This document shows, piece after piece, positions 1 through 64,000 of a DNA stretch of 64,000 bases; within the stretch, counting starts at the first letter, position 1, and each line of letters starts with the position of its first letter. The DNA comes from Anaerolineae bacterium (GTDB lineage Bacteria > Chloroflexota > Anaerolineae > UBA1429), in NCBI GenBank assembly GCA_040767425.1, contig JAXGON010000006.1, positions 54,595-118,594 on the forward strand. The letters run 5' to 3'. A program made the translations under genes and the position numbers. A model generated the notes under the pieces. That model ran no database searches, had not been told where the DNA came from, and worked only from the letters and a program-made list of their open reading frames with translations.

Positions 1-12
1 TCGATTCGTCAC
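1..12 (-). CDS. possible 5' end of an unidentified CDS running off the left edge
   Basis: GGAGG (rc of 20-24) followed by GTG (12-10) on the minus strand; only 4 codons are visible. Confidence 0.2.
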
Positions 13-68
13 CGTGTTGCCTCCGTTTCTGCGCTAGAGCCAACGATGGCCGAGTGGCCTCGCTGCAT

Positions 69-97
69 TTGCGTCGCCGACGCTCGGGACGTATAAT
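69..97 (+). promoter_or_regulatory. sigma70-type promoter
   Basis: TTGCGT-N17-TATAAT upstream of the FmdB gene. Confidence 0.65.
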
Positions 98-189
98 CGC
101 CCCTTGGTGGCAGGTGCTCACGCCGGATGGCCGCTACGTCAGCCTGAGCCATGCCATGCGAGCGCGAGATCGTTGTTTGGGGGATAGAG

Positions 190-498
190 ATGCCAACGTA
201 CGAGTACCGATGCAAGGAATGCGGTATCGTTTTCGAGCGCTTTCAGCACTTTTCCGAGGAGCCGGTGCGTGTCTGCCCCGAGTGCCAAGGCGCCGTCTAT
301 CGGGTGATTCACCCGGTCGGTATCGTCTTCAAAGGCAAGGGCTTCTATATCACCGACAACCGGGGTGACCGCTCGGCCTTGCTGCCCAAGAATGGGCAGG
401 ACAAGGAAAAGAGCGCATCCAAGGCTGCCGAGCCCGAGAGCGCGACCGCGAGCGATAGCAAGACCAGCACCGCCAAGAACGACACCAAGACTGTCTAG
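190..498 (+). CDS. FmdB-family zinc-ribbon protein
   Basis: MPTYEYRCKECG...CPECQG...GIVFKGKGFYITD signature; low-complexity K/S/T tail. Confidence 0.9.
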   Translation: MPTYEYRCKECGIVFERFQHFSEEPVRVCPECQGAVYRVIHPVGIVFKGKGFYITDNRGDRSALLPKNGQDKEKSASKAAEPESATASDSKTSTAKNDTKTV

Positions 499-538
499 TC
501 CCTCTGCCCGGGCGTATGCCCGCTGGCTTTCCGGGGGG

Positions 539-838
539 CTAGAGCTGGAAACCACCGGTGGACTCGACCACCTTGTAGTCAAAGTCCGTGACGAGGTTGC
601 CCAGCTTGTGGCGGAACTCGGCCCAGGTCTCGGTGCGGAGCGCTTCCTCCATCGACTCGATGTCCTCGGTTACGCCACCAGCCAGGACTTGAGGGCCCTG
701 GCCCCACACAGCGTACCAGGCGTCGGTCGGCTGTATGCCCATCTCCAGCAGGCTCTTCTGAAAGTCGTTCTCCAGAAACTGGAGATACTCGCGTTCCTTG
801 CCCTCTCGGATGTTCCAGGTCATGATCAGCTTGATCAC
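539..838 (-). CDS. hypothetical protein, possible NIPSNAP/dimeric alpha-beta barrel fold
   Basis: GGAGGAG RBS before GTG at 838; TGnTATAGT -10 upstream; coding-like GC3; fold is a guess from the sequence pattern. Confidence 0.7.
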   Translation of the reverse strand: MIKLIMTWNIREGKEREYLQFLENDFQKSLLEMGIQPTDAWYAVWGQGPQVLAGGVTEDIESMEEALRTETWAEFRHKLGNLVTDFDYKVVESTGGFQL

Positions 839-912
839 CGTCTCCTCCATCTGGACAGGACTATAGCAGAGGGCGGCCCAGCCGACAACCAAGCAACACC
901 GGGGGTGGTTCC

Positions 913-1383
913 ATGCGAGCGGTGGTACAGCGGGTGACGCACGGTTCGGTCAGTGTTGATGGCGTCTGTATCGGATCCATCGATCGCGGCCTGGTCATCC
1001 TTCTGGGGGTTGGGCAGGGCGATACCGAGCTAGAGGCCCGCTGGCTGGCGCAAAAGATCGCCAACCTGCGGATCATGGCCGATGATGAGGGGCGCATGAA
1101 CGTCTCGCTGCTGGAGGCCGGTGGTGGCGCCCTGGTGATCTCTCAGTTCACCCTGTACGGTAACGCTCAGCGTGGACGCCGGCCCAGCTACTCGGAGGCC
1201 GCAGCCCCCGAGATCGCCGAGCCACTCGTGAAGCGCTTTTGCGAGCTGCTGGCCGAGGAAGGCGTTGCCCCTGTCGAGACGGGCAGATTCGGCGCCATGA
1301 TGAGGGTGGTCATCCACAACGACGGCCCCGTTACCCTGATCCTCGACACCGATGTCTCGCGCAGTGGGCGCCTCAAGACCTGA
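913..1383 (+). CDS. dtd: D-aminoacyl-tRNA deacylase
   Basis: MRAVVQRV, SQFTL and NDGPVT motifs. Confidence 0.97.
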   Translation: MRAVVQRVTHGSVSVDGVCIGSIDRGLVILLGVGQGDTELEARWLAQKIANLRIMADDEGRMNVSLLEAGGGALVISQFTLYGNAQRGRRPSYSEAAAPEIAEPLVKRFCELLAEEGVAPVETGRFGAMMRVVIHNDGPVTLILDTDVSRSGRLKT

Positions 1384-2275
1384 TCTCCTCGAGGTAGGCC
1401 GCCCAGTGGCTGACGCCCGCCTCGTCGACGGCGCTGCGTAGGCGATCATAGACGGCATCCAGCGAGGCCGGCTCGACCCACAGGATGCTGTCGAGCTCTA
1501 CCGCTGTGGCGCCGCACGCCAACATGGTGAGGACGTCTTGCCACGTCGCGATGCCGCCCCGCCCAATCACGGGTATTCCCGCCGGAACAGCTTCCTGGAC
1601 GGCTTGGGCATAGAGGGGAAGCAGGGCGGGGCTGTGGATCTCGCCCTCTATTAGCCCTCCCGCGGCCGAACGCGCACGACCCCGCGCCGGCGCAGAGACG
1701 ACCAGAGCGTCGGCTCCGGCAGACGCCGCCGCTTCTGCCAGCAGAGCGCCTCTGGTCAGCGGAATGCGCACCAGGCAGGCCTGAAGTGGCGCGCTGGCGA
1801 CTCGTGCGACCATCGCTGCGGCTTCATCGGCCGTTGTGTCAGGTGCAAGGTGCAGCTCGATGCTGGTGAGACCTGTGTCCAGAGCCACCTGGCATAGATG
1901 CTCGCAGTCCTCGGCGCCTTTGGGCGCTATGGACGCGATCAGCGGCAGGTCGCTGTAGGAGCGACAACGGCGTACCAGCCATGCCAGCCGACGCCGCCCG
2001 ATAGCGGCAGAGTGGCTGATCAGGTAGCCCGCGGTGATCGGTTCAACGGTGACCTGGCCGGACCCGTCGACGGCGCCATGTCCTAGGGGCGGCAGCACGA
2101 TGGCTCCCAGCCGCTCGCTGACGCACAGGGCCCGCAAGAGGGCGCCAGAGCCGGCCGCTCCCGCCGCCGCCAGCAGGGGGCTGCGCAGGTGGAGCGGCTC
2201 CTTGCGGCGCGTCCCGAGCTCTAGCGCCAAGGGGTCGGCGCTCCATGGGATCGCATGGTCGCCTGGCGGAGTCAT
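1373..2275 (-). CDS. dihydroorotate dehydrogenase (PyrD)-like FMN barrel, catalytic motifs degenerate
   Basis: LRSPLLAAAG, GAIV, IELHL and IGRGGI...CGATAVE align with the family 1 DHOD layout; NxSCPN is absent. Confidence 0.7.
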   Translation of the reverse strand: MTPPGDHAIPWSADPLALELGTRRKEPLHLRSPLLAAAGAAGSGALLRALCVSERLGAIVLPPLGHGAVDGSGQVTVEPITAGYLISHSAAIGRRRLAWLVRRCRSYSDLPLIASIAPKGAEDCEHLCQVALDTGLTSIELHLAPDTTADEAAAMVARVASAPLQACLVRIPLTRGALLAEAAASAGADALVVSAPARGRARSAAGGLIEGEIHSPALLPLYAQAVQEAVPAGIPVIGRGGIATWQDVLTMLACGATAVELDSILWVEPASLDAVYDRLRSAVDEAGVSHWAAYLEEIRS

Positions 2276-3228
2276 GGCGTCTCGTCGTCCTCAAAGAATC
2301 GGTGGATCGCTCGCGCATAGGCTTCTGCTATGGCGTCCAGAGCCTCTGGGTCCTGCAGCAGCTCGCTCTCACGGTCGTGGGTGAGAAAGAGCGTTTCGCT
2401 GAGCACCCCTGGCATTTCAGAAGGGCGTATGATGCGCTCCGATTCGGGACCGAGCAGGATCAGAAAGCGTCCGCCCTCAGGGGCTGCCTCCAGTTCGTGG
2501 TCCACTTGGATGCCCCGATCGAAGACGTCGTGGCCGATTCCCCTGAGGGCTGCTACCAGCTCTTCCTGGACGAGTGACGCCAGTCGCTTGTTCTGGTCGG
2601 CAAAGGGGCGGTAGGCGTTGTAGAAGGTAACCGTGCCACCAACGTCACCGGCTCGGCTGCCGTCCGGCCAGTAAAAGGCGTTCTGGTGAATGGAAACGAG
2701 GAGATCGGCGCCGGCGGCGTTCACCATGTCGATCCGCGTCTGGAGATCGTCCCGGCTATCGACGATGCCGTCGCCGTTCACGTCCAGGCCTTCTGGATTG
2801 AGGCCATAGTCGCCATCCCTGGTGAGCAGCACCCGGTACCCGAGGTCTGTCAAGGCGTCCCCCACGCGTAAGGCGATGGCGAGGTTGACATCACTCTCGG
2901 TGTAGGCCAGCGATCCATCACTGTGCACGCGCACCGCGCCCAGGTCTGGTCCGCCGTGTCCCGCGTCGATGGCCACCAGCGGCGGGAGTGGCGTCGGATT
3001 GGGCGTCAGCGTGGGGACCGGGGTGGCGGTGGGTGTGGGGGGTAGCAAAGTGGGGGTAGGCGGCATTGGCGTGTGGGTGGCGGTGGCCGTCACGGTGATC
3101 GACACCGTGGTTGTGACCGTCGGCGCATCGGGCGTGTCGAGCGCTCCCCCAGCGACGGGGGCGCACGACACGACTGCCAAGGCGAGTGCAAGCAGTGATG
3201 CAAACAACAGAAGCGATCTCACCAGCAT
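2272..3228 (-). CDS. N-acetylmuramoyl-L-alanine amidase (Amidase_3), lipoprotein
   Basis: lipobox AVVSC; Pro/Thr-rich linker; IDAGHGG, TESDVNL, SIHQNA and terminal E motifs; GAGGAG RBS. Confidence 0.9.
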   Translation of the reverse strand: MLVRSLLLFASLLALALAVVSCAPVAGGALDTPDAPTVTTTVSITVTATATHTPMPPTPTLLPPTPTATPVPTLTPNPTPLPPLVAIDAGHGGPDLGAVRVHSDGSLAYTESDVNLAIALRVGDALTDLGYRVLLTRDGDYGLNPEGLDVNGDGIVDSRDDLQTRIDMVNAAGADLLVSIHQNAFYWPDGSRAGDVGGTVTFYNAYRPFADQNKRLASLVQEELVAALRGIGHDVFDRGIQVDHELEAAPEGGRFLILLGPESERIIRPSEMPGVLSETLFLTHDRESELLQDPEALDAIAEAYARAIHRFFEDDETP

Positions 3229-3235
3229 AGACTCC

Positions 3236-4027
3236 TCAAGCGTAGGCCAAGTCGGCCAAGTCAAAGACGGGCCCGTCGGTGCAGATGCGCCTCCAGCCTC
3301 GGCTCGTCTCCACCAGGCAGGCGTCGCAACAGCCCAGGCCGCAGTGGAGCTCTCCCCACAGCCAGCCTTCGGCTCGTCCCCGGCGGAGGCCCGCGGGGCT
3401 CCGCCGATAGTGCGTGATAGCGGTATGGTAGAGGGCCGGAAGCTCGCCGCCCATGGCCGGCCCAGCCAACGCCACACGGCTGGCCCACGACAGCCCCTCG
3501 GCGACGGCCTCCTCCCAACGAGGGTCCTGTTCGGCGCCGGCAAAGCCCAGGTACTCGATGTCAGCCGGGATCAGCTCTCGGGGAGGTAGCTGACGCTCGG
3601 TGGCCGCCGATACCAGCAGCTGTACGCTGCAGTTCGCTCGGTCCAGCAGAGCGGCCGCGGCTGTCCAGCCCCCGCCCTGGACGATCACCGCCAAGGCATC
3701 CGTGGGATGGGGAAGGGTATAGCCGTTCCCGCAAGGGCCCACCAGGTCGACCTGATCACCTGGGCGCCGCTGCGCGAGCCAGCGCAGGTCGGGGTTATCA
3801 GGGCGCACCAGGAGCCCGATGCCATCCGCCAGCAGGCGATGGATGGGCACGGCCTGGCGCAGATACGGATCCAGGCCGCTGCCGCAACGGGCCATCACGA
3901 ACTGCCCTGGGGTTGCCTGCGAGAGCGACGGCGCATGCAGAAGGAGCAGGCGGCTGCCTGGCAGCGCGTCGCTCACCGCCGCGACCGTCGCCTGATGCTG
4001 CCTGAGGCCGTGCCCGCTAGCCGCCAT
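3236..4027 (-). CDS. PyrK-like FAD/2Fe-2S electron transfer subunit (divergent)
   Basis: PGQFVM, GPCGNG and CGLGCCDAC...CTDGPVF motifs. Confidence 0.8.
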   Translation of the reverse strand: MAASGHGLRQHQATVAAVSDALPGSRLLLLHAPSLSQATPGQFVMARCGSGLDPYLRQAVPIHRLLADGIGLLVRPDNPDLRWLAQRRPGDQVDLVGPCGNGYTLPHPTDALAVIVQGGGWTAAAALLDRANCSVQLLVSAATERQLPPRELIPADIEYLGFAGAEQDPRWEEAVAEGLSWASRVALAGPAMGGELPALYHTAITHYRRSPAGLRRGRAEGWLWGELHCGLGCCDACLVETSRGWRRICTDGPVFDLADLAYA

Positions 4028-4787
4028 GGATCAGCCACACCGAAGCGGCCGCCAACGCGGCGCATACGGGCACCAGCGGCAGCCATTGGCGCCAATCGGA
4101 CCAGCCGATCAGACGGCTGCCAAGCGGCAGCAGGGCAACCATCGCCAGGGTCAGCACCAACCATTGCACGAGGTACAGCCTTTGCCAGGGCCTGCGACGT
4201 GTGGGGGGCACGAGGGCGTGCCAGGCGCGCTGCACCTGGGCCTGGGTAGCATCGAGCGAGCCCGCATTGTCGATGACGACGTCCGCCCGCGCGACCTTGA
4301 GGCTGGGATCGGGCTGGGCGTCAATGCGCTGTGCCGCCTGAGCGCCATTGAGGCCCCGCGTCTCTATCAAGCGTTGCAGTTGGATCTCTCGCGGGCAGGT
4401 GGTCACCCAGATGGCGTCACAGTAGCGATCGAGGCCTGCCTCTAGCAGCTTGATGGCCTCGATCACCACGGCTGGTGCATCGGCCCGCTCCAAGCGACGT
4501 CTGATCTCGGCCTCGACGGCGGGGTGGACGAGGGCCTCTAGATCGGCCAACGCCTTTGGATCGGCAAAGACGATGGCGCCCAGCGCCTTGCGGTCGATGG
4601 CGCCATCAGCTGCCAAGATCGACTCGCCAAAGCGGTCGATGATGGCCCGATGCACATCGCTGCCGTGCGCCTGCACCTCGTGAGCCACGATATCGGCATC
4701 GATGACCTCAGCACCGAGGTCCGCCAGCATGCGCGCGACGGTGCTCTTGCCCGTGGCGATATTCCCCGTGAGGCCAATCACGACCAT
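4017..4787 (-). CDS. coaE: dephospho-CoA kinase with C-terminal hydrophobic extension
   Basis: GLTGNIATGKST P-loop; IDAD, LEALVHP and IDNAGS motifs. Confidence 0.93.
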   Translation of the reverse strand: MVVIGLTGNIATGKSTVARMLADLGAEVIDADIVAHEVQAHGSDVHRAIIDRFGESILAADGAIDRKALGAIVFADPKALADLEALVHPAVEAEIRRRLERADAPAVVIEAIKLLEAGLDRYCDAIWVTTCPREIQLQRLIETRGLNGAQAAQRIDAQPDPSLKVARADVVIDNAGSLDATQAQVQRAWHALVPPTRRRPWQRLYLVQWLVLTLAMVALLPLGSRLIGWSDWRQWLPLVPVCAALAAASVWLIHGG

Positions 4788-4791
4788 GCCG

Positions 4792-6708
4792 CTAGCTTTC
4801 CTGCAGGGCGCTGGCGAGCCGCTCCCATTCGGCCAAGCGTTCGGCCAGCTCGGTCTCTATCTCGGCAAAGGTTCCGCTCAACTCGCGCAAACGCAGCACC
4901 TCCTGGGCCTGGCTAGCTTGCGCGATCTCTTGTTGCAGGGTATCGAGTTGCTGTTCCAGGGCATGGATCTGTTCCTCGATCTCCTGGGTGACACGAGCCT
5001 GACGCTGTTCGGTGCGACGGGGGCGCGGCGCGCTTTGGGGGGCGGTTTGGGTGGCCGTCGTGTCTGCTTGGCTGGCCTCGGCGGCGGCCAGGGCACGGGC
5101 CTCTACATAGGCCGAGTAGCTGCCCTCGAACTGCTCCATGCGGCCGTCGCGCACGACCCAGACGTGGGATGCGACGGCATCGACCAAGTAGCGGTCGTGC
5201 GAGACGAACAACAGCGTGCCGTTATAGCTAGATAATACTTGCTCGAGCACCTCGCGCGAAGTGACGTCGAGGTGGGTGGTCGGCTCGTCCAGGATCAGCC
5301 AGTTGGCGCCGCGGAGGGTCAGGATGGCCAGCCCCAAGCGTGAGCGCTCGCCACCCGAAAGCGTCCCAACGCGCTTGTCCACGGCATCTCGCGCAAAGAG
5401 AAAGCGAGCCAGGTGATGGAGCGCCTGGTCGCGCTTCAAGTTGCTCTCGGCCATGAGCTGCTCGAGCACGGTCAGGTTGGGGTCGAACCAGTCATGCGTC
5501 TGGGGCAGGTAGCCGATGCGAACGCTGGCGCCGCGACGCAGCCTCCCTTCCAGGGGCTCCATCTCGCCCATGAGAGTCCGCAGCAGGGTGGTCTTGCCGC
5601 AGCCGTTGGTCCCCAGTAGGGCGACCCGATCTCCACGCTCGATGCGCAGCTCTCCCGTTTCGAACAGGCGCAGGGGTCGCTCTGTATCAGTCTCGGCAGC
5701 GGGCACGGTGGGATAGCCCACGGTGATGCCATCACTGGTCAGCACCTCGTCCCCAGAGCGCAACGCCGCCCGCATACGCAGGCCCATGGCGTGTCGCTCT
5801 TTGGGCGGCTGGATGCGTTCTAGGTGCTCGAGTTGCTTTTCGCGGCCGCGGGCCTGCTTGCTGCGCTGACCCGCCTTATAGCGTCGGATGAACGCCTCGG
5901 TGCGTTCGATGACCTCTTGCTGTTCCTCATACTCACGGCGTTGCCGCTCGCGCCGATGGGCCCGCTCCACCAGGTAGGCGCTATAGTTGCCGCGATAGGT
6001 CTCCACCGAGCCGCCCTCGAGCTCCCAGATGCGGTTGGCCACCTGGTCGAGAAAGTAGCGGTCGTGGGAGACGATCAGAAGGCTCCGTGACCAGGCCTGG
6101 AGATAGGATTCGAGCCATTCCAGGGCGTCCAGGTCGAGATAGTTGGTGGGCTCGTCGAGCACCAAAAGATCAGGTTCCTGCAGCAGGAGCTTGGCCAGGA
6201 GCGCCCGCGTTACCTGCCCGCCGCTGAGCACGGCGATGGGCCAGGAGAGGGTCTCCTCGGCAAAGCCGATCCCCCCCAAGACGCGGCGGATGCGGCTCTC
6301 GTAGGTATAGCCGCCCGCGCGCTCAAATCGCTCCTCGGCGCGGGCATAGGCGTCCAGCAGCTCCGTGTCGTGGGGTCGTTGGGATAGCTCATCGGCCAAA
6401 GAGAGGAGCTTGGCCTGTTGTGCTCGCAGCGCGTCAAACACGGTCAGCATTTCATCCAGCAGTGTACGGTCACTCTCCAAGGTGGGCACCTGGGGGAGGT
6501 ACGCCATGGCGAGGCCTCTACTGCGTTGTACGGTGCCAGAGGTGGGCTCGAGCTGGCCCAACACAATGCGCAGCAACGTGGTCTTGCCCTCGCCGTTGGG
6601 GCCCACGAGGCCGATCTTGTCGCCGTGGCCAATGCTCAGACTGACGCCCGCGAACACATCTTGGGCGCCATAGTACATGCCGATATTCTGCAGCGTTACG
6701 ATGGACAT
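4792..6708 (-). CDS. ABC-F family ATP-binding protein
   Basis: two NBDs (GPNGEGKT/LSGGQ/LDEPTN and GTNGCGKT/LSGGE/LDEPT), PtIM-like linker, C-terminal coiled coil, no TM segments. Confidence 0.95.
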   Translation of the reverse strand: MSIVTLQNIGMYYGAQDVFAGVSLSIGHGDKIGLVGPNGEGKTTLLRIVLGQLEPTSGTVQRSRGLAMAYLPQVPTLESDRTLLDEMLTVFDALRAQQAKLLSLADELSQRPHDTELLDAYARAEERFERAGGYTYESRIRRVLGGIGFAEETLSWPIAVLSGGQVTRALLAKLLLQEPDLLVLDEPTNYLDLDALEWLESYLQAWSRSLLIVSHDRYFLDQVANRIWELEGGSVETYRGNYSAYLVERAHRRERQRREYEEQQEVIERTEAFIRRYKAGQRSKQARGREKQLEHLERIQPPKERHAMGLRMRAALRSGDEVLTSDGITVGYPTVPAAETDTERPLRLFETGELRIERGDRVALLGTNGCGKTTLLRTLMGEMEPLEGRLRRGASVRIGYLPQTHDWFDPNLTVLEQLMAESNLKRDQALHHLARFLFARDAVDKRVGTLSGGERSRLGLAILTLRGANWLILDEPTTHLDVTSREVLEQVLSSYNGTLLFVSHDRYLVDAVASHVWVVRDGRMEQFEGSYSAYVEARALAAAEASQADTTATQTAPQSAPRPRRTEQRQARVTQEIEEQIHALEQQLDTLQQEIAQASQAQEVLRLRELSGTFAEIETELAERLAEWERLASALQES

Positions 6709-6738
6709 GATGATCTCCGTGCGGATGGAACGAGCTCG

Positions 6739-6767
6739 ATTATAGCATGCTGCGTCAGCCTCACCAA
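6739..6767 (-). promoter_or_regulatory. sigma70-type promoter of the ABC-F/coaE/pyrK-like operon
   Basis: TTGGTG-N17-TATAAT with TG extension. Confidence 0.65.
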
Positions 6768-6798
6768 TGACCCTGGTCGGGCATCCGAGCGCAGCGGG

Positions 6799-6827
6799 TT
6801 GGCTCAAGGCGACCCGCCTCCTATAAT
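6799..6827 (+). promoter_or_regulatory. sigma70-type promoter
   Basis: TTGGCT-N17-TATAAT. Confidence 0.6.
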
Positions 6828-6850
6828 CCAGGCTCAAGGAAGGAGGCGCG

Positions 6851-7219
6851 GTGCGGCGTCGGTGGTTCGCAGTGGTGACGGGGTTCTTGGCAGTGTTGTT
6901 GTGGGTGGCGGTGGGGGCGTTGGTGAACATGCGGCCTCCCACCACGGCCTTTCAGGCGCTGTTTGTGCTCCTTGTGGCCCTGGCCGTTGCCGCCACGGTG
7001 ATGCCGCTCATCTATCTCGTACAAGCACGGCAGCTGGGGGCGCTGTACCTGGCGCCGCCGTGGCGTAACGCGGCCCGTCAGGGCTTGTTGGTGGGAGTGT
7101 TGTGCGGGGCCTTGGTGGCTTTGCGCCTGGTAGGAGCTTTGACCCTTACCAGCGGCCTGTTGGTGGCAGTGCTGCTGGCATCCTTTGAGCTGCTGGTCTG
7201 GCTACGACGTCGCTATTAG
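6851..7219 (+). CDS. small 4-TM membrane protein, unknown function
   Basis: AGGAGG RBS; four hydrophobic segments. Confidence 0.8.
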   Translation: MRRRWFAVVTGFLAVLLWVAVGALVNMRPPTTAFQALFVLLVALAVAATVMPLIYLVQARQLGALYLAPPWRNAARQGLLVGVLCGALVALRLVGALTLTSGLLVAVLLASFELLVWLRRRY

Positions 7220-7255
7220 CCAACAGCATGCTGCCACTGCCAACCGAGGACGTGC

Positions 7256-7286
7256 AAAGGGGATGGCTCATCGAGCCATCCCCTTT
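7256..7286. terminator. bidirectional intrinsic terminator
   Basis: perfect 14-bp stem AAAGGGGATGGCTC-ATC-GAGCCATCCCCTTT between convergent genes. Confidence 0.85.
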
Positions 7287-7309
7287 GTGGTGTGGGGTAA
7301 CGGGGACTA

Positions 7310-8410
7310 CTAGTGAATCGCGAGCTCGGTGTCGCGGTCGAACACGTGCATGTTGTCCATGTTAAAGTAGAGCTCTACTTCCTGGCCAACACGGGCGACG
7401 GTACGCGGGTCCACGCGAGCGATATAGTTCTTGTTCCCAGAGACCATGTAGAGGTAGACCTCGTTGCCCATGAGCTCGGTCACGTCCACCTTGGAGGTCA
7501 CGCTAGCCGCGGTGATGCCAGGAGGCGCGTACTGCGGGTCATGGATGTCCTCGGGGCGGATGCCCAAGACGACCTCTTTGCCGAGATAGTCAAAGAGCGG
7601 GGGCGCCTTTTCCGCGGGAACCTTGACCTTGAAGCTGCCAGCGTCGAGGTACACGTCCTCTTTGGTGCCCGTGACCGTGACATCGAAAAAGTTCATGGCA
7701 GGGCTGCCAATAAAGCCAGCCACAAAGATGTTGGCGGGCGAGTTGTACAGCGTCTGCGGGGTGTCGCACTGCTGGAGGATGCCATCGCGCATCACCGCAA
7801 TGCGGGTGCCCATGGTCATGGCCTCAACCTGGTCATGCGTCACATAGATGAACGTGGTCTCGAGGCGCTGATGCAGCTTGGACAGCTCGGCGCGCGTCGA
7901 CACGCGCAGCTTGGCGTCCAGGTTCGACAGCGGCTCGTCCATGAGGAACACGGCTGGCTCACGCACGATGGCGCGGCCGAGGGCCACACGCTGGCGCTGA
8001 CCACCAGACAGCTGCTTGGGCTTGCGGTCCAGCAGCTCCTCGATGCCCAAGATGCCCGCAGACTCTTTTACGCGGCGGTCGATCTCGGCCTTGGGGGTCT
8101 TGCGAAGTTTGAGGCCAAAGGCCATGTTGTCGTACACGCTCATGTGCGGGTACAGAGCATAGCTCTGGAACACCATGGCGATGTCGCGGTCCTTGGGAGC
8201 CACGTCATTGACCAGACGGTCGCCGATGTAGAGATTGCCCTCGGAGAGCTCCTCCAGGCCAGCCAGGAGGCGCAGGGAGGTCGTCTTGCCGCAACCCGAG
8301 GGGCCTACGAACACGAGAAACTCTTTGTCGGCGATCTCGATGGATAGGTCGTTCACAGCGATGACGTCACCAAAGCGCTTGGTGACATGCTCGTACGTTA
8401 CACTCGCCAT
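7310..8410 (-). CDS. sugar ABC transporter ATPase (MalK/MsiK/UgpC family)
   Basis: GPSGCGKTT, VFQSYALYPH, LSGGQRQRV, DEPLSNLD, THDQVEAM motifs and TOBE domain; AAGGAG RBS; no permease adjacent. Confidence 0.96.
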   Translation of the reverse strand: MASVTYEHVTKRFGDVIAVNDLSIEIADKEFLVFVGPSGCGKTTSLRLLAGLEELSEGNLYIGDRLVNDVAPKDRDIAMVFQSYALYPHMSVYDNMAFGLKLRKTPKAEIDRRVKESAGILGIEELLDRKPKQLSGGQRQRVALGRAIVREPAVFLMDEPLSNLDAKLRVSTRAELSKLHQRLETTFIYVTHDQVEAMTMGTRIAVMRDGILQQCDTPQTLYNSPANIFVAGFIGSPAMNFFDVTVTGTKEDVYLDAGSFKVKVPAEKAPPLFDYLGKEVVLGIRPEDIHDPQYAPPGITAASVTSKVDVTELMGNEVYLYMVSGNKNYIARVDPRTVARVGQEVELYFNMDNMHVFDRDTELAIH

Positions 8411-8693
8411 CAGAAACTCCTTATGGTGTGATGCGACCAGGCTTTTGCCCGTCGCTGTGCCCCCAGAGACAGAGGGGGCGTTCGGGCTCATAGCGATGGC
8501 AGAACTGTTCGGTCAGGCGAACGCCTGGGCACAAGGCCAAAACCGTCCATCGCGGAGCCACCTGGTAAGCGAACGACGCCGCCGGGACCGTTTACGTACC
8601 TCGATAGGCTACCCTCCTGACGCGACTGCGCCCCTGAACTGTCAACGCGAAACGTTGATCGAGCCTTTATCAAAGAGGCTCGCGACGAATGCC

Positions 8694-8722
8694 AGCTTAC
8701 CCAAGGGTAGATGCGCCGTCAA
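8694..8722 (-). promoter_or_regulatory. sigma70-type promoter ~280 nt upstream of the MalK/MsiK-like gene
   Basis: TTGACG-N17-TAAGCT. Confidence 0.55.
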
Positions 8723-8754
8723 CCGCCAGCGGCGGTTTTGGTGCATGCGGCGGT

Positions 8755-9000
8755 TCACTCGGTGCCACCGCGACCCTGCTTGTACCGATAGACGATGCGC
8801 CCACGCGTGAGGTCATACGGCGAGAGCTCTACCCGCACGCGATCCCCCAGCAGGATGCGAATATAGTATTTGCGCATCTTGCCCGAGATGTACGCGAGCA
8901 CCTCGTGCCCGCTGTCCAGCTCGACACGGAACTGCGTGTTAGGCAGCGCCTCTACAATCGTACCTTCGACTTCGACCTTTTGCTTACTCGCCTTGACCAT
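8755..9000 (-). CDS. infA: translation initiation factor IF-1
   Basis: [42 protein letters not shown]; GAGGAG RBS. Confidence 0.97.
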
Positions 9001-9075
9001 TATGCGGTGGGCTGCTCCTCTTATGTGCGTCCATGCCAACAGCCCCCATGCCGTGCCTGGCACGGGAACGCCGCT

Positions 9076-9104
9076 AGTATAACAGGGCCAGAGGGCAGAG
9101 TCAA
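9076..9104 (-). promoter_or_regulatory. infA promoter
   Basis: TTGACT-N17-TATACT with TG extension. Confidence 0.8.
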
Positions 9105-9122
9105 GGTAGAAAACAATGCACC

Positions 9123-9151
9123 TTGACAGTCTCCAGCCCTTGGTGCATAGT
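9123..9151 (+). promoter_or_regulatory. probable promoter of the oxidoreductase/isomerase pair
   Basis: TTGACA-N17-CATAGT. Confidence 0.5.
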
Positions 9152-9205
9152 CCGTGAGGAGGAGATGGGGAGCGCGCGCCCGCGGGGGCGCCTCGAGCAA
9201 CGGAG

Positions 9206-10291
9206 ATGACCATGCTGCATAGCTTTGCCTATCCGACCAGGCTCAAGGTGGGGTGCATCGGCGCTGGTCGGCACGCTTTTCGCGACATCCTGCCCTGCCT
9301 AAGGTACCTGCCCATCGAGCTGGTCGCCCTAGCCGACCATGACCGCGAGCAAGGCATCGCCACAGCGTCGCTTTTCGGGGCCAAGCGGTTCTACCCGAAC
9401 CACAAGGCGCTGCTGGCCAAAGAGACGGCACTGGATGCGGTGCTGATCGTGGTGGGGCCTAACGAGCGGGGGGAGCCCGCTTACCCTGAGCTGGCCGCCG
9501 ACGCCCTCAGGGCGGGGTTTCATGTGTGGATCGAAAGTCCCTCTTGTGCGAATAGGGATGACGTCAAGACGCTGACCAACGCCTCTATGCGGGGCCGCAA
9601 GTTCATCCAGACCAACCTGAATGGCATGTTTATGCCCGCCTACCTCAAGGTGGGCGCGATCATCGAGAACCCCTCCTTTGGCAAGCCCTCTAGCTTTGTA
9701 ATGCGTTATCCCGCGCTGCTGCCGCCCGAGGCCTTTGGCAAGCCCTGCAAGGATGTGGGCTCTCTGCTGAGCGTCGTTCGTCCCTATGCCACCCTGATGC
9801 GCTTGTTCGGCGAGCCACGCGGCATGATGGTGGCCACTAACCCGCTCACGGGCGATGCGTGCATCACCTTTGGGTACCGATCCGAGCTGGTGGGCACCCT
9901 GCACCTCTGTGGCAACCAAGGCATGGGCGGGGCGCGCGAGCGGCTCGAAGTGATCGGGCAGGGGGCGCACGTGGTAGTGGAGAACGCTACCCGCGTGACG
10001 TACCATCGCCCCAGCCGCATCGAGTCCGACCCCGATCATCTGGATGCGACCGACTATTACGGGGCCGAGGCCGAGGCGCCTGTGGTGTGGGAGCCGCAGC
10101 TCTCGCAAGCGGCCGCCTACAACCAGCACTTGGTGATCCAGGGGTATCTGGGCAGTCTGGAACATTTCGCAACGCGGCTCCTGAGCAACGAGCCGCCGAA
10201 ATACGGCAATGTGGTGGACCTGCTGCATATCATGCTGGTCCTGCAAAAGATCCAAGAGGGTGAGCAGCGAACCTGGCTTAACCTCTACTAG
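9206..10291 (+). CDS. Gfo/Idh/MocA family oxidoreductase
   Basis: [10 protein letters not shown] Rossmann start; GFHVWIESP (EKP-like). Confidence 0.85.
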
Positions 10292-10318
10292 TGCCCTGAG
10301 GGGGTTGGAAGGAGCGTT

Positions 10319-11104
10319 GTGACGCAACCCATTCCCATTGGCGTGTGCACGTGCCCGGAGGCGGTTCGAGCCTTGGCCCCCGGCTATGACCATGTGGAGC
10401 TCTCGGCGGCGGCCGTGTTGGCTGGCGACGATCCTGCCAGTGACGCCGTTGACCTCGCCGCGCTGCACGCCCTCTCACCGTCCATCCGAGCGTTCAATTG
10501 CTTTTATCCCGGAAGCATCCGTCTCGTGGGGCCGGATGTGTCGCAAGAGCAGGTGGCAGCCTATGCCGCGACCACCATCGCGCGCGCGGCGGCGGTGGGC
10601 GCCGAGCTGATCGTGTTTGGCAGCGGCGGGTCGCGACGGGTTCCCGAGGGATTCGCGCGATCAGAGGCATGGGATCAGCTGGTCTGGTTTTTGCAGACGT
10701 GCGCCGATTACGCTGGCGAGCATGGCCTTCTGATCGCCATCGAGCCGCTGAACGCCGGCGAGTGCAACATCCTGAACAGCTACCGCGAGGGCGTCGAGAT
10801 GGCGCGCGAGGTCGCTCGCCCCGACGCCATCAAGGTGCTGGCCGATACCTGGCACATGGCCGTGGAGGAGGAGCCGCTGGAGGCCATTCTGGAGGCTCCC
10901 GAGTGGCTGGCGCATGTGCACCTCGCCGATAGCCCCGGCCGTGGGTATCCTGGCTCTGGCGCGTTTCCCTTTGATCGGCTGTTCGCCATCCTGCACGAGC
11001 TCGGGTATGCCGGGCGGGCCTCGATCGAGTGCCGGTGGCCTGATGATCTCACGGCCGCCTCGGCGGAGGCGCTGGCTTTTCTCAGGCCGCTAGCGGCGCG
11101 CTAG
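10319..11104 (+). CDS. sugar phosphate isomerase/epimerase (xylose isomerase-like TIM barrel)
   Basis: IEPLN, DTWH, HVHLAD and SIE metal-binding motifs. Confidence 0.9.
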   Translation: MTQPIPIGVCTCPEAVRALAPGYDHVELSAAAVLAGDDPASDAVDLAALHALSPSIRAFNCFYPGSIRLVGPDVSQEQVAAYAATTIARAAAVGAELIVFGSGGSRRVPEGFARSEAWDQLVWFLQTCADYAGEHGLLIAIEPLNAGECNILNSYREGVEMAREVARPDAIKVLADTWHMAVEEEPLEAILEAPEWLAHVHLADSPGRGYPGSGAFPFDRLFAILHELGYAGRASIECRWPDDLTAASAEALAFLRPLAAR

Positions 11105-11112
11105 AAGCCAAG

Positions 11113-11138
11113 AGGGGGCGCAACAGCGCCCCCCTTTT
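11113..11138 (+). terminator. intrinsic terminator
   Basis: GGGGGCGC-AACA-GCGCCCCC followed by CTTTT. Confidence 0.75.
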
Positions 11139-11153
11139 CGTGTTCGTGTGTCC

Positions 11154-12515
11154 TCAGCCCACTCCGGTGTGGGCAAGCTCATATCGCCCCTGCAGCCCCT
11201 TGACCGATGAGGGAGCCTGAGGAAAGTAGAGGCTCCCAAACATCCTCGCCAGACGTTGTGCCTCTTTCGGATGTAGGTCGATGAGGTTGTCGCGCTCATG
11301 GGGATCGTCCAGCAGATGGTAGAGCTCATCGGGCTGGCCCTCTGGTCGTCGGATGTAGCTCCAGGTGCCATCGCGCACGCAGCGGTCCTCAGCGCCGTGA
11401 TAGCCGGCGATGATGGCTTGCCGGTGCGTGTCGCCCCGGCCCAGCAAGAGGGGCAGTAGGCTCCTCCCCGGCAGAGCATCCAGGTTGTTCCCCATCCCCA
11501 CGATCTCCAGGAGGGTGGGGAGGATGTCGTGGAAAGAAGCCAGCGCCGTGGTACGTCGCCCGGCTCCTGTGCCGCCAGGGAGCTTGATCAGGCATGGGAC
11601 CTTGAGAAGCTCGTTGTAGAGGCGGTCAGGGCCCTTGAGGAACTTGCCGTGATCCGCCAGGGGGTGGCCGTGGTCTGCGATCAGGATGATCAACGCATCA
11701 TCGTACAGGTCGAGCGCCCGGAGCTGGTCTAGAAACCGCCCGATGTAGTGATCAACATAGGCGCATTCGCCGGCGTACAGGCCCCGGATGTAGGCGATCT
11801 CTTCCTCGCTAAAGTGGTCCGAGGCCATGCCACCGGGCGGCAGCACCAGCCGCTTGCCGCGGTAGGTAGGGTCGGTGTAGCGATCAAAGGCGGCCGGTGG
11901 CGTCCATGGCTCGTGTGGATCAAAGGAATCGAGCCACACGAACATGGGGGCTTGCCCGCGGTTGCGCTCGACCCAGGCGCTGGCCGTCTGGGTGAGGCGA
12001 GCGCAATAGTGGTCATCGGCCGTCTCGAACTCTTCTAGGTTCTTGAGCGCCGTCTCGACGATGCGCCGCCACTGAGGCGTATAGCTATCCTTGATATGGT
12101 CTTCCAGCTTGAGCTTGGAGAGTGGCGCGCTGCGGTAGGCATCGAACTCTTGGCCGCGGATCCACTCCCAGGTGCGAAAGCCGCGGTGCAGGTTCATGTC
12201 GGGCTTGAAATAGTGGTAACAATCGGTAAAGCAGGCGGTGAGATAGCCCTCCTGGGCCAGGATCTCGGGCAGAGAGCGGTCTTCCTTGGCGAGCGGCTGC
12301 CATGGGCGATGGACCAGGGTCTGCTCGCCCGTCAGCCAGCAGGTTCTGACGGGAATGGTGGGCAACCCCTCGGGGTAGCAGTTGTCCAGGGCAACGCTAT
12401 CGCGAGCTAGTGCGTCCAGGTTGGGCGTCTCGCATGGGGCCTGTGGGTTGTAAAAGCGCACATGATCCTGCCGAAAAGAGTCCAGAATCAGGAAAAAGAC
12501 GTTCGGAGCAACCAT
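11154..12515 (-). CDS. sulfatase-fold hydrolase (alkaline phosphatase superfamily) with TxPxR motif
   Basis: ILDSFRQD, TIPVRTCWLTG, FDPHEPW, ADHG and ELYHLLDDPHE motifs. Confidence 0.9.
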   Translation of the reverse strand: MVAPNVFFLILDSFRQDHVRFYNPQAPCETPNLDALARDSVALDNCYPEGLPTIPVRTCWLTGEQTLVHRPWQPLAKEDRSLPEILAQEGYLTACFTDCYHYFKPDMNLHRGFRTWEWIRGQEFDAYRSAPLSKLKLEDHIKDSYTPQWRRIVETALKNLEEFETADDHYCARLTQTASAWVERNRGQAPMFVWLDSFDPHEPWTPPAAFDRYTDPTYRGKRLVLPPGGMASDHFSEEEIAYIRGLYAGECAYVDHYIGRFLDQLRALDLYDDALIILIADHGHPLADHGKFLKGPDRLYNELLKVPCLIKLPGGTGAGRRTTALASFHDILPTLLEIVGMGNNLDALPGRSLLPLLLGRGDTHRQAIIAGYHGAEDRCVRDGTWSYIRRPEGQPDELYHLLDDPHERDNLIDLHPKEAQRLARMFGSLYFPQAPSSVKGLQGRYELAHTGVG

Positions 12516-12670
12516 GGGCAGAACCTCCTCTGGCGCGTGCCACCTCCCGATCGACCGTAACGCGATTCTAGCATGGCCTTTGGCCTGGCGTCCACCAGGC
12601 GCGAGCGCGCCCTGGACAGGACACCCGCGTGGCATAGAATGGCCTCAAGGCTCACGGCAAGGAGGCGGCC

Positions 12671-13747
12671 ATGGATCATACCCTGACTCCCCAGCGGATC
12701 ATCAACAGCGTGGCACCCATCCGCATCTGCGACAATGGCGGCTGGACCGACACCTGGTTCGCCGAGCGGGGACGCATCTTTAACATCGGTGTCTATCCCT
12801 ATGTCGAGGTTCAGATCCAGGTGTTTGCGCGAGCGGAGCGCGAGCATCGCGTGGTGCTGCATGCCGAGAACTTTGGCGACCGTTACGCCGTGATGCCCCG
12901 CCACGAAAAGCACGAATGGATCCACCATCCGCTGCTAGAGGCGGCCATCGACCATATGGGGGTTCCGGAGAATCTGGCGGTGCAGATCTCGATCTACTCG
13001 GAGGCGCCGGCTGGCTGCTCGACGGGAACGTCGGCCGCCGTGACGGTGGCTCTGGTGGGGGCGCTAGATCGCCTCACGCCAGGAGGGATGACGCCTTCCC
13101 AGGTAGCGTACACCGCTCACCATATCGAGACGCAGATGCTCCATCAACAGTCGGGCATCCAGGATCAGCTCTGCTCGGCCTTTGGGGGCGTGAACTATAT
13201 CGAGATGTACGCCTATCCGTACGCCTCAGTCTCGCCCATCTTTGTCTCCAACAGCGTCTGGTGGGAGCTTGAGCGTCGCTTGGCGCTGATCTTTTTGGGG
13301 AGGTCTCACAGCTCCAGCCAGGTCCATGAGATGGTCATCCGTGACCTGGAGGATGCCGGCCCCGACAACCCCAAGCTGGAGGCGTTGCGGCAGTGCGCGG
13401 ATCGATCACGCGACGCCCTGTATGCTGGGGATCTCGACGCGCTAGGGCAGGCGATGGTCGCCAATACCGACGCGCAGCGCAACCTGCATCCGCAGCTCAT
13501 TAGCGGCGAGGCCGACCAGATCATTGCCATCGCGCGCGAGTACGGGGCTCTGGGCTGGAAGGTGAACGGCGCGGGGGGCGAGGGCGGATCAATCACGTTG
13601 CTCTCGGGTGCCCTCATGAGCCAGAAGCGAGCGATGCTGCGGGCCATCGAGGAGACGAATCCGCTGTTTCAGCCGATCCCCATCTACCTGAGCAGGTTTG
13701 GCCTGCGGGTATGGAGCCGACAACCGGACAACTGTCACTCAGAGTAA
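12671..13747 (+). CDS. GHMP-family sugar kinase (HddA/fucokinase-like)
   Basis: APIRICDNGGWTD, PAGCSTGTSAA and KVNGAGGEGG motifs. Confidence 0.9.
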   Translation: MDHTLTPQRIINSVAPIRICDNGGWTDTWFAERGRIFNIGVYPYVEVQIQVFARAEREHRVVLHAENFGDRYAVMPRHEKHEWIHHPLLEAAIDHMGVPENLAVQISIYSEAPAGCSTGTSAAVTVALVGALDRLTPGGMTPSQVAYTAHHIETQMLHQQSGIQDQLCSAFGGVNYIEMYAYPYASVSPIFVSNSVWWELERRLALIFLGRSHSSSQVHEMVIRDLEDAGPDNPKLEALRQCADRSRDALYAGDLDALGQAMVANTDAQRNLHPQLISGEADQIIAIAREYGALGWKVNGAGGEGGSITLLSGALMSQKRAMLRAIEETNPLFQPIPIYLSRFGLRVWSRQPDNCHSE

Positions 13748-13771
13748 AGCCCTGGGGGATGCCCAGGGCTT
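13747..13771. terminator. bidirectional hairpin terminator
   Basis: AAGCCCTGGG-GGATG-CCCAGGGCTT between convergent genes. Confidence 0.7.
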
Positions 13772-13798
13772 GCGGGGTCTCGGGTTGTACGGCCAGAC

Positions 13799-14941
13799 TT
13801 AGCGGTGGAAATGGTCCGTCTCGCGGCGGTCAGGGCCGTCGACCTCCTTGGGCTTGGACTCTTCCACACGCTCGGCCAAGAAGGCGTCATAGCGAGCACG
13901 GTCTACGGGTATGCTGACGGGCTCACCCAGATGGCCCGAGAGGATCATGGCATTGATCAGCTCAACCGAGTTGATCCCCTCGACGCCGGGCGTCAATAGC
14001 TCATCGCCGCGCAAGAGGTGGTTGGCCATATTGCGGAGCACGGCGACGTGACCGCTGTCGCATTCGGGCAGCTCGATCTCGACCTCGTGAGCGGGCGGCG
14101 CGCCCCACATCTGGTCCGTCGAGTCGCTCCAGGCGCGCACTCCATCGGGGATCTCCCAGAAGGTGAGCTGGGAGCCCAGCACTCGCAGCTTGCCATGTTC
14201 GCCGGATAGTTCCATCAAGTTGGTGCCGGGCGCTTCGGTGGTGGAGCAGTAGATATAGCCTGTGGCGCCATTGGGGTAAGTGAGAATGGCCGAGGCGACG
14301 TCCTCCACCTCGATCTGGTGCATCTTGGTGGCGGTGTAGGCGGTGACCTTGTCGGGGAGGCCGCCCAGCCAGGTGAAGCGATCCAGGGAGTGGGGCGCCT
14401 GGTTCATCAGAACCCCGCCGCCCTCGCCCGCCCAGGTGGCGCGCCAGCCGGCCGAGTTATAGTAGGCCTGGCTGCGGAAATCCGCATAGACGAGCATGGT
14501 GCGATAGATCTCGCCCAGGCGGCCGCTCTTGACCAGCTCATGGGCTGCTCGCCACACGGGCTCGGTGCGGCTCTGATACATGACCGCAAAGGGCGTGCCG
14601 GTGCGCTTGGCCGCAGCCACCATGGCATCGGCTGCCGAGACGGTGACGGCGATGGGCTTTTCCGAGATGACCGGCTTGCCCTGTTCCATGGCATAGATGG
14701 CGATCTCGGGGTGGAAATAGTGCGGCGTCGCCACAACGACGACGTCCACGTCCGGGCGATCGATCAGTTCCTGGTAGGCGGTGCAGAACGGCACGCCGAA
14801 TTCTTCGCCAACGGCGTTGGCGACGTCGGGGACGATATCACAGACGGCGGTGAGCACGCCCTCGGGCATCCCCTGAAGGGTGCGCGCGTGTCCGGTTCCC
14901 ATCCCACCGGTGCCGACGATGCCAAAGCGTACCTGATCCAT
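13799..14941 (-). CDS. Gfo/Idh/MocA family oxidoreductase
   Basis: GIVGTGGMG, ATPHYFH, SEKPI and GGGVLMNQAPHSLD motifs. Confidence 0.95.
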   Translation of the reverse strand: MDQVRFGIVGTGGMGTGHARTLQGMPEGVLTAVCDIVPDVANAVGEEFGVPFCTAYQELIDRPDVDVVVVATPHYFHPEIAIYAMEQGKPVISEKPIAVTVSAADAMVAAAKRTGTPFAVMYQSRTEPVWRAAHELVKSGRLGEIYRTMLVYADFRSQAYYNSAGWRATWAGEGGGVLMNQAPHSLDRFTWLGGLPDKVTAYTATKMHQIEVEDVASAILTYPNGATGYIYCSTTEAPGTNLMELSGEHGKLRVLGSQLTFWEIPDGVRAWSDSTDQMWGAPPAHEVEIELPECDSGHVAVLRNMANHLLRGDELLTPGVEGINSVELINAMILSGHLGEPVSIPVDRARYDAFLAERVEESKPKEVDGPDRRETDHFHR

Positions 14942-14983
14942 GAGGTGTCCCCCTTTGTAGCACATAGGTCGATCCACGAGGGC

Positions 14984-15011
14984 ATTATAGCGCCCGGCCT
15001 GGCCCAGGCAA
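14984..15011 (-). promoter_or_regulatory. sigma70-type promoter
   Basis: TTGCCT-N16-TATAAT. Confidence 0.55.
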
Positions 15012-15081
15012 CCCCGCGGGGAGACTCGGCCTGGAGGAGCCGCACCCGATCCCGCCGTGGATCGCCGCTTGAGAACAGGAG

Positions 15082-16380
15082 GTGATGATGAACCTTCAAG
15101 TAGCCAGCGCACTGGAGAGCTCTCTCCGACGAGGCACCATCGCCGGCGTCTCGGATGCCTTGGGCGCGGGTAGCTTTCTGATGCCTAGCTATGGCGGGTG
15201 CTCTCTGGCTAACGTGCCGGCGACGGCGGCCGGGCTGTTAGGGGTGTCGACGCCTGGCGTGCAGCCGCCCGCAGCCCCCTACTACTGGGAGCATCTAGGG
15301 GCTCCGGTGCGCCGAGTGGTGTTGGTGCTGGTGGACGCTCTCGGCTATCTCTACTTGCGGCCGATGCTGGACGACAGCCGCGCGGGTATCTGGCGCCAAC
15401 TGGCCGACAGGGGTGTGTTTCTGCCGATGACCGCCATCTGTCCCAGCACGACGATCACCTCACTGGCTACCCTGATGACGGGCGCCTCGCCCGCCCAGCA
15501 CGGCCTACTGGGCTATGAGCTCTGGCTGCGAGAGCTGGGCGTGTTGGCGGAGATGCTCTCGCTCAAACCGGTCTATGGGGCGGGCCACGATACGCTGGTG
15601 TCATGGGGCCTGGACCCCGCGCGATTGCTGCCGGTCCCAACGTTAGCCGAGCGCCTGGCGGCCGAGGGCGTGGCGACCGTAGGGCTGGTGGCTGGCGCGC
15701 ATCTTGACAGCCCGCTGAGCCAAGCCCTCTACCGCGGTACGGGGCGCTTGATGGGGTACGACGAGGTGGGAGGTCTATGGAGACAGCTCGCGACCCTGTT
15801 GGAGACGCCACCAACGTGCCCCGAGCTGATCATGGCCTACTGGGGTGGCCTTGACACCTCGATCCACCTCCATGGAACCAGAGACGGCGCCTGGCAGGCG
15901 GCCTGGGCCGCCTTTACCCAGGCGATGACAAAAGGGCTGGAGACGCTTTCCAGCCGTGCGCGGGAGGATACCGCCCTGATCATCTTGGCGGATCATGGCT
16001 TTGTGGACTCGCCCGAGGATGCCGCCCACGATCTGGACAGCGAAGGCAGCCTGCGCTCCGCTTGCTTGGTGCCGCCGTCGGGCGAGGCGCGGTTGGCCTT
16101 TTTGCATGCCATGGGTGCCGAGGGGGCGGTGCAGCTGCGCCGCCTGCTGGAGGCCGATTTCGCCATGCTGGATGCGCCCGTCGCCCTCAGGGCGGGTCTC
16201 TTTGGCCCTGGGAGCCCCGCTGACGAGACGCCAGCGCGATTGGGGGATCTCTTGGCGATTGCGCGCGCCGATCACTATCTGGATCGGCTCGAACGGCGCA
16301 AGCGCCTGCGCGGCAGGCATGGTGGCCTTAGCCCCGAGGAGATGCTGATCCCGTGGCTGGCCGTCAGGTTGGACGCCTAG
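15082..16380 (+). CDS. alkaline phosphatase family phosphodiesterase (NPP/PglZ-like)
   Basis: LVDALG, CPSTTITSLATLMTG (Thr nucleophile), DTSIH, ADHG and HGGLSPEEM motifs. Confidence 0.88.
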   Translation: MMMNLQVASALESSLRRGTIAGVSDALGAGSFLMPSYGGCSLANVPATAAGLLGVSTPGVQPPAAPYYWEHLGAPVRRVVLVLVDALGYLYLRPMLDDSRAGIWRQLADRGVFLPMTAICPSTTITSLATLMTGASPAQHGLLGYELWLRELGVLAEMLSLKPVYGAGHDTLVSWGLDPARLLPVPTLAERLAAEGVATVGLVAGAHLDSPLSQALYRGTGRLMGYDEVGGLWRQLATLLETPPTCPELIMAYWGGLDTSIHLHGTRDGAWQAAWAAFTQAMTKGLETLSSRAREDTALIILADHGFVDSPEDAAHDLDSEGSLRSACLVPPSGEARLAFLHAMGAEGAVQLRRLLEADFAMLDAPVALRAGLFGPGSPADETPARLGDLLAIARADHYLDRLERRKRLRGRHGGLSPEEMLIPWLAVRLDA

Positions 16381-17441
16381 TCTGGCTGCGCTCGCCGCCC
16401 GATCACGGCAAGGCCGTTCTGCGGCAGGGCTTGCTGGATGGCGTCCACCTCCTCGGCAGAGAGGAACCCGTCCAGGAGCAGCGGCTTGTGGTCGAGCATC
16501 TTGGCAAAGGTGGGCAACAATTCGCGCCAATGCGGGGCGCTGGGCGGCGGATCCAACGACACCTGCAGGGCGGTGGGATAGGGTCCTTGCAGCAGCGTGT
16601 CGATCACGTGGAGCGATCCCGAATGCAGGTGCATGATGCTGTACTGGGCCACCTGGGCGGTGCGCAGATCCCACGGGGCCAGGCGATCGGCGTACAACCT
16701 GGACGAGGTGAGGGCAGAGGCATCGCATTGGGTGCGGACGGTGGTTCCTGGCGCCCAGATGCCGTACCAGTTCACCGAACCCCCGGCCAGGCGCGGGATG
16801 AGCGCTGCCTGCTTGCGCCATACCTCCTCAAAGAGCTCCGTGGTGTAGGCCAGCAGGGCCGAGAGCTCCTCGGGCTGATCATAGATGGCCAGGCACAACC
16901 GTTCGGCGCCCACCATCGCTTCGGCGATGTCGGCGGGGCCACGCATCAGCGTGTGGGCCACCGCCTCTCCTTCCGGGGCTGCCGCCACCATGCGCCGAAT
17001 GAGGTCGAGCAGCGCGTCTAGCCAGCCGTTCTGGCGCCACTCGGGTAGGCGTTCCAGGTCGCTCCAGTCGGAGAGCAGGGGGCGCGTGCGCATGGATCCG
17101 GCCCGGATCAGGGCGCGAATCTGGCAGCCCGCGATGGCCTCCATCCAAGGCAAACGGATGTAGGGGAGACGGGCTGGCACCAGATCACCACCGGTGGCGG
17201 TTGCCAGGCTGTCGCGGGGTGGATCTGCCAACCTGTCCAGGTCCAGCGACTCGGGCGTCAGGTCGATGTCCGCCTGAGCGAGGGAGCCGTCGGCCAGCGG
17301 CAACCAGAGGCTGGCCAGCTCGGGCTCGTAGGGGCGGGCGAACAGGCGGGCTCGGCCCTCCCACCATGCGGCGTGTTGCGCCAGGAGCTCAGGCCGATAG
17401 GGCGCTGCCGACTTTTGGGCGGACGACACGGGCTCCATCAT
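16377..17441 (-). CDS. UroD/MtaA-like TIM-barrel protein, function unknown
   Basis: RGPADIAEAMVG, LAIYDQPEE, QCDASAL and MHLH layout typical of the UroD/methyltransferase superfamily. Confidence 0.7.
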   Translation of the reverse strand: MMEPVSSAQKSAAPYRPELLAQHAAWWEGRARLFARPYEPELASLWLPLADGSLAQADIDLTPESLDLDRLADPPRDSLATATGGDLVPARLPYIRLPWMEAIAGCQIRALIRAGSMRTRPLLSDWSDLERLPEWRQNGWLDALLDLIRRMVAAAPEGEAVAHTLMRGPADIAEAMVGAERLCLAIYDQPEELSALLAYTTELFEEVWRKQAALIPRLAGGSVNWYGIWAPGTTVRTQCDASALTSSRLYADRLAPWDLRTAQVAQYSIMHLHSGSLHVIDTLLQGPYPTALQVSLDPPPSAPHWRELLPTFAKMLDHKPLLLDGFLSAEEVDAIQQALPQNGLAVIGRRAQPD

Positions 17442-18514
17442 GGCACATCCTCCCAGTCGGTCTCTTCCAGGCGGCGTCGCAGCTGTTCGGGCACCTGGCC
17501 CGTCTCCGAGAGGCGCTGGATGGCGTCGTCGGCGTCTCGGAAGCGGATCGGCTCGACGCCAAAGGCCTCGGCTTTGTCCAAGGGGATGGCCTCAATGGCC
17601 TCATCCTCGACGGGGCTGACGAGCTCGGCCAAGTACGCCTGGGCGCCGTCCAGGTCATCGACCAGCTGCGCGCCGGATTGGGTCCACGCCTGGATCTGGG
17701 CCTGGTCGCCGCGGCGCCAAACGGCCATGGGCACCCGTCCCCGCGCTAGCGCATCGTGGCCGGGCCAGTCCTCGGGCCCCGAGGGCGGCTCGATCAGCAA
17801 CCCGACTCCCGTCAGCGCCGCGACGATCTCGCGCCTGGCCTGGGCGCGTAGGTCCGAGAGCTCGGCATCGGGGGCATAGGGGCTGAGCACCAGCAGGCGT
17901 CCCTCCCGGAGCGGTACCTGGAAGCTGGTCAGCGCGGCAGCAAAGCGCTCGATGCCCAAAGGGAGTACAAACACGGCCGACCCGCCGGCGGCCAACGAAG
18001 CATTCATGGTCAGTCGCTCGACCCCCTCTTCGTAGCCGCCCACCAAGGCGGCCTCGAGGGGAGCGGTCCCCTGTCCTAACGCTTGCGCCAGCGCCTGCGC
18101 GGCGCCACTGGGCGAGGGGGCGCCCGTGATCCAGACGGCGGGCTCTGCGAGGAGCTCCAGCTCGCCTCGGTAAAAGAGATAGTAGGGCTGGTGTGTGGCG
18201 TCCAGTCGCGCAGCGAGGCGGTGAGGATAGGCGGCATCCTGTCTCAGGATGACGTGTACATCCTGCTTGGCCAGGGAGACGAGGCGCTGTTCCCAAGATG
18301 CCACCCGTTCGGCCTTTGCTAGCATTCTGGCCAGGACCGCTGGCGCCAGATCGAGGTGCTCGGTCAGATCGTCCACGCTCAAGCCCATGAACTCGCGCAT
18401 GGATCGCGCGTCCTCCAGGCACCAGCGCTGGAGCACGCGCTTGGCCGCTTTGCGTGGGATATCGTCCGCCTCGAGGATCGCTAGCCAGCTTGCCGCTTCG
18501 GTATGGTCGGCCAC
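17438..18514 (-). CDS. divergent DprA/Smf (SLOG)-like protein
   Basis: AAGGGGAG RBS plus GTG; YPHRL, LFYRGELELL, GGYEEGVE, VLPLGI and LIEP follow the DprA layout. Confidence 0.75.
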   Translation of the reverse strand: MADHTEAASWLAILEADDIPRKAAKRVLQRWCLEDARSMREFMGLSVDDLTEHLDLAPAVLARMLAKAERVASWEQRLVSLAKQDVHVILRQDAAYPHRLAARLDATHQPYYLFYRGELELLAEPAVWITGAPSPSGAAQALAQALGQGTAPLEAALVGGYEEGVERLTMNASLAAGGSAVFVLPLGIERFAAALTSFQVPLREGRLLVLSPYAPDAELSDLRAQARREIVAALTGVGLLIEPPSGPEDWPGHDALARGRVPMAVWRRGDQAQIQAWTQSGAQLVDDLDGAQAYLAELVSPVEDEAIEAIPLDKAEAFGVEPIRFRDADDAIQRLSETGQVPEQLRRRLEETDWEDVP

Positions 18515-18619
18515 AGCTCCCCCTTGTCTCCGAACACCACTGATCATTCTAGGGGCAGAGATTTCCGTGTCAACGCGTTCGGCCGTCGGCGCTCGGGCAT
18601 GGCCTCGGCAGCCAGAAGG

Positions 18620-18628
18620 TGGTATACT
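18620..18628 (+). promoter_or_regulatory. extended -10 promoter of the five-gene catabolic operon
   Basis: TGgTATACT ~50 nt upstream of the SDR start. Confidence 0.5.
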
Positions 18629-18679
18629 CGCGAACGGTGGCTCTAAGGCATCACGGAGCATGATGGGAGGTTGGTTGGG

Positions 18680-19423
18680 ATGCAAATAGATCTGAGCGGC
18701 AAGGGCGCCGTGGTCACGGGCGGCGCAGGGGGGATCGGAGAGGCCTGCGCGCGGATGCTGGCCGATGCTGGTGCCCGCGTCGTCGTGCTGGATATCAACG
18801 CCGAGGGGGCGCAAAGAGTGGCAGAATCGCTGCCTGGCGGCCTGGCCATCGCATGCGACCTGGGGGACGAGGCCTCGGTCAGGGCTTCTTGCGCCGCGGC
18901 TGTTTCGGCGCTGGGCGGAGTCGATATCCTGATCAACAACGCTGGCATCATCTCGTACCGTCAGGGTGTGCGGGCCGTCAGCCCAGACGAATGGGACCAG
19001 GTGCTGGATGTGAACCTGCGCGGCACCTTTTTGATGTGCCGAGAGCTGATCGATAGCATGAAGGAGCGCGGCTGGGGCAAGGTGGTGAACTTTTCCTCGT
19101 TGGCGGCGCGCGTGGGCGGCATCGAGGTGGGCATTCACTATGCCGCCTCCAAGGCGGGGTTGCTCGGCCTCACGCGGACGCTGGCCAAGGAGGGGGCGCC
19201 GCACGGCATCACGGTGAATGCGGTGGCTCCTGGCGTCATCGCCACGGGGCCCGTGCTGCGCCAGGTGGCCGACCACGAGGACGCCTATCGGCAGACCATC
19301 CCCATGGGCAGGCTGGGGCAGCCCGAGGATGTGGCTAGGGTGGTGCTGTTCCTATCGTCGCCGCTCTCGGATTATGTGACGGGGATCGTGATCGACGTCA
19401 ACGGTGGCATGTACATGGGGTAG
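18680..19423 (+). CDS. SDR family NAD(P)-dependent oxidoreductase
   Basis: TGGAGGIG, NNAG and YAASK motifs. Confidence 0.95.
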   Translation: MQIDLSGKGAVVTGGAGGIGEACARMLADAGARVVVLDINAEGAQRVAESLPGGLAIACDLGDEASVRASCAAAVSALGGVDILINNAGIISYRQGVRAVSPDEWDQVLDVNLRGTFLMCRELIDSMKERGWGKVVNFSSLAARVGGIEVGIHYAASKAGLLGLTRTLAKEGAPHGITVNAVAPGVIATGPVLRQVADHEDAYRQTIPMGRLGQPEDVARVVLFLSSPLSDYVTGIVIDVNGGMYMG

Positions 19424-19427
19424 GGGT

Positions 19428-20474
19428 ATGAACAACGCAACGATTCGCGTGGACGCAGAGGCCCTGAGGACGTTCGTGTCCAACGTTCTGCAAGCGGTTA
19501 AAGTGCCAGCGGCCGACGCTGATATCGTGGCCGACTGTCTGCTCACGGCAAACCTGTCGGGCATCGATTCGCATGGTGTGATTCGACTGGCTCATTATGT
19601 TCGGAGGCTCGAGAACGGCACCATTCGCACGCAGCCGCAGATCGACGTGCAGCGCACGGCGCCCTCGGTGGCGGTGGTCGACGGGGGGCATGGCCTGGGA
19701 CACGTGGTGACCCACCGCGCCTGTACCGAAGGGATGGCCTTGGCTCGCGAGACGGGCAGCGCTATGGTGTCCGTTCGCAACTCGAGCCACTTTGGCATGA
19801 CGGGATTCTATATCCTGCGAATGGTGGCTGAAGGGTTCATCAGCATGATGATGACGGCCACCGACGCTTTTCTGATTCCGTTCGGGGCCCGCAAGCCGTT
19901 CCTGGGCACGAACCCCATCGCTTTCGGCTTTCCCACGCCAGGCATCCCGCTGGTGCTGGACATGGCGACTACATCCATCCCCTACGGCAAGGTGGCCTTG
20001 GCCAAGACGGAGGGGCGCGAGATCCCCTCAGACTGGGGCCTGGACGAGGATGGCAACCCCACCACGGATCCCAACCGCATCGTGGGCCTGCACCCGATCG
20101 CGGGGCCCAAAGGCAGCGGCCTGGCTATGGTGATCGATATCCTCTGCAGCGTGCTCTCTGGGATGCCGTTTGGCCCCCACATCAACAAGATGTATGGTGA
20201 GATGGACCAGCCACGTCGGCTGGGGCACTTTATCTGTGTTTGGGATGTGCGCCGCATCATGCCGTTGGAGCGATTCATCGAGCGGATGGGTGAGGTCACG
20301 ACAGAGTTCCACGCGCTGCCGCCTGCCGAGGGGTTCGATCGGGTCTACTATCCAGGCGAGCTCGAGGGGCTGCGCCGTGAGGAGCGTCGGCGGCAGGGCG
20401 TGCCGTTGGATCCTGGGTTGCGCGACGAGCTGATCGAGCTTGGAAAGCGATTTGATATCGACTTTCCTGCCTAA
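19428..20474 (+). CDS. Ldh_2 family 2-hydroxyacid dehydrogenase (AllD/ComC-like)
   Basis: DSHG, SHFG, GTNPIAF, DMATT, AGPKGSGLA and VYYPG motifs. Confidence 0.93.
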   Translation: MNNATIRVDAEALRTFVSNVLQAVKVPAADADIVADCLLTANLSGIDSHGVIRLAHYVRRLENGTIRTQPQIDVQRTAPSVAVVDGGHGLGHVVTHRACTEGMALARETGSAMVSVRNSSHFGMTGFYILRMVAEGFISMMMTATDAFLIPFGARKPFLGTNPIAFGFPTPGIPLVLDMATTSIPYGKVALAKTEGREIPSDWGLDEDGNPTTDPNRIVGLHPIAGPKGSGLAMVIDILCSVLSGMPFGPHINKMYGEMDQPRRLGHFICVWDVRRIMPLERFIERMGEVTTEFHALPPAEGFDRVYYPGELEGLRREERRRQGVPLDPGLRDELIELGKRFDIDFPA

Positions 20475-20491
20475 TGAGAGGAGTCTCTGGG

Positions 20492-21544
20492 ATGCAACGC
20501 ACCATGCGGGCGTTGGTCAAGACCGCCCCTGGCGTCGGCAACGTGGCCATTCGCGAGGTCCCCGTGCGGGAGCCCAAGCGCGACGAGATCCTGATCAAGA
20601 TCAAGTACTGCGGTGTGTGCGGAACTGATCTGCATATCTATGCCGACGAGTTCCCCAACGATCCTCCTGTCATCATGGGACACGAATACTGCGGCACCAT
20701 CGTTCAAGTGGGCAGCGAGGCGGCCGACCGGTGGGCCGTGGGTGATCGGGTGGTGGGCGAGCTGCACACGGGTGCCTGCGGCACCTGCGAGCTCTGCTTG
20801 GCGGGCAAGCCCCATATCTGTGATAGCAAGCTGGCACTGGGCAGCCGCTACGATGGCGCCTTTGCCGAGTACCTCACGCTGCCAGCCTGGCTGGCTCACC
20901 GCATCCCCGAGGGCGTTCCATGGGAGATCGCTGGCATCACCGAGCCGTTCGCCATCACGGCCCACTGCCTGCTAGAGCGCGGTGGCATCGAGGGCGCGCG
21001 GAACGTGCTCATCAGTGGATCGGGGACCATGGGCCTGCTGGCGACCATCTGGTGCAGCCGCTTGGGGATCGAGACGATCATCATCTCGGGCACTGACCAA
21101 GATGTCCCTCGACGGTTCCCGCTGGCCAAAGCTATGGGGGCGACGCATGTGGTGAACGTCCAGCGTGAGAGCGTGGACGATGTGGTTAGGGGGATCGTGG
21201 GAACGCGAGGGGTGGATGCCTGGATCGAGTGTTCTGGTTCGTCAGCCGCCATCGCCGCAGGTATCCGCCTGACGAAAAAGACGGGCACCTGCGTGCTGAT
21301 CGGCCTGGTGGGCCCCGAGACCATCGCGGTCCCCTGGAATCAGATGCTCTACAAGGAGCTGGACCTGTTCGGATGCTTTAGCTCGCCGCCCAGCAGTTGG
21401 GAAAAGGCCTTGGCTGCAGAGCGCGAAGAGGCGCCCAAACTAGCCCAGTTGGTGCAGGTGCAGCCTCTTGACCGATGGGAACAGGCTTTTGACCAGTTGC
21501 GCCGTGGCGAGGTGGTCAAGACATTGCTCGACATGGAGGCCTAG
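20492..21544 (+). CDS. Zn-dependent medium-chain dehydrogenase (sorbitol/threonine DH-like)
   Basis: CGTDLH, GHE, structural Zn CxxCxxC...C and GSGTMG motifs. Confidence 0.93.
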   Translation: MQRTMRALVKTAPGVGNVAIREVPVREPKRDEILIKIKYCGVCGTDLHIYADEFPNDPPVIMGHEYCGTIVQVGSEAADRWAVGDRVVGELHTGACGTCELCLAGKPHICDSKLALGSRYDGAFAEYLTLPAWLAHRIPEGVPWEIAGITEPFAITAHCLLERGGIEGARNVLISGSGTMGLLATIWCSRLGIETIIISGTDQDVPRRFPLAKAMGATHVVNVQRESVDDVVRGIVGTRGVDAWIECSGSSAAIAAGIRLTKKTGTCVLIGLVGPETIAVPWNQMLYKELDLFGCFSSPPSSWEKALAAEREEAPKLAQLVQVQPLDRWEQAFDQLRRGEVVKTLLDMEA

Positions 21545-21997
21545 ATGTTCACTCGCATGGACCACGTCGCCATGAGCGTTCGCGACATGGAGGGCGCCAT
21601 CGCGTTCTACGAGGACGTGGTGGGCATGGAAAAGGTGTTCGATCGCACCTTTGACGAGCCCATGGCGCGGTTGATCGGCGTGCCTGGGACGGTGGTGCGG
21701 ATCGTGCACATGCGGTTTCATGACACTGTGCTGGAGCTGTTTCACTACGAGTACCCGCAGGGCCGTGAGCCGCGCCCCGATGCGTTGCAGAGCGACCTGG
21801 GTCTGATCCATATCGGCTTTATGGTGGAGGATTTCCACGGCACTTACCAGAATCTGGTCGATCGCGGGATCAGCTTTTTGGGCGAGCCCGTGGAGATTCG
21901 GCCAGGCGTGTGGGTGGCCTATTTCCGTGGCGTCGAATACGAGGTGTGCGAGATTCGCGAGATTCAGGCCCAGCCGACTGCATCGATTTCTCGATAG
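21545..21997 (+). CDS. VOC (glyoxalase/epimerase) family protein
   Basis: DHVA, LELF, IHIGF and CEIRE give H-E-H-E metal ligands. Confidence 0.88.
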   Translation: MFTRMDHVAMSVRDMEGAIAFYEDVVGMEKVFDRTFDEPMARLIGVPGTVVRIVHMRFHDTVLELFHYEYPQGREPRPDALQSDLGLIHIGFMVEDFHGTYQNLVDRGISFLGEPVEIRPGVWVAYFRGVEYEVCEIREIQAQPTASISR

Positions 21998-22029
21998 CGG
22001 GCAACGGCAACAGAAACGAGAGGTATCTC

Positions 22030-24207
22030 ATGCCTAGACTGGTCGAACGGGCGCTGACTGCCCGCTGCCAAAGCTTTGAGGCGACGCCAGATGATCTGGC
22101 GCGTATCCCCAAGCGGGACCTGGCCCGTATGCTCATGCTCCTCTATCTGGTGCGCGAGTTCGAGACGACGGTGCTGGATCTGAAAGAGCGCGATCTGGTG
22201 CACGGTCCCGCTCACACCAGCGTCGGGCAAGAGGCGATCGCAGCGGCGACGGCTACCGTCCTTCGCAAGAGCGATATGGTGGGCTCCACCCATCGCGCCC
22301 ATGGGCACTTTTGCTCCAAGGCCGTGCTCTACTATGCGCCCGATGCCTATGACCCCCTGAGCGACCCCTTTACCGACGACATGCAGCGGGCCGTCACCAA
22401 GACCCTGGCTGAGATCATGGGGCTGCGCGAGGGCTGGTGCGGTGGACGCGGCGGTTCCATGCACCTGTACGATGGTCGCTCGGGCAACCTGGGCAGCAAC
22501 GCCATCGTGGGCGGCGGCATCCCGCTGGCCACGGGCGCGGCCTGGGCCGAGAGGCTCCGCCAGCGCGATACGGTGGTGGTCTCGTTCTTTGGCGACGGAG
22601 CCATCAACCAGGGATGCTTCCACGAGGTTGCCAACATGGCGCGGCTATGGGACGTGCCGATCCTCTACTTTGTGGAGAACAACCGCTATGCCGTCGGCAC
22701 CAGCACCAAGGAGGCCTCCTGCCTGGAGGACCTCGGGCTGCGCAGCCTGAGCTATTGTATTCCTAGCTATATCGTCGATGGGATGGACCCCGTGGCGCTC
22801 TACTGGGCGATGCAGGACGTGACCGCGCGCATGCGCCAGGAGCCTGGCCCATTTTTCATCGAGGCCAAGACGTGGCGGCACTATCATCACGCGGGGCGCA
22901 TCCCTGGTAGCGCCTATGGCTATCGCACCAAAGCAGATGAGGCTGCGTGGTGGGAGCGTGACCCGCTGGCGCGCCTGCCGCGTGCGGCCATCGAGGCAGG
23001 GCTGCTCACCGAGCAGGAGGATGCTCGAATCCGCGAGGCGGCCGTCGCAGCGGTGGAGGTGGCTCGGCGGGCCTGTACAGTGGAAGCGGGCGATGTATGG
23101 AGCATCCCCGCGTCGGCTTGGCCCGATCCGTCCACCGTGGAGCAGGATGTGCGTGGCGCCGATACCTTGCCAGAGAGCGCGCGCGTGCTCGAGCGTGAGG
23201 CGATGGGGGCGTCGCGCACCGTCAGCTATGTCGAGGCCATCGCCGCTGTCACCGGTCGCGCCATGGAGCGAGACGAACGCGTGATCGTGCTGGGCGAAGA
23301 GGTGGCCAATCTGGGCGGCGGCGCTTACCAGGCCACCAAAGGCCTGGCGGAGGTCTTTCCTGGCCGAGTGATCAACACGCCGATCTCGGAAGCGGGCTTT
23401 GTGGGGATGGCTGGCGGCGCCGCCTCGGTCGGCCTGCGCCCCGTCGTCGAGATCATGTTTCCAGATTTTGCTCTCGTGGCCGCTGATCAGCTGTTCAACC
23501 AGATCGGCAAGCTGCGACATATGTATGGCGGGCGGGTGTCTTTTCCGCTGGTGCTGCGCACCCGCGTGGCTATCGGCTTTGGCTATGGCGGGCAGCATTC
23601 TTCGGATCCTGCGGCGCTGTTCGCCTTGTTCGCGGGATGGCGGGTTGTGGCTCCGTCCACGGCCTTTGACTATGTGGGGCTGTTCAATACCGCCATGCAT
23701 CTGGATGACCCCGTGCTGGTGCTGGAGCATGGGCAGTTGTACGCGCTCAAGTCCGAGATCCCCGTCGACGATCTCGACTACTATATCCCCTACGGCAGCG
23801 CCAAGGTGGTGCGCCCTGGCAAGGACGTGACGGTGCTGACCTACCTCACGGGCGTGCAGGATTGCGTTACCGCGGCAGAGGCGCTGGCCGCCGAGGGCCT
23901 GGAGGCCGAGGTGATCGACCTGCGCACGTTGGATTTCGGCGGCATGGACTGGGCGCTTATCGGCGCATCGGTAGCCAAGACGGGCAGCGTGTTGGTGGTG
24001 GAGCAGAACCCCCGCAGCATGTGCCTGGGAGACCGCATCGCGGGCGAGATCCAGCGGCGGTTCTTTGATGAGCTGGACTGCCCCGTGGCGACGGTCTCGG
24101 CGCCCGACGCACCCTATCCCGTGTCCAGGGCGCTCGAAACGGGCATGATTCCCTCAGTGGAGCGCATCCAGGATGCGATGGACCAGAGCGCCCGCCACCT
24201 GACCTAG
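22030..24207 (+). CDS. fused alpha/beta E1 subunit of a TPP-dependent 2-oxoacid/acetoin dehydrogenase
   Basis: HTSVGQEA, GDGAINQG...N TPP motif; beta half with NTPISE, GGQHS and VIDLRTL. Confidence 0.93.
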   Translation: MPRLVERALTARCQSFEATPDDLARIPKRDLARMLMLLYLVREFETTVLDLKERDLVHGPAHTSVGQEAIAAATATVLRKSDMVGSTHRAHGHFCSKAVLYYAPDAYDPLSDPFTDDMQRAVTKTLAEIMGLREGWCGGRGGSMHLYDGRSGNLGSNAIVGGGIPLATGAAWAERLRQRDTVVVSFFGDGAINQGCFHEVANMARLWDVPILYFVENNRYAVGTSTKEASCLEDLGLRSLSYCIPSYIVDGMDPVALYWAMQDVTARMRQEPGPFFIEAKTWRHYHHAGRIPGSAYGYRTKADEAAWWERDPLARLPRAAIEAGLLTEQEDARIREAAVAAVEVARRACTVEAGDVWSIPASAWPDPSTVEQDVRGADTLPESARVLEREAMGASRTVSYVEAIAAVTGRAMERDERVIVLGEEVANLGGGAYQATKGLAEVFPGRVINTPISEAGFVGMAGGAASVGLRPVVEIMFPDFALVAADQLFNQIGKLRHMYGGRVSFPLVLRTRVAIGFGYGGQHSSDPAALFALFAGWRVVAPSTAFDYVGLFNTAMHLDDPVLVLEHGQLYALKSEIPVDDLDYYIPYGSAKVVRPGKDVTVLTYLTGVQDCVTAAEALAAEGLEAEVIDLRTLDFGGMDWALIGASVAKTGSVLVVEQNPRSMCLGDRIAGEIQRRFFDELDCPVATVSAPDAPYPVSRALETGMIPSVERIQDAMDQSARHLT

Positions 24208-24235
24208 GGGAGCGCACCAGGCCAGAGCCGCCGCT

Positions 24236-24264
24236 TTGACAGGGGAGCGGGTCACGCTTATAAT
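24236..24264 (+). promoter_or_regulatory. perfect-consensus promoter of the rplU operon
   Basis: TTGACA-N17-TATAAT. Confidence 0.9.
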
Positions 24265-24339
24265 GGCTCTTTGGCAGGGTCAAGGGGCGCGTGTGACGGC
24301 CCTCTGGAGATCCCCGTGTTGTAGCGTCGGAGGTGGCGT

Positions 24340-24654
24340 GTGTACGCTGTGATCGAGACCGGCGGCCGGCAGTATCGCGTGGCCGTTGGAGATACCATTG
24401 ACGTAGAGCTGCTCGATGCCCAGGTGGGCGATAGCCTGGATATCGAAAAGGTGCTTCTGGTTTCGGACGACGAGGCTGTGCGGGTGGGGCAGCCGCTGAT
24501 CGAGGGTGCTTGTGTCCGCGCGACGGTGCTCGAGCATGGCAAGGGCCCCAAGGTGGTTGCCTTCAAGTATCGCCCCAAGCAGCGCTATCGGCGGACGCTG
24601 GGGCATCGGCAGCCGTACACTCGTCTGCGCATCGATACGATTGTGGCGGCCTGA
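24340..24654 (+). CDS. rplU: 50S ribosomal protein L21
   Basis: [12 protein letters not shown]...[11 protein letters not shown]. Confidence 0.98.
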
Positions 24655-24677
24655 GCGCTTTTCTAGGAGCTGGTAGC

Positions 24678-24947
24678 ATGGCACACAAAAAGGGCGGCGG
24701 CAGTACCGCCAACAACAGGGACAGCGCCGGAAAAAGGTTGGGCGTCAAACGCTTTGATGGCGAGGCCGTTAGCGCCGGGTCCATCATCGTTCGGCAGCGC
24801 GGCACGCGCATTCATCCCGGAACCAACGTGGGTGTCGGCCGCGACTTTACCTTGTTCGCTACCGTTGACGGCTATGTCAAGTTCGAGTGGCACCGCCGCG
24901 GCAAAAAGCGCGTCTCGGTGTATCCGGAAAAGGTGGTGGTAGCGTGA
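24678..24947 (+). CDS. rpmA: 50S ribosomal protein L27
   Basis: [29 protein letters not shown]. Confidence 0.98.
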
Positions 24948-25297
24948 AAAAAGGCATTCACCCCACCTGGTATCCCGAGGCCAAGGTCGCATGCGCCTGC
25001 GGCAACACCTGGACGACCGGCTCCACTGTGGAAGAGATTCGCGTTGACGTCTGCAGCCAGTGTCATCCCTACTTTACCGGGCAGCAGCGTATCGTCGATA
25101 CGGCTGGCCAGGTGGAGCGCTTTACGCGCAAGGTAGAGACGGCCGAAAAGCTTCGCGCCGAGGCCCAGGCGCGCGACAAGGCCCGCCGCGAGCGTGCCAA
25201 AGCCCGCCAACTGGTCGAGCTGGTTGACGAGGACGAAGAAGTCTCCTCGCTCGAGGGCCTTCTGGACGGGCAGGACGAGGGTGACACCGAGGCGTAG
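24944..25297 (+). CDS. rpmE: 50S ribosomal protein L31, Zn-binding form, with C-terminal extension
   Basis: GTG start; [20 protein letters not shown] and DTAGQVERF. Confidence 0.97.
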
Positions 25298-25375
25298 GTC
25301 GCGGCTTTTACTCGCACGTGCGGGGCAGAGTGGCGACACTCTGCCCTTTTTGCCATCAAGGGGCGGGGGGATCGG

Positions 25376-25951
25376 ATGAGCTTCTATTGGTACAATGGCG
25401 GCTGGATCGAGGTGATCTGTGGGTGCATGTTCAGCGGCAAGAGCGAGGAGCTGATCCGGCGCGTCAAGCGCGCCGAGATCGCCCGTCAGCGCATCCAGGT
25501 CTTTCAGCATGGCATCGATCAACGCTATGGCGACCACAAGGTGGCGTCTCATTCGGGGGCATCGCTGGACGCGGTGACGGTTGGCACGGCCAGCGAGGTG
25601 CTCCACGCGGTGGCGGCCGACACCGAGGTGGTGGCGATCGATGAGGTGCAGTTCTTTGACGAGGCGATCGCTGACGTGGCCGAGACCCTGGCCGATCGTG
25701 GGTTGCGGGTTATCGTGGCTGGGCTGGACCTCGATTTCCGCGGCCAGCCCTTTGCTGCTGTGCCGACCCTCATGGCGCGGGCCGAGTTCGTCACCAAGCT
25801 ACAAGCGATCTGTATGCGGTGTGGGGCGCCGGCGACGCGCACCCAGCGGTTGATCAACGGCCAGCCAGCCCGTTTCGAGGATCCGATCATCCTGGTGGGG
25901 GCCAGCGAGGTCTATGAGGCCCGTTGCCGCAAGTGCCATGAGGTCGCGTAA
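25376..25951 (+). CDS. tdk: thymidine kinase
   Basis: [25 protein letters not shown] and YEARCRKC. Confidence 0.97.
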
Positions 25952-25961
25952 AAGGAGCGCT

Positions 25962-26906
25962 ATGCCCAGTTTCAACTATGGCGGGCAGGCCGTCCTCGAA
26001 GGCGTCATGATGCGCGGCGAGCATGACTGGGCGGTGGCCGTTCGCGATCCCGAGGGCAAGATCGTGGTTCGGCGCGAGCCGCTGACCGCCGCCGTCTACC
26101 GTAGCCGTCTGCTCAAGCTGCCGTTTGTGCGCGGCCTCTCCTCACTGTGGGACTCGCTGGGCCTGGGCCTGAGCGCGCTGCTCTGGTCGGCTGACGTCTC
26201 GCTCGAGGAGGAAGGGGAGAGCCTCAGCGGGCCGGTTGCGTGGGGTACCATGGCGGTGTCGCTGGCTATGGGTCTGGGGCTGTTCATGCTGCTCCCCGCC
26301 TTTCTTTCTGGTCTGGCAGACGAGCATATCGCTTCCGACTTGATGAGCAATCTGCTGGAGGGGGGGATCCGTCTGGCCTTGCTGGTGGGCTATATGGCCG
26401 TCATCGGCAGGATGCCCGAGATCAGGCGGGTCTTTGCCTACCATGGCGCCGAGCACAAGACCATCAACGCCTACGAGGCTGGTGCCGATCTGACGCCCGA
26501 CGCGGTCAAGGCCTATCCGCGCGCGCATACCCGTTGCGGCACCGGCTTCCTGTTGGGCGTGGTGGTGATCATGGTGTTGCTGACGACGCTGTTGGGGCGC
26601 CCCCCGCTGCTCGTCAGGCTGGCCACGCGGCTGCTGCTGATCCCCGTGGTGGCGGGCATCGCCTATGAGCTGCTCAAGCTGGGGGCTCGGCTCTATGACC
26701 GGAGCGCCCTGGTGCGCGTGCTCACGGCGCCGGGCCTGGCCCTCCAACGGCTTACCACGCGAGAGCCCGACGAGCCGATGCTCGAGGTCGCCATCACCGC
26801 CTTGAAGGCTGTGTTGGTGTCCGAGGGGCTGTTGACTGAGGAAGAGACTGAGCTCCAGGCTGTCGCCCAACTCGAGGCCGCCCCTGTCCTTGCAAAGGAG
26901 TGCTAG
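25962..26906 (+). CDS. DUF1385 (YqhQ-like) membrane protein
   Basis: GGQAVLEGVMM, YHGAEHKTI, HTRCGTGF and TTREP. Confidence 0.93.
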   Translation: MPSFNYGGQAVLEGVMMRGEHDWAVAVRDPEGKIVVRREPLTAAVYRSRLLKLPFVRGLSSLWDSLGLGLSALLWSADVSLEEEGESLSGPVAWGTMAVSLAMGLGLFMLLPAFLSGLADEHIASDLMSNLLEGGIRLALLVGYMAVIGRMPEIRRVFAYHGAEHKTINAYEAGADLTPDAVKAYPRAHTRCGTGFLLGVVVIMVLLTTLLGRPPLLVRLATRLLLIPVVAGIAYELLKLGARLYDRSALVRVLTAPGLALQRLTTREPDEPMLEVAITALKAVLVSEGLLTEEETELQAVAQLEAAPVLAKEC

Positions 26907-28280
26907 ATGAACCCCGAAAAAGACCTGACGCCAGAAGAGTTGTTAGCCCGCGCCAATGCCCCCGCTGCCGAGGCGATGCGGCTGCATCCATTCTATAGGG
27001 GCAAGATCCAGGCGGTGCCCAAATGCCCCGTGCGCAGCCTGGACGATTTCTCCATCTGGTACACTCCTGGCGTGGCGGCGCCTTGTCGCGCTATTGAGGC
27101 GGATCCCGAGCAAGTGTTCGAGCACACCAATCGCGGCAACAGCGTGGCCATCGTCACCGACGGGACCCGCGTGTTGGGCTTGGGCAACATCGGCCCCAAG
27201 GCGGGCATGCCCGTCATGGAGGGCAAGGCGCTCCTGTTCAAGTATCTCGGCGGCGTCGATGCGGTTCCCCTTTGCCTCAAGACCGAGTCTGCCGAGGACA
27301 TCATCCAGACGGTGCGGCTGATCCAGCCCACCTTTGGCGGCATCAACCTTGAGGACATTGCCCAGCCCAAGTGCTTTACCGTGCTGGATACGCTCCGCGC
27401 CGATCCGTCGGTCGAGATCCCCGTCTTTCACGATGACCAGCAGGGGACGGCCACGGTGATCCTGGCGGGATTGCTCAATGCGCTCAAGCTCACGGGCCGC
27501 GAGCTGTCCGAGACGCGGTTCGCCTTTGTGGGGATGGGCGCTGCCAATGTGGCCACCCTGCGCCTGCTGCGGGCCAGCGGCGTGCAATGGGAGCAGGTCA
27601 TCGCGACCGATAGCCGCGGCATCCTTCACCGTGATCGCGACGACGTGCAAGCGCAGCGTGACGACTTTCCTGACAAGTGGATGCTCTGCCAGCATAGTAA
27701 CGTCGAGAATCGGCGGGGCGGCATCGAGGAGGCTCTCCGCGGCGCTGACGTGTGCATCGCGTTGGCCAAGCCTGGCCCTGGGACGCTGTCCGCGGAGGCG
27801 GTCCACGGCATGGCGCCTGATAGCATCGTCTTTGCCTGCGCCAATCCCGTACCCGAGATCTGGCCCTGGGAGGCCAAGGATGCGGGGGCTTGCATCGTGG
27901 CCACGGGGCGCTCCGATTTCCCCAACCAGCTCAACAACTCGCTGGGGTTCCCTGGCATCTTTCGCGGCGCGCTAGACGTGCGGGCGCGCACCATCTCGGA
28001 CGAGATGTGCCTCGCGGCGGCGGCCGAACTGGCGGCCTTTGCCGAGGCCAAGGGCCTGGACCCAGACCACATCGCGCCCGACATGGAGGATCGCGAGATC
28101 TTTGAGAGGGTAGCTGTAGCCGTGGGCATGAGGGCACAGGAGCAAGGGTTGGCGCGGCTCGCCATCGCCCGTGATGATCTCCTGGCCATGGCCCATAGCC
28201 GCATCGCCGAGTCGCGCGAGATGATCGATCTGCTCATGCGCGAGGGGGCCATTGCGCCCGTGCCCGAGGTCGAGAGCTAG
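26907..28280 (+). CDS. NAD(P)-dependent malic enzyme
   Basis: YTPGVA, PVMEGK, NLEDI, HDDQQGTA, FACANPVPEI, TGRSDFPNQ. Confidence 0.96.
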   Translation: MNPEKDLTPEELLARANAPAAEAMRLHPFYRGKIQAVPKCPVRSLDDFSIWYTPGVAAPCRAIEADPEQVFEHTNRGNSVAIVTDGTRVLGLGNIGPKAGMPVMEGKALLFKYLGGVDAVPLCLKTESAEDIIQTVRLIQPTFGGINLEDIAQPKCFTVLDTLRADPSVEIPVFHDDQQGTATVILAGLLNALKLTGRELSETRFAFVGMGAANVATLRLLRASGVQWEQVIATDSRGILHRDRDDVQAQRDDFPDKWMLCQHSNVENRRGGIEEALRGADVCIALAKPGPGTLSAEAVHGMAPDSIVFACANPVPEIWPWEAKDAGACIVATGRSDFPNQLNNSLGFPGIFRGALDVRARTISDEMCLAAAAELAAFAEAKGLDPDHIAPDMEDREIFERVAVAVGMRAQEQGLARLAIARDDLLAMAHSRIAESREMIDLLMREGAIAPVPEVES

Positions 28281-28301
28281 CCGTCGGCGGGAGGACGATC
28301 C

Positions 28302-28499
28302 ATGGCGGAAGCCACCATCCTGTATCACGATCAGCGTTGGCGTGTCCGTAGCGGCATGACCGTGCGTGACGCCATCATCAAGCTGGAGCTAGATCCGCAG
28401 ACCGTGCTGGCGGTGCGCGACAAGCGGCTGATCAACGAGGAGACCCTCATCCAGCCCGAGGACGAGATTCGCCTGGTCAATGTGATCTCGGGTGGCTAG
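28302..28499 (+). CDS. MoaD/ThiS-like sulfur carrier (TtuB-like)
   Basis: 65-aa ubiquitin-like protein ending in VISGG, adjacent to ttuA. Confidence 0.88.
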   Translation: MAEATILYHDQRWRVRSGMTVRDAIIKLELDPQTVLAVRDKRLINEETLIQPEDEIRLVNVISGG

Positions 28500-28514
28500 G
28501 CGGCGGGGGATCCG

Positions 28515-29441
28515 ATGACCCACGTGATGCGATGCACCCAATGCGGGGCAGAGGCGGTCATCAACATGCCGCAGCACCGCCTCAAGCTGTGTGGCGAGCA
28601 TTTGGTGGCTTGGGCCGCCAAGATGACACAAAAGGCCATCGATCGCTACGGGTTGTTCACGCGGGACGAGCGGATCTTGGTGGCGGTCTCGGGGGGCAAG
28701 GATAGCCTCGCGCTTTGGGATATCCTGCAGCAGCTCGACTATGCGAGCGAGGGCCTCTATATCCACCTGGGCATCGATCAGCAGAGGTACTCGGACGTCT
28801 CGCAGGAGGCGGCCCAGCGGTTCGCCGATGAGCGTGGTCTCACCTTGCACGTCGTAGATGTGCGGGCAACCTATGGCAAGAGCGTCATCGAGGTAGCCCG
28901 TCGCCGACGGGGCGGACGTACCTGTTCCGTATGTGGCCTGGTCAAGCGGCACATCATGAACCGCATGGCCTACGAAGGCGGCTTTGCGGCCATCGCCACG
29001 GGGCATAACCTCGATGACGAGGCCGCCGTCCTGCTGATGAACACGCTCCATTGGGAGGGGCGCTATCTCTCCCGCCAGGCCCCGCTGCTGCCGGCCATCC
29101 ATCCTCGGTTGGCGCGCAAGGTCAAGCCGCTGGTCTTGCTCTATGAGCGCGAGATGGCCGCCTATGCGCTGGTGCGGGAGATCGACTATGTGATGCAGGA
29201 ATGCCCCTATGCCCAAGGCGCTAGCTCGATCTACGCCAAGGGCATCCTCAACCAGATCGAGAGCCAGTCGCCAGGGAGCAAGCACCAGTTCTACCTGGGG
29301 TTCCTGCGGGCGCGCGAAAGCGGCCTGATCGCCAGCGATGGAGCGGCCGACGTTCCCTCGGATACCTGTGCCCAGTGCGGGCAGCCGACCACGGCGGGCG
29401 GCCTGTGTGCCTTTTGTCGGTTGTGGGAGGCGGCCGAGTGA
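28515..29441 (+). CDS. ttuA: tRNA 2-thiolation ATP pyrophosphatase (TtuA/Ncs6 type)
   Basis: N-terminal CxxC/CxxH, SGGKDS, CSVC, TGHNLDDE, CPY and C-terminal CxxC..CxxC zinc finger. Confidence 0.85.
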   Translation: MTHVMRCTQCGAEAVINMPQHRLKLCGEHLVAWAAKMTQKAIDRYGLFTRDERILVAVSGGKDSLALWDILQQLDYASEGLYIHLGIDQQRYSDVSQEAAQRFADERGLTLHVVDVRATYGKSVIEVARRRRGGRTCSVCGLVKRHIMNRMAYEGGFAAIATGHNLDDEAAVLLMNTLHWEGRYLSRQAPLLPAIHPRLARKVKPLVLLYEREMAAYALVREIDYVMQECPYAQGASSIYAKGILNQIESQSPGSKHQFYLGFLRARESGLIASDGAADVPSDTCAQCGQPTTAGGLCAFCRLWEAAE

Positions 29442-30124
29442 GCGAGATCGACCGCGCGGGCTATCGGTACCTCGATCTGATCACGGTGGGCTTTGTAGCC
29501 GTTCTGATGATCAGCAACATCGCTTCCACCAAGTTTGTGGCCATCGGACCGCTCTCCTTTGACGGGGGTACGCTGCTGTTCCCCGTGGCCTACATCCTGG
29601 GCGATGTGGTGACAGAGGTGTACGGCTTCCAGAGGGCTCGTCGGGTGATCTGGATGGGGTTTGGCGCCACTGCGCTGATGGCGGCTACCTTGGCGTTGGT
29701 GGGGGCGTTGCCCTCGGCTGAGGGCTGGGAGCACCAGTCGGCCTATCGGGCCATCCTCGGGGCGACGCCTCGCATCGTGTTGGGCAGCTTGGTGGCCTAC
29801 TGGGTGGGCAGCTTTGCCAATGCCTGGCTGATGGCCAAGCTCAAGATCGCCACCGAGGGGCGTTTCCTCTGGGTGCGCACCATCGCCAGCACCCTGGTGG
29901 GCGAGGGGGTGGACACGGTGCTGTTTGTGCTGGTGGCCTTTGCGGGGGCGTGGCCCGCGGCGCTCTTGTGGTCGGTGATCGCATCCAACTATGTCTTCAA
30001 GTGCTCGCTAGAGATCGCCGTCACCCCACTGACCTATGGGGTGGTGAACGGCATCAAGCGAGCCGAGGGTGAGGACTTTTTCGACCATGATACACAGTTC
30101 ACGCTCTTCAGACTGGGGTCTTGA
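29438..30124 (+). CDS. yhhQ: queuosine precursor transporter (YhhQ/VUT family)
   Basis: SNIASTK, FPVAYILGDVVTEVYG, PRIVLGSLVAY, STLVGEGVDT. Confidence 0.92.
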   Translation: MSEIDRAGYRYLDLITVGFVAVLMISNIASTKFVAIGPLSFDGGTLLFPVAYILGDVVTEVYGFQRARRVIWMGFGATALMAATLALVGALPSAEGWEHQSAYRAILGATPRIVLGSLVAYWVGSFANAWLMAKLKIATEGRFLWVRTIASTLVGEGVDTVLFVLVAFAGAWPAALLWSVIASNYVFKCSLEIAVTPLTYGVVNGIKRAEGEDFFDHDTQFTLFRLGS

Positions 30125-30126
30125 CC

Positions 30127-31104
30127 ATGGATGATCTCTCTTTGCTTCTCAACCCCGAGGGTGATCCCACGGACCTGATACTCAACGAGGATCTACCGTC
30201 GGAGCATCGCAGCGGCTTTGTGGCGTTGGTGGGCAAGCCCAACGTGGGCAAGTCGACCTTATTGAACACCTGGCTGGGCACCAAACTGGCCCCCGTCTCG
30301 CCCAAGCCGCAGACCACGCGTAGCCGCCTGCTGGGCATTCTCACCCGTGACGACGCGCAGGTGATCTTTGTGGATACGCCTGGCATTCACGAACCCCGAC
30401 ACAAGCTGGGCGAGCTGATGGTGGCCACCGCCAAGAACTCTCTCTCCGAGGCCGATGTGATCCTGTTCCTGGTGGACGGCGCTTTTCCTCCCACCCAAGG
30501 CGACGAGCGCGTGGCCGAGCTGATGGACGCCGCACAGGGCGCTCCTGTTTTCCTGGTGATCAACAAGCGCGATCTGGTCACAAGGGGGCAACTCCATGAT
30601 AACTGGGCCGCCTTTGTAGCCGATCACAGTTATATTCAGTCGTTTTCTATCAGTGCGCTGGAGGGTGATGGCTGTGAGGAGCTGCTCGACGCGGTGATCG
30701 AGGCGCTGCCGTTTGGGCCGCGATTCTTTCCCGCCAACCAAATCTCGGATATCAAAGAGCGCGTCATTGCGGCCGAGCTGGTCCGAGAGCAGCTCATGCG
30801 GCACCTGGATGAGGAAGTGCCGCACGCCACCGCCGTGGTGGTGGACGAGTACAAGCGTCGGGCCGATGACAAGCTATTCATCGCGGCCACCATCTATGTG
30901 GAAAAGGACTCGCAAAAGGGGATCGTGATCGGCAGCGGGGGCCGCATGATCAAACGCATCGGCAGCGAGGCTCGGCGCGAGTTGGAGCGATTCACTGGGC
31001 AGCATGTCTTCCTGGAGCTGTGGGTCAAAGTGCGCAAGAACTGGCGCCGCAACGAGCGGTTCTTGCGCCAGCTAGGCTATGACCCTGCTGCTGGAAAAAG
31101 CTAG
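30127..31104 (+). CDS. era: GTPase Era
   Basis: GKPNVGKST, PQTTR, DTPG, NKRD and KH domain (EVPH, GIVIGSGG). Confidence 0.97.
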   Translation: MDDLSLLLNPEGDPTDLILNEDLPSEHRSGFVALVGKPNVGKSTLLNTWLGTKLAPVSPKPQTTRSRLLGILTRDDAQVIFVDTPGIHEPRHKLGELMVATAKNSLSEADVILFLVDGAFPPTQGDERVAELMDAAQGAPVFLVINKRDLVTRGQLHDNWAAFVADHSYIQSFSISALEGDGCEELLDAVIEALPFGPRFFPANQISDIKERVIAAELVREQLMRHLDEEVPHATAVVVDEYKRRADDKLFIAATIYVEKDSQKGIVIGSGGRMIKRIGSEARRELERFTGQHVFLELWVKVRKNWRRNERFLRQLGYDPAAGKS

Positions 31105-31110
31105 GATTCC

Positions 31111-31139
31111 TGGACGGGTCGATGGCTGCCGGCTATAAT
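31111..31139 (+). promoter_or_regulatory. sigma70-type promoter
   Basis: TGGACG-N17-TATAAT. Confidence 0.7.
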
Positions 31140-31226
31140 GCAGCCAGATGGATGTCGGCTGATCGCTAGAGTAGAGCGACGCGAGATCGCGGGCAACCAC
31201 GCCTCGCCCGAGAGTAGGAGGAACCC

Positions 31227-31871
31227 ATGTTGGTCCGTGAGCGCATGACAGCCCATCCCGTCACGGTGACGCCAGAGACTTCGTTACACGATGCCTTGCG
31301 CGCCATGCGAGAGGCCAAGGTGAGACGTCTGCCCGTGCTCAATAAGGCGGGCAAGCTGGCTGGCATCGTGCTGGAAAAGGACCTGCTCTACGCTTCGCCC
31401 TCTCCCGCCACCAGCCTTAGCATCTATGAGCTGAACTATCTCGTCTCCAAGATCACAGTGGGCGAGCTGATGACCCGCGATGTGGTGACGGTGAGCGAGG
31501 ATTGCCCGCTGGAAGAGGCGGCGCGCATCATGGTGGATAATAACATCAGCGGCCTGCCCGTGATGCGCGGCGAGACCCTGGTGGGCATGATTACCGAGAG
31601 CGACCTGTTCAAGATCTTTTTGGAGCTGTTCGGTGCGCGCACCATGGGAATGCGGGTGACCATCAAGGTCCCCGAGGGCAAGGGCGTCCTGGCCAAGTTG
31701 ACAGAGGTGCTGGCCGACAATAGCGCCAACATTATCTCGCTGGGGACCTTTTTCGGGGACGACCTCTCCAACCGAACCATCGTCTTCAAGGTGCAGGGGA
31801 TCGATGAGGAGACCATGCGTGACGCCGTCAAACAGGTTGGGGCCGAGTTGGTCGACCTGCGCGTCACCTAG
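31227..31871 (+). CDS. CBS-pair plus ACT domain protein (AcuB-like)
   Basis: two CBS repeats (RRLPV, SGLPV) and a C-terminal ACT-like domain. Confidence 0.9.
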   Translation: MLVRERMTAHPVTVTPETSLHDALRAMREAKVRRLPVLNKAGKLAGIVLEKDLLYASPSPATSLSIYELNYLVSKITVGELMTRDVVTVSEDCPLEEAARIMVDNNISGLPVMRGETLVGMITESDLFKIFLELFGARTMGMRVTIKVPEGKGVLAKLTEVLADNSANIISLGTFFGDDLSNRTIVFKVQGIDEETMRDAVKQVGAELVDLRVT

Positions 31872-31892
31872 TGACGGCTGTGGAGAGTGACG

Positions 31893-31927
31893 GCGGGCGG
31901 GGGTGTATCCTCCGCCCGCTTCTGTTT
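31893..31927 (+). terminator. intrinsic terminator
   Basis: GCGGGCGGGGG-TGTAT-CCTCCGCCCGC then TTCTGTTT, between convergent genes. Confidence 0.7.
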
Positions 31928-31945
31928 ACGTGGACGGTACGCCGA

Positions 31946-32539
31946 TCAGCCGCGCGGCGCCAAGAGACAGGCTCGCGCCTGGGCCGCCGCGCGTGCTCGA
32001 TGGCTGATGCGGTTCTTTTCCTCGGCCGAGAGCTCTGCCATGGTGCGGGAATCGCCCGCTATGAGGAATATCGGGTCATAGCCGAAACCCCGGCTGCCGC
32101 GCGGCTCCTCTACGATGATCCCCTCGCAGGTGCCCTCTACCAGCTCCTCGCGCCCCTCTGGCCACACCAGAGCGATCACGCAGCGAAAGCGGGCGGTGCG
32201 CTCGTCTAGCGGCACGTCACGCAAGCGCTGCAAGAGGTACTGGACTCGGTCAGCATCATTGGCATGATCGCCAGCGTAGCGGGCTGACCGCACCCCTGGC
32301 GCACCCTCCAGGGCGTCCACCTCCAGGCCCGAGTCGTCGGCCAGGGTGAGCAGGCCGCTCTGTTGGGCATAGGCGCGGGCCTTGAGCAGGGCGTTCTCCT
32401 CATAGGTGGTGCCCGTCTCGGGGACGTCATCAGCGATGCCCACATCATCCAAAGAGAGCAACTGGTGGGGCAACCCATGGAGGAGCTGGCGGTATTCGCG
32501 CACCTTGCCGGGATTGTGGGTGGCGATGAGCAGGCGCAT
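31946..32539 (-). CDS. rdgB: non-canonical purine NTP pyrophosphatase (RdgB/HAM1)
   Basis: ATHNPGKV, ENALLKA, DDSGL, GFGYDPIF and SHRARA. Confidence 0.96.
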   Translation of the reverse strand: MRLLIATHNPGKVREYRQLLHGLPHQLLSLDDVGIADDVPETGTTYEENALLKARAYAQQSGLLTLADDSGLEVDALEGAPGVRSARYAGDHANDADRVQYLLQRLRDVPLDERTARFRCVIALVWPEGREELVEGTCEGIIVEEPRGSRGFGYDPIFLIAGDSRTMAELSAEEKNRISHRARAAAQARACLLAPRG

Positions 32540-32543
32540 GGGG

Positions 32544-33308
32544 CTATTCCTTCGCTTGGGATTGTTTGCGGCTGGCAGGCAGATCGGTCGCGCGAGCGAG
32601 GGTCAAGGCGCCAACGGTGCTGGCGCCGGCGCGGCGCAGGCTCTCGGCGCAGGCGCCCAATGTGGCGCCCGTCGTGCAGACGTCATCGATTATCAGGACG
32701 CGTTGCCCAACCACAGCGGCGTCGGTGACGGCAAAGGCGCCGTGGACGTTGGCTAGCCGTTCGGCGCGGTTCAGCCCAACCTGTGCGGGCGTGTCTCGCA
32801 GACGGGAGATGGCCTCGACGACGGGCCAACCCAGCCGCGATGACATCTCGGATGCCAGAAGGCGCGATTGGTTGTACCCGCGCTCGCGCTCCCTAGCACG
32901 ATGGAGCGGCACCGGTACGAGCAGATCGACATCGAGTCGTAGGTCGACGGCATAGGCTGCCATCAATGCCCCCAGGGGCGCGGCCAGCACACGCACCCCA
33001 TCGTACTTGAGCGCGTGAATGGCCTTGCTCAACGGATACTTGTGAAGCGCCACGCTGCGCAAGCTATCGACCGGCGGAGGATGGTGACGGCAGCGAGCGC
33101 AAAGCGCCCCACTCGTGATCGGACGCCCGCAGCGCTGGCAGAGCGGCGGGGCCTGGATCGCGATCTGGTCATGGCAGTTCTGGCAGAACCAAGAGCCGAG
33201 AGCCCCGCACGCAACGCAGTGCGGTGGGAACACGAGATCCAGGATCGACGTAAGCAAGCGCAGACTGGCCGACGCTAGCGTGCCGGGGCGCGTGGTCTGC
33301 TGAGCCAC
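32544..33308 (-). CDS. comF: ComF family protein (zinc ribbon plus PRTase)
   Basis: FPPHCVAC, four CxxC, VPVPLH, RGYNQS and IDDVCTTGAT. Confidence 0.93.
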   Translation of the reverse strand: MAQQTTRPGTLASASLRLLTSILDLVFPPHCVACGALGSWFCQNCHDQIAIQAPPLCQRCGRPITSGALCARCRHHPPPVDSLRSVALHKYPLSKAIHALKYDGVRVLAAPLGALMAAYAVDLRLDVDLLVPVPLHRARERERGYNQSRLLASEMSSRLGWPVVEAISRLRDTPAQVGLNRAERLANVHGAFAVTDAAVVGQRVLIIDDVCTTGATLGACAESLRRAGASTVGALTLARATDLPASRKQSQAKE

Positions 33309-33317
33309 CTATGGCCC

Positions 33318-33509
33318 CTAGGGCAACACCAGGGCTAGCGTCGCCAGGACGGCGAACATGGCCGCGGCCAGGATGCCCACGTGCTTGAGATCCTGGAGCA
33401 CATAGCGGTACTCGCTGGCAAAATCGACGGTGCGGTCCTTGGTCTCTTGGGAGCGTTGGCTGCGGGCTCGCCTCGCGGCCGCCGAGCGCGCCTTTTTGCT
33501 TCTGGCCAT
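33318..33509 (-). CDS. small single-TM protein, unknown function
   Basis: GAGGAG RBS; basic N-terminus and hydrophobic C-terminus. Confidence 0.75.
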   Translation of the reverse strand: MARSKKARSAAARRARSQRSQETKDRTVDFASEYRYVLQDLKHVGILAAAMFAVLATLALVLP

Positions 33510-33553
33510 GGTCTCCTCGCGTTCGCGGCGCTAGTCCATACGTGTATAGCGCG

Positions 33554-33582
33554 ATTATACGATGAGCCGTCGCGGTCACCAA
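33554..33582 (-). promoter_or_regulatory. promoter of the hypothetical-comF-rdgB unit
   Basis: TTGGTG-N17-TATAAT. Confidence 0.6.
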
Positions 33583-33596
33583 GCAGCGGCCTGCAG

Positions 33597-35048
33597 TTAC
33601 CCCTTGATCACCCCGATGGGCACGGTTCGAGCCACCTTGCGGGCTAGGCCGACCCCCTCCACCACGGTGACGACGTCGTCAACCGTCTTGTAGGCCTCGG
33701 GGGCCTCTTCGGCCAGGCCGCGCAGGCTGTCGGTGCGGATCGAGATGCCGCGCTCTTGGAGGTCTCGCCGGACTTGGTCACCACGCACGTCGCGGCGAGA
33801 TTGCGTACGGCTCTTGACCCGGCCGGCGCCGTGGCAGCACGAGCCAAACGACTCTCGCATGGCGCGGGTGGTGCCCAGCATGATATAAGAGCAGGTGCCC
33901 ATGCTGCCCGGGACCAGCACGGGCTGGCCCAGGTCCCTGAGCGTCGTTGGCACCTCAGGCAGGCCGGGCCCAAAGGCGCGGGTGGCGCCTTTGCGGTGGA
34001 CGCAGAGCTCTTGCCGGCGGCCGTCCACCTCGTGAGTTTCGATCTTGGCGATGTTGTGACAGACATCATAGACCAAGCGCAGGTCGTCCTTGTCCAGGTC
34101 GCTCCCCAACACTTGGGAGAAGGCCTCGCGCACCCGGTGGGTGATGGTCTGGCGGTTGGCCCAGGCATAGTTGGCGGCGCACGCCATGGCCGCCAGGTAC
34201 TGGCGCCCTTCGGGCGAGCTGAGGGGGGCGCAGGCCAGCTCGCGGTCGGGCAGATCGATGCGATAGCGAGAGACCGCCTGTTGCATGCTCCGCACGGCAT
34301 CGGTGCATACCTGGTGGCCGAGACCACGCGAGCCGCAGTGGATCCACACGGCCACGCATCCCTGGTGCAGCCCCAAGGCCGCGGCGGCGTCCTCGTCAAA
34401 GATCTCGGTGATGGCGTCGACCTCGAGAAAGTGGTTGCCCGATCCCAACGTACCGATTTGATCCAGTCCCCGCTCCTTGGCGCGTGCGCTGAGGGCGGCG
34501 GGGTCGGCCTGTGGCATCTCGCCGCGATCCTCGGTGTGCTCCAGGTCCTCGGGGCGACCCCATCCGCGGGAAAGGGCCCACCGCGAGCCTTGCTCGAGGA
34601 CCCGATCCAGCTCCCGGGCGGAGAGCGCCCGATCACGAGAGGAGCCTACGCCTGAGGGTACGGCCTGAAAGAGCGCCGCCAGCAGCGTGTCCATCCGGGG
34701 CCGGATGGCATCCGCATCGAGGCGCGTCGTCAGAACACGTACCCCGCAGTTGATGTCATAGCCCACGCCACCGGGAGAGATGACGCCATCGGGCGTTGCT
34801 GTGGCCGCCACTCCGCCGATGGGAAACCCATACCCCTGGTGTATATCGGGCATGGCCAGGGCGTGGCCAACAATGCCCGGCAGGGTGGTAGTGTTCTGCA
34901 GCTGATCGATCGACCGGTCCTCGAGGGCATTGGCCAGGATGCTTTCGTTGGCATAGAGCCGCCCGGGCACCCGCATGTCTGGTCGCAACGATGTGGGTAG
35001 GTCGTAGGTCCAACGGTCTCTGCGTACGAGATCGCTTCTGGTGACCAT
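33597..35048 (-). CDS. rtcB: RtcB RNA 3'-phosphate/5'-OH ligase, archaeal-like long form
   Basis: MPDIHQGYGFPIGG, DINCG, GSGNHF, HCGSRG, CHN, HRKGAT, PGSMG, HGAGR and EEAPEAYK. Confidence 0.97.
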   Translation of the reverse strand: MVTRSDLVRRDRWTYDLPTSLRPDMRVPGRLYANESILANALEDRSIDQLQNTTTLPGIVGHALAMPDIHQGYGFPIGGVAATATPDGVISPGGVGYDINCGVRVLTTRLDADAIRPRMDTLLAALFQAVPSGVGSSRDRALSARELDRVLEQGSRWALSRGWGRPEDLEHTEDRGEMPQADPAALSARAKERGLDQIGTLGSGNHFLEVDAITEIFDEDAAAALGLHQGCVAVWIHCGSRGLGHQVCTDAVRSMQQAVSRYRIDLPDRELACAPLSSPEGRQYLAAMACAANYAWANRQTITHRVREAFSQVLGSDLDKDDLRLVYDVCHNIAKIETHEVDGRRQELCVHRKGATRAFGPGLPEVPTTLRDLGQPVLVPGSMGTCSYIMLGTTRAMRESFGSCCHGAGRVKSRTQSRRDVRGDQVRRDLQERGISIRTDSLRGLAEEAPEAYKTVDDVVTVVEGVGLARKVARTVPIGVIKG

Positions 35049-35089
35049 ATCACTTGCCTCCCCAAACTACCGTTCGTTCATGCTATCGC

Positions 35090-36442
35090 CTACACATCAA
35101 AAGTGATGCTCGCCTCCCACTCTGAGCCATGCTGGACTATCGCTAGCTCGTGAAAGGTCGCTGCCTTGATCTCGCGTTGCGGGACCCAACCGGCACAGCC
35201 GCGCAGCGTGGCGGTAAGCGAGGTGTCGTCGGCCGTGAGCGTCAGGTCAGTGTAGCACTCATGATGCTTGGCCGAGAGATAGAGCAGCTCGTTGAGCCAA
35301 TCAACCATCAGGGCCTCGCGGTCGGCGGCGTGAAGGTGCACGGTGCGCGTGACGCAGCTTTGGGTGCCGGTTTGGGCGGTCTGCATCAACGCAAACATGC
35401 CCGTGGCCGCCTTTTGTAGGAGCTCTGGCATGCTACTGGCTTGCACCCGCAGTCTCAGATCGGCGGTATGCTCCAGCTCGGTGATGCCTTCGGCCTGCTG
35501 TTCGTTGGTACGAGGGGCGGCGACGCCCTGCAGCAGCGTGCGGGTGGTCTCTACGTCTTGCGCGATCTGCGCGATGAGCGCGTTCACATCGGCAAAGCGC
35601 ATCTCGGGGCGAAGATGCTGGACCAGGTGCAGCTCGAGTTCCTTGCCGTAGAGGCTCCCCTCATAGTCTAGGACGTGGACTTCGAGCAAATAGTCGTGTC
35701 CCTCAAAGCTGGGACGATGGCCGATATTGAGCACCGACGGGCGACAGCTCCCTCCCCAGGCCGCCCAGGCCGCATACACACCGTCGGCGGGCAGCACGCG
35801 CATGGGATCGGGCCGCAGGTTGGCCGTGGGAAACCCGAGCTTGTGACCACGATGGTCGCCCGAGATCACCGGGCCCGAGAGCCGATAGCAGCGCCCGAGG
35901 AGCTGGTTGGCGGCGGCGATGTCACCCCGGCGGATGAGCTGCCGAATGCGGGTGCTGGAAATGGGGGCACCATTGTCGTATATGGGGCTGACGCTCTGCA
36001 CTGAGAAGCCCAGCTCGCGGCCCAACTGGGCGAGTCGGGCTGGGTTCCCCTCACGGCCGCGGCCCAGCGAAAAGCCGGCTCCCACCCAGAGCTCGACCAT
36101 CCGCAGCCGTTCGCGCAAGAGCCGCACAAAGGCGTCGGCGGGCATGTTGGCCAGCTGTTGATCAAAGGGAGCCACGATGACCATGTCGGGCCCCAGGTCT
36201 CGCAAGAGATCGATTCGCTCTTGCAGCGTAGAAAGGTATCCGGGGCTGTCATCGGGATAGAGCACCGCGCGGGGATGCGGGTCAAAGGTCAGCACCGCCG
36301 ACAACCGCCCAGAGTCCTGGGCATGGCTTACCAGGCGGGCCACTAGCGATTGGTGTCCCCGGTGAACGCCGTCAAAGGTGCCGATGGTCACACAGGTGTC
36401 GGCCGGGGCCTGCATCGTGTCAAAGTTATGATACAGTTCCAT
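35090..36442 (-). CDS. ribF: riboflavin kinase/FAD synthetase fused in frame to a C-terminal archease domain
   Basis: RibF motifs GTFDGVHRGH, ISSTRIR, GFPTAN and EVH; archease motifs EHTAD, DWLNELLY and IKAATFH...FDV-stop, all in one 450-aa ORF. Confidence 0.93.
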   Translation of the reverse strand: MELYHNFDTMQAPADTCVTIGTFDGVHRGHQSLVARLVSHAQDSGRLSAVLTFDPHPRAVLYPDDSPGYLSTLQERIDLLRDLGPDMVIVAPFDQQLANMPADAFVRLLRERLRMVELWVGAGFSLGRGREGNPARLAQLGRELGFSVQSVSPIYDNGAPISSTRIRQLIRRGDIAAANQLLGRCYRLSGPVISGDHRGHKLGFPTANLRPDPMRVLPADGVYAAWAAWGGSCRPSVLNIGHRPSFEGHDYLLEVHVLDYEGSLYGKELELHLVQHLRPEMRFADVNALIAQIAQDVETTRTLLQGVAAPRTNEQQAEGITELEHTADLRLRVQASSMPELLQKAATGMFALMQTAQTGTQSCVTRTVHLHAADREALMVDWLNELLYLSAKHHECYTDLTLTADDTSLTATLRGCAGWVPQREIKAATFHELAIVQHGSEWEASITFDV

Positions 36443-36478
36443 GGTTCCTACGGTCTCGCTCCACGGCCATGGCTTGGC

Positions 36479-37375
36479 CTATGGGTTGGGTGCCAGCACC
36501 TTGGTGGGATGCCACTGGTTGCCGCTGTCTCGCACCAGGACGGCGATGACGGTGCCGCGCTCATCGAGGGCCAGTGCAGGCTCGCGCGGCGGCGCCGGGT
36601 CGAGCTCCAGCGAACGGCCCTGCCGCAGCGCTGCGGATTCCTCGTCGGTGGCAGCGATGGAAGGAAGATGCGCCAGCGCCTGGCCGATGCTGAGCACCAT
36701 CTTTATGGCATCGTCACGGCCGCCGGTCTCTAGCGCGCTCAGGCTGATCGATGTGCACAGCGAATGGTCTCCGATAGCCGTGCGGGTCAACGAGGCCAGA
36801 TGCGCCCCGGTGCCCAGGGCCTCGCCGAGGTCTCGTGCCAGGGCGCGGATGTAGGTCCCCTGCGAGCACACGACGTCGAGATCCAGATAGGGGGGAACCC
36901 ACGCCAAGGCTTTTAGCGAATAGATGCGCACCGGCCGCGCCTCGCGGGGCACGATGATCCCCTGCCGAGCCAGCTCGTGAAGCGGCTGGCCATTGCGCTT
37001 GATGGCGGCATACATGGGCGGCACTTGGAGGATCTCGCCCCGAAAGCGGTCCAGCACTGACGAGACGTCCTCCCAGCGGACATGTTCCCACGCTGCCCGG
37101 CCCGTCACCGCTCCCTCGGCGTCCAACGTGTCGGTAGTGGTGCCCAATACCACGCGGGCCCGGTACGTCTTGGGCAGCTCCCCCAGGTATTCGAGCACGC
37201 GGGTGGCCTTGCCCAGGCCGACCAACAGCACGCCGCGCGCCGCCGGATCCAGTGTGCCTGCATGGCCGATCCGCCGCTGATGAAACACCCGCCGCACGCG
37301 GCTGACCACATCGTGCGACGTGATGCCCGCCGGCTTGTGGATGTTGAGCACGCCGTCGATCTGGCTAGTAGCCAT
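36479..37375 (-). CDS. truB: tRNA pseudouridine(55) synthase
   Basis: KPAGITSHD, GHAGTLDP, VPPMYAAIK and CSQGTYIRAL. Confidence 0.97.
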   Translation of the reverse strand: MATSQIDGVLNIHKPAGITSHDVVSRVRRVFHQRRIGHAGTLDPAARGVLLVGLGKATRVLEYLGELPKTYRARVVLGTTTDTLDAEGAVTGRAAWEHVRWEDVSSVLDRFRGEILQVPPMYAAIKRNGQPLHELARQGIIVPREARPVRIYSLKALAWVPPYLDLDVVCSQGTYIRALARDLGEALGTGAHLASLTRTAIGDHSLCTSISLSALETGGRDDAIKMVLSIGQALAHLPSIAATDEESAALRQGRSLELDPAPPREPALALDERGTVIAVLVRDSGNQWHPTKVLAPNP

Positions 37376-37406
37376 GGTCGTCGCTGTATTTCGCCTCGGG
37401 TATCCC

Positions 37407-37814
37407 CTAGGCCAGCTCGTCGACGGTGTCATCCGACTCGTCGTCGACCTGGTCGCTCTCATCGTCGTCATGCTCCTGCGCGATCTGCTCCAGCAGCGCG
37501 TCGATTCGTGCGCCCTGCTCCCACGAGTGGTCGGCCCGAAATTCGATATCGGGGGTAAAGCGCCAGTGGAGGTGCTGGGCCAGATGACTTCGGAGGAACC
37601 CCTTGGCGGCCTCTAGCGCGACGAGGCCCTCTTCGAGCGCCGCATCGCCGCTATAGCAGGCCACATAAACGCGCGCCATGCGCCGGTCGGCTGTCAGGCG
37701 CACCTCGGTCAACGTGAGCGGCTCGACGCGCGGATCGCGCGCCTGATTGCGCAATGCCAGCGTCAGTTCCTGCAGGATGAACGAGTTCGCCCGTTCGATG
37801 CGATGGCTTGTCAT
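37407..37814 (-). CDS. rbfA: ribosome-binding factor A
   Basis: DPR, TEVRLTAD and FTPDIEFRAD; operon position. Confidence 0.95.
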   Translation of the reverse strand: MTSHRIERANSFILQELTLALRNQARDPRVEPLTLTEVRLTADRRMARVYVACYSGDAALEEGLVALEAAKGFLRSHLAQHLHWRFTPDIEFRADHSWEQGARIDALLEQIAQEHDDDESDQVDDESDDTVDELA

Positions 37815-37830
37815 GGTGCGAATCCTACCG

Positions 37831-39843
37831 CTATGCCGTCCGCTCGACCGTTTCGATCACAAAGAACTCGAGAATATCGTCGGCCTGAAAGTCGTCGAAC
37901 CCGTCGACGCCCACGCCGCACTCCATGCCGGCGGACACCTCGCGAACGTCCTCGGTGTAGCGCTTGAGCGAACTCACAGCGCCTTCGTGGAGTTCCTTCT
38001 CGCCGCGTAGAACGCGCACGCGGGCATTGCGCAAGGCCTTGCCCTCTCTCACCTGCACGCCAGCGATCTTGCCAGCACGGGGGATCGAGAACACCTGGCG
38101 GACCACCGCCCGTCCCTGCACCACCTCGCGCTTTTCAGGCTCGAGCATACCCGTGAGCGCCTTTTGTATGTCCTCAATCAGGCGATAGATGATGTCATAG
38201 GTGCGGATCTCGATGCCCTCGGCTTCGGCCATCCGCTGGGCCGAGGCGTCGACGCTGACGTTGAATCCGATCACGATGGCCTCGGAGGCCACCGCCAGGT
38301 TGACGTCGGACTCGGCAATGTTGCCAACGCCCTCGTGGATAAAGTTCACCGATAGGTTTCCGACCTTGAGCTGCTCAAGAGACGAGCGGATCGGGTCGAT
38401 GCTACCTTGCACGTCGGCCTTGAGGATCACGTTGAGGGACTTGGCCCCGTCCTGAGCGCGGGCATAGATGTCATCGAGCGAGAAGGCCTCGGGGCGCCGG
38501 TTGGCGGCCTCGGTGGCTTGCCGGGTGCGCTCCTCGGCGATCTGTCGGGCGATCCGCTCGCTACCGACCTTTTCAAAGCGGTCGCCGGCTTGGGGCACGT
38601 CACGCAGGCCCATGATGACCACAGGTTGCGAAGGGGTGGCCTTGTCGATGGGCTGGCCGCGATAGTCAAACATGGCGCGGATGCGCGCCGAGGTGTTTCC
38701 GATGACCAGCGCGTCGCCCACCTCCAGGATGCCGTCGTGCACCAGGAGCGTGGCGATGGGGCCCCGCGCCCGGTCCAAGCGGCCCTCGATGACCGTGCCC
38801 TGCGGGTTGCGTCGCGGGTTGGCCTTGAAATCGGCCATCTCGGCGACGAGGAGGATCATGTCCAGCAGCGTGTCAATGCCCTGCTTGGTCTTGGCAGAGA
38901 CGGGCACGACGATGGTGTCGCCGCCCCAATCCTCGGGAACCAAGCCAACATCAGCCAACTGCTGCTTGACGTGGTCCGGGTTGGCGCTGGGGAGATCCAT
39001 CTTGTTGAGCGCGACAATGATCGGAACGTGGGCCGCCCGCGCGTGGTTGATCGCCTCGCGCGTCTGCGGTTGTACGCCGTCGTCGGCGGCCACCACCAGA
39101 ATGGCAATGTCCGTGACGCTCGCGCCACGGGCCCGCATCTCGGTAAAGGCCTCGTGGCCGGGCGTATCGAGAAAGGTGATCTGTTTGCCCTGCGCTGTGA
39201 CCTGGTAGGCGCCGATATGCTGCGTGATGCCGCCAGCCTCTGTGACCTGCACGCTAGCCTCGCGGATCACATCCAGGAGAGAGGTCTTGCCGTGGTCCAC
39301 ATGCCCCATGATGGTGATGACTGGGGGGCGACTGGTCAGATACCGCTGTTCGTCCTCGGTATAGACCGTGCGCCGAACGTTGGTGTCGATCTCGGCTTCT
39401 TCCTCGGTCTCGGCTTTGGCCTCGGCCTCTGCCTCCGGCTGTACCTCCGAGACCTTGAACCCCAGCTCTTCCGACGCGATGGCCGCCGTCTCATAGTCAA
39501 TGAGCTGGTTGATGTTGGCCATCACGCCGAGATTCATGAGCTGCTTGATCAGCTCGATGGGGCTGGTTCCGAGTGTCTCGGCCAGCTCACGAACGGTGAT
39601 CTGCTCTGGGAGCTGGATGGGCTCGGTGGACTGGGGCTTGGGCTCGGGCGCCGCCGGGGCGGGCGTGCGCGGTGTGGCTGGAGCCTCGCCGCCTCGGCTT
39701 CGCGGGGCTGACGAGCCCGATCGCCGTGAACGAGCTTGCTGCGGTTGGGCCTGGCTCGGGGGATCTCCAATGGCGTCGCGCCGCGACCCCATGGATGCCT
39801 CTCCCGTGCGGCGCTGTGTTGGGTTGCTGTCTCTCTTGTTCAT
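37831..39843 (-). CDS. infB: translation initiation factor IF-2
   Basis: RPPVITIMGHVDHGKT, GGITQHIG, DTPGH, NKMD and ECG. Confidence 0.98.
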   Translation of the reverse strand: MNKRDSNPTQRRTGEASMGSRRDAIGDPPSQAQPQQARSRRSGSSAPRSRGGEAPATPRTPAPAAPEPKPQSTEPIQLPEQITVRELAETLGTSPIELIKQLMNLGVMANINQLIDYETAAIASEELGFKVSEVQPEAEAEAKAETEEEAEIDTNVRRTVYTEDEQRYLTSRPPVITIMGHVDHGKTSLLDVIREASVQVTEAGGITQHIGAYQVTAQGKQITFLDTPGHEAFTEMRARGASVTDIAILVVAADDGVQPQTREAINHARAAHVPIIVALNKMDLPSANPDHVKQQLADVGLVPEDWGGDTIVVPVSAKTKQGIDTLLDMILLVAEMADFKANPRRNPQGTVIEGRLDRARGPIATLLVHDGILEVGDALVIGNTSARIRAMFDYRGQPIDKATPSQPVVIMGLRDVPQAGDRFEKVGSERIARQIAEERTRQATEAANRRPEAFSLDDIYARAQDGAKSLNVILKADVQGSIDPIRSSLEQLKVGNLSVNFIHEGVGNIAESDVNLAVASEAIVIGFNVSVDASAQRMAEAEGIEIRTYDIIYRLIEDIQKALTGMLEPEKREVVQGRAVVRQVFSIPRAGKIAGVQVREGKALRNARVRVLRGEKELHEGAVSSLKRYTEDVREVSAGMECGVGVDGFDDFQADDILEFFVIETVERTA

Positions 39844-40084
39844 GGCATATCCCCCTCTGTGGTCTGGTAGGCGCCAGCTGTGCCCCCATCGGCGCGCCAA
39901 CGGCAAAGCGCCGTGACCGCGAGCACGCGGGGGCCTTGGCTGTCCGTGAGTAACTGTCGAGAGTGCGAGTTCCGGTTTCCGGGGAGGCGTCGAGGGGATC
40001 GAGCGGGGCTGCGAGCGTTTGTATCACGCAGCCATAGGCTCTTCCCTCAAGGCATCCCGCGCCGAGGCGCCCCTCATGCCTACC

Positions 40085-40113
40085 ATCCTAGTTCGCAAGA
40101 TATTGGCATTGAA
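40085..40113 (-). promoter_or_regulatory. possible internal promoter for infB
   Basis: TTCAAT-N17-TAGGAT in the 325-bp ylxR-infB gap. Confidence 0.4.
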
Positions 40114-40168
40114 CCTGCTCGTATCGACTCTGGCATGGTCGACCGGATCCACGAAACCTGCATCTAAC

Positions 40169-40459
40169 CTAGATTTTGTCACTCAACTGCTCGCCATACT
40201 CGGCGAGCATCTGTCGTTGTTCGGCGGTCAAGGTCGTTCGCAAGGCTTGGCCGAGACGGTTGCCTCGTAAGGCCTGCTCCCAGCAATCGCGCGCCGGACA
40301 GATATAGGCACCGCGCCCCGGCCCCTTGCCGCTAGGGTCGATCTGGATCTCGCCTTGGTCGCTGCAGCTGACGCGTATCATCTCTCGCTTGGGCCGAGTG
40401 GTTCGGCAGCCAACGCAGGTTCGTTGCGGCTGCCGACGAACGCGCGGACTCGCCATCAT
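40169..40459 (-). CDS. ylxR: YlxR (DUF448) RNA-binding protein
   Basis: PQRTCVGCR and GRGAYIC; position between nusA and infB. Confidence 0.93.
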   Translation of the reverse strand: MMASPRVRRQPQRTCVGCRTTRPKREMIRVSCSDQGEIQIDPSGKGPGRGAYICPARDCWEQALRGNRLGQALRTTLTAEQRQMLAEYGEQLSDKI

Positions 40460-40493
40460 GGACCTCCCGCAAGTCCCAGCCAGCAGAGCTGGC

Positions 40494-42083
40494 CTAGAGG
40501 ACCTCGTCGTCGTCCCAGTCTCCCCAATCGCGATTACGCTTGTGGCGTTTGCGCGCCACCACCTTGCCAAGGCGCTCGTCATAGACCAAGCGTCGTTTGC
40601 GGTCCTTGGCTCGGCTCTTGCGCTCATCATCGTCGAGATCGTCGTCGTCCTCGGCCCATTCCTCGGGCTCTTCCTGGACGGTCTCCAGCTCCTCGGTCGG
40701 CATCTCTTGCTCCTCGATCACGGGCTCGAGAGGCTCCTCTTCCTGGAGGGCCTCATCCAGGGGCTCGGGCTCAGTCTCCGCCTCAGCCTCGGCCCCGAAC
40801 TCTTCCTCCGGCTCCGGAGTATCTGGCCCCTCGGCGACTAGCGTCTCATCAGCCAGCGCTAGCTCCTCGGCGGGCTCGATCTCTTCCGCGAGCTCTTCGA
40901 TCAGCCCGGCCTGCTCATCGTCGAGGCTCTCTAGGCCCTCCTCGGCTTTGGCCAGGAGGGCGGCGGCAGCTTCGCGAGCGGCCTTGAGTTCGGCAGCCTT
41001 GGCGGCGGCCTCCTCAGCCTCGGCGGCCAGGCGCTCGGCGTCCTCGGCAGCTTCCGTCTCGCTGCGGATATCGATGCGCCAGCCCGTCAGCTTGGCGGCG
41101 AGGCGGGCATTCTGCCCCTCCTTGCCGATGGCTAGCGATAGTGCCTGGTCGGGCACGATGACGGTGGCCGACTCGGTAACCGGGTTCAGAATGACGTTGG
41201 TCACCTTGGCTGGGCTCAGGGCGTTGGCGATGTAGGTGCGCTCGTCCTTGGACCACTCGACCACATCGATCTTTTCGCCGTTCAGCTCGTTGACGATGTT
41301 CTGAATGCGGACGCCGCGCATCCCGACGCAAGAGCCTACGGGATCTACCCCTGCCTGGAGTGCGGCGACGGCGACTTTGGAGCGGGATCCAGCCTCGCGA
41401 GCGATCGACTTGATCTCGACCGCTCCGTTAAAGATCTCGGGTACCTCGAGCTCTAGCAAGCGTCGCAAGAGGCCCTTGTCTCGTCGCGAGACGATGATCT
41501 GAGGGCCGTGGCCAGAGCGATCGACGGCCATGAGATAGACCTTGAGGCGCTGGTTGAAGCGATAGTACTCGCCCGGAATCTGCTCGGCGCGGGGGAGAAG
41601 GCCCTCGGCCTTGCCCAGCCCCAAGGTCACGTTTTGCGAGCGTCCATCCACATTCCGCACGACGCCGTTGACGATCTCGCCGACGCGGTCGACATACTCG
41701 ACATAGACCGAGTCACGCTCGGCCTCGCGGATGCGCTGCATGATGACCTGCTTGGCCGTCTGGGCGGCGATGCGGCCAAAGTTGCGCGGTCGCAGCTCGA
41801 TCTGCACCGTGGATCCGATGGTAGCGCCCGGATCATGCTGGCGCGCCTCGTCCAGCGTCATCTGCTCTTGGTCGTCCTCGACGGTTTCTACCACCTCTTT
41901 GAGGACAAAGACCTTGGCCTGACCTGTGTGAGGATCCACCGTGACGCTGACGTTCTCGCCGGAACCATAGTTGCGCTTGTATGCGGAAACCAAAGCAGCC
42001 TCGATCGCCTCCAAGATGATCTCGGGCGAGAGGTTGCGGTCGGCGCTCAGTTGGGTAATCGCGATTTCGAACTCGCTCTTCAT
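40494..42083 (-). CDS. nusA: transcription factor NusA with long acidic C-terminal tail
   Basis: [12 protein letters not shown]1 domain, [19 protein letters not shown] and [18 protein letters not shown]. Confidence 0.97.
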
Positions 42084-42123
42084 GGCGCTGTGCACCTCCA
42101 GGCATGCGTGGCTCGGCGCCACA

Positions 42124-42152
42124 ACAGAAAAAGTGGGAACACGCCCACTTCT
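42124..42152 (-). terminator. premature terminator in the nusA 5' leader (rimP-leader-like attenuator)
   Basis: minus strand AAGUGGG-CGUGUU-CCCACUU-UUUCUGUU between the promoter and the nusA RBS. Confidence 0.75.
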
Positions 42153-42174
42153 AGTCGCGCAGTGTCTTTATGTT

Positions 42175-42203
42175 AGTATATCATGCGCGATGGTGGGACG
42201 CAA
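42175..42203 (-). promoter_or_regulatory. nusA operon promoter
   Basis: TTGCGT-N17-TATACT with TG extension. Confidence 0.8.
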
Positions 42204-42216
42204 ATAGCAGGGCGCT

Positions 42217-43944
42217 CTAGCCCGCGGCCAGTCCGCCCTTTTGCGCCAACAGAGCGTCGATGGCGCCTTCGAGATCTGCGTTGGGCACCATCTCGCGGTC
42301 TCGGGCCCAGCGCGCTTTGATCTCGACGCTATCCTGGGCCAACGTCTTGGCGCTGACCGTCAAGCGGACCGGAATGCCGATCAGGTCAGCGTCGTTGAAC
42401 TTGACGCCAGCGCTCTCCTCGCGGTCATCGTACAGCACGTCATAGCCAGCCGACTTTAGGCGGGCGTAGAGGGCATCCGCCGCGGCCACGATCTCGGGCC
42501 GGTTGGTGCCGATCGACACCAGGTGCACTTGGAAGGGGGCCACGCTGACCGGCCAGACGATGCCATAGTCGTCGTGGTGCTGCTCGATGATGCAACTTAG
42601 GAGGCGGCCCGTGCCGATGCCATAGCATCCCATCACCAGCGGCTTGGCGACGCCGTCCTGATCGAGAAAGGTTGCATCCATGGCGGCAGAGTACTTGGTT
42701 CCGAGTTTGAACACGTGCCCAGCCTCGATGCCGCGCACGCTCTGGAGCGTGCCGCCGCAGTGGGCGCAGCGGTCTCCCTCACGGGCCAGCGCGATATCGG
42801 CGGTCTGATCCACGCAAAAGTCCCGCGGATAGTTCGCGTTGATCCAGTGGTAGCCTTCCTTGTTGGCGCCCGTGACCATGTTGACGCCCGATGTGATCGA
42901 GTCGTCGGCCACCACGTGCACGCCGTCCAGGCCGATGGGCGAGGCATAGCCGGGCACCGCCCCGACGGCTCGGATCTCTTTATCGGTGGCGGGACGGAGC
43001 TCGGCGACGCCAACCAGGTTGGCCAGCTTGACCTCGTTCACGTCCAGGTCGCCCCGGATCATGGCAAAGACGAGCTTGCCCTCGGGCGTGGCGTAAAAGA
43101 CCGCCTTGAGCGTCTGCGCCGGCGATACGCCGAGCAGCTCTGATAGGGCGGCGATGGTGGTCGTCTGGGGCGTGGGGACCATCTCTAGTGGGAGGGGCTC
43201 GCCAGTCACCCCCTCCGGCTTGGCCAGCTCGGCCGTCTCGGCATTGGCGGCATAGCGGCACTCGGGGCAAAGGATCAAGGTGTCCTCGCCGGCCTCGCTG
43301 ACGACCATAAACTCGTGCGAGGCGGCGCCGCCCATCATGCCGGTGTCAGCTTCTACGGGCAGCGCTTCCACCCCGCAGCGCGCAAAGATGCGCTGGTAGG
43401 CGTTATAGACCTCTGGGTAGTAGCGATCGAGACACTCGGGCGTGGCGTGAAAGCTATAGCCGTCCTTCATGGTGAACTCGCGCACCCGGATGAGCCCGCC
43501 ACGCGAACGGGGCTCGTCGCGGAACTTGGTCTGAATCTGATAGACCATCAAGGGGAGCTGCCGGTAAGAGCGGATCTCTTGCCGGGCCAGGTCGGTCACG
43601 GCCTCCTCGTGGGTCATGGCCAGCACCATGTCATGCGCGCCGCGATCCTGAAAGCGCACCAGGGCTGGTCCTGGCGCGGGGGCATCATAGCGGCCCGAAG
43701 CCTTCCAAAGCTCGGCTGGCTGAACGACGGGCATACGGATCTCTTGCCCGCCAATGCCATCCATTTCCTCACGGAGGATTCCCTCGATCTTGTGTAGCAC
43801 GCGCCAGCCCAGGGGCAGGTACGAGTAGATGCCCGCGGCCAGCTGCCGGATCAGGCCGGCACGGAGCGAGAGCTGGTGGCTGGCGAGCTCGGCATCGGCC
43901 GGCACTTCGCGCTGCGTACGTCCAAACAAGGCACTGAAACGCAT
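42217..43944 (-). CDS. proS: proline-tRNA ligase, bacterial type with INS editing domain
   Basis: FRDEPRSRGGLIRVREFTMKDGYSF, GHVFKLG and MGCYGIG. Confidence 0.97.
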   Translation of the reverse strand: MRFSALFGRTQREVPADAELASHQLSLRAGLIRQLAAGIYSYLPLGWRVLHKIEGILREEMDGIGGQEIRMPVVQPAELWKASGRYDAPAPGPALVRFQDRGAHDMVLAMTHEEAVTDLARQEIRSYRQLPLMVYQIQTKFRDEPRSRGGLIRVREFTMKDGYSFHATPECLDRYYPEVYNAYQRIFARCGVEALPVEADTGMMGGAASHEFMVVSEAGEDTLILCPECRYAANAETAELAKPEGVTGEPLPLEMVPTPQTTTIAALSELLGVSPAQTLKAVFYATPEGKLVFAMIRGDLDVNEVKLANLVGVAELRPATDKEIRAVGAVPGYASPIGLDGVHVVADDSITSGVNMVTGANKEGYHWINANYPRDFCVDQTADIALAREGDRCAHCGGTLQSVRGIEAGHVFKLGTKYSAAMDATFLDQDGVAKPLVMGCYGIGTGRLLSCIIEQHHDDYGIVWPVSVAPFQVHLVSIGTNRPEIVAAADALYARLKSAGYDVLYDDREESAGVKFNDADLIGIPVRLTVSAKTLAQDSVEIKARWARDREMVPNADLEGAIDALLAQKGGLAAG

Positions 43945-43973
43945 AGATCCTCCCCCCGAGATACACCCATCAG

Positions 43974-44030
43974 AGTATAGCGGATTGGCCCCTTGCGGCA
44001 ACTTGACGCTGCGCCAGCCATCGTTAGGAT
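43974..44030. promoter_or_regulatory. divergent promoter pair for proS and the MBL hydrolase
   Basis: minus TTGCCG-N16-TATACT (44001-43974); plus TTGACG-N16-TAGGAT (44003-44030). Confidence 0.55.
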
Positions 44031-44062
44031 CAGGCGATGGCCGCTGGGGAGAGGAGGACAGG

Positions 44063-44689
44063 GTGATCGTCGAGACGCTGGTGGTGGGCGATCTGCAGGC
44101 CAACTGCTACCTGGTAAAGGATCCGGCCACGGGCCAGGGGCTGGTGATCGATCCGGGCGATGAGGCGGAGCGCATCCTGGGGCGGGTGGCCGATCTAGGC
44201 ATTGAGGTGGTGGCAGTGGTGCTGACCCACTTTCACTTTGACCACGCTCTGGCGGCCGAGGAGGTCGCCAGAAGCGTTCAGGCGCCGGTTGCCATCCACC
44301 GGGCCGATTCACGCTGGCTGGAGGAGACTCCGGCGCTGTTCAGGCAGTTTATTCCGCAGCCGCCCAGTCTCCGAGCGGGCCTCCTGTTGGAGGATAACCA
44401 GTTGCTGGCCTTTGGTACGCTAGAGCTCCAGGTGTTGCATACGCCTGGGCACTCGCCGGGCGGCATCTCGCTCTGGTGTGAGGCGGCCGCGACCGTCTTT
44501 ACGGGGGATACGCTCTTTGCCGGTAGCGTGGGGCGCTCTGATCTCCCCGGGGGCGATCACGACGCGCTGATTCGAGGCATTCGCGAGCGGCTGCTGGTGC
44601 TGCCAGATGAGACCCTCGTCTACCCGGGGCACGGCCCGTCAACGACGGTGAGGGCGGAACGCGAGGGCAACCCGTGGCTGCAAGCGTGA
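44063..44689 (+). CDS. MBL-fold metallo-hydrolase (YcbL/glyoxalase II-like)
   Basis: THFHFDH, TPGHSPG, FTGDTLF and PGHG; GAGGAGG RBS plus GTG. Confidence 0.93.
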   Translation: MIVETLVVGDLQANCYLVKDPATGQGLVIDPGDEAERILGRVADLGIEVVAVVLTHFHFDHALAAEEVARSVQAPVAIHRADSRWLEETPALFRQFIPQPPSLRAGLLLEDNQLLAFGTLELQVLHTPGHSPGGISLWCEAAATVFTGDTLFAGSVGRSDLPGGDHDALIRGIRERLLVLPDETLVYPGHGPSTTVRAEREGNPWLQA

Positions 44690-44710
44690 GCTGACGGCCA
44701 ACTGCGCGCG

Positions 44711-45574
44711 CTAAGAGGCCGGGGTGTAGCGTCGCCCCACCACCCGCTGGCCTGGGGCTGAGGCGGCCCAGCGGGCCAACGCGCGAGCCTCGGGGGGAGC
44801 GTGTGGGCCAACCACCATGACCACGGCCAGACGCGCCCCGTAAGCGCCCGTCTGTACCGCCTGCGCCGTGGGCTGGATAGAGTCCAGCGACAGCGGGTGG
44901 CATCTGTCGGTGAGCGCCGACTGACCGATCCACCCCAAGGACAGTGGCCGAGAGGCCACTTGGCGACAGATCTCGGCGTCGTTGGGCCAGAGCTCCAGCC
45001 GCGAGCTGAGGCTGTCCAGGCTGAGCGATCCCATCAGCGCCTCGCGGGAAGGCGCGCCCTCTCCCCGGCCAAGCAGCTCGATGCTCCCCTGACCCGAGCC
45101 GAGCTCTTCCCAGGTCTGGATCTCGCCGCTTAGGACCTGGGCGACGGTGTCGCTATCCAGGCCCGGCATCTGGCGGAGGGGATGCGTCACCAAGACCACC
45201 GCCTCCCACCCGATCAGGATCGCCTCGGCCTCTCCCCAGGCCGGCGGTGGGTTGAACGCTTTGCTGGGCTGGATGGACAGCAACACGATACCCAGGTCGG
45301 CCTGAGACGTCAGCACCGCGTCAGCGACCTGAGCCGAGTCCATGAGCGTGATCTCGGGCGTCAAGGGGCGCACTGCTGCGGCGTAGGCGTCCGCGAGCTC
45401 GTGAGCCAGGCTCTGCGCATCCAGGGGCGTCGCGATCCGGGCGACTTTGTCAGTTGGCGCCGGGGCAACTGCTGCGCGCTCTAGAGAGGGAGGCGGTGAC
45501 TCTTGGGCCAGCATGCCAGCGGCGGCGATCAGGAGAGCCGCCGCTAGCACAGAATCCCACCCAGAGCGCGACAT
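44711..45574 (-). CDS. PstS-like periplasmic-binding-protein fold, divergent
   Basis: N-terminal hydrophobic segment; IGWEAVVLVTHP, LSGEIQTWEELG and SLGWIG resemble the PBP_like_2 family. Confidence 0.65.
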   Translation of the reverse strand: MSRSGWDSVLAAALLIAAAGMLAQESPPPSLERAAVAPAPTDKVARIATPLDAQSLAHELADAYAAAVRPLTPEITLMDSAQVADAVLTSQADLGIVLLSIQPSKAFNPPPAWGEAEAILIGWEAVVLVTHPLRQMPGLDSDTVAQVLSGEIQTWEELGSGQGSIELLGRGEGAPSREALMGSLSLDSLSSRLELWPNDAEICRQVASRPLSLGWIGQSALTDRCHPLSLDSIQPTAQAVQTGAYGARLAVVMVVGPHAPPEARALARWAASAPGQRVVGRRYTPAS

Positions 45575-45579
45575 ATGAC

Positions 45580-46386
45580 CTAGCTGACCAGTGCGAGAAC
45601 TAGCCCTGCCAGGCCTACCGCCCAGCAATAGTAGGCAAATGGTTTGAGGCTGTGTTGCTTCACGAGGCGCATCAACAGGCCGATGGCTAGCAGCCCGCTG
45701 ACTGTTGCTGCCACAAAGCCAAGACCCAGCTCCAGCGAGGCGCCTTGCAGGCTGCCGGCACTTGCGGCTTTGAACACCTGCAGCGCGCCCGCGCCCAGGA
45801 TGATGGGCACCGACATGAGGAACGCGAATCGCGCCGCGGCCTCGCCCTTGAGCCCACGAAAAAGGCCGGCGGACATGGTGGTGCCTGAGCGTGACAGGCC
45901 CGGGGCAATGGCCGCCGCCTGCGCCAGGCCGATCCACAGCGCATCGGGCCAGCGGATGCTATCCATGGTGCGCTCACGGCGGCCCACGCGATCGCTGATG
46001 TATAGCAGAGCGCCCGTGACGAGCAAGAACCCGGCGGCGTATGGGGGTTTGGCGAACAAGGACTCGAACAGATCCTCGAGCAGGAACCCGATGATGGCGC
46101 CCGGCACCGCGCTCAGGATCAACAGCCAGGCTAGATCATCCTCAGGTCCCCGGCGTTTGCGGGTGAGTCCGCGCCAGGCGCCGCGCACCAGCTCCACCAG
46201 GTCTCGCCAAAAGTAGACCACCACGGCGATGCAGGTGGCCAAATGCACCATCGTGTCATAGAGCAACGAGGTGTCTGGCCAGCCCAGGGCCCACGGCACC
46301 AGAACGAGGTGCCCTGAACTGCTTACGGGTAGAAACTCGGTTGCTCCCTGAAGGATGCCCAGCAGTACCGCGTGCCAAGGCGACAT
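45580..46386 (-). CDS. uppP: undecaprenyl-diphosphate phosphatase
   Basis: QGATEFLPVSSSGH and PGLSRSGTT. Confidence 0.96.
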   Translation of the reverse strand: MSPWHAVLLGILQGATEFLPVSSSGHLVLVPWALGWPDTSLLYDTMVHLATCIAVVVYFWRDLVELVRGAWRGLTRKRRGPEDDLAWLLILSAVPGAIIGFLLEDLFESLFAKPPYAAGFLLVTGALLYISDRVGRRERTMDSIRWPDALWIGLAQAAAIAPGLSRSGTTMSAGLFRGLKGEAAARFAFLMSVPIILGAGALQVFKAASAGSLQGASLELGLGFVAATVSGLLAIGLLMRLVKQHSLKPFAYYCWAVGLAGLVLALVS

Positions 46387-46397
46387 TTCCGATACTC

Positions 46398-47600
46398 CTA
46401 TGCGTCGGTGTTGCGGCTTGCTCGGAACGCGTCGCGATTGGCGCGGCGGGCATGAGCGTCGGCGGTCTGGTAGGTGGCGAGAAAGGTATCGTGAAAGGCG
46501 CTGAAACGGTCCTCCAGGATGGCCTGACGCACGTCTCGGGCCAGCCTGAGCATAAAGGCCAGGTTGTGAATGGTGTTCAGCCTGGCGGCCAGGATCTCTT
46601 GGGCGATGATGAGATGCCGCAGGTAGGCGCGGGAAAAGCTGCGGCAGGTGTAGCAGTCGCAATCCGCCTGAATCGGCCTGGGATCCTCACGGAACTGGGC
46701 GTTACGCAGGTTCACGCGTCCCTCTGGCGTGAACACCGCGCCGTTGCGCGCGAGGCGGGTGGCCAAGACGCAGTCAAACATGTCGACGCCGAGGGCCACG
46801 CACTGGACGATATCCTCGGGCGAGCCGACGCCCATCAGATAACGCGGCTTGGCGGCGGGCATGATGGGGTTCAGCACGCGCAGGATGCGGTGCATGTCGG
46901 CCTTGCTTTCGCCCACGCTGAGCCCACCGATGGCATAGCCTGGAAAGCCCAGCGAGGCTAGATGGGCGGCGCTTTGGGCCCGCAGGTCGGCATGGATGCC
47001 CCCCTGCACGATGCCGAACAGCGCTTGGTCGGGCCGCTGGTGGGCCTGGAGGCAGCGTTCGGCCCACAGGTGGGTGCGGCGCAGGGCCTCGCGGTTGTAG
47101 GCATGGTCCTCGGGCTCGGCGCACTCGTCGAGCACCATGGCGATATCCGATCCCAACTGCTCCTGGATGCGCACCACGCTTTCGGGCGTAAAGCGATGGG
47201 TGGAGCCGTCGATATGCGAGCGAAAGGTGACGCCGTCGTCGTCAACCTGGCGCAGGTCGCGCAGGCTAAAGACCTGGTATCCCCCGCTGTCGGTGAGGAT
47301 GGGGCGGTGCCACCCCATGAAAGCATGGAGGCCGCCCATGCGCTCGACCAGATCGGCCCCTGGGCGCAGATAGAGGTGGTAGGTGTTGCCAAGGATCATG
47401 GGCGTGTCCAGCTCGGCTAGGTCGCGCGGATCCAGCGACTTGACCGTGGCTTGGGTGCCCACAGGACAGTAGACGGGCGTGGGTACGTCACCATGCGCCG
47501 TGTGCAGAATCCCTGCACGGGCGCCCGTCTGTCGATCAGTGTGGATCAGCTCAAAGCTGAAAGGCGTCGAGCCCCTATGAGTCAAGTGATCTGGTTGCAT
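46398..47600 (-). CDS. tgt: tRNA-guanine(34) transglycosylase
   Basis: NTYHL, TDSGGYQ, DEC, GGLSVGE, YLMGVG, DMFDC and Zn CDCYTC. Confidence 0.97.
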   Translation of the reverse strand: MQPDHLTHRGSTPFSFELIHTDRQTGARAGILHTAHGDVPTPVYCPVGTQATVKSLDPRDLAELDTPMILGNTYHLYLRPGADLVERMGGLHAFMGWHRPILTDSGGYQVFSLRDLRQVDDDGVTFRSHIDGSTHRFTPESVVRIQEQLGSDIAMVLDECAEPEDHAYNREALRRTHLWAERCLQAHQRPDQALFGIVQGGIHADLRAQSAAHLASLGFPGYAIGGLSVGESKADMHRILRVLNPIMPAAKPRYLMGVGSPEDIVQCVALGVDMFDCVLATRLARNGAVFTPEGRVNLRNAQFREDPRPIQADCDCYTCRSFSRAYLRHLIIAQEILAARLNTIHNLAFMLRLARDVRQAILEDRFSAFHDTFLATYQTADAHARRANRDAFRASRNTDA

Positions 47601-47606
47601 GCGGCG

Positions 47607-47615
47607 ATTATAGCA
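47607..47615 (-). promoter_or_regulatory. extended -10 giving a probably leaderless tgt mRNA
   Basis: TGCTATAAT-cgccgc-ATG with no SD. Confidence 0.6.
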
Positions 47616-47649
47616 CGGCGAGGATGGCTGCTGAAACGTGCCTGGTCGG

Positions 47650-47874
47650 CTATCGGCGGCAGCCAGCGCAACTGGAGGCCGCGCAGCCCGCGCACCCGCC
47701 GCCCGAGCCAGCCGAGGAGCGCTCTCCGCCCGTGCAGGCAAAGGTGGAGAGAAGGCGCTTTGAGCGAGTGCTTTCGCAGGCCGGGCAGGGCGTGGGATCA
47801 TCAGCCTCGGCAAAGGGACGACGACGATCGTGGCGGTGTCCACAGTCCTGGCAACGGTATTCATAGAGTGGCAT
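47650..47874 (-). CDS. FmdB-family zinc-ribbon protein with Cys-rich tail
   Basis: MPLYEYRCQDCG...CPACES; AAGGAG RBS. Confidence 0.88.
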   Translation of the reverse strand: MPLYEYRCQDCGHRHDRRRPFAEADDPTPCPACESTRSKRLLSTFACTGGERSSAGSGGGCAGCAASSCAGCRR

Positions 47875-47917
47875 GGTATCGGCTCCTTGCTGGATGCATT
47901 CGGGTCCGGGCCGAGCA

Positions 47918-49120
47918 TCACGTCGCGGCTAGGGCGTGGCGGATCACGCTGCCCAGGGCGCGAACCCCCTCGCCGATGCGCTCTGGCGTCAACGTGGCAA
48001 AGGTCAGTCGCAGGCAGTTGCCGCCGCGGCCATCGACGTGAAAGGGCGCACCAGGCACAAAGACGACCTTGTGTTCCACCGCCTTGGCGAGCAGCGCGGT
48101 GGTGTCTACCTGCTCGGGCAATCGCAGCCACAGGAACAGCCCCCCTTGTGGGACGGCAAAGGTGACGCCGGCGGGCAGTTCTTGGTGCAGGGCGGCCACC
48201 ATGGCGTCGCGGCGTTGCTGGTAGGTTGCGCGGATGCGGTCGATCTGCTCGTCGAGCCAACCGCGTTCCATGAACCCGATGGCGATGGCTTGTGAGAGGC
48301 TGCTGCTGTGCAGATCGGCGCCCTGCTTGGCCATCACCATCTGCTGCGCTACGCCGGGTGGGCACACGGCCCAGGCCAACCGCAGCCCTGGGGCCAAGGT
48401 CTTGGAAAAGGTTCCCAGGTAGATCACCGCATTGCGGGTCGGGTCGAGGGCCGCCAGAGGCGTGGCCGTCGCGCCCTCGTAGGCTAGCTCGCCATAGGGA
48501 TCGTCCTCGACGATCGGCGTGCCCGCCTCGGCCAACACTTGGAGCACCTCGTGGCGGCGGTCCAGCGGCATGGTCGCGCCAGTGGGATTCTGAAAGGTGG
48601 GGATCAGGTAGGCGCACTTGGCTCTCGCATCCCTGGCGGCAGTCGCCAAGGCATCGGGCTGGACGCCATCGTCGTCCATCGGCACGCCGGTGAACTCGGC
48701 CCCATAGGCTCGAAACGATTGAAGCGCGCCCACAAAGGTGGGGTTCTCGACCAGCACGCGGTCGCCAGAGTCCAGCAGAATGCGCCCGACCAGATCCAGG
48801 GCTTGTTGTGATCCCGTGGTGATGACGATATCGTCGGCGCTGCAGGCGATCCCCTTGGCGCGCATGCGTTCCGCCAGCAAGGTGCGCAACTCGACCAACC
48901 CTTGGGTGGGCCCGTACTGCAACGCTAGCTGCGGGCGCTCCGCCAATGCCTCCTCGACAATGATGGCCATGCGCTCGGTAGGGAACAGCGCCGCGTCGGG
49001 CCACCCGCCGGACATGGAGATGGCATCGGGCGACTGCGCCGTCTTGAGAATGTCGCGGATCACCGACGTGGTCATGCCGGCCAGTCGGGTGGCGTAACGT
49101 GTGTTCCAATTCATGCTCAT
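47918..49120 (-). CDS. PLP-dependent class I aminotransferase (LysN/ARO8-like)
   Basis: YGPTQG, GSQQALD, PTFQNPTG, EDDPY and TFSKTLAPGLR. Confidence 0.95.
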   Translation of the reverse strand: MSMNWNTRYATRLAGMTTSVIRDILKTAQSPDAISMSGGWPDAALFPTERMAIIVEEALAERPQLALQYGPTQGLVELRTLLAERMRAKGIACSADDIVITTGSQQALDLVGRILLDSGDRVLVENPTFVGALQSFRAYGAEFTGVPMDDDGVQPDALATAARDARAKCAYLIPTFQNPTGATMPLDRRHEVLQVLAEAGTPIVEDDPYGELAYEGATATPLAALDPTRNAVIYLGTFSKTLAPGLRLAWAVCPPGVAQQMVMAKQGADLHSSSLSQAIAIGFMERGWLDEQIDRIRATYQQRRDAMVAALHQELPAGVTFAVPQGGLFLWLRLPEQVDTTALLAKAVEHKVVFVPGAPFHVDGRGGNCLRLTFATLTPERIGEGVRALGSVIRHALAAT

Positions 49121-50052
49121 GGTGTGGGTGTGCTCCTTGGTGCGGATCGGCGCAGGCTCTTGGTGATGTGGGGCGACGCAATGGCCATGCCGGCCAGGAT
49201 CAGCAGGCCGCCAACGACGGCCAGGGCGCCGGGGCGTTCTCCCAGCACGGCCCAGGCCAGCAGCGTCGCCCCGATGGGCTCGCCCAGCATGGCGACCGCC
49301 ACCAAGACCGGCGTCACGTGTCGCACCGCCCAGTTGAACGACGAATGGCCGACGATCTGTGGCAGCAGCGCCAAGGCGACCAACCACAGGTAGGTCTCGC
49401 GCGAGTACCCGAACAGCGGCTGTCGCGCCACGAGGCAGACGACGACGAGCGCGACGCCTGCGATGCTATAGCAGGGCCACACATAGGCCCACGTTGATAA
49501 ACGCTGGCGTAGGCGACGGCCGATCAGCAGATAGACCGAGACGGCCGCCGCGCCCGTGAGCGCCAACAGATTGCCCCACAAGGCTCTGCCGGCCAGGGCT
49601 AGGTCGCCGTATCCCACCACGGCGCTGCCGACGACGGCTAGGGCGATGGCAGCCACCGTTACACCGCTGATGCGCTCATCCAGCAGCCAGTGCGACGCCG
49701 CCGCCAGGATGATGGGGCTGCTGCTGACCAGGATGACCGAGCTGGCCACCGTGGTATACGACAGCGATGTGATCCAGGCGGCGAAATGGGCCGCCAGCGC
49801 CAATCCGGAGGCGACCAAAAGCCAGCGGTCGCCGCGTGAGAGGTCGCGCCAGCCCTGCACACTCGCCTGCCAGGCGAACGGGGCCAACAGCGCGCCAGCC
49901 AGCCCCAGCCGCCACGCACCGATGGCCAGTGGCGGGGCCTGGGCGAGGCGAATCAGCACCGAGGCCGACGAGGCCGCGAGGATCCCCACGGCCAGAATCG
50001 CCCATCCGTACGTCTGGTGCCCGCGCTCGGCTGGTCCTGTTGTTGGTACCAT
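49117..50052 (-). CDS. DMT/EamA family transporter
   Basis: two EamA repeats, about 10 TM segments, GEPIGA motif. Confidence 0.92.
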   Translation of the reverse strand: MVPTTGPAERGHQTYGWAILAVGILAASSASVLIRLAQAPPLAIGAWRLGLAGALLAPFAWQASVQGWRDLSRGDRWLLVASGLALAAHFAAWITSLSYTTVASSVILVSSSPIILAAASHWLLDERISGVTVAAIALAVVGSAVVGYGDLALAGRALWGNLLALTGAAAVSVYLLIGRRLRQRLSTWAYVWPCYSIAGVALVVVCLVARQPLFGYSRETYLWLVALALLPQIVGHSSFNWAVRHVTPVLVAVAMLGEPIGATLLAWAVLGERPGALAVVGGLLILAGMAIASPHITKSLRRSAPRSTPTP

Positions 50053-50058
50053 GGGGCG

Positions 50059-50108
50059 ATTCTACGCCCGTCGCCCATGATGGGCAAAAGCAGCGTCCAT
50101 GGTACAAT
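50059..50108. promoter_or_regulatory. divergent -10 elements for the DMT gene (leaderless) and mutL
   Basis: minus TAGAAT-cgcccc-ATG (50064-50050); plus TGgTACAAT (50100-50108). Confidence 0.5.
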
Positions 50109-50146
50109 GCCAGCGAATCCTCTGAACAAGATCAAGGAGCCCATCG

Positions 50147-51877
50147 GTGCCCATTCGCCTGCTCCCGCCCGAGATAGCCAGCAAGATCGCCGCTGGCGAG
50201 GTGATCGAACGTCCCGTGTCGGTGGTCAAGGAGCTGATCGAAAACGCCATCGACGCCGAGGCCACTCGCATCGACGTGAGCATTGAGCAGGGCGGCCGGC
50301 GGTTGATCCGCGTGGAGGACGATGGCGTAGGCATCCCAGCCGATGAGGTGGGGCTGGCGTTCCGTCGCCATGCCACCAGCAAGCTGGCCTCAGCCGACGA
50401 TCTCTATGACATCAGAACCTTGGGCTTCCGTGGTGAGGCGCTGGCCAGTATCGCGGCTGTTTCACACGTGACCCTCTCGACCAAGTCGGCCGGCGATGCC
50501 GCCGGCACGCGCGTCCGCGTGGAAGGTGGCAGGGTCGCGCGCAGCGAGGCTGTGGGGCGCCCCAGCGGTACCAGCGTCACCGTGGAGCACCTCTTTTTCA
50601 ACACGCCTCCCCGGCTCAAGTTCCTGCGAACCGACGCGACCGAGGCCGGCCATGTGGCCCGCCTGGTCAGCGCCTATGCCCTGGCGTTCCCGTCCTTGCG
50701 GTTCAGCCTGACGCACCAGGGGCGTTCGGTGATCTCGACGACCGGCACGGGAGCGCTCTATGATGCCATCGTGGCCGTGTATGGGCTGGACGTGGCCGAG
50801 GCGATGCTGGAGATCCCCGCCGATGACCGTCACGAGATCGCCGTGTGGGGCTATGTCAGCGGACCCTCCATCCATCGCTCAAGCCGGCAGGATATCACCC
50901 TGTTGGTGAACCGTCGCTGGATTCAGGACAACTCACTTTCCTATGCGATCAGCGAGGCCTATCAGTCACTGTTGCCCCAACGGCGGCATCCGGTGGTGGT
51001 CCTGAACATTACCTTGCCGCCTCGCGATGTGGACGTCAACGTGCACCCGACCAAGCGTGAGGTCCGGTTCCAACGGCCGCGAGACGTGTTCGTGGCGGTG
51101 CAGCGGGCCGTGCGGACCACGCTGATGGCGCAGGGCAATGTGCCGATCATCGCGCACATTGGCGGGCGCGGCGACTGGCCCTCTCCCCGCGATGGCGCTG
51201 ATCGATCGCCAACGCTGTTGCTGCCCGATGAAGGACGCGCCGGCGATGTGACGCGTGGGTCTTGGGAGGCACCGAACACCCCAGGTGAGCTGGTGGGCGG
51301 CGAACGGCTGCCCATGCTGCGGGTCATCGGGCAGTTGGCCCAGACCTATGTGTTGGCCGAAGGTCCCGGCGGGCTCTATCTGATCGATCAGCACGCCGCG
51401 CATGAGCGTATTCGCTACGAGGAGCTATCCAAACAGGCCGAGCGTGCCGCGGTCGTGTCGCAGGATCTCCTGGAGCCACGCGTTGTCGAGCTCGCTCCCC
51501 GGTTGGCCGAGTTGGTCGAGGAGCATCTGGACGAGCTAGCTCGCGTCGGGCTGATCCTTGCGCCTTTTGGCAGCGGCACCGTGTTGGTTCGTGCCGTGCC
51601 TCCACACCTAGTTAGCGGCGACGTGGTCGCTGCTCTGACCGAGCTGGTGGAGGCGGCTGAGGAGGGCGGCGAGGCCTTTTCCTGGCTGGATCAGGCCCTG
51701 GTGACGCTCTCTTGTCACACGGCTATCCGGGCTGGGCAGACCCTCTCTCTGGACGAGATGCGCGATCTGGTACGCAGCTTGGAGCGATGCGATCTTCCTC
51801 ACACCTGCCCGCACGGGAGACCGACCTTGGTCCAGATGACCCGCGCCCAACTGGAGCGCGAGTTTGCCCGGCGGTGA
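50147..51877 (+). CDS. mutL: DNA mismatch repair endonuclease MutL
   Basis: IAAGEVIERP, GFRGEAL, DVNVHPTKREV, DQHAAHERIRYE and CPHGRP. Confidence 0.98.
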   Translation: MPIRLLPPEIASKIAAGEVIERPVSVVKELIENAIDAEATRIDVSIEQGGRRLIRVEDDGVGIPADEVGLAFRRHATSKLASADDLYDIRTLGFRGEALASIAAVSHVTLSTKSAGDAAGTRVRVEGGRVARSEAVGRPSGTSVTVEHLFFNTPPRLKFLRTDATEAGHVARLVSAYALAFPSLRFSLTHQGRSVISTTGTGALYDAIVAVYGLDVAEAMLEIPADDRHEIAVWGYVSGPSIHRSSRQDITLLVNRRWIQDNSLSYAISEAYQSLLPQRRHPVVVLNITLPPRDVDVNVHPTKREVRFQRPRDVFVAVQRAVRTTLMAQGNVPIIAHIGGRGDWPSPRDGADRSPTLLLPDEGRAGDVTRGSWEAPNTPGELVGGERLPMLRVIGQLAQTYVLAEGPGGLYLIDQHAAHERIRYEELSKQAERAAVVSQDLLEPRVVELAPRLAELVEEHLDELARVGLILAPFGSGTVLVRAVPPHLVSGDVVAALTELVEAAEEGGEAFSWLDQALVTLSCHTAIRAGQTLSLDEMRDLVRSLERCDLPHTCPHGRPTLVQMTRAQLEREFARR

Positions 51878-51969
51878 GAGCGAAACCTCCCCATCAGCGC
51901 CGCGTATAGGGGCTGAGGAATGGCAAGGCGGCTAGCATCTGAGGTGCCGCTGGTGAGTGAGGTGACGCG

Positions 51970-52383
51970 ATGAGACTGACCCGAAGTAGCGACGACAAGA
52001 TCCTCGGCGGCGTGTGCGGCGGCATCGCCCGCTATCTGGGGGTGGACCCCCTGCTGATTCGCATCCTGTTTGTGCTCCTGGCCCTGGCCAATGGTCTAGG
52101 GGTGCTGCCCTACTTTGTCCTGTGGGTGGTGCTGCCCGTCGGCGAGCCGAGTGAAAAGGCCCCCGCGATGGATCCGTTTGGCCGTCGCGAGCCTGTGAAC
52201 ACCGTCGCCCAGCCCGCCAATCGGGCCATGGTCGGTGGAGCCGTCCTGGTGGTCGTGGGCTTGCTCCTGCTGCTCAAGAACCTGGGCGCGCTGTGGTGGT
52301 TCCGCTGGGACATGGTGGCGCCGCTGATGCTGATCGTGGTGGGCGCGATTGTGGTGATGGGTGCGTTGCGAGACGACGACTAG
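51970..52383 (+). CDS. PspC-domain membrane protein
   Basis: RLTRS.DDKILGGVCGGIARYLG; C-terminal LiaF-like TM pair. Confidence 0.9.
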   Translation: MRLTRSSDDKILGGVCGGIARYLGVDPLLIRILFVLLALANGLGVLPYFVLWVVLPVGEPSEKAPAMDPFGRREPVNTVAQPANRAMVGGAVLVVVGLLLLLKNLGALWWFRWDMVAPLMLIVVGAIVVMGALRDDD

Positions 52384-52401
52384 GCCACGGCCCGACCGGA
52401 G

Positions 52402-52432
52402 AGCGGCGCTCATACGAGCGCCGCTTTATGTT
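52402..52432 (+). terminator. intrinsic terminator
   Basis: AGCGGCGCTC-ATAC-GAGCGCCGCT then TTATGTTT. Confidence 0.8.
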
Positions 52433-52448
52433 TGTGCCCCAGGTTGCG

Positions 52449-52477
52449 TTGACGATCGGCGGGGCCTGGGCTAGACT
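52449..52477 (+). promoter_or_regulatory. sigma70-type promoter
   Basis: TTGACG-N17-TAGACT. Confidence 0.65.
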
Positions 52478-52518
52478 CTGGTCACGGGTTGGTGTGTATG
52501 AGGGGATAGGCGGTAAGT

Positions 52519-52791
52519 GTGGAAGAGACGCGTGAACAGCTACGCGCCCAGATCCAGGCCAGGCTACGCCGGGTTGAGGGCCAGATCCGTGGGATCCAGA
52601 AAATGGTCGATGAGGGGCGCGAGTGCGAGGCGGTGGTCACCCAGTTGATGGCCGCCCGTGCTGCGCTGGACAAGGCCAGCCTGTTGATCCTCAAGCACCA
52701 GATCGTCTACTGCCTCAAAGAGGCGCCCGACCAGGAGGCCGACCTCGACCGGCTACTGGAGTTCCTGCTGCATCTCACCTCCGAGGGCTAG
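52519..52791 (+). CDS. CsoR/RcnR/CstR family transcriptional repressor
   Basis: RLRRVEGQIRGIQKM...C..V.TQL.A. Confidence 0.92.
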   Translation: MEETREQLRAQIQARLRRVEGQIRGIQKMVDEGRECEAVVTQLMAARAALDKASLLILKHQIVYCLKEAPDQEADLDRLLEFLLHLTSEG

Positions 52792-53180
52792 AGCAGGGTG
52801 GGTTGACCTTTGCGATGGTCGCTGGGGTCGATGATCTCGCCCAGCAGCGGCATCCCCCGCTGGAGCGCCAGGCGGGCGACCTCGTGCCGGGCACGGTACC
52901 TGGCGTCGGGCGCAAGGTTGGCGGGGAGAGCGAGGCTGGCGTGCAGACAGCGGGGCGAGAGGCCGTGGGCGGGGAGCTGATGTGCCAGGATGGCATAGAG
53001 CAAGCTGGCGAGATCAGCGTCGCTGAGCCAGGCTAGGGGATGGCGCCGGCAGTGCTGGGGCAGCTCGTGCACGCAGGCTTCGAACAGGGCTCGAAGGCCC
53101 TCGGGTCCCGGCCAGGAGCGGGTCGTCGGCGGCGGATCAAAGCGGGCGATGGTAGAGTCGAACCGGCTGAGGCTTGCCAT
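52788..53180 (-). CDS. hypothetical protein
   Basis: GGAGG RBS, high GC3 and its own promoter; no recognisable motif. Confidence 0.7.
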   Translation of the reverse strand: MASLSRFDSTIARFDPPPTTRSWPGPEGLRALFEACVHELPQHCRRHPLAWLSDADLASLLYAILAHQLPAHGLSPRCLHASLALPANLAPDARYRARHEVARLALQRGMPLLGEIIDPSDHRKGQPTLL

Positions 53181-53242
53181 GGTCGCGCACCGCCTCCCGG
53201 CTTGGGCCGGGGCCGCGCTGCAGGGGATCTGCGGACAGGCCG

Positions 53243-53272
53243 GTTATAGGCAACGCTTGGCTGGCTTGTCAA
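53243..53272 (-). promoter_or_regulatory. sigma70-type promoter
   Basis: TTGACA-N18-TATAAC. Confidence 0.6.
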
Positions 53273-53288
53273 TGGCTAGCAGGCGGGT

Positions 53289-54095
53289 TCAGCCGGGGGC
53301 GACGGCCTCGCCATACTCAGCCAGGTCCAGTGGGGGGATGTCGGCGTCTGGATCTGGCTCTCGGGCCTCCAGATGGATCTCTCCAAAGGGGCTGTCTTGC
53401 GCCACGCGCAGGCGCTGCCGACGAATCATCTCGAGCATGGCCAGAAAGGTCACGATGATCTCCAGCCGCGACCGAGCGCGCCGCATCAGGGTGGAAAAGC
53501 GCAATCGCCGATAGCGAGCCAACAGGCGCTCGATGGTGTCGATGCAGTCCTGAATGCGCACGGGGGCAGGCGCCACGACCTCGTCCACCACGGGAAGGGG
53601 TGGGTGGGCCTCTAGCGCCTGGGCAAAAGCCATGAGCAGGTCGGTCAGGGTGGCATCTCCCGGATGGAGGCGCGGCTCGATCCGGGGCGGGGGCGCCAGT
53701 CGCGGATAGACCCGCTGGCCGCGTTCCTCGATCTCGCGGAGCTCGCTGGCGACCTCTTTGAAGCGCTTGTACTCCAAGAGCTGCTGGGCCAGCTCTTCAC
53801 CGAGGTCCTCTTGCTCCTCAGCCGGCTCGTCCTCTGGCTGCGGCAGCAGCGAGCGCGACTTGATGACCAGGAGTTTGGCAGCGATCACCATGAATCCGGC
53901 CAGATCGCCGGCGGTTACCTCGCGCAGGGCGGCGATGTGGGCCAGGTACTGGTCCGTCACCAGGGCCAGCGAGACCTTGGTGATCTCGAGTTCCTCGCGC
54001 TCGATCAGGCGCAAGAGGAGTTCCAGCGGCCCCTCGAACACCTCCAGGTTGACCCGATAGGCCTGCAGCGCTGCGCCGCGTAGGGTTGCCATCAT
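53289..54095 (-). CDS. scpA: segregation and condensation protein A (kleisin)
   Basis: FEGPLELLLRLI, KSRSLLP, LLEYKRFKE and VTFLAMLEM. Confidence 0.95.
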   Translation of the reverse strand: MMATLRGAALQAYRVNLEVFEGPLELLLRLIEREELEITKVSLALVTDQYLAHIAALREVTAGDLAGFMVIAAKLLVIKSRSLLPQPEDEPAEEQEDLGEELAQQLLEYKRFKEVASELREIEERGQRVYPRLAPPPRIEPRLHPGDATLTDLLMAFAQALEAHPPLPVVDEVVAPAPVRIQDCIDTIERLLARYRRLRFSTLMRRARSRLEIIVTFLAMLEMIRRQRLRVAQDSPFGEIHLEAREPDPDADIPPLDLAEYGEAVAPG

Positions 54096-55327
54096 CGCGT
54101 CGCGCCCGCACGTTCGCCGTGGACCACCGGCAGGCCCAGCAGATGCCGCCGTACCAGATCGAGGGCCGTGTGTACCAGCCAACCCTGGGCGGCGGGGCCA
54201 GAGCGCCACGCTGTGGGCGCGGCCGCGGTGGATCCTCCCTCCCATGCCAGAGCAAAGTGAACCTGACGTTGCTCCTCGGGTGAGTTCCCCAGGCCGTCGA
54301 TGGTTGCCAGGCCCAGACTGGCTCCATGGCGCTGGCGCGTCAGCTCGGCCAGTACGTCCGCTGACGGTGCCGAGCTCTCAGCGCCGAGCAGGGCCGCCAG
54401 CGCCGGCGCGGAGCGAACGCTGCAGCCCCCTGCCAAGCTCTCGGCATGGCTTTCCTCGGCCAGGAGCGCGTTCGCAATGCCGGCCTGGGTGGCGGTCTCC
54501 GCGACGGCCAACGTCAAACCCTCTTTCGCCAAGAGCTCTAGCACGATCCCGGCCAGTGTGTCGTGATCCACCCCAAAGATAAACTCGCCCAGGCGCGCGC
54601 GGATCTCTTTTTCTACCGGTGCGATGAGCTCGTCGGCGGCCTGGCGGGTGGATGCCTTGGTAGTGATCCGAATGTCGACCTGGCCCGGGTGGGCGGCGGT
54701 GCCCACGGTGGGATTGCTCATCTCCATCAGGTCTGGGATCACGGCTCCAAGGGTGCTCTCGCCGATGCCGCAGGTCCGCAGGGTGCGGCTAGCGATGACG
54801 GCCTGTAGGCCGTAGCGTTCTTGAAGGAGGGGCAGGACCGCGTGTTCCATCAGGTAGCGCATCTCGTGGGGCACCCCGGGCAAGGCGATCACCAGGCTGC
54901 CCTGGTGCTCAACGGCGAACGCGGGGGCGGTGCCCACCGGGTTGCGGATTACCTCGGCGCCGGACGGGATGGTGGCCTGCTTGCGGTTGCTGTCGGTCAT
55001 CACGCGACCTCGGCCAGCGAAAAAGGCGGCGATCTCCTCGAGCAAGCCTTCGTCAAGCACGATGGCCCGCCCTGTGGCGCGCGCGATGCCCTCACGCGTC
55101 ATGTCGTCCACCGTGGGGCCGAGGCCGCCTGTAGTGATGACGAGATCGGCATTGGCCAGGCCGTCGCGCACGGCGTTGCCGATGCGATCGAGGTTGTCTC
55201 CCACGGTGACGGTCCGATAGACGTCTAGGCCGATATAGGCCAGCTGCTGCGCGATCCAGGCCGAGTTGGTGTCGACAATCTCGCCAAGGAGGAGCTCGGT
55301 GCCGATGGTGATGATCTCTGCTTGCAT
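54092..55327 (-). CDS. cinA: CinA (MocF-like plus degenerate PncC domain)
   Basis: IGTELLLGEIVDTNS, GGLGPTVDDMT, NPVGTAP and LPGVP.E. Confidence 0.92.
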   Translation of the reverse strand: MQAEIITIGTELLLGEIVDTNSAWIAQQLAYIGLDVYRTVTVGDNLDRIGNAVRDGLANADLVITTGGLGPTVDDMTREGIARATGRAIVLDEGLLEEIAAFFAGRGRVMTDSNRKQATIPSGAEVIRNPVGTAPAFAVEHQGSLVIALPGVPHEMRYLMEHAVLPLLQERYGLQAVIASRTLRTCGIGESTLGAVIPDLMEMSNPTVGTAAHPGQVDIRITTKASTRQAADELIAPVEKEIRARLGEFIFGVDHDTLAGIVLELLAKEGLTLAVAETATQAGIANALLAEESHAESLAGGCSVRSAPALAALLGAESSAPSADVLAELTRQRHGASLGLATIDGLGNSPEEQRQVHFALAWEGGSTAAAPTAWRSGPAAQGWLVHTALDLVRRHLLGLPVVHGERAGATR

Positions 55328-55338
55328 GTTGCCTCGCT

Positions 55339-56442
55339 CTAGAGCTGCTCTTGGTGGCCGCGGGCGCGCAAGAGCTTGACTAGCTCGCTGACCTGCTGAG
55401 CGCGGTCGCGCGGCATGATCAGGAGCGCATCGGGGGTGTCGACGATAACGAGATCATGGATGCCGATGGTGGCCACCAGCTTGCCGTCGGCGTGTATCAG
55501 GTTACCGGCGCTGTCGATGGGCACAAGCCCCTTGCAGGCCATGACGGCGGTCGCGTCCCCGTCGTGGGCCAACATGCCATAGACGGCTGCCCAGCTGCCT
55601 ACGTCATTCCAGCCCATGTCGCAGGGCACCACGGCCACATCAGTGGCTTGTTCCATGATGCCCACGTCGATGGTGACGGGCACGATGCCGTTCCACGCCT
55701 CGGCGATGGCATCGGTATCCTCCGTGGGCGATGAGACGATCGCCTCTAGGGCCTGGTACGTCGCCGGCAGGTGCTTACCAAAGGCCCCCAGGATGGCGTC
55801 CAGCGTCCAGGCAAAATAGCCCGCGTTCCAGTAGTAGCGTCCCGCGGCGACGAATGCGCGGGCATCGTCAAGGGGGGGCTTTTCCACAAAACGCGCGACG
55901 GCATAGGCTGGTGGATCGGTGGGCGGGTCGATCTGCGCGCCTCGCTCGATATAGCCGAAACCGGTCTCGGGCTGGCTGGGGACGATCCCAACCGTGACCA
56001 GATGGCCCTGGCGTGCGGTGGCGATGGCCGCCTGTAGCCCGCGGCGAAAGGCATCGGCGTCGGCGACGACATGGTCGGCGTGAAGCGAGACCATCACATC
56101 GCTTCCAGAGTGGGCGTTGCGCAGGCGCATGGCCGCCAGCCCTAGGCACGGCGCCGTGCCGCGGGGGCTGGGCTCGACGAATAGGTTCCCGTCTGGCAGT
56201 TCGGGGAGATGGTCCCGGATCAGCGCGGCGTGGTCGGGTCCCGTCAGGATATAGATGCGTTCCCAGGGCGCCAATGGCAGCACACGCTCGATGGTGTTTC
56301 GCAACAGAGATCCATCGCCAAAGAGATCCAGGAGCTGCTTGGGCGAGCTGGTGCGGCTAAGGGGCCAGAGCCGGGTGCCGCTGCCACCGGCCAGAATGGT
56401 GATGTGAACATCCTCGCAGGTCTCGGGCGATCGCGACGGCAT
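55339..56442 (-). CDS. mannose-1-phosphate guanylyltransferase
   Basis: ILAGGSGTRLWPLSR..PKQ, EP..RGTAP, ADH, ETGFGYI, FVEKP, WNAG and WNDVGSW. Confidence 0.93.
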   Translation of the reverse strand: MPSRSPETCEDVHITILAGGSGTRLWPLSRTSSPKQLLDLFGDGSLLRNTIERVLPLAPWERIYILTGPDHAALIRDHLPELPDGNLFVEPSPRGTAPCLGLAAMRLRNAHSGSDVMVSLHADHVVADADAFRRGLQAAIATARQGHLVTVGIVPSQPETGFGYIERGAQIDPPTDPPAYAVARFVEKPPLDDARAFVAAGRYYWNAGYFAWTLDAILGAFGKHLPATYQALEAIVSSPTEDTDAIAEAWNGIVPVTIDVGIMEQATDVAVVPCDMGWNDVGSWAAVYGMLAHDGDATAVMACKGLVPIDSAGNLIHADGKLVATIGIHDLVIVDTPDALLIMPRDRAQQVSELVKLLRARGHQEQL

Positions 56443-56461
56443 GGTGGCCTCCTCCCCAGCC

Positions 56462-57547
56462 CTAGCGGGCCAGCACATAGCAGGTGTTGTCGACGCGACG
56501 CACCACGCCACGCAGCTCCATCATGGCCAGGGTGCTCGATACCGCGGCCGTGGGGAGGCCCGTTCGCCGAACCAGCTCGTCCCCGTGGCGAGGCTCGCGG
56601 CCCAGGTGGGCGAGACGGTCCTTTTCCGCAGGTGTGGCCGGAATGATCCGCCGGGTCTCTTGCTGCTGGGGCGCCATCGTCAGATGGAGCTCCTCCAGGA
56701 TGTCCTCAACGTCGGTGACCAGCTTGGCCTCGCCACGCTTGATGGCTGCGTTGGTGCCCTCGCTGGCCTTGCTGTGGACGCTCCCGGGCACGGCAAAGGT
56801 CTCTCGACCTTGTTCCAGGGCATAGCGCAGGGTGATCAGGGCGCCGCTGCGCAAGCCTGCCTCGACGACGATCGTTCCCAACGAGAGCCCGCTGATGATC
56901 CGGTTGCGGGGCGGAAAGTTGCGCGCCTCGGGCTGGGTGCCCAGCGAATAGTCGCTCACCAAGGCGCCATGCTGAACAAGGCGTTCGGCCATGTCGCGGT
57001 GGCGGGCTGGGTAGACGTGATCGAGTCCGCAGGCCAGCACCGCGACGGTGCGGCCGCCGGCATCGAGGGCCGCGCGATGGGCGATGCCATCAATGCCCAG
57101 TGCCAAGCCGCTGACTATGGTGACGCCACTCTGCGCCAGGCCGGTCGCGAGCTTGCGGGCCAGTTCCTTGCCATAAGTAGAGGCATGGCGAGTGCCCACC
57201 ATGGCGACGGCAAAAGAGTCGGCCTCGGTAAAGGAGCCGCGCACATACAACACTGGCGGAGCGTCGTCGATCTCTTTGAGGAGCTGGGGATAATCGTCGC
57301 TCTCCCATGTGAGGACGGTCACGCCTGCTTCCTGGAGGCGGGTGACCTCGGCGTCGAGATCAATGCGTTGGCGGTGATACAGCAGGCTCTCGACAGCGGG
57401 TCGTGGCAAGCCGATGGCGCGCAGGTTGGCGGGAGGGGCGTGCCAGGCTTGGTCCAGCGAGCCAAAGCCGTCGAGGAGCTGGCGCAGACGGGCGGGGCCG
57501 ATCTGGGGCACGCGGTTGAACCCGATCCAGTATCGCAGGTCGCTCAT
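56462..57547 (-). CDS. dprA: DNA-processing protein DprA
   Basis: VGTR, SGLALGIDGIAH, FPPRNRIISGLS, VEAGLRSG and C-terminal winged helix. Confidence 0.97.
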   Translation of the reverse strand: MSDLRYWIGFNRVPQIGPARLRQLLDGFGSLDQAWHAPPANLRAIGLPRPAVESLLYHRQRIDLDAEVTRLQEAGVTVLTWESDDYPQLLKEIDDAPPVLYVRGSFTEADSFAVAMVGTRHASTYGKELARKLATGLAQSGVTIVSGLALGIDGIAHRAALDAGGRTVAVLACGLDHVYPARHRDMAERLVQHGALVSDYSLGTQPEARNFPPRNRIISGLSLGTIVVEAGLRSGALITLRYALEQGRETFAVPGSVHSKASEGTNAAIKRGEAKLVTDVEDILEELHLTMAPQQQETRRIIPATPAEKDRLAHLGREPRHGDELVRRTGLPTAAVSSTLAMMELRGVVRRVDNTCYVLAR

Positions 57548-57571
57548 CGGCTGATCCGTGTATCCCGTTCG

Positions 57572-58144
57572 CTAGCGGAGGCCGTCTGGCACCCGCACCC
57601 GAAGAACTCCAGCGTCCATGTCGACGGCCAGCACCACGTCGTGGATGGCTGGCAGAAGCAGTTCGCCCTCGGCGGTGCGGATCACATACACATCGTTGGC
57701 GCCCGTGGAGATCACCTCGACAACGCGGCCGAGCGTCTCGCCCGACTCGACCTGCGCCAATAGCCCCACGATGTCGCAGATAAAGTACTCGTGCTCTGCC
57801 AGCAGAACGGCCTCATCACGCGTTACCCACAGCCACTGGCCGCGGAGCGCCTCGGCAGCGTCACGGTCGTTCACGCCCTCCAGCTGGAGGAGCGCCCATT
57901 GCTGGTGCAAGCGAGCTCGCTGCACGGCGTAGGGTGAATGCTCGGGCCCGACCAAGACGCGATCTAGATCTAGGAACCGCTCGGGTAGGTCGCTCTCGAT
58001 GCGCACACGGAGCTCGCCGCGCACGCCGCGCGGACCCACGATCTGCCCGATGACTAGGTGGGTTCGCTGCTGGCTCGTATGCAAAGGGGCGACGTCCTCA
58101 CTGCGGGGGCGTCGCCCTCGAGGGTCTTGGCTGGATCGAGGCAT
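57572..58144 (-). CDS. rimM: ribosome maturation factor RimM
   Basis: GQIVGPRGVRGE, EYFICDIVG, TGANDVY and LLPAI. Confidence 0.96.
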   Translation of the reverse strand: MPRSSQDPRGRRPRSEDVAPLHTSQQRTHLVIGQIVGPRGVRGELRVRIESDLPERFLDLDRVLVGPEHSPYAVQRARLHQQWALLQLEGVNDRDAAEALRGQWLWVTRDEAVLLAEHEYFICDIVGLLAQVESGETLGRVVEVISTGANDVYVIRTAEGELLLPAIHDVVLAVDMDAGVLRVRVPDGLR

Positions 58145-58405
58145 CTAGACGATTTCGAGGGTGGTGCGCGGAGCCTCGCGTGTGCAGGATGCCACGCGCA
58201 ACATGGACCGCATGGCGTTGGCCACACGACCACGCTTGCCGATCACCCAGCCCTTGTCCTCGGGGGCCACCGTGAGCTGATAGATGAGGGTGCGGCCGCT
58301 ACGTATTTCGGTTACGCTCACGGCCTCGGGATTGTCCACCAATGAGCGGGCCATGTACTCGACCAGGCCCTTCATGGATGTCTGCAGCTCATCCTGCGTT
58401 GACAT
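58145..58405 (-). CDS. khpA: KH-domain RNA-binding protein
   Basis: LVDNPEAV and GWVIGKRG; position between rpsP and rimM. Confidence 0.92.
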
Positions 58406-58688
58406 GCTCTTCCTCTGCGTTAATCTGCTCTGCCTCGCCCTGGAACTTGGCCATGATGCCCAGGTTACGCAGCATGCGCGCCACCGCTTCGGTGGGCTGG
58501 GCGCCTACGCCGAGCCAGTAGAGGGCTCGCTCTTGGTCGATTACAACCGTGGGCGGATCCGTCCGCGGGTTATAGTGACCGATGATCTCGATAAAGCGGC
58601 CGTCGCGCGGCGCTTCCGAGTTGGCCACTACCACGCGGTAGGTTGCCTGCTTTTTCGCTCCCCGTCTTGCCAATCGGATCTTGACCAT
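58389..58688 (-). CDS. rpsP: 30S ribosomal protein S16
   Basis: [24 protein letters not shown] and GAQPT. Confidence 0.98.
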
Positions 58689-58737
58689 GCTCTAAACTCA
58701 TCCCATCTAGTTGATTGCGCTTGCGAACCGATAATCG

Positions 58738-58766
58738 ATTATACACCAGAGTGTCGCCGATGGCTA
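58738..58766 (-). promoter_or_regulatory. rpsP operon promoter
   Basis: TAGCCA-N17-TATAAT. Confidence 0.65.
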
Positions 58767-60089
58767 ACCGAACATCGAGAGCAGCCCCTTCATGCCGCGT
58801 CCTTTTTGCAGGTGTTTCATCAAGCGCTGCATCTCGTCAAACTGGCGCAAGAGCTGGTTGACATCCTGCACCGTGGTGCCGCTTCCCCGCGCGATCCGAC
58901 GCTTGCGGCTGGCGTTGATGATCTTGGGATTGCGACGTTCCTGCGCGGTCATCGATCGCACAATGGCCTCGCTGCGGCGCATGCTGGCGTCCGTCTCTTC
59001 TGAGGGGAGTTGCTTGGCCAGGCGGTTCATGCCAGGCACCATGCCAAGCACTTCGCTGAGCGGCCCCATCTGCTTGAGGGTCTGGAGCTGCTCCAGGAAA
59101 TCCTGAAGTGTAAAGCTGCTGGCGCGCAACTTGGCTTCCATGGAGCGCGCCTGATCGGCCGAGACGGCCGTCTCGGCCCGCTCGATGAGCGAGAGCACAT
59201 CCCCCATCCCCAGGATGCGGGAGGCCAGGCGATCGGGATAGAACGGCTCCAGATCGGACGGGCGCTCACCGACGCCCAGGAACTTGATGGGAACGCCTGT
59301 GACCTCGCGGACGGAGAGCGCAGCGCCGCCGCGGGCATCACCGTCGATCTTGGTCATAGCCAAGCCCGTGACGTTGACGCGCTGGTGAAAGCTATCAGCT
59401 ACCGACACGGCCTCCTGGCCCGTCATGGCATCCACCACCAACAGCACTTCTTGTGGCTCGGTCTGGCGGCGAATCTCCTGCAGCTCGGCCATCATCGGCT
59501 CATCGATCTGCAGGCGGCCAGCCGTATCCAGCAGCACCACCGTAAAGCCTTCGCGTCGAGCGCGGCGTACCGCATTGGCGCAGATGGTCACGGGCGGCGT
59601 GCCCTCGGGTTCGGCGTGCACGGCCATGTCCAGTTGGCGGCCCAACGTCTGGAGCTGGTTGATGGCAGCGGGGCGGTAGATGTCGGCGGCCACCAGCAGC
59701 GGGTGTTCGCCCTTGTTGCGCAGGTGCAGGGCCAGCTTGGCGGCCATGGTCGTCTTGCCAGAACCCTGGAGGCCCACCAGCATGATGACCGAGGGGGGCT
59801 TGTCGGCCAGGTTGAGCTCCTTGGCCTCGCCCAGGAGGGTGATCAACTCCTGATGGACGATCTTGATGACGCTCTGGGCGGGGGTGAGGGAGCGGGCTAC
59901 GTCGGCCCCCACGGCGCGCTCGGCGATGCGCTGGGTAAAGTTCTTGACGACGCGATAGTTGACGTCCGCCTCGAGCAGTGCCAAGCGGACCTCGCGCAGC
60001 GCCTGCGAGACGTCATCCTCGGAGAGGCGTCCCTTGCGTGCCAACTGATCAAAGGTCTGTTGCAGTTTTTCGCCCAGCGATTCGAACAT
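58764..60089 (-). CDS. ffh: signal recognition particle protein
   Basis: GLQGSGKTT, DTAGR, TKIDGDARGG and M domain SMT..ER, SRKRRIARGSG. Confidence 0.98.
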   Translation of the reverse strand: MFESLGEKLQQTFDQLARKGRLSEDDVSQALREVRLALLEADVNYRVVKNFTQRIAERAVGADVARSLTPAQSVIKIVHQELITLLGEAKELNLADKPPSVIMLVGLQGSGKTTMAAKLALHLRNKGEHPLLVAADIYRPAAINQLQTLGRQLDMAVHAEPEGTPPVTICANAVRRARREGFTVVLLDTAGRLQIDEPMMAELQEIRRQTEPQEVLLVVDAMTGQEAVSVADSFHQRVNVTGLAMTKIDGDARGGAALSVREVTGVPIKFLGVGERPSDLEPFYPDRLASRILGMGDVLSLIERAETAVSADQARSMEAKLRASSFTLQDFLEQLQTLKQMGPLSEVLGMVPGMNRLAKQLPSEETDASMRRSEAIVRSMTAQERRNPKIINASRKRRIARGSGTTVQDVNQLLRQFDEMQRLMKHLQKGRGMKGLLSMFG

Positions 60090-60133
60090 TCACCCTCGTC
60101 CTACGGTGCATGCCAACGTATCTTCAGGATGTG

Positions 60134-60162
60134 ATTCTAGGGGCGAAGGGGGCTTCCGTCAA
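60134..60162 (-). promoter_or_regulatory. ffh promoter
   Basis: TTGACG-N17-TAGAAT. Confidence 0.8.
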
Positions 60163-60164
60163 AG

Positions 60165-61481
60165 CTAGGCGTCGGCCTGGGCCTTGGAGGGGAGCAGGTC
60201 CTCGGGAGGGATATCCTTGTCGACGCGGCCCCCGATGCTGGCGTGGGGCTGGGCGTCCTGCATCACCACCGAGAGCTCGGGCGCGCTGGTGTGCACAAAG
60301 AGCTCGTGGGAGGCCTGTAGATCGCCGCCACCGTTGCGGTGGATGACCGCGGCCAGGCGCCAAGAGACGCGCCCGCCAGGCAGCTGCATGGTGGGACGGA
60401 ACCGCTCGGGGATGGTGACGGTGAGCTCGTGGTTGGCTACGCGGTCTGGCAAGAAGGTGGTCTTGCCCAGCAGCGCGATCTCGTCCTCCAGCCAGACGTA
60501 GGTGGTGCCCTTGCCGCCAGACTCGCGCTTGCCGCGGAACGTGCCCTCATCCAGGTTCCACTCGGCGATATAGACCGTGTCGCCCGTGGTGCCCTGGGGC
60601 GTGTGCTCGATGCGCAGCAGGACCGCCCGCACCTCGTCGGCCTCCAGACGTTCCAGGGGGCGGATGCGCAGGTTGGCATGAATGGTCTGCCCCTCGGCCA
60701 CCACCACCTCGGGAAGCTGCAGGCTCAGTTGAACGGTGGCGTTGGCATTGATGGCCACGAACTCGCGGCGCTGGCGCTCCATGGCGACAGGATGTCCCCG
60801 CACCGTGATCTCGGCTGTGGCGGTGACGTCCTCGCGTCCAGCGATCTCCAGCCGACCGTGCAGGGTCCACATGACGGCGCAGATGTACCCACGATGGCAG
60901 GCGGGAGCGTCCTCGGGGATGCGAAAGCTAAAAGGGATGCTCAGCGTCTTTCCACGGCGCAGCACGCTAGGAGGCACGATCTCATCGGCTTGGCTCAGAT
61001 AGACATGGGTATCGCGGACGAGGCTCAGTTGGGGTGGGTCTGTGCGATGAAGCATCTCATGGGCAAACATGCCTCGGCAAAGAAGCGTTACCTGGCCCGA
61101 GAGGATCTCGGCGCGCGAAGGTGCCGTAATGCGAAGCAATCCTGTGATCCGTTCGCCAGGCGAGTAGGTGGCCTCGGGGTGATCGAGCTCAAACGTCATG
61201 GTGGGCGGCGGTCCCGCAGGTAGGGCCAAGGTTCCGATGACAGCTCCGCAAGCTCCCCCCACCAATACACCCAGGACCAAGCCGACGGGAGCTCCAATCA
61301 GGGCGCCCAGGAAGCCGCGCCCCACGGCGCCGAGCACGATGCCGAGCACTAACCCTGCGGCTCCGCCTTCGAGCCCGCCCCAGATCAGCCCATGGCGGGT
61401 AATCGGCTCCAGCCGCTCGAGGCGCGACCAGGCCTCAATGCGGGCGACGAGCTGGCGAATCTTTTCCCCTAGTGCGGCCAT
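60165..61481 (-). CDS. glycine-zipper membrane protein with two arrestin/Spo0M-like beta-sandwich domains
   Basis: GxxxG-repeat hydrophobic N-terminus; YSPGERITG, PFSFRIPEDAP, W.L.GRLEI.G.ED; a second repeat GQTIHANL, TIPERFRPT, SWRLAA.I.R. Confidence 0.7.
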   Translation of the reverse strand: MAALGEKIRQLVARIEAWSRLERLEPITRHGLIWGGLEGGAAGLVLGIVLGAVGRGFLGALIGAPVGLVLGVLVGGACGAVIGTLALPAGPPPTMTFELDHPEATYSPGERITGLLRITAPSRAEILSGQVTLLCRGMFAHEMLHRTDPPQLSLVRDTHVYLSQADEIVPPSVLRRGKTLSIPFSFRIPEDAPACHRGYICAVMWTLHGRLEIAGREDVTATAEITVRGHPVAMERQRREFVAINANATVQLSLQLPEVVVAEGQTIHANLRIRPLERLEADEVRAVLLRIEHTPQGTTGDTVYIAEWNLDEGTFRGKRESGGKGTTYVWLEDEIALLGKTTFLPDRVANHELTVTIPERFRPTMQLPGGRVSWRLAAVIHRNGGGDLQASHELFVHTSAPELSVVMQDAQPHASIGGRVDKDIPPEDLLPSKAQADA

Positions 61482-61530
61482 CGGCTGCCTCTACCTGAAC
61501 TCGTGGTTTCGACTCTGAACCGCTGGACCG

Positions 61531-61539
61531 ATTATAGCA
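61531..61539 (-). promoter_or_regulatory. extended -10 for the arrestin-like gene
   Basis: TGCTATAAT ~50 nt upstream of the start. Confidence 0.55.
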
Positions 61540-61588
61540 CGCCGTCAACGGCACGGAAAGGCACCCAGCCGATTCCCTGGGCGGGCAT

Positions 61589-61617
61589 TTGCCACAGCCG
61601 TGTGGCGGTGCTATACT
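61589..61617 (+). promoter_or_regulatory. tRNA promoter
   Basis: TTGCCA-N17-TATACT with TG extension, 12 nt before the tRNA. Confidence 0.8.
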
Positions 61618-61629
61618 GCGCGCCGTGTT

Positions 61630-61703
61630 CGGGGCGTAGCGCAGCCAGGTAGCGCACTTGAATGGGGTTCAAGTGGTCGGACGTTCAAATCGTCTCGCCC
61701 CGA
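61630..61703 (+). tRNA. tRNA-Pro(GGG); CCA not encoded
   Basis: acceptor stem CGGGGCG/CGCCCCG; D stem GCGC; anticodon stem CTTGA/TCAAG with loop ATGGGGT; T loop TTCAAAT. Confidence 0.97.
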
Positions 61704-61707
61704 CACC

Positions 61708-61737
61708 GAACGGCCAGCCAATGGAGGCTGGCCGTTC
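61708..61737. terminator. 12-bp hairpin after the tRNA (no U tract)
   Basis: GAACGGCCAGCC-AATGGA-GGCTGGCCGTTC. Confidence 0.55.
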
Positions 61738-61776
61738 ATCGTGTGCTGCCCCCGCTGCTCGCCCGAATCTGCCATC

Positions 61777-61962
61777 CTAGGCCTCATGATCCCACCGCGA
61801 GTCGTCCTCGAGATGGTCCCACTGGATCTTGGCGTGCCCCTCAAGCTGGGCGATGGTGCCGTCACGCTGGAGGGTTGCCTCGACCAACGCTAGCTGACCT
61901 CCGTCGTCGGTGCCGTTGTGCGGGTTGCGGCCCAGGCGAATGGCGATGCCTTTCTCATACAC
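61777..61962 (-). CDS. possible 61-aa small protein (start uncertain)
   Basis: coding-like GC3 from GTG at 61962 and a CTAG stop; no clear RBS. Confidence 0.3.
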
Positions 61963-62054
61963 ACGAGTGAGCCGCAAGGTATCGCGTAGGAACCAAACTC
62001 GGTTGGGAGAAGGGCGAGGCGGCCATGGGTTGTGCTTTTGCGCCAAATGAGCAT

Positions 62055-62083
62055 TGGTCAGAGGGCCGGGATCGTGGTATAAT
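62055..62083 (+). promoter_or_regulatory. promoter ~215 nt upstream of the carD-like gene
   Basis: TGGTCA-N17-TATAAT with TG extension. Confidence 0.65.
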
Positions 62084-62304
62084 AAGGGGTACCATCGGGC
62101 GTGCATGCTACCTCGACTCGGTAAGGCGAGAGGATGAGCGGGTCAGGCGTTCCTGTTGGGAAACCTAGTGGGCCGGGTATGTTGGGCGGTTAGCGGTATT
62201 CTAGGCGGAATGCCACGCGGCGCCCGTTTTTCTTTTGGGCGAGCGCGTCGGCATGGAGTGACGCGGGTTCGGGATTGCCAGACTAGGCAAAGGTAGGGGC
62301 TGCG

Positions 62305-62814
62305 ATGTTTGCCGAAGGAAGCAAGGTTGTGCATCCGTGCTATGGCGCTGGAACGGTGGTGCGTGTCCAGAAAAAGAGCATCGGAGATGATGCGCGGCGC
62401 TACTATGTGATCGAGGCTGTCTGCAAATCGATGCAGGTGATGGTGCCAGTGAATCGCGCCGATGACCTGGGGCTGCGAGAGGTGGGCCGCAGCCAGTATC
62501 TCCTCAAGGTGCTGCAGTCGTGCGCCGTTCCGCCCACCGATGGCGAGATCGGGTCGGATCTACGGGCTCGTCAGCAAGAGATGCGTGACCAGCTCAAGTC
62601 GGGGTCGTTCACGTCGGTGGCGGACGTTGTGCGCAAGCTCTATTTCCTCTCTGAAAAGCGCCCGCTTGGCACGGTGGATCGTCAGCTCTTTGACCGAGGC
62701 AAGGACCTCTTGGCTAGCGAGCTAGCTCTGGCCACCAACCAGGCGCTGGATGATGCCATGCAGATGGTGGAGGAGACGCTCGGCAGTATGGTCGCCGCCC
62801 TCGAACAGGAGTGA
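62305..62814 (+). CDS. CarD/CdnL family transcriptional regulator
   Basis: F..G.KVVHP.YGAG.V, VMVPV...D.LGLR, LKSG...VA.VVR.L and ELALA. Confidence 0.9.
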   Translation: MFAEGSKVVHPCYGAGTVVRVQKKSIGDDARRYYVIEAVCKSMQVMVPVNRADDLGLREVGRSQYLLKVLQSCAVPPTDGEIGSDLRARQQEMRDQLKSGSFTSVADVVRKLYFLSEKRPLGTVDRQLFDRGKDLLASELALATNQALDDAMQMVEETLGSMVAALEQE

Positions 62815-62842
62815 CGGCGCGCGAGCGGTGCTCGTACATGCG

Positions 62843-62871
62843 AACCGGCGGCCATTGGCCGCCGGTTTTTT
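62843..62871 (+). terminator. intrinsic terminator
   Basis: AACCGGCGGCC-ATT-GGCCGCCGGTT-TTTT. Confidence 0.85.
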
Positions 62872-62885
62872 GCGTCACGTTCACC

Positions 62886-64000
62886 CTAGGGGCGCAGAGA
62901 GGGGGGCGCCTCGATGGGGTCCTCCAGGAGGCGCTCGGCCAGGGCGCGATAGCTCTGCGAGATCTCGGCCTCGGGATCGGCCAGCAGGATCAGCTCCTGG
63001 CGGCTGTGGGTGTGATAGAGCAGGCCCGGGGCCGATGGTATCACCTCGAGGATCCCGAGGTTGATCTCGCTGGCGATCTGCGTGGCCGGCTTTTGCAAAG
63101 CGCCGGCATAGCGCTGCACCAGCACGAACCCAGGAACTTGGGTTCCGTAACGGCCGCCCTCGAGCCAGGCCAACAGCGTGCCCAGGTGCCACTCGGACAA
63201 GGGGTCATGCTCGCAGACGGGCAGGATGACGCTGGCTTGTGACAGCACCTCGGCTGTGTGTGACATGTTGGCGATGCCGAGATCGATGATGATGAGGCCG
63301 TACCTGTGCTGAAGCATGGTCAGCGCCTCGGTCAGGATGCCAGGGCGCAGCGGCTTGGGCGCGATGGCGTTAGAGAGCCCGGGGAGATAGTCAAAGCCGG
63401 CATGGGTCTCCAAGATGCAGCCCATGAGGCCTGCCATGGTCAGGCGCGTGCCCTCGGGGGCTAGCATCTCTTGTAGGCTCTGCCCCGTGTGGGTGTCCAG
63501 GAGCCAGGGGGCAGAGGCGCCATGTCCCTGGAGCTCGACGTACAGGATCTTGCGTTCGCCATCGACCAACGCGGCGGCCACGTTCAGAGCGGTGGTGGTG
63601 GTGCCCACGCCGCCCTTGGCGCCGACAAAGGCCAACACCCGGCTGGTGGGGCTAGGCGGCCGTTTGGCGCGGGCCAGCAGCGCCTTGAGGCGAGCCATCA
63701 CCTCTTTGGGGTCGGCCGGCTTGGCCAAATAGTCGTCGGCTCCAGACTCAAAGCCGTTGAGCTTGTCGGTGACCTGGGTGCGCGCGCTCAGCATCAGGAT
63801 CGGGACGTCGCGGATGGTCGGTATGCTGCGGATCTGGCGGCAGGTCTCAAAGCCGTCCATGTCCGGGAGCATGACGTCCAGAATCACAATGTCCACCGTC
63901 TCGGACATGAGCAGCTGGATGCCGTCGGCGCCGTTATAGGCCGACATGGTGCGGAATCCTCCGCGCTCAAGGACATAGCCGAGCATCTCCACAAAGACCG
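62886..64000 (-). CDS. receiver domain plus MinD/CpaE-like ATPase (5'-truncated by the window edge)
   Basis: ILDVMLP...DGFE, GADDYLAKP and deviant P-loop GAKGGVGTTT; the frame stays open to the window end. Confidence 0.88.
   Translation of the reverse strand, partial: VFVEMLGYVLERGGFRTMSAYNGADGIQLLMSETVDIVILDVMLPDMDGFETCRQIRSIPTIRDVPILMLSARTQVTDKLNGFESGADDYLAKPADPKEVMARLKALLARAKRPPSPTSRVLAFVGAKGGVGTTTTALNVAAALVDGERKILYVELQGHGASAPWLLDTHTGQSLQEMLAPEGTRLTMAGLMGCILETHAGFDYLPGLSNAIAPKPLRPGILTEALTMLQHRYGLIIIDLGIANMSHTAEVLSQASVILPVCEHDPLSEWHLGTLLAWLEGGRYGTQVPGFVLVQRYAGALQKPATQIASEINLGILEVIPSAPGLLYHTHSRQELILLADPEAEISQSYRALAERLLEDPIEAPPSLRP

Follow-up and report, generated by a model that had tools for sequence, protein, structure and literature searches.

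As a rule, the Thr nucleophiles of the alkaline-phosphatase superfamily perform phosphoryl transfer, and a group-transfer mechanism of this kind is used by LtaS, EptA and phosphopentomutase. To our knowledge, the well-studied Thr-type enzymes of the sulfatase domain family PF00884 (LtaS and EptA/MCR) are all transferases. Regarding the formylglycine-dependent members, FGE and anSME convert Cys or Ser only, and the oxidation of a Thr would yield a ketone; PF00884 members bearing Thr were already pointed out by Barbeyron et al. (2016), together with the argument that this residue precludes formylglycine maturation (PMC5066984). LtaS has T-x-N-x-E at the nucleophile, and the P-x-R following the Thr is missing in LtaS, EptA/MCR and YejM, while the phosphonate monoester hydrolases (PMHs) are formylglycine enzymes (PMC5066984). 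In Halobacterium salinarum, Agl30 (VNG1056C) and Agl31 (VNG1057C) are genetically required for the addition of sulfate to an N-glycan; these are soluble sulfatase-fold proteins, like the one described here, annotated as sulfatases and having a different role (PMC11980604).

In this work, a window of 64,000 nucleotides (the whole stretch of DNA that was analysed) from an Anaerolineae bacterium was found to contain a gene for a sulfatase-fold protein with Thr at the formylglycine position. The gene and its surrounding signals are as follows:

11154..12515, minus strand: coding sequence of the Thr-type sulfatase-fold protein, 453 aa by translation, stop codon within the coordinates
12524..12594, minus strand: expression signals of the gene, consensus matches only
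11114..11133, no strand assigned: GC-rich hairpin (stem of 8 bp) where the TIM-barrel and sulfatase-fold genes converge, between their stop codons

The start codon is the ATG at 12515 (-), and a 40-codon 5' extension of the open reading frame is not used, because the homologues begin at the position of this ATG. It is preceded at 12530-12524 by GAGGAGG, a strong Shine-Dalgarno sequence with a spacing of 8 nt, and by a promoter-like site (TGGACG-18-TAGAAT, 12594-12565 (-)), both being consensus matches only. The hairpin is terminator-like, and the gene forms a unit by itself, flanked by a sugar-epimerase-like gene and, on the other side, a sugar-kinase gene, with no riboswitch or other RNA found near it by Rfam. 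The translation and an AF2 model display neither a signal peptide nor a membrane segment; beta-strand 1 begins at residue 5. Judging from the sequence, the product is an intact soluble cytoplasmic protein, with a predicted role as an enzyme.

The Pfam model PF00884 matches residues 4-340 (128.6 bits, cut-off 25, E 4e-37), and the AF2 model (pLDDT 92, pTM 0.91), used as Foldseek query, retrieved S1 sulfatases and PMHs as best matches at a TM of ~0.75; based on this model, we are confident in the assignment of a two-domain arylsulfatase/PMH fold. The nearest sequence class is the cytoplasmic, promiscuous 'D-Q-x-R-x-D ... D-H-G' group, constituted by EfAS (9koq), SpAS2 (4upl), the PMHs ArPMH (4uph), RlPMH (2vqr) and BcPMH (2w8s), and choline sulfatase (6fny), with Foldseek E-values of 1e-24 to 1e-27 and TM of 0.70-0.76. 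Hydrolysis of phosphonate esters and of phosphate esters is already among the activities of this group. Common traits include the two-domain fold, the D-x-x-R-x-D start motif, the x-x-P-x-R...T-G helix cap with the nucleophile position, the His of P-H-x-P, the D-H-G metal pair, the Lys of G-E-H-G...K, and the lack of a signal peptide; however, identity to the group is only 18-23%, and several active-site residues differ. The relevant positions are:

12345..12359, minus strand: T53-I-P-V-R57, at the site of the C/S-x-P-x-R formylglycine signature
12465..12482, minus strand: D12-S13-F-R15-Q-D17, the N-terminal metal-site motif, mapped onto EfAS D20/Q21
12213..12224, minus strand: D98-C-Y-H101, aligned with the S1 'G-K-x-H' signature
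11910..11930, minus strand: D196-S-F-D199-P-H201-E202, aligned to 9koq
11634..11675, minus strand: D281-H282-G ... H289-G ... K294, aligned to 9koq, with residue roles from PMC12421950

The codons 12359..12345 (-) read ACC ATT CCC GTC AGA, that is T53-I-P-V-R57, followed by T-C-W-L-T62-G63, confirming the Thr (ACC) at residue 53 in T-I-P-V-R-x-x-x-L-T-G that the initial annotation had reported. The formylglycine Cys/Ser of the solved sulfatases 9koq, 5g2v, 7oz8, 7p24, 4upl and 9s03 aligns with T53, the presumed nucleophile, and R57 is invariant. Thr is found in all 117 full-length close homologues (identity 55-94%) and, at a greater distance (~30-52% identity), in 122 of the 127 full-length sequences that represent clusters at 50% identity, which answers the concern, raised in the initial annotation, that close homologues might all have Cys or Ser. 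The remaining 5/127 have Cys with the rest of the active site unchanged, so that the pocket is not tied to Thr chemistry alone. Furthermore, all four Thr codons are in use among 52 distinct related gene copies (ACC 25, ACG 19, ACT 5, ACA 3), and therefore selection is on the amino acid. On this sequence evidence, Thr53 is not a private mutation, and represents a conserved family feature under purifying selection. Since the Thr is conserved and FGE and anSME are limited to Cys/Ser (PMC5066984), maturation to formylglycine cannot be a requirement here, in support of the maturation-independent enzyme that the initial annotation had proposed.

Conservation of the remaining residues was counted over the 127 full-length representatives of 50%-identity clusters. 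D12, a metal ligand by alignment to EfAS, and S/T13 are each present in 126/127, and R15 and D17 in 120/127 each; S13 occupies the Asp/Gln position of S1 sulfatases. Asp98, found in 120/127, aligns with the sulfate-binding Lys of the same solved structures (9koq, 5g2v, 7oz8, 7p24, 4upl and 9s03), and H101 with the S1 His. Both of these differences from S1, Asp98 for Lys and Ser13 for Asp/Gln, had been missed previously. H201 (127/127) is the counterpart of the S1 'P-H-x-P' His (EfAS H220), and its flanking acidic residues (E202, 125/127; D199, 105/127) are specific to the Thr-type family. By alignment, D281 and H282 (each 127/127) constitute the second metal-ligand pair within an invariant D281-H282-G283, and K294 (125/127) corresponds to EfAS K324, an anion-binding Lys; the residue roles used for this mapping are those described for EfAS (PMC12421950). 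Thus mapped, the single divalent-metal site (D12, T53, D281, H282) is intact and R57, H101, H201 and K294 are retained, and the metal motifs that had been described as intact are present as D12-S-F-R15-Q-D17, D199-P-H201 and D281-H282-G283. Unlike the arylsulfatase/PMH group, the protein has Thr for Cys/Ser, Ser/Thr for the second Asp/Gln, Asp for the 'G-K' Lys, and additional conserved acidic residues round H201 (D-P-H-E). The motifs of its clade (D-[ST]-x-R-x-D; P-T-x-P-x-R...T-G; D..H; D-P-H-E-P; D-H-G...K), held by at least 105 of the 127 representatives, are all found in the 453-aa protein.

These features set the protein apart from the described classes. Three of the four S1 signatures, as taken from Barbeyron et al. 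(2016), fail: the catalytic (C/S)-x-(P/A)-x-R is replaced by T-I-P-V-R; the second signature, G-Y-x-[TSCV]-x(3)-G-K-...-[WMYNLF]-[HLGN], to which the sulfate-binding Lys belongs, by G-Y-L-T-A-C-F-T-D98-C-Y-H; and the end of the first Ca-binding pattern, [DE]-[DQ]-[LMQVH]-[GRANTDS], by L-D12-S13-F-R (PMC5066984). What does agree with S1 is the D-[N/H/Q]-G of the second metal pair, along with an alpha/beta fold of two domains. Regarding the PMHs (S1_0), the D-H pair is there, with Thr in place of formylglycine as nucleophile. Like the protein, LtaS, EptA/MCR and YejM belong to PF00884, have a Thr nucleophile that stays unmodified at the corresponding site, and contain the D-H pair of metal ligands; however, these are membrane-anchored and extracytoplasmic, whereas the 453-aa protein has no membrane segment or hydrophobic N-terminus, and its NCBIfam scores for models of this type lie far under the cut-offs (27.7 vs 970, 20.4 vs 1200, 18.1 vs 825). 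The analogy to the NPP family (PF01663), drawn in the initial annotation, holds for the superfamily, the Thr nucleophile and the D-H-G motif, but the PF01663 match is confined to residues 250-285 (36 residues round D-H-G), and NPPs have a two-zinc site. Because the second-zinc positions of NPP/AP enzymes hold the sulfatase-type H201 and K294 in the alignment, the site looks like the mononuclear sulfatase/PMH layout and not like an NPP-type two-metal site, a point that had likewise been missed previously.

In a phylogenetic tree, the Thr family is split from the Cys-type paralogues of the same genome with 99% local support. Besides an FGE fragment, this genome harbors conventional Cys-type sulfatase paralogues, four or five in number, and the Thr form is thus a distinct lineage. 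Clustering at 50% identity gave no fewer than 122 clusters of the clade, and 1878 clusters score E<1e-30; its members are labelled in databases as 'sulfatase' or 'arylsulfatase A-like', and a search of the ESM Atlas returned the same family alone. No solved structure of a T-x-P-x-R clade member was found in the PDB, and no published assay or characterised T-x-P-x-R enzyme in our literature search.

The genes surrounding the sulfatase-fold gene are the following:

9206..10291, plus strand: Gfo/Idh/MocA oxidoreductase (a), on the 5' side of the TIM-barrel gene
10319..11104, plus strand: xylose-isomerase-like TIM barrel (Pfam PF01261), convergent with the sulfatase-fold gene
12671..13747, plus strand: GHMP sugar kinase, divergent from the sulfatase-fold gene
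13799..14941, minus strand: Gfo/Idh/MocA oxidoreductase (b), whose open reading frame extends to 15112
15082..16380, plus strand: second alkaline-phosphatase-superfamily protein (PF01663), with Thr (P-S-T-T) and D-H-G motifs
16377..17441, minus strand: URO-D-like protein, last member of a conserved six-gene module

The module consists of the two Gfo/Idh/MocA oxidoreductases, the TIM barrel, the GHMP kinase, the second Thr-type superfamily protein and the URO-D-like protein. The TIM barrel is nearest to ketose 3-epimerases by PDB matches, its NCBIfam matches being all under cut-offs, and the GHMP kinase is nearest to heptose-7-phosphate kinases (WcbL/HddA); the kinase shares a 155 bp intergenic region with the sulfatase-fold gene and has a promoter-like site at 12613-12640. 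Oxidoreductase (b) likely starts at the M ahead of the Rossmann motif. Among 22 ortholog loci, the TIM-barrel gene adjoins the sulfatase-fold gene in 14, the TIM-barrel/Gfo pair in 11-14 and the GHMP kinase in 8. In the separate lineage of L012/L065, the gene immediately upstream, on the same strand, codes for another GHMP kinase, one of the galactokinase type. Two sister genomes (G205 and G032) display the six-gene module in unchanged order without the sulfatase-fold gene, and in same-family genomes the kinase and TIM barrel occur in 10/10 and the sulfatase-fold ortholog in 2/10. As sister genomes keep the module without it, the gene is accessory, and the context does not define what its product acts on. 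Neighbours are unrelated for orthologs at 52-64% identity and for family members at 33-47% identity; neighbour clustering (L022-L032 and L064-L073) revealed no recurrent neighbour of the more distant members, and Pfam assigned their neighbours to unrelated functions. No glycosyltransferase, nucleotidyltransferase or PAPS-synthesis genes were found near the sulfatase-fold gene by Pfam/NCBIfam searches of the neighbours. In one genome (G094, locus L064), the ortholog sits within a fusion-like open reading frame of 1212 aa. Pfam found no domain in the first 750 residues of this frame, another frame of 691 aa overlaps them on the opposite strand, and we regard the long frame as spurious, the DNA being GC-rich. 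GmhB (TIGR00213) was not found in the 90.7%-complete genome, and the idea that the enzyme stands in for this HAD phosphatase beside the HddA-like kinase is kept as speculation only, weakened because the kinase is present in 10/10 sister genomes, most of them without the sulfatase-fold gene.

Taken together, we tentatively favor, as quite possible, a formylglycine-free, metal-dependent enzyme of phosphoryl transfer on a sugar phosphate, accessory to the sugar module. Under the rule that links Thr nucleophiles to phosphoryl transfer, the substrate would be a phospho(di)ester or a phosphonate, as the initial annotation had suggested. A metal-activated Thr53 alkoxide would attack the ester, which could be a phosphate monoester or, with a single charge, a diester or phosphonate ester; a phospho-threonyl enzyme would form and be resolved by water. 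In this manner, a separately transcribed accessory enzyme attached to the conserved sugar-processing module may remove or move a phosphate on a sugar entering or leaving the six genes. The loss of the Lys makes the pocket less positively charged, according to the alignment, and is counted for the phosphoryl-transfer reading; PMHs likewise lower the positive charge of the pocket. Asp in the place of Lys is, on the other hand, unexpected for the binding of a dianionic phosphate monoester, which speaks against phosphoryl transfer. The patchy gene context also counts against it, and the genetics of Agl30/Agl31 would favor a transferase if these were of the same type.

The main rival, rather unlikely in our view, is a group transferase or mutase instead of a hydrolase, in which the group taken up by Thr53 (phospho-, phosphono- or sulfo-) would come from an activated donor or from one hydroxyl of a sugar and be handed on to a sugar hydroxyl, Asp98 serving as the acceptor's base. 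Asp98 is indeed a conserved carboxylate new in the pocket, and the two different anomeric-type GHMP kinases found beside orthologs would fit a kinase-plus-mutase pair, but no glycosyltransferase, nucleotidyltransferase or PAPS-synthesis gene is nearby. The well-studied Thr-type PF00884 enzymes are transferases, with weak NCBIfam matches here (27.7 vs 970, 20.4 vs 1200), a missing membrane anchor and missing LtaS/EptA motifs arguing against such a kinship. The sulfatase-fold Agl30 and Agl31, needed for N-glycan sulfation, offer a further precedent; however, their nucleophile residue is not stated in that report (PMC11980604), and their context is a glycosylation cluster, in contrast to the sugar-conversion module here.

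A true sulfatase, cleaving sugar sulfate esters without formylglycine, through the Thr directly or by another route, is improbable, even though the fold and the metal site, as well as R57, H101, H201 and K294, resemble those of sulfatases, and sulfatases are many in Anaerolineae and several in this genome. In FGly-to-Ser sulfatase mutants the sulfo-enzyme is a dead end, which is the accepted reason for the formylglycine gem-diol, and a sulfo-Ser/Thr intermediate would end likewise. The departure from three of four S1 signatures, with the sulfate-binding Lys among the losses, argues in the same direction (PMC5066984). Finally, a pseudo-enzyme without catalysis, its sulfatase chemistry lost and its role one of binding or regulation, is very improbable: the canonical nucleophile and Lys are gone and the gene is patchily distributed and accessory, but >120 clusters at 30-50% identity show little or no variation in the metal ligands, Thr53, R57, H201 and K294, and all four Thr codons occur; a decaying active site would not stay so conserved.

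The breakdown of sulfated polysaccharides in sediments, in guts and in the oceans is commonly deduced from counts of 'sulfatase' genes, and Anaerolineae and Planctomycetota are frequently named as groups rich in sulfatases. Such counts would be inflated by the Thr-type clade, which cannot form formylglycine yet keeps the sulfatase annotation; most likely, the T-x-P-x-R clade is a large family labelled sulfatase that acts on phosphate esters instead. A bolder, doubtful proposal is that the clade constitutes a third mechanistic branch of the arylsulfatase/PMH group, with a plain Thr and Asp for Lys, serving as cytoplasmic sugar-phosphate phosphatase/mutase or as sulfo-/phosphono-transferase; a reversion from formylglycine to Thr, included in this proposal, is equally doubtful. 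If true, metagenome counts of 'sulfatases' would include a large class that never touches sulfate esters, and the enzyme would be a plug-in step for the heptose- or ketose-type sugar module at this locus. The clade may also serve as a natural experiment within the alkaline-phosphatase superfamily, with an S1/PMH pocket carrying Thr and occasionally Cys, a variation relevant to the reason for formylglycine in sulfatases and to the way in which the identity of the nucleophile follows the reaction type.

The motif T-I-P-V-R at 12345-12359 is encoded on the reverse strand, where codons 12359..12345 read ACC ATT CCC GTC AGA (T53-I-P-V-R57) and are followed by T-C-W-L-T-G. The start of the gene was placed at 12515, and the longer ORF to 12635 is considered unused, because a Shine-Dalgarno sequence (GAGGAGG) lies 8 nt upstream of this start and homologue alignments open at homologue residue 2. 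This Shine-Dalgarno, together with a promoter-like site and a GC-rich hairpin before the convergent stop, makes the gene look monocistronic.

Features of the gene
11154-12515, reverse strand: Thr-type sulfatase-fold coding sequence, 453 aa, by translation
12594-12565, reverse strand: promoter-like site, consensus match only
11114-11133: GC-rich hairpin separating the stop of this gene from that of the convergent TIM-barrel gene

As proposed in the initial annotation, T53 occupies the formylglycine position, aligning with the formylglycine-forming Cys or Ser of six solved sulfatases in pairwise and profile alignments. T-x-P-x-R was found in all 117 full-length sequences among the best 120 homologues (55-94% identity, mostly from Anaerolineae/Chloroflexota MAGs), the close homologues being annotated as 'sulfatase' or 'arylsulfatase A-like'. 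Screening 1.84 billion cluster representatives gave 1878 clusters at E<1e-30, and among the 127 full-length representatives of the best 150 (~30-52% identity), this position is Thr in 122 and Cys in 5. The Thr codon varies among 52 distinct related gene copies from fetched loci (ACC 25, ACG 19, ACT 5, ACA 3), therefore it is the amino acid that is conserved, and not a shared base. Furthermore, a FastTree phylogeny of these representatives, rooted on the Cys-type sulfatases of the source genome, set the Thr family apart with 99% local support, requiring 2-3 Thr/Cys switches inside it. A private mutation or read error is contradicted, since Thr is kept in homologues, all four codons are used and the family separates on the tree; the Thr-type T-x-P-x-R feature is thus real and widespread.

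The protein matches PF00884 over residues 4-340 (128.6 bits), and its AlphaFold2 model, built from a 38-sequence alignment, displayed a mean pLDDT of 92 and a pTM of 0.91, with disorder only in the last 23 residues. Foldseek top matches in the PDB were exclusively S1 sulfatases and phosphonate monoester hydrolases (PMHs), namely 9koq, 6ptk, 7oz8, 4uph, 2w8s, 2vqr and choline sulfatases (TM 0.65-0.76, 18-23% identity); PDB sequence searches found no solved chain from the Thr clade itself. The active site was mapped by alignment to 9koq (EfAS), using the residue roles in PMC12421950.

Active-site residues and their EfAS counterparts
D12, EfAS D20: metal ligand
S13, EfAS Q21: Asp in classical sulfatases
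T53, EfAS C61: formylglycine position
R57, EfAS R65
D98, EfAS K110: charge reversed
H101, EfAS H112: shifted one residue
H201, EfAS H220: within D-P-H-E-P, a motif specific to the Thr family
D281/H282, EfAS D311/H312: metal ligands
K294, EfAS K324

According to this mapping, the protein has kept the single metal site along with most of the anion-binding shell; the mononuclear site is predicted to be intact, with Thr53 at the nucleophile position and R57, H101, H201 and K294 conserved. Three differences from the S1 pocket are family-wide: formylglycine to Thr (122/127 representatives), Asp/Gln to Ser/Thr (126/127) and Lys to Asp (120/127). In 6/6 alignments to solved sulfatases, D98 lies opposite the signature Lys of 'G-K-x-H'. 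The sulfate-binding Lys is lost, and the protein is cytoplasmic.

Explicit S1 signatures were set out by Barbeyron et al. (2016; PMC5066984), and the protein fails three of them, (C/S)-x-(P/A)-x-R, G-Y-x-[TSCV]-x(3)-G-K and the Ca-binding pattern [DE]-[DQ]; D-[NHQ]-G and the fold are the only ones that it passes. These authors also noted Thr in 30/59 PF00884 seed sequences, arguing that Thr cannot yield formylglycine and that the name sulfatase should be withheld from such proteins (PMC5066984), so the general point on Thr-bearing PF00884 proteins is already published; literature and PDB searches found no study of a soluble, S1-like T-x-P-x-R clade. The Thr-type enzymes LtaS, EptA and YejM are remote relatives only (NCBIfam 20-28 bits versus cut-offs of 825-1200) and, unlike them, this protein has no membrane domain, whereas the NPP Pfam model covers only 36 residues, around D-H-G.

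On one side, the gene is flanked by a pair of genes, a ketose-3-epimerase-like TIM barrel and a Gfo/Idh/MocA gene, and on the other by a divergent GHMP kinase nearest to the heptose-7-phosphate kinases WcbL (4usk) and HddA (3k85/4n3o). Past the kinase come another Gfo/Idh/MocA gene, another AP-superfamily gene and a URO-D-like gene. A GmhB-type phosphatase (TIGR00213) was not found in the source genome (90.7% complete).

Features of the neighbourhood
9206-17441, and loci L074 (G205:C112) and L075 (G032:C15): six-gene module, order kept across the family (URO-D-like, NPP-like, Gfo/Idh/MocA-b, WcbL/HddA-like GHMP kinase, ketose-3-epimerase-like TIM barrel, Gfo/Idh/MocA-a)
15082-16380, forward strand: second AP-superfamily gene (PF01663, 6e-24), two genes from the sulfatase-fold gene, with the Thr-type motif C-P-S-T-T-I-T-S...T-G and A-D-H-G
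L012 8578-9960 (G187:C8), forward strand: galactokinase-type GHMP kinase (GalKase_gal_bdg + GHMP N/C), ~40 bp upstream of a 74%-identical ortholog

Of 22 loci with an ortholog of at least 70% identity, 14 have the TIM barrel adjacent, 11 the first Gfo gene, 8 the GHMP kinase and 6 the NPP-like gene. In the L012/L065 lineage, the immediate upstream gene, in the same orientation, is the different, galactokinase-type kinase; a YhhN protein is encoded downstream of the L012 ortholog, as is an MFS sugar transporter. Orthologs (at least 52% identity) occur in ~25 of 301 genomes sampled in the class and in only 2/10 same-family genomes, a third carrying only a 38% paralogue, and GHMP kinase and TIM barrel are present in 10/10. 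Genomes G205 and G032 keep the module order of the window, with ~590 bp and no remnant at the site held here by the sulfatase-fold gene; the PF01663 gene stays in such modules. In family f37, sulfatase-fold gene and TIM barrel are both present, on different contigs. No recurrent partner was found among the neighbours, which are unrelated, of 52-64% identity orthologs and 33-47% identity relatives. Therefore, the gene is accessory to the sugar module, a dispensable insert and not an obligatory member, its context is weak, and its substrate is not readable from it. Separately, an Rdx (PF10262) and UGSC (PF24696) protein is encoded ~1 kb upstream in ortholog loci L014, L017 and L021 (~8380-9090, reverse strand), a neighbour that the window lacks, and a 612-aa ORF at 17438-19276 (reverse strand) carries a DprA (DNA_processg_A) domain only at residues 335-496, being unusually long for DprA.

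The precedent for Thr nucleophiles, the promiscuity of relatives and the dead-end nature of sulfated Ser/Thr point to phosphoryl transfer. To our knowledge, every characterized Thr nucleophile in the superfamily performs phosphoryl or phospho-alcohol transfer (NPP, PafA, PhnA, LtaS, EptA, phosphopentomutase). In formylglycine-to-Ser sulfatase mutants, the sulfo-Ser/Thr intermediate forms a dead end. The nearest relatives, PMHs and EfAS, are already active on phosphonate and phosphate esters (PMC12421950). The Thr53 alkoxide would attack phosphorus, and the resulting phospho-threonyl intermediate would be resolved by water. Replacement of Lys by Asp lowers the positive charge of the pocket, as would suit a diester or phosphonate ester with a single charge, a cationic- or polyol-bearing substrate, or Asp as the base for an acceptor. 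The latter role for Asp98 and the two GHMP kinase neighbours favor the main rival, a transferase or mutase. Genetic evidence that the sulfatase-fold Agl30 and Agl31 add sulfate to a glycan would also favor it; no catalytic residues are given for them (PMC11980604).

A true sulfatase is less likely, given the three failed S1 signatures and the dead-end sulfo-Ser/Thr intermediate. A pseudo-enzyme is likewise less likely, as the metal ligands, Thr53, R57, H201 and K294 are invariant or nearly so across the family. The source genome, an Anaerolineae-class MAG (2.07 Mb, 64% GC) whose closest public relatives are Anaerolineales MAGs, carries four or five sulfatase genes of the ordinary Cys type (with C-S-P-T-R, C-T-P-S-R or similar motifs; contigs C18, C1, C3 and C19) and an FGE fragment, thus maturation of real sulfatases is probably within the reach of the organism and the Thr53 protein would be something else.

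Related genes elsewhere in the source genome (G000)
C34:23-535, forward strand: FGE fragment (PF03781, 125 bits), at a contig end
C8:91396-92838, reverse strand: Thr-type sulfatase-fold paralogue of another kind (P-H-V-P-T-T-S-G-Y...L-T-G, A-D-H-G), with Thr and without P-x-R, apparently a separate Thr-type subfamily

New for this locus are the explicit S1 signature failures, the consistent Lys-to-Asp98 replacement, the dispensability of the gene in a conserved module, and the Cys variants inside the family, which is probably mis-annotated. In the five Cys-bearing representatives (P0217, P0219, P0236, P0244 and P0265), P-C-M-P-A-R replaces P-T-x-P-x-R, with Asp98 and D-P-H-E retained in all, so the altered pocket is not strictly tied to Thr. 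These natural nucleophile swaps would be useful for probing the chemistry.

Follow-up and report, generated by a model that had tools for sequence, protein, structure and literature searches.

The window, a 64,000-nucleotide stretch of DNA from an Anaerolineae bacterium, harbours five tightly packed genes on the plus strand (18671-24207), assigned by Pfam to an SDR, an Ldh_2-family enzyme, a Zn-dependent medium-chain dehydrogenase (MDR), a VOC protein and a fused E1 alpha-beta chain (Table 1). Adjacent genes overlap or are separated by gaps of 0-32 nt, and no promoter-like site was found between the genes. We infer that the five genes constitute one operon and are co-transcribed. A DprA-like gene on the minus strand diverges from them upstream, and rplU, rpmA, rpmE and tdk follow downstream. 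Concerning the translation starts, direct inspection suggested that the SDR likely begins at ATG 18680 (behind GGGAGG), Ldh_2 at ATG 19428, MDR at ATG 20504 and E1 at ATG 22030 (behind GAGAGG). As most E1 orthologues consist of 725 residues, a GTG at 21910 is probably unused. Transporter, regulator or allantoin families were not found in the ORFs scanned (12.6-29.4 kb), although relatives do carry GntR-FCD regulators and RhaT, TRAP or ABC transporters. The gene content given in a preliminary description of this DNA, including the H-E-H-E ligands of the VOC protein, thus agreed with Pfam and with our ligand alignment.

Table 1. Features of the five-gene locus and its borders.
Feature	Position	Strand	Basis or remark
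Divergent intergenic region, DprA-like gene (minus)/operon	18515..18670	.	Consensus matches and direct reading only
Promoter-like site in divergent intergenic region	18573-18546	minus	Consensus match only
Extended -10-like TGGTATACT in divergent intergenic region	18620-18628	plus	Consensus match only
GGGAGG before SDR start	18665-18670	plus	Direct reading
Classical SDR, 247-250 aa	18671..19423	+	Pfam adh_short_C2, 5.9e-64
Ldh_2-family 2-hydroxyacid/2-oxoacid oxidoreductase	19404..20474	+	Pfam, 1.3e-118
Zn-dependent MDR	20474..21544	+	Pfam ADH_N + ADH_zinc_N
Single-domain-pair VOC protein	21545..21997	+	Pfam Glyoxalase, 2.2e-15
Fused E1 alpha-beta, 725 aa	22030..24207	+	Pfam E1_dh + Transket_pyr + Transketolase_C, single frame
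Perfect sigma-70 consensus (TTGACA-17-TATAAT) of next unit, rplU-rpmA	24236..24264	+	Downstream boundary of operon

None of the operon's enzymes passed a curated equivalog cut-off, in line with the earlier statement that the substrate cannot be read from the sequence. Among NCBIfam models, the SDR is nearest to FabG, glucose 1-dehydrogenase, GolD/DthD, gluconate 5-dehydrogenase and BudC-type polyol/diol dehydrogenases, but exceeded the cut-offs of only two broad subfamily models (PRK12826.1-2 and PRK07231.1); the gluconate 5-dehydrogenase model gave 186 bits against a cut-off of 279. SDRs beside E1 in relatives likewise matched FabG best, closely followed by the glucose 1-dehydrogenase, BudC (meso-butanediol/acetoin), GolD/DthD and gluconate-5-dehydrogenase models. 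The Ldh_2 protein, whose nearest solved structure is Thermus 1VBI, stayed below the cut-offs of the AllD, sulfolactate dehydrogenase, YbiC and YiaK models. Ureidoglycolate dehydrogenase AllD was rejected (281.7 bits versus 356 and 268.9 versus 496), as was a ComC-type L-sulfolactate dehydrogenase (236.1 bits versus an equivalog cut-off of 500). Both Zn sites of the MDR are intact, the catalytic one with Cys in CGVCGTDLH and His-Glu in GHEYCG, the structural one with four Cys, and the protein resembles threonine, sorbitol and idonate dehydrogenases. It stayed below the equivalog cut-off for L-threonine 3-dehydrogenase (231.8 bits versus 380); the operon lacks kbl, the glycine C-acetyltransferase gene that would be adjacent, and true tdh genes on plasmids are just 34% identical. 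In the VOC protein, the metal ligands H7, E64, H89 and E136 are kept in 31-33 of 33 aligned orthologues, a four-ligand pattern as in the glyoxalase I/methylmalonyl-CoA epimerase-type metalloenzymes with their paired beta-alpha-beta-beta-beta modules. Methylmalonyl-CoA epimerase itself was rejected, the score of 34.8 bits lying far below the equivalog cut-off of 114.95.

The fused E1 and its presumed E2 partner

The primary structure of the E1 was compared across 78 sequences. The GDG and ENN elements of the TPP/Mg motif (GDG-x(25-27)-NN) are invariant, and so are the Glu of TPISE and the His of QHS in the beta part (78/78 each). Of the HH pair in the alpha part, 77 sequences keep the first His and 72 the second. 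In line with solved E1 structures, we take the Glu to activate the cofactor and the alpha and beta His to serve in reductive acylation of lipoamide. A conserved insert of about ten residues between RxHH and GGSMH marks the subfamily, in which the fused form is the rule; the operon has no separate alpha and beta chains. Annotation and scoring are those of a PDH/BCKDH-type E1, but the pyruvate dehydrogenase E1 equivalogs of NCBIfam were not reached (268.7 bits versus 454 for beta, 246.7 versus 393.85 for alpha), and the E1_dh score was 166 bits compared to 292 for a paralogue in the same genome. The operon E1 belongs to a distinct subfamily with all catalytic motifs intact. The catalytic residues fail to tell acyloin-cleaving E1s from 2-oxoacid E1s.

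E2 and E3 genes are not present in the operon. The genome has one E2 (contig C16), located beside the more canonical E1 paralogue, one clear E3 (contig C8) and two aldehyde:ferredoxin oxidoreductases (AFORs). On the other hand, the same subfamily is linked to E2 and E3 in a number of relatives, in aerobes by direct adjacency. In Desulfosarcina (locus L067), E1 and E2 form a single fused chain, with a lipoyl-E3 fusion next in line; E2 and LpdA adjoin the E1 on plasmids of Pseudomonas oryzihabitans, Caballeronia and Phaeobacter, E2 is adjacent in plasmid loci of Rhodovulum and Paenarthrobacter, and on a Rhodococcus plasmid E2 is adjacent with LpdA nearby. LpdA thus accompanies E2 on four of six such plasmids, and these linked E1s carry the subfamily insert. 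E2 lies next to E1 in only 3 of 80 metagenomic loci, and was found elsewhere in all five other-phylum genomes checked, as in the window genome. Taking into account that both lipoamide-acylation His are kept and that relatives have E2/E3 adjacent or fused, the operon E1 is probably a dehydrogenase-complex E1 using a distant E2, and not a free decarboxylase.

A complex prediction placed the PSBD of the C16 E2 across two E1 beta C-terminal domains with a score of 0.75 (best control 0.00), but this is a textbook-type pair resembling a solved complex, so that the pass may echo solved E1-PSBD structures. Of the solved complexes, 51 of 78 attain the mark for this score, and of the mismatched pairs 2 of 108. 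Contact agreement between runs was 100%, and the partner pLDDT was 81. That one E2 is shared between two E1s is an assumption.

Distribution and gene neighbourhood in relatives

The order SDR-Ldh2-MDR-VOC-E1 recurs in at least 15 other Chloroflexota species genomes from many Anaerolineae genera, with 60-96% identity and in most cases only 60-70%. As the order is kept in 15 other species-level genomes, the arrangement is not due to chance. In the E1 tree, a 33-row clade of Chloroflexota and Desulfobacteria, together with one MAG labelled Myxococcota, shares the operon context. Seven Anaerolineae E1 orthologues have no partner genes at all, and the tree contains an E1-only subclade in Anaerolineae. 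Genes are occasionally inserted within the operon (a PIG-L gene in L026, a 441-aa gene in L034), and in L105 a GH-like 441-aa gene lies between VOC and E1. Ldh_2 or MDR is absent in several relatives, whereas VOC is the constant partner of the E1 subfamily. The claim that the five genes form a set held for the conserved unit but has to be narrowed: the core is E1-VOC with SDR, and several relatives can dispense with Ldh_2 and MDR. Subfamily E1s occur in many other phyla, at 47-53% identity, and cultured Proteobacteria and Actinobacteria carry them on plasmids; E1, VOC and SDR are associated across more than eight phyla.

We tallied the neighbourhoods of 80 loci, 39 from the clade of the window and 41 from other phyla. 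In the latter, the E1 neighbours are VOC, SDRs, an aldehyde dehydrogenase (ALDH) or AFOR, LarA-type racemases, GntR-FCD regulators, lactonase-type genes, RhaT, GH78 and TRAP or ABC transporters. Of the 41, 28 have an ALDH or AFOR no more than 7 kb from E1, often directly adjacent, as do four loci of the window's clade; in L084, an AFOR directly precedes the SDR on the same strand. The ALDHs, which are nearest to 2-oxoglutarate-semialdehyde dehydrogenase, are kept in operons that also hold E2 and E3. A sugar-acid context is further indicated by the GH78 rhamnosidase, the GH-like gene of L105, a sugar SBP, an enolase-superfamily dehydratase and four lactonase-type families, and on Thermus pTT27 a TRAP-SDR-Ldh2-KdgK cluster has Eda nearby. 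The GntR-FCD, RhaT, TRAP and ABC genes of relatives point to sugars or sugar acids as the substrate class and away from sulfonates, which the preliminary description had also raised. The rhamnose-linked contexts, where E1 identity is about 50%, may serve a different substrate.

A candidate route of carbon-carbon bond cleavage

The E1-VOC core and its aldehyde-oxidising and sugar-acid neighbours point to an undescribed C-C cleavage route. Literature searches gave no characterised pathway matching the operon, consistent with the novelty claimed initially, and dehydrogenases feeding a TPP-dependent cleavage remain the most reasonable logic. Since an aldehyde-oxidising enzyme is found near E1 in other phyla even where E2 and E3 are present, acyloin cleavage fits at least as well as 2-oxoacid decarboxylation. 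Of the original proposal, the TPP cleavage step was retained, and the 2-oxoacid as E1 substrate stands as a rival reading. Our best reading, which we hold tentatively, is a non-phosphorylative sugar-acid route in which dehydrogenases form a keto intermediate and a lipoyl-dependent E1, acting like acetoin dehydrogenase, splits it into an aldehyde and an acyl unit.

In this reading, the operon would encode the lower steps in the catabolism of a hydroxy-acid derived from a sugar, probably an aldonate or a deoxy-aldonate. The NAD(P)-dependent SDR and MDR would oxidize secondary alcohols, either of a single substrate or of two epimeric ones, to an acyloin, in which a hydroxyl lies next to the keto group, and the metal-dependent VOC protein may adjust stereochemistry or keto position by enediolate chemistry. 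Thiamine diphosphate on the fused E1 would then add to the carbonyl and the adjacent C-C bond would be broken. The acyl fragment would be transferred to lipoamide on the genome's only E2 and on to CoA, with E3 supplied from C8. The other fragment would be an aldehyde, presumably oxidized in relatives by the adjacent ALDH/AFOR, and here either oxidized by one of the two distant AFORs or reduced by MDR. Ldh_2 may act on a 2-hydroxyacid of the route, a role that LarA-type racemases and D-2-hydroxyacid dehydrogenases seem to fill in other phyla. We infer acyloin rather than 2-oxoacid chemistry, the use of a distant E2, the VOC role and a sugar-acid substrate. The E1-adjacent VOC proteins on Pseudomonas and Caballeronia plasmids, which lack the metal ligands, count against this explanation, as do the absence of E2 and E3 from the operon and the seven E1 orthologues without partners. 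The aldehyde enzyme, instead of using the E1 product, could also have its place upstream (alcohol to aldehyde to acid).

An ordinary 2-oxoacid dehydrogenase route, a refinement of the earlier reading, seems to us somewhat unlikely. SDR and MDR would convert an alcohol or diol to a 2-hydroxy-aldehyde, ALDH/AFOR (in relatives) would yield the 2-hydroxyacid, LarA would racemise it or Ldh_2/2HADH oxidize it to the 2-oxoacid, and E1, E2 and E3 would decarboxylate this oxidatively to an acyl-CoA one carbon shorter. Such logic is found in the conversion of DHPS via sulfolactate to sulfopyruvate, or of propanediol via lactate to pyruvate. Enzymes of the Ldh_2 family produce 2-oxoacids, GntR-FCD regulators typically go with hydroxy-/oxo-acid regulons, and the PDH/BCKDH-type annotation and scoring of the E1 agree with this route. 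Ldh_2, LarA and 2HADH are present in 37 of the 80 loci (Ldh_2 in 18 of the 39 of the window's clade, LarA in 17 and 2HADH in 4 of the other-phylum loci), which is at least as naturally explained if E1 is fed by the oxidation of a 2-hydroxyacid to a 2-oxoacid; LarA, whose nearest models are malate and lactate racemases, never occurs together with Ldh_2, as expected for alternative solutions of one step. However, the commonest direct neighbour of E1 is an SDR and not a 2-hydroxyacid dehydrogenase, many loci consist of E1, SDR and ALDH/AFOR without any 2-hydroxyacid enzyme, the proteobacterial operons (SDR-E1-VOC-E2-E3-ALDH) lack Ldh_2, LarA and 2HADH, and the VOC partner is left without a role.

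The E1 might also act independently of E2, as a non-oxidative 2-oxoacid decarboxylase or a transketolase-like lyase, handing an aldehyde straight to MDR for reduction or to AFOR/ALDH for oxidation. We consider this improbable: the lack of E2 and E3 in the operon, the rarity of an adjacent E2 and the frequent position of AFOR/ALDH directly beside E1 would suit it, but the conserved acylation His, the E2-fused and E2-adjacent members and the E2 genes elsewhere in the genomes checked all argue against it. More improbable still, the genes may not form one pathway, an SDR-Ldh_2 sugar-acid pair merely standing beside an MDR-VOC-E1 unit, or E1 being a general PDH/BCKDH isozyme with incidental neighbours. 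The variable presence of Ldh_2 and MDR, the insertions, the E1-only subclade and the Thermus SDR-Ldh_2 pair that stands alone with TRAP and KdgK would be explained, yet the five-gene order persists across genera at low protein identity, the E1-VOC-SDR link spans phyla, and the genome encodes another, more canonical E1 that has an E2 of its own.

Returning to the sugar-acid reading with acyloin cleavage, a wider and doubtful extension is that the E1 subfamily is a lipoamide-dependent keto-sugar-acid lyase/dehydrogenase replacing the dehydratase-aldolase pair in a so far undescribed oxidative aldonate/6-deoxyhexose route, with VOC as acyloin epimerase/isomerase. Polysaccharide-degrading anaerobes from many phyla would have this route, and cultured Proteobacteria would carry it on plasmids. 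A 5-keto(-6-deoxy)aldonate, for example, would give acetyl- or glycolyl-CoA and a C4 semialdehyde, and from the latter a tartrate-like diacid. Should the sugar-acid reading be right, thiamine/lipoamide E1 enzymes would gain a role in sugar-acid breakdown assigned by no described pathway, and the VOC family a defined partner. Hundreds of genes that currently carry the label "2-oxoisovalerate dehydrogenase E1", or even "MFS transporter", would receive a function in Chloroflexota, Planctomycetota, Spirochaetota, Ignavibacteriota, Bacteroidota and Desulfobacteria. It would also be explained how abundant fermenters of digesters and sediments, using neither kinases nor aldolases, obtain acetyl-CoA and reduced ferredoxin when they break down deoxy-sugars or aldonates. 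As the subfamily occurs in compact plasmid operons of cultured Phaeobacter, Caballeronia and Pseudomonas, its role is directly testable by genetics.

Comparison with known systems

ComC, a sulfolactate dehydrogenase, belongs to the Ldh_2 family. DHPS catabolism by HpsO, HpsP and HpsN with sulfolactate dehydrogenases likewise combines an SDR and MDR pair with an Ldh_2-family enzyme, and by analogy with HpsO/HpsP the SDR and MDR of the operon could possibly converge on one keto compound; unlike in that system, HpsN-like proteins, desulfonating enzymes and sulfite exporters are absent among the annotated genes of the 80 loci. In non-phosphorylative L-rhamnose/L-fucose pathways (LRA1-6; the Campylobacter fucose locus), the resemblance lies in Planctomycetota and Bacteroidota E1 loci with RhaT, GH78, an aldose-1-dehydrogenase-like SDR, a lactonase-type gene and ALDH. 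In contrast to those pathways, the E1 loci have no recurring sugar-acid dehydratase, aldolase or FAH-type hydrolase, their place being taken by E1 with LarA and a second SDR, and the window has no rhamnose-specific genes.

For tartrate formation, it has been proposed (PMC7970118) that 5-keto-D-gluconate is cleaved in a TPP-dependent step to tartaric semialdehyde and a C2 unit, with an SSADH-like oxidation to follow. Together with the L-idonate/5-ketogluconate pair IdnD (MDR) and IdnO (SDR), this may offer an analogy of logic only: MDR and SDR converge on a keto-aldonate, TPP-dependent C-C cleavage follows, and then a semialdehyde dehydrogenase acts. Unlike here, the cleaving enzyme proposed for that route is a transketolase and not an E1, and the operon MDR scored 119 bits against the IdnD cut-off of 469. 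With the alpha2beta2 pyruvate and branched-chain 2-oxoacid dehydrogenase E1s (PDB 1W85, 1UMD, 2OZL), the operon E1 shares the Pfam architecture and all catalytic motifs, and it may share the predicted PSBD-binding surface, but it differs in its sub-cut-off PDH scores, fused chain, non-adjacent E2 and gene neighbourhood.

The acetoin dehydrogenase system (AcoA/AcoB/AcoC/AcoL with butanediol dehydrogenases) is found in aerobes and also in the anaerobe Pelobacter carbinolicus. Here, unlike there, alpha and beta are fused with an insert of their own, E2 and E3 lie outside the operon, VOC is a constant partner, Ldh_2 or LarA is present, and a sugar-acid/rhamnose context replaces acetoin regulators. 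By analogy, on the other hand, both appear to combine a heterotetramer-type E1 (alpha and beta domains) with TPP and preceding SDR- and MDR-type diol dehydrogenases; the relatives would share its dependence on E2/E3, with an aldehyde-oxidising enzyme alongside, as expected for the conversion of an acyloin to acyl-CoA and aldehyde.

Composition and conservation of the predicted operon

The preliminary description had recognized a tightly packed set of genes for an SDR, an Ldh_2-family oxidoreductase, a Zn-dependent MDR, a VOC protein and a fused E1 alpha-beta, without transporter, regulator or allantoin genes, and had proposed an undescribed route for a polyol or hydroxy-acid. Every particular of what it observed is correct, as Pfam, the junctions, the zinc sites, the VOC ligands and the scanned flanks all agree. 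Each of the five genes was confirmed by Pfam, and direct reading of the junctions with the likely starts gave spacers of 4, 29, 0 and 32 nt. Both zinc sites are present in the MDR, the ligand set H-E-H-E of the VOC protein is kept in 31-33 of 33 orthologues, and the length of the E1 matches that of most orthologues. Transporter, regulator and allantoin families were absent among the ORFs scanned from 12.6 to 29.4 kb of the window. Consensus matching together with junction reading revealed no internal promoter-like site between the five genes; they are predicted to be co-transcribed. The perfect sigma-70 consensus of the rplU-rpmA promoter is unusual given the 65% G+C of the genome.

Features of the operon and its borders in the window
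Feature	Position	Strand	Likely start	Basis or remark
DprA-like gene	17438-18514	-		Divergent, upstream border of operon
SDR	18671-19423	+	18680	Pfam
Ldh_2-family oxidoreductase	19404-20474	+	19428	Pfam
Zn-dependent MDR	20474-21544	+	20504	Pfam
VOC protein	21545-21997	+	21545	Pfam
Fused E1 alpha-beta, 725 aa		+	22030	Pfam; start from junction reading
Sigma-70 promoter of rplU-rpmA	24236-24264	+		Perfect consensus TTGACA, 17 nt, TATAAT

The window genome is a bin of 2.07 Mb (90.7% complete), and the closest relatives of the window proteins are labelled Anaerolineae. The stretch occurs in wastewater, anaerobic-digester and oil-field metagenomes. In a crude-oil RNA library, exact contigs of 114-165 nt with low depth fall within the SDR and E1 genes, with DNA carry-over possible; these short pieces are compatible with expression, not proof of it, and are silent on a single transcript.

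We mapped the five proteins onto the fetched flanks and onto 80 loci from species-representative genomes. ORFs of the fetched loci were called by a greedy longest-ORF procedure, so that counts are approximate, and the genomes compared are related, not independent. The E1 probe found a match in 38 of 41 related genomes; in about 20 of the 41 an E1 orthologue exceeds 60% identity, and nearly all also carry a paralogue at 42%. The full order SDR-Ldh2-MDR-VOC-E1 recurred in 15 further genomes, at protein identities mostly of only 60-75%, and conservation as a unit, which the preliminary description had left to be checked, thus holds. The window's clade comprises 39 of these loci, many on contigs cut short near E1; a VOC gene lay no more than 7 kb from E1 in 25 of them, SDR in 23, MDR in 18 and Ldh_2 in 18. 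Among the fetched loci, Ldh_2 is missing from the set in L050, L076 and L067, and MDR in L044, L049 and L064, while seven Anaerolineae E1s of one subclade have none of the partner genes. In L084, a gene for aldehyde:ferredoxin oxidoreductase (AFOR) stands directly ahead of the full set on the same strand.

Additional genes were found in some loci. A PIG-L/LmbE-family deacetylase gene (L026:9416-10123, minus strand) is inserted between MDR and Ldh_2 in one Anaerolineae genome, a hint that the substrate in this lineage may be an N-acetylated sugar. Between VOC and E1, two loci share a gene for a 441-residue protein without a Pfam family (L105:7662-8984 and L034:10174-11499, the latter on the minus strand), which a protein atlas placed near GH123_N, DUF6259 and melibiase-like TIM barrels (GH-like). 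This gene is decayed to fragments in other genera (L025:7274-7869, L023:7706-7942) and is absent from the window, where VOC and E1 are separated by the 32-nt spacer only. Divergent from SDR in other genera, where the window has the DprA-like gene, lies a gene for a Chloroflexota-specific membrane protein of ~260 residues without a Pfam family (L034:14918-15682, L025:2823-3617 and at least five further loci). It was considered as a transporter and rejected, its predicted fold being instead CPBP/Rce1-like (TM 0.63); the query used gave no match in the window genome. Several long ORFs selected from high-GC loci, among them one of 501 residues in L024 and one of 323 in L029, have no Pfam family and were dismissed as opposite-strand artefacts.

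The E1 subfamily and its partner components

Every catalytic motif is invariant or almost invariant across 78 sequences: GDG...ENN, the glutamate of TPISE, the histidine of QHS in the beta part and the paired histidines of the alpha part. All subfamily members carry ~10 extra residues between RxHH and GGSMH relative to the paralogue of the window genome, the spacing being 55-62 residues (57 in 68 of 77) vs 47. They score under the curated PDH cut-offs, and the E1_dh score is 166 bits for the window E1 vs 292 for the paralogue. The subfamily extends to Desulfobacteria and related MAGs (57-64% identity) and, with identities of 47-53%, to MAGs that are labelled as Planctomycetota, Spirochaetota, Ignavibacteriota, Bacteroidota, Latescibacterota, Lentisphaerota and Actinomycetes. 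Public names include "2-oxoisovalerate dehydrogenase E1" and, in some records, even "MFS transporter". The latter label stands on two protein records (P0026, P0035) and a plasmid match (H1) despite E1 domains alone, and looks like a propagating annotation error.

Concerning partners, E2 adjoins E1 in only 3 of 80 metagenomic loci. A Desulfosarcina MAG (L067:9001-13855) encodes E1 alpha-beta fused to an E2 with E3-binding and catalytic domains (1027 aa). The fusion has no lipoyl domain, and the next gene encodes a lipoyl-domain-E3 fusion, which would place the swinging arm on E3 rather than E2; a TRAP transporter also lies downstream. The subfamily, with the same insert, is found at 43-48% identity on plasmids of cultured bacteria. 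In Pseudomonas oryzihabitans a GntR gene accompanies SDR-E1-VOC-E2-LpdA-ALDH (ALDH, aldehyde dehydrogenase), in Caballeronia insecticola (plasmid p2) another accompanies ABC transporter-SDR-E1-VOC-E2-LpdA-SDR-shikimate-dehydrogenase-like, and the Phaeobacter inhibens plasmid p1 carries ABC transporter-SDR-SDR-E1-E2-shikimate-DH-like-ALDH-LpdA. Comparable sets occur in Rhodovulum, Rhodococcus opacus and Paenarthrobacter. Because relatives have E2/E3 fused or in the same operon, the subfamily is probably a true dehydrogenase-complex E1.

A single E2 is encoded in the window genome, along with one clear E3 (contig C8) and two AFORs. The E2, with lipoyl, E3-binding and catalytic domains, follows the paralogous fused E1 (686 aa, 42% identical) on contig C16 (L037:408-9842). 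Upstream of this paralogue, whose type is found in nearly all relatives, are an MDR-like ORF, an SDR, a mannitol-dehydrogenase-family gene and a PfkB kinase. In a complex model, the peripheral-subunit-binding domain of the C16 E2 spans the C-terminal domains of both beta parts in the window E1, with predicted E1 contacts at residues 652, 679-684 and 723-725. The model scored 0.75 (best control 0.00), with contacts 100% agreed across runs and a partner pLDDT of 81; of 78 solved complexes 51 attain the mark, as do 2 of 108 mismatched pairs. The model shows likeness to already solved complexes, not proof of binding.

Neighbours of E1 and the candidate route

Adjacent ORFs were clustered and representatives annotated, counting genes within 7 kb of E1 in 41 loci of other phyla. 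SDR was present in 26 loci and VOC in 18. An aldehyde dehydrogenase occurred in 19, AFOR in 10 and either aldehyde enzyme in 28, often directly adjoining E1. The remaining counts were 17 for a LarA-type racemase, 4 for a D-2-hydroxyacid dehydrogenase (2HADH), 13 for a GntR-FCD regulator, 6 for the PF04199 "cyclase", 5 for RhaT and 3 for GH78 rhamnosidase. Possible lactonases of three kinds (Amidohydrolase_2, SMP-30 and MBL-type) were also found, as were enolase-superfamily dehydratases, TRAP systems and sugar SBPs. Binding proteins linked to the clusters include ABC SBPs in Caballeronia and Phaeobacter, DctP in Desulfosarcina and a Spirochaete, and SBP_bac_1 in Latescibacterota. The best-matching models are 2-oxoglutarate-semialdehyde dehydrogenase for the ALDHs and malate and lactate racemases for the LarA homologues, both below cut-offs. 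LarA and Ldh_2 never occurred together in the loci counted, which suggests that one takes the place of the other at a 2-hydroxyacid step.

We tentatively favour an acetoin-dehydrogenase-like route. SDR and MDR would oxidize a vicinal diol to an acyloin, which E1 would cleave, handing an acyl group on to lipoamide and CoA while an aldehyde is released. The aldehyde would be oxidized by ALDH or AFOR, or reduced by an alcohol dehydrogenase, and Ldh_2, or LarA with 2HADH, may act on a 2-hydroxyacid product such as the acid made from the aldehyde. In the PDH-like alternative, which also fits the protein families and is only somewhat less likely, a 2-hydroxyacid would be converted to a 2-oxoacid and decarboxylated by E1 with E2 and E3. 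The acetoin-dehydrogenase-like route is preferred because the aldehyde enzyme remains beside E1 even where the operon has E2 and E3, because the commonest direct neighbour of E1 is a polyol-/diol-type SDR and not a 2-hydroxyacid dehydrogenase, and because many loci have no 2-hydroxyacid enzyme. Known relatives of the metal-dependent VOC protein carry out proton transfers on enediolates, and this protein would have a natural job on an acyloin but none in the PDH-like scheme.

That E1 acts as an E2-free decarboxylase is improbable considering the conserved histidines and the relatives linked to E2; E2 genes were encoded elsewhere in all five genomes of other phyla checked for E2 absence, an outcome that does not separate an E2-free from an E2-dependent mechanism. 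Chance juxtaposition of two gene units is very improbable in view of the conserved gene set.

Substrate and relation to known systems

Gene context favours a sugar or sugar acid as the substrate, since RhaT and GH78 adjoin E1 in Sedimentisphaerales, aldose-dehydrogenase-like SDRs occur with lactonase-type genes, a Spirochaete has TRAP systems with enolase-type dehydratases, and GH-like genes lie within the cluster or next to it. Among solved Ldh_2 structures the closest, Thermus 1VBI, points the same way by the cluster that holds its gene (L126, Thermus thermophilus HB8 pTT27 64046-71623: IclR, then TRAP-SDR-Ldh2-KdgK-SDR, with eda adjoining), which suggests an uncharacterised sugar-acid function for that protein. 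Sulfonate (DHPS-type) and allantoin readings were rejected, no partner gene being found for either and scores lying below cut-offs.

Contig C18 of the window genome carries a sugar oxidoreductase cluster (L118:698-13627). It encodes two GFO/IDH/MocA proteins, two xylose-isomerase-like TIM barrels, two aldo-keto reductases, of which one has a 4Fe-4S domain, and, divergently, an ALDH; it also contains an SDR gene with a PF04199 "cyclase" gene directly behind it. This SDR-cyclase pair is also the one found beside RhaT in Planctomycetota; as a partner of the operon it was set aside, no tie being established.

As an illustration, a 5-keto-aldonate (or 5-keto-6-deoxy-aldonate) could yield a C4 semialdehyde and a C2 acyl unit on cleavage, a scheme that would fit the convergence of MDR and SDR on one keto compound, TPP cleavage and a semialdehyde dehydrogenase. 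An analogous reaction, in which a TPP enzyme splits 5-keto-D-gluconate to give tartaric semialdehyde and an SSADH-like step then oxidizes the semialdehyde, is a proposed but not settled origin of tartrate (PMC7970118).

None of the five operon proteins reaches the cut-off of a curated equivalog, and for AllD, sulfolactate dehydrogenase, threonine dehydrogenase, methylmalonyl-CoA epimerase and PDH a tested criterion speaks against membership in each case. The literature searched on fused E1, on rhamnose/fuconate/LarA/AFOR and on acetoin dehydrogenase contained no described pathway of this composition. By its domains and context, we class the E1 as an acetoin/2-oxoacid-dehydrogenase-type enzyme in a new, widely distributed catabolic setting.

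What the first reader, a model, noticed from the sequence alone, without database searches (positions are those of the whole stretch)
35090..36442. RibF-archease fusion protein directly upstream of RtcB
Seen: a complete RibF runs without a stop through the linker LLQGVAAPRTNEQQAEG into a complete archease (EHTAD ... IKAATFH ... FDV-stop). The linker has no in-frame ATG/GTG/TTG or usable RBS. rtcB starts 41 nt after the stop. Established: archease activates archaeal-type RtcB by promoting its guanylylation, and needs its free C-terminal carboxylate for metal binding, so only an N-terminal fusion is tolerated, as here. Inference: FAD synthesis is physically joined to RNA ligation/repair. This could couple ligase activation to flavin or nucleotide status, or simply guarantee stoichiometric expression. 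I do not know of a described example.
Basis: partly seen in the sequence, partly recalled or inferred. Interest (0 to 1): 0.8.

Follow-up and report, generated by a model that had tools for sequence, protein, structure and literature searches.

The report
RibF-archease fusion protein beside RtcB
This Anaerolineae bacterium really does make its FAD-synthesising enzyme and the helper of the RNA ligase RtcB as one protein. Relatives show that the join formed repeatedly between neighbouring genes of one operon, so it is most likely an evolutionary by-product and not a flavin-controlled RNA-repair switch.

Summary
Window 35090-36442 (minus strand) is one 450-aa ORF: FAD_syn + Flavokinase (a complete RibF) + a 17-aa linker + a complete archease. 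The protein ends in D-V-stop. There is no in-frame start in the linker, and an archaeal-type rtcB starts 41 nt downstream. Four independent metagenome assemblies show no indel or stop at the junction. At least 44 protein clusters (33-88% identity over the query region, residues 250-450) share the architecture.

Context changes the interpretation. In Chloroflexota, nusA-infB-rbfA-truB-ribF-archease-rtcB is a conserved operon. In this operon ribF and archease are either separate genes (often overlapping, or split by a single stop) or fused. Fused forms are scattered on the tree: at least 4 changes, and an AU test rejects a single origin (p=0.0003). One fusion differs from its unfused relatives by a stop-to-Cys change. 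Archease is also found fused to MobB, FtsH and a P-loop kinase, always as the C-terminal domain. This fits its need for a free terminal carboxylate.

The most likely reading is a recurrent, ratchet-like fusion of coupled neighbours in which both activities are kept. No evidence supports flavin-RtcB coupling. I found no published description. Novelty and interest are modest.

The parts
35090..36442 (-). Fused ribF~archease ORF, 450 aa plus TAG stop.
   Evidence: The frame is intact in four independent assemblies.
35948..36409 (-). FMN adenylyltransferase (FAD_syn) domain, residues 12-165. Motifs GTFDGVHRGH and SSTRIR are present.
   Evidence: Pfam PF06574, 150.6 bits. H27, H30, S163 and R167 are invariant in the fusion family. 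Aligns to C. ammoniagenes FADS. Foldseek TM 0.84 to 2x0k.
35534..35899 (-). Riboflavin kinase (Flavokinase) domain, residues 182-303. It has the PTAN motif (205-208) and Glu254, which aligns with catalytic E268 of CaFADS.
   Evidence: Pfam PF01687, 138.6 bits. Alignment. T206, A207, N208 and E254 are at least 90% conserved.
35480..35533 (-). Linker, residues 304-321. It varies in sequence and length among relatives, contains no in-frame start codon, and has low model confidence.
   Evidence: pLDDT about 56; below 50 for residues 314-316. A strain variant carries T312A and N313G.
35093..35479 (-). Archease domain, residues 322-450. It has HTAD (Asp328), KAAT (Lys426) and C-terminal Asp449-Val450 followed directly by the stop.
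   Evidence: Pfam PF01951, 98.7 bits. Aligns to solved archeases 1jw3, 4n2p and 8btx. The motif residues are invariant in 43 fusion proteins. Foldseek hit to human archease bound to RTCB, 8odo_D, rmsd 2.6.
35049..35089 (-). 41-nt spacer with a GGAGG Shine-Dalgarno (35057-35061) 8 nt before the rtcB ATG.
33597..35048 (-). rtcB, 483 aa, archaeal/eukaryal (archease-dependent) type.
   Evidence: Pfam RtcB, 581 bits. E=3e-170 to P. horikoshii RtcB, with the GYDINCG, GSGNHF, GSRGLGH, HNI and CHGAGR motifs aligned. It falls well below the cut-off of the short RtcB-family model PRK09588 (184 vs 407 bits), which I take to be the E. coli-type model.
36479..37471 (-). truB, directly upstream. The listed ORF is the longest one, and the true start is probably later.
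   Evidence: Pfam TruB_N, TruB_C_2 and TruB_C.
37407..39906 (-). rbfA (37407-37814) and infB (37831-39906). These are upstream members of the same-strand operon.
   Evidence: ORFs. I named them from their translations and from homologous loci annotated with RBFA/IF-2. No promoter-like or terminator-like site was found from 42129 down to 32400.

Best explanation
The gene encodes a three-domain protein.

Domain functions:
- The first 303 residues are the cell's ordinary bifunctional FAD synthetase (riboflavin kinase + FMN adenylyltransferase).
- The last 129 residues are a fully competent archease, tethered by a flexible linker of about 17 residues.
- By homology, the archease part docks as a monomer into the active-site groove of the RtcB encoded 41 nt downstream. 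There it supplies the third Mn2+ site through Asp328, Asp449 and the free carboxylate of the terminal Val450. This positions GTP for guanylylation of RtcB's histidine and allows multiple-turnover RNA ligation.
- The RibF part makes FMN and FAD as usual.

Origin of the join:
- It is a product of gene order. In Chloroflexota, archease-rtcB sits directly behind ribF at the end of the nusA-infB-rbfA-truB-ribF operon.
- ribF and archease are translationally coupled (4-nt overlaps, or one stop codon in the same frame).
- Loss of that stop, or a small frameshift, fuses them.
- Archease tolerates N-terminal cargo but nothing at its C-terminus, so such fusions are viable. They are hard to reverse once the old archease start codon decays, as it has in the window's clade. 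This makes the process a ratchet.

Shown here: the architecture, intact motifs, conservation, recurrent origin and the stop-to-sense junction.
Inferred: both activities are retained, the archease acts on RtcB while tethered, and there is no flavin-dependent regulation.
For: Architecture and motifs are intact.

Operon context:
- The order truB-ribF-archease-rtcB is conserved across 38 of the 80 archease loci kept from GTDB species genomes (all named records are Chloroflexota, mostly Anaerolineae).
- Of these, 14 are fused, 20 are adjacent and split, and 4 are split with an insert.
- The same operon occurs in a second Chloroflexota lineage.

Recurrent origin:
- Fused states are scattered on the trees. 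The RtcB tree needs 6 changes, at least 4 of them forced by well-supported branches.
- The concatenated RibF+archease+RtcB tree needs 4 forced changes.
- The AU test rejects a single fused clade (delta lnL 479, p=0.00026).

Junction evidence:
- Unfused L017 reads '...SNEG*GMSEGFEEIEHTAD' in one frame. Fused L031 reads '...SNEGCGMRKGFEEVEHTAD'.
- Young fusions (L031, L044) keep the old archease ATG and an SD-like motif.
- Old fused clades (window, L001, L035, L049) have no in-frame start within 30 codons of HTAD.

Other partners: archease is fused to other upstream genes, namely MobB, FtsH (L060) and an AAA_33/KTI12-like kinase (P0086). It is always the C-terminal domain.

Structural basis for 'C-terminus must be free, N-terminus tolerant': the terminal carboxyl of I179 ligates Mn(C), and N-terminally His-tagged archease co-crystallised with RTCB.

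AF2 model: three confident domains and a low-confidence linker. The archease part superposes on RTCB-bound human archease.
Against: - Recurrence and long retention of the fusion could instead reflect selection. The window clade spans species down to 59% identity over the archease domain (L003/L004; about 70% over the whole protein for P0006). A second fused clade is only 39-45% identical to the window protein.
- ribF-archease adjacency is conserved in at least two distinct Chloroflexota lineages, which is more than a random neighbourhood.
- A subfamily keeps an intact FMNAT domain fused to archease while the flavokinase domain has decayed or been deleted. This could hint at a specific FMNAT-archease relationship. 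However, the same flavokinase loss occurs in an unfused locus (L085).
- I could not check whether this genome has a second archease, ribF or flavokinase, because the genome search was shut.
- No expression or protein data exist. No RNA run holds the sequence.
- The model gave no inter-domain error estimates, so a fixed RibF-archease interface is not excluded.
Confidence: 0.65

Rival explanations
1. The fusion is selected for dosage or stability, not for signalling. Making archease as the tail of an essential, constitutively made enzyme guarantees that the RtcB activator is always present at a fixed level and is protected from degradation. RtcB is translated separately from its own SD.
For: The fused state is stable in deep clades, and the internal start has been lost. 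rtcB keeps its own GGAGG. Unfused relatives already couple the two genes by overlapping stop and start. Archease was originally described as improving the solubility and specificity of partner enzymes (cited).
Against: Sister lineages do well with split genes. Fused and split states alternate at short distances (L031 vs L066/L023; L006 vs L018/L008), which suggests little fitness difference. Translational coupling already gives co-expression.
Confidence: 0.17
2. The coupling is truly functional. In this reading the RibF (or at least the FMNAT) module regulates or assists RtcB activation. It might gate archease by flavin or ATP occupancy, scaffold several archease units through RibF oligomers, or link RNA ligation to flavin-dependent redox protection of RtcB's catalytic Cys. 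Alternatively, archease might stimulate the FMNAT nucleotidyl transfer in the way it helps RtcB guanylylation.
For: The fusion arose at least 4 times. The ribF-archease neighbourhood is conserved in two Chloroflexota lineages. At least 20 clusters keep FMNAT motifs (HxGH, SSTxIR) and archease motifs while losing the flavokinase. In metazoa RTCB depends on the oxidoreductase PYROXD1 to protect its active site (abstracts). That PYROXD1 is a flavoprotein comes from my own knowledge.
Against: The linker varies in length and sequence and is predicted to be disordered. Many close relatives have split genes, and some have an unrelated two-gene insert between ribF and archease (L066). Archease fuses equally to MobB, FtsH and a kinase. 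Flavokinase loss also occurs without fusion (L085). No known chemistry links flavins to RtcB in prokaryotes.
Confidence: 0.12
3. The fusion is only apparent. It could be a sequencing or assembly error, or a fused ORF whose archease is in fact made separately by internal (possibly non-canonical) initiation or by proteolytic cleavage in the linker.
For: MAG-derived sequences can carry frameshift errors. Some single-locus fusions (L031, L006, L044, L060) rest on one assembly each. A weak GAAGG lies 10 nt upstream of CTG323 (sequence).
Against: Four independent metagenome assemblies agree without indels or stops. The fusion is shared by several species and 44 protein clusters. There is no canonical start between residues 287 and 332. 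Starts after residue 332 would delete the essential Asp328. Natural archease starts lie 7-13 codons before HTAD.
Confidence: 0.05

Closest known systems
Archease-RtcB 'tRNA splicing operon' of archaea and diverse bacteria (Desai et al. 2014, PMC3973293; P. horikoshii archease PDB 4n2p and RtcB 1uc2/4dwq)
   Same: Archease lies immediately upstream of an archaeal-type RtcB (E=3e-170 to PhRtcB). The conserved carboxylate tip (HTAD Asp, C-terminal Asp) and the KA(A/I)T Lys are present.
   Different: Here archease is not a 16-kDa free protein. It is the C-terminal domain of the housekeeping RibF. The pair is appended to the nusA-infB-rbfA-truB-ribF operon and is not a stand-alone two-gene unit. 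The paper does not mention fusions.
Human RTCB-Archease activation complex (Gerber et al. 2024, PMC10944509; PDB 8odo, 8odp, 8btx)
   Same: The equivalents of D51, D178 and the terminal carboxylate of I179 (Asp328, Asp449, Val450-COO-) are present and invariant in the family. The modelled domain superposes on RTCB-bound monomeric archease (TM 0.68, rmsd 2.6 A). Human archease also carries an N-terminal extension, and an N-terminal tag is tolerated.
   Different: The N-terminal cargo here is a 34-kDa two-domain enzyme. No complex has been modelled or measured.
Type I bifunctional prokaryotic FAD synthetase (C. ammoniagenes FADS, PDB 2x0k; T. maritima TM379, 1mrz)
   Same: Both modules and their catalytic motifs are present (E=1e-54; Foldseek TM 0.84). 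The gene sits in the usual place after truB.
   Different: It carries an extra C-terminal archease domain. Related Chloroflexota versions have lost the kinase module.
Other archease N-terminal fusions seen here (MobB~archease, FtsH~archease, AAA_33/KTI12-like kinase~archease) and in earlier scan notes (2H phosphoesterase, PRTase, COG0523 GTPase)
   Same: Archease is always the C-terminal domain, usually directly upstream of rtcB. Fused and split forms coexist.
   Different: The partner differs. MobB and COG0523 are GTPases and 2H enzymes act on RNA ends, so those partners have a more obvious link to RtcB chemistry than RibF has.

Membership tests
Archease (PF01951; MTH1598/TM1083) | Significant match to the family profile over its whole length. 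| tested here: met
   PF01951 scores 98.7 bits (cut-off 25) over profile positions 3-136 of 136. PDB hits are 1jw3 (5e-08) and 4n2p (6.5e-07). Fold match to 8odo_D, 8btx, 1jw3 and 4n2p.
Archease (PF01951; MTH1598/TM1083) | N-terminal metal-binding Asp (human D51) in the (H)TAD motif. | tested here: met
   Asp328 in EHTAD aligns with 'ehtaD' of 4n2p and 'dhtaD' of 8btx. It is invariant in 43 fusion proteins.
Archease (PF01951; MTH1598/TM1083) | Penultimate Asp plus a free C-terminal carboxylate (human D178 and I179-COO-) that ligate Mn(C). | tested here: met
   The protein ends D449-V450-TAG. D449 and V450 are invariant and terminal in all 43 family members. The requirement is documented.
Archease (PF01951; MTH1598/TM1083) | Genomic pairing with an archaeal-type rtcB. 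| tested here: met
   rtcB starts 41 nt downstream. rtcB follows archease in nearly all of the 80 related loci.
Archease (PF01951; MTH1598/TM1083) | Stimulates RtcB guanylylation and multiple-turnover ligation. | not testable with these tools
   This needs purified fusion protein and RtcB.
Bifunctional riboflavin kinase/FMN adenylyltransferase RibF (TIGR00083 / NF004160) | Scores above the curated equivalog cut-offs. | tested here: met
   NF004160 scores 318.2 (cut-off 295), NF004162 scores 250.1 (cut-off 241) and TIGR00083 scores 246.7 (cut-off 184.35).
Bifunctional riboflavin kinase/FMN adenylyltransferase RibF (TIGR00083 / NF004160) | FMNAT motifs: (G/S)xFDGxHxGH and SSTxIR. | tested here: met
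   G21-TFDGVHRGH-30 and S162-STRIR-167 align to CaFADS. They are invariant or nearly invariant in the family.
Bifunctional riboflavin kinase/FMN adenylyltransferase RibF (TIGR00083 / NF004160) | RFK motifs: PTAN and the catalytic Glu (CaFADS E268). | tested here: met
   P205-TAN-208 is present. Glu254 aligns with E268 of 2x0k by my count from the alignment.
Bifunctional riboflavin kinase/FMN adenylyltransferase RibF (TIGR00083 / NF004160) | It is the genome's housekeeping (sole) RibF. | tested here: inconclusive
   It sits in the conserved truB-ribF position, and there is no second copy in the 64-kb window. The whole-genome search was shut.
RtcB, archaeal/eukaryal archease-dependent type (PF01139) | Full-length similarity to P. 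horikoshii and human RTCB, with the metal-binding and nucleophile motifs. | tested here: met
   PF01139 scores 581 bits. Hits are 3e-170 to 1uc2 and 5e-142 to human 8odo_A. The motifs GYDINCG, GSGNHF, GSRGLGH, HNI and CHGAGR are aligned.

The most novel reading that the evidence does not exclude
The RibF-archease link would be functional and not accidental. The FMNAT nucleotidyl-transferase module, which is retained with archease even where the flavokinase has decayed, and archease would work together. One possibility is that archease lends its metal-carboxylate tip to FMN adenylylation, as it does to RtcB guanylylation. Another is that flavin or ATP occupancy of RibF gates RtcB activation. 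That would be a prokaryotic counterpart of the dependence of metazoan RTCB on PYROXD1 (a flavoprotein, from my own knowledge).
Probability: 0.1. Interest if true: 0.7.

Novelty: new variant of a known kind. Interest (0 to 1): 0.3.

Why it matters
1. It is a natural experiment on archease. A 34-kDa enzyme can hang on its N-terminus, and nothing is ever found after its C-terminus. This is independent evolutionary support for the 2024 structural finding that the terminal carboxylate is a metal ligand.

2. It is a clean, datable example of gene fusion by stop-codon loss between translationally coupled neighbours. The steps are caught in different lineages: split with one stop, fused with the old ATG kept, and fused with the ATG lost.

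3. In Chloroflexota the RtcB ligase system is wired into the nusA-infB-rbfA-truB housekeeping operon and not into a stress operon. This suggests a constitutive RNA-maintenance role.

4. Annotation misses it. These proteins are named only 'bifunctional riboflavin kinase/FAD synthetase' or only 'archease', so genome surveys would under-count archease.

If the minority reading (functional coupling) were true, it would open an unexplored link between flavin metabolism and RNA ligation.

Tried and rejected
- Assembly artefact or frameshift: rejected. Four independent assemblies and many relatives agree.
- Internal start for a separate archease: rejected for canonical codons. Non-canonical initiation is not excluded.
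- Single ancient fusion inherited by all fused lineages: rejected by the trees and the AU test.
- Second archease, ribF, mobB or rtcB copy nearby: none in the window. The whole-genome search could not be run (note, 53).
- Transcript evidence: no RNA run holds the sequence.
- Internal promoter or terminator that would separate rtcB or the fusion from the operon: none found by the consensus scan. This is weak evidence, because Chloroflexota promoters may differ.
- Inter-domain contacts from the AF2 model: coordinates and PAE were not available to scripts, so a fixed RibF-archease interface could not be tested.
- Literature: no paper combines archease with RibF, FAD synthetase, riboflavin kinase, MobB or FtsH. 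The key archease papers do not mention fusions.
- Idea that flavokinase loss is tied to fusion: rejected, because L085/L086 show the same loss in a split gene.
Full report
OBSERVATION

On the minus strand, 35090..36442 is a single 450-aa ORF. Pfam finds three domains:
- FAD_syn, residues 12-165, 150.6 bits.
- Flavokinase, residues 182-303, 138.6 bits.
- Archease, residues 322-450, 98.7 bits, covering profile positions 3-136 of 136.

NCBIfam RibF equivalogs pass their cut-offs (NF004160 318 vs 295; TIGR00083 247 vs 184). The linker LLQGVAAPRTNEQQAEG is residues 303-319. No ATG, GTG or TTG lies in frame between residues 287 and 332. The next candidates (V333, M338) would delete the essential Asp328. 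The protein ends ...ITFDV-TAG. After a 41-nt spacer with GGAGG 8 nt before the ATG comes a 483-aa RtcB.

IS IT REAL?

Contigs from four independent metagenomes (wastewater, oil field, anaerobic digester, crude oil) cover the junction (35480-35533). They show no insertion or deletion. Applying all their substitutions yields no stop. One strain differs in the linker itself (T312A, N313G).

A search with the junction and archease part as query found 44 protein clusters with the same three-domain architecture. They are 441-480 aa long for the full-length members and 33-88% identical over the query region. Where named, they are called 'MAG: bifunctional riboflavin kinase/FAD synthetase [Anaerolineae bacterium]'.

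In an alignment of 43 of these proteins the functional residues of all three modules are invariant or nearly so:
- FMNAT: H27 and H30 (HxGH), S163 and R167 (SSTRIR).
- RFK: T206, A207, N208 (PTAN) and E254.
- Archease: H325, T326, A327, D328 (HTAD); K426, A427, T429; and D449-V450 as the last two residues.

WHAT THE PARTS ARE

- The RibF part aligns over its full length with C. ammoniagenes FADS (E=1e-54; E254 aligns with catalytic E268).
- The archease part aligns with the solved archeases of M. thermautotrophicus, P. horikoshii and human.
- RtcB is the archaeal/eukaryal type (E=3e-170 to P. horikoshii RtcB, 5e-142 to human RTCB), with the metal-binding and nucleophile motifs aligned. It scores far below the cut-off of the short RtcB-family model PRK09588.
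- An AlphaFold2 model built on the family alignment has mean pLDDT 88. It shows three confident domains and a low-confidence linker (residues 305-319).
- Its RibF part superposes on CaFADS (TM 0.84). Its archease part superposes on monomeric human archease bound to RTCB (8odo_D, rmsd 2.6 A).

The RTCB-Archease structures support this: Mn(C) is coordinated by D51, D178 and the terminal carboxyl of I179, and N-terminally His-tagged archease co-crystallised with RTCB.

CONTEXT CHANGES THE INTERPRETATION

I scanned one genome per GTDB species with an archease-domain profile. The scan gave 596 relatives, and the best 80 were kept. I classified every locus by ORF structure and BLAST.

In the loci from Chloroflexota (mostly Anaerolineae) the order truB-ribF-archease-rtcB is conserved, but in three states:
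- 14 loci have ribF fused to archease.
- 20 have the two genes adjacent but split.
- 4 have an insert between them.

A parallel arrangement, mobB-archease-rtcB, exists as 5 fused loci, 10 adjacent and split, and 1 with a gap. In other phyla archease stands alone before rtcB.

The same operon (nusA-ylxR-infB-rbfA-nrnA-truB-[FAD_syn...]-archease-rtcB) occurs in a second Chloroflexota lineage. In the window no promoter-like or terminator-like site interrupts the same-strand run from nusA to rtcB. This agrees with an earlier scan note (e1-5220004). From my own knowledge, truB-ribC(ribF) at the end of the nusA-infB operon is the ancestral layout in Bacillus and other Terrabacteria. If so, archease-rtcB was appended to a housekeeping operon, and ribF is simply the gene it landed behind.

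THE FUSION IS RECURRENT

- On an RtcB tree (66 rows) the fused state needs 6 changes, at least 4 of them forced by well-supported branches.
- On a concatenated RibF+archease+RtcB tree (28 rows, 921 columns, linker excluded) it needs 4 forced changes.
- An AU test rejects the best tree with all fused rows together (delta lnL 479, p=0.00026).
- The window belongs to a fused clade with L001, L002 and L003 (support 100).
- A second fused clade (L009, L062, L049, L022) and the single loci L006, L031 and L044 are separate events.

THE JUNCTIONS SHOW THE MECHANISM

- In split L017 and L023, ribF and archease are in the same frame, separated by one stop: '...RVMSNEG*GMSEGFEEIEHTAD'.
- In fused L031 the same position reads '...SNEGCGMRKGFEEVEHTAD', a stop-to-Cys change.
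- Other split loci have out-of-frame overlaps of a few bases.
- In split genes the archease ATG lies 7-13 codons before HTAD.
- The young fusions L031 and L044 still have that ATG with an SD-like motif.
- The older fused clades (window, L001, L035, L049) have no in-frame start within 30 codons. In the window's lineage archease can therefore be made only as the tail of RibF, unless another copy exists elsewhere in the genome.

ARCHEASE FUSES TO WHATEVER IS UPSTREAM, AND IS ALWAYS LAST

A phmmer search of 1.84 billion representatives with the archease part found 4257 hits. In 148 of the best 150 the match runs to within one residue of the C-terminus. The other two are split matches.

The longer proteins among them carry N-terminal RibF, FAD_syn only, MobB, or an AAA_33/KTI12-like P-loop kinase. 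L060 (a Gemmatimonadales MAG) is FtsH~archease. Earlier scan notes, which I treat as leads only, list further partners: 2H phosphoesterase, PRTase and COG0523 GTPase. This promiscuity, together with the strict C-terminal position, is what one expects if fusions arise by accident of gene order and are filtered only by archease's structural constraint.

A COMPLICATION

At least 20 clusters from another Chloroflexota lineage are FAD_syn~archease in which the flavokinase has changed. In some it is reduced to a remnant of about 95 aa (381-400 aa proteins). In others it is deleted (306-326 aa proteins).

- The full-length members keep HxGH, and all keep SSTxIR, HTAD, KAxT and the D-X end. None keeps PTAN.
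- This could suggest a special FMNAT-archease relationship.
- However, L085/L086 show the same kinase-less FAD_syn as a separate gene next to a separate archease. Kinase loss is therefore independent of fusion.
- In L083 the fusion is followed by a membrane protein and no rtcB within 8 kb. In L081, L087 and L088 rtcB follows as usual.

VERDICT

The best-supported explanation (about 0.65) is a recurrent, hard-to-reverse fusion of two translationally coupled neighbours. It yields a protein that makes FMN and FAD with its first two domains and activates the downstream RtcB with its tethered third domain.

- Selection for co-expression or stability is a plausible addition (about 0.17).
- Genuine flavin-RtcB or FMNAT-archease coupling is not excluded (about 0.1) but has no positive evidence.
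- Artefact, cleavage or internal initiation is unlikely (about 0.05).

I found no publication describing this architecture. The sequences are in public databases under names that mention only one half. It is a new variant of the known archease-RtcB operon and is of modest interest.

LIMITS

- The genome-wide search tools were shut, so sole-copy status is untested.
- There are no expression data.
- The trees were built with the 'quick' method.
- The fused group was defined after a first tree had been seen.
- MAG-derived single-locus fusions (L006, L031, L044, L060) could include assembly errors. The window's own clade does not depend on them.

Noticed in passing
L025, L040, L041, L043, L055 (fused); L032, L063, L067-L072, L077, L080 (split); proteins P0045-P0054: A second Anaerolineae arrangement is mobB-archease-rtcB. 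In it a MobB-family P-loop GTPase (PF03205, 112-118 bits) lies directly upstream of archease or is fused to its N-terminus. The MobB-linked RtcBs form one well-supported clade. A GTP-binding partner for the activator of a GTP-dependent ligase looks more likely to be functional than RibF. An earlier scan note reports a COG0523 GTPase~archease fusion elsewhere.
   Followed up: partly
L060:2105-4390 (+), Gemmatimonadales MAG: A 761-aa ORF combines FtsH_ext + AAA + Peptidase_M41 (a complete FtsH) with a C-terminal archease (residues 631-761), directly before rtcB. It is a single locus, so it could be a real fusion or a MAG error.
   Followed up: partly
P0086 (351 aa, metagenomic): An AAA_33/KTI12-like P-loop kinase domain (93.6 bits) is fused N-terminally to archease. 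It may be a polynucleotide-kinase-like or tRNA-kinase-like partner.
   Followed up: no
L081:8001-8972, L083:8001-9176, L087:5001-6146, L088:5001-6185; L085:8001-8819 (unfused); proteins P0105, P0158, P0202-P0220: A Chloroflexota subfamily has a truB-adjacent 'ribF' that has lost the flavokinase module (remnant of about 95 aa, or clean deletion) but keeps intact FMNAT motifs. It is usually fused to archease. These organisms must obtain riboflavin kinase activity elsewhere. The proteins are annotated only as 'archease' or 'FAD synthase/SHS2 domain-containing protein'.
   Followed up: partly
L083:9184-10695 (+): In this locus the FAD_syn~archease gene is followed by a 503-aa polytopic membrane protein with no Pfam family. 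No rtcB lies within 8 kb. It is an archease whose RtcB partner is not adjacent.
   Followed up: partly
L066:3290-3974 (+); similar gaps in L012, L026, L037: Two small overlapping ORFs (104 and 129 aa, the second with an HHFHDE-containing motif) are inserted between ribF and archease in some Anaerolineae. They may be a mobile two-gene cassette such as a toxin-antitoxin pair.
   Followed up: no
L067:4489-7473 (+): An RtcB ORF of 994 aa, about twice the normal length, matches RtcB at both ends. It is probably an intein-containing RtcB, consistent with the NCBIfam 'RtcB_rel_intein' model.
   Followed up: no
L081:6408-7796 and L087:3595-4950 (+): A protein of about 450-460 aa with no Pfam match is inserted between truB and the FAD_syn~archease gene in two related loci.
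   Followed up: no
window 32544-33308 (-): A ComF-like protein (double zinc ribbon + phosphoribosyltransferase domain) follows rtcB on the same strand, after a 63-aa ORF (33318-33509). No terminator-like site separates them from rtcB in the simple scan.
   Followed up: no
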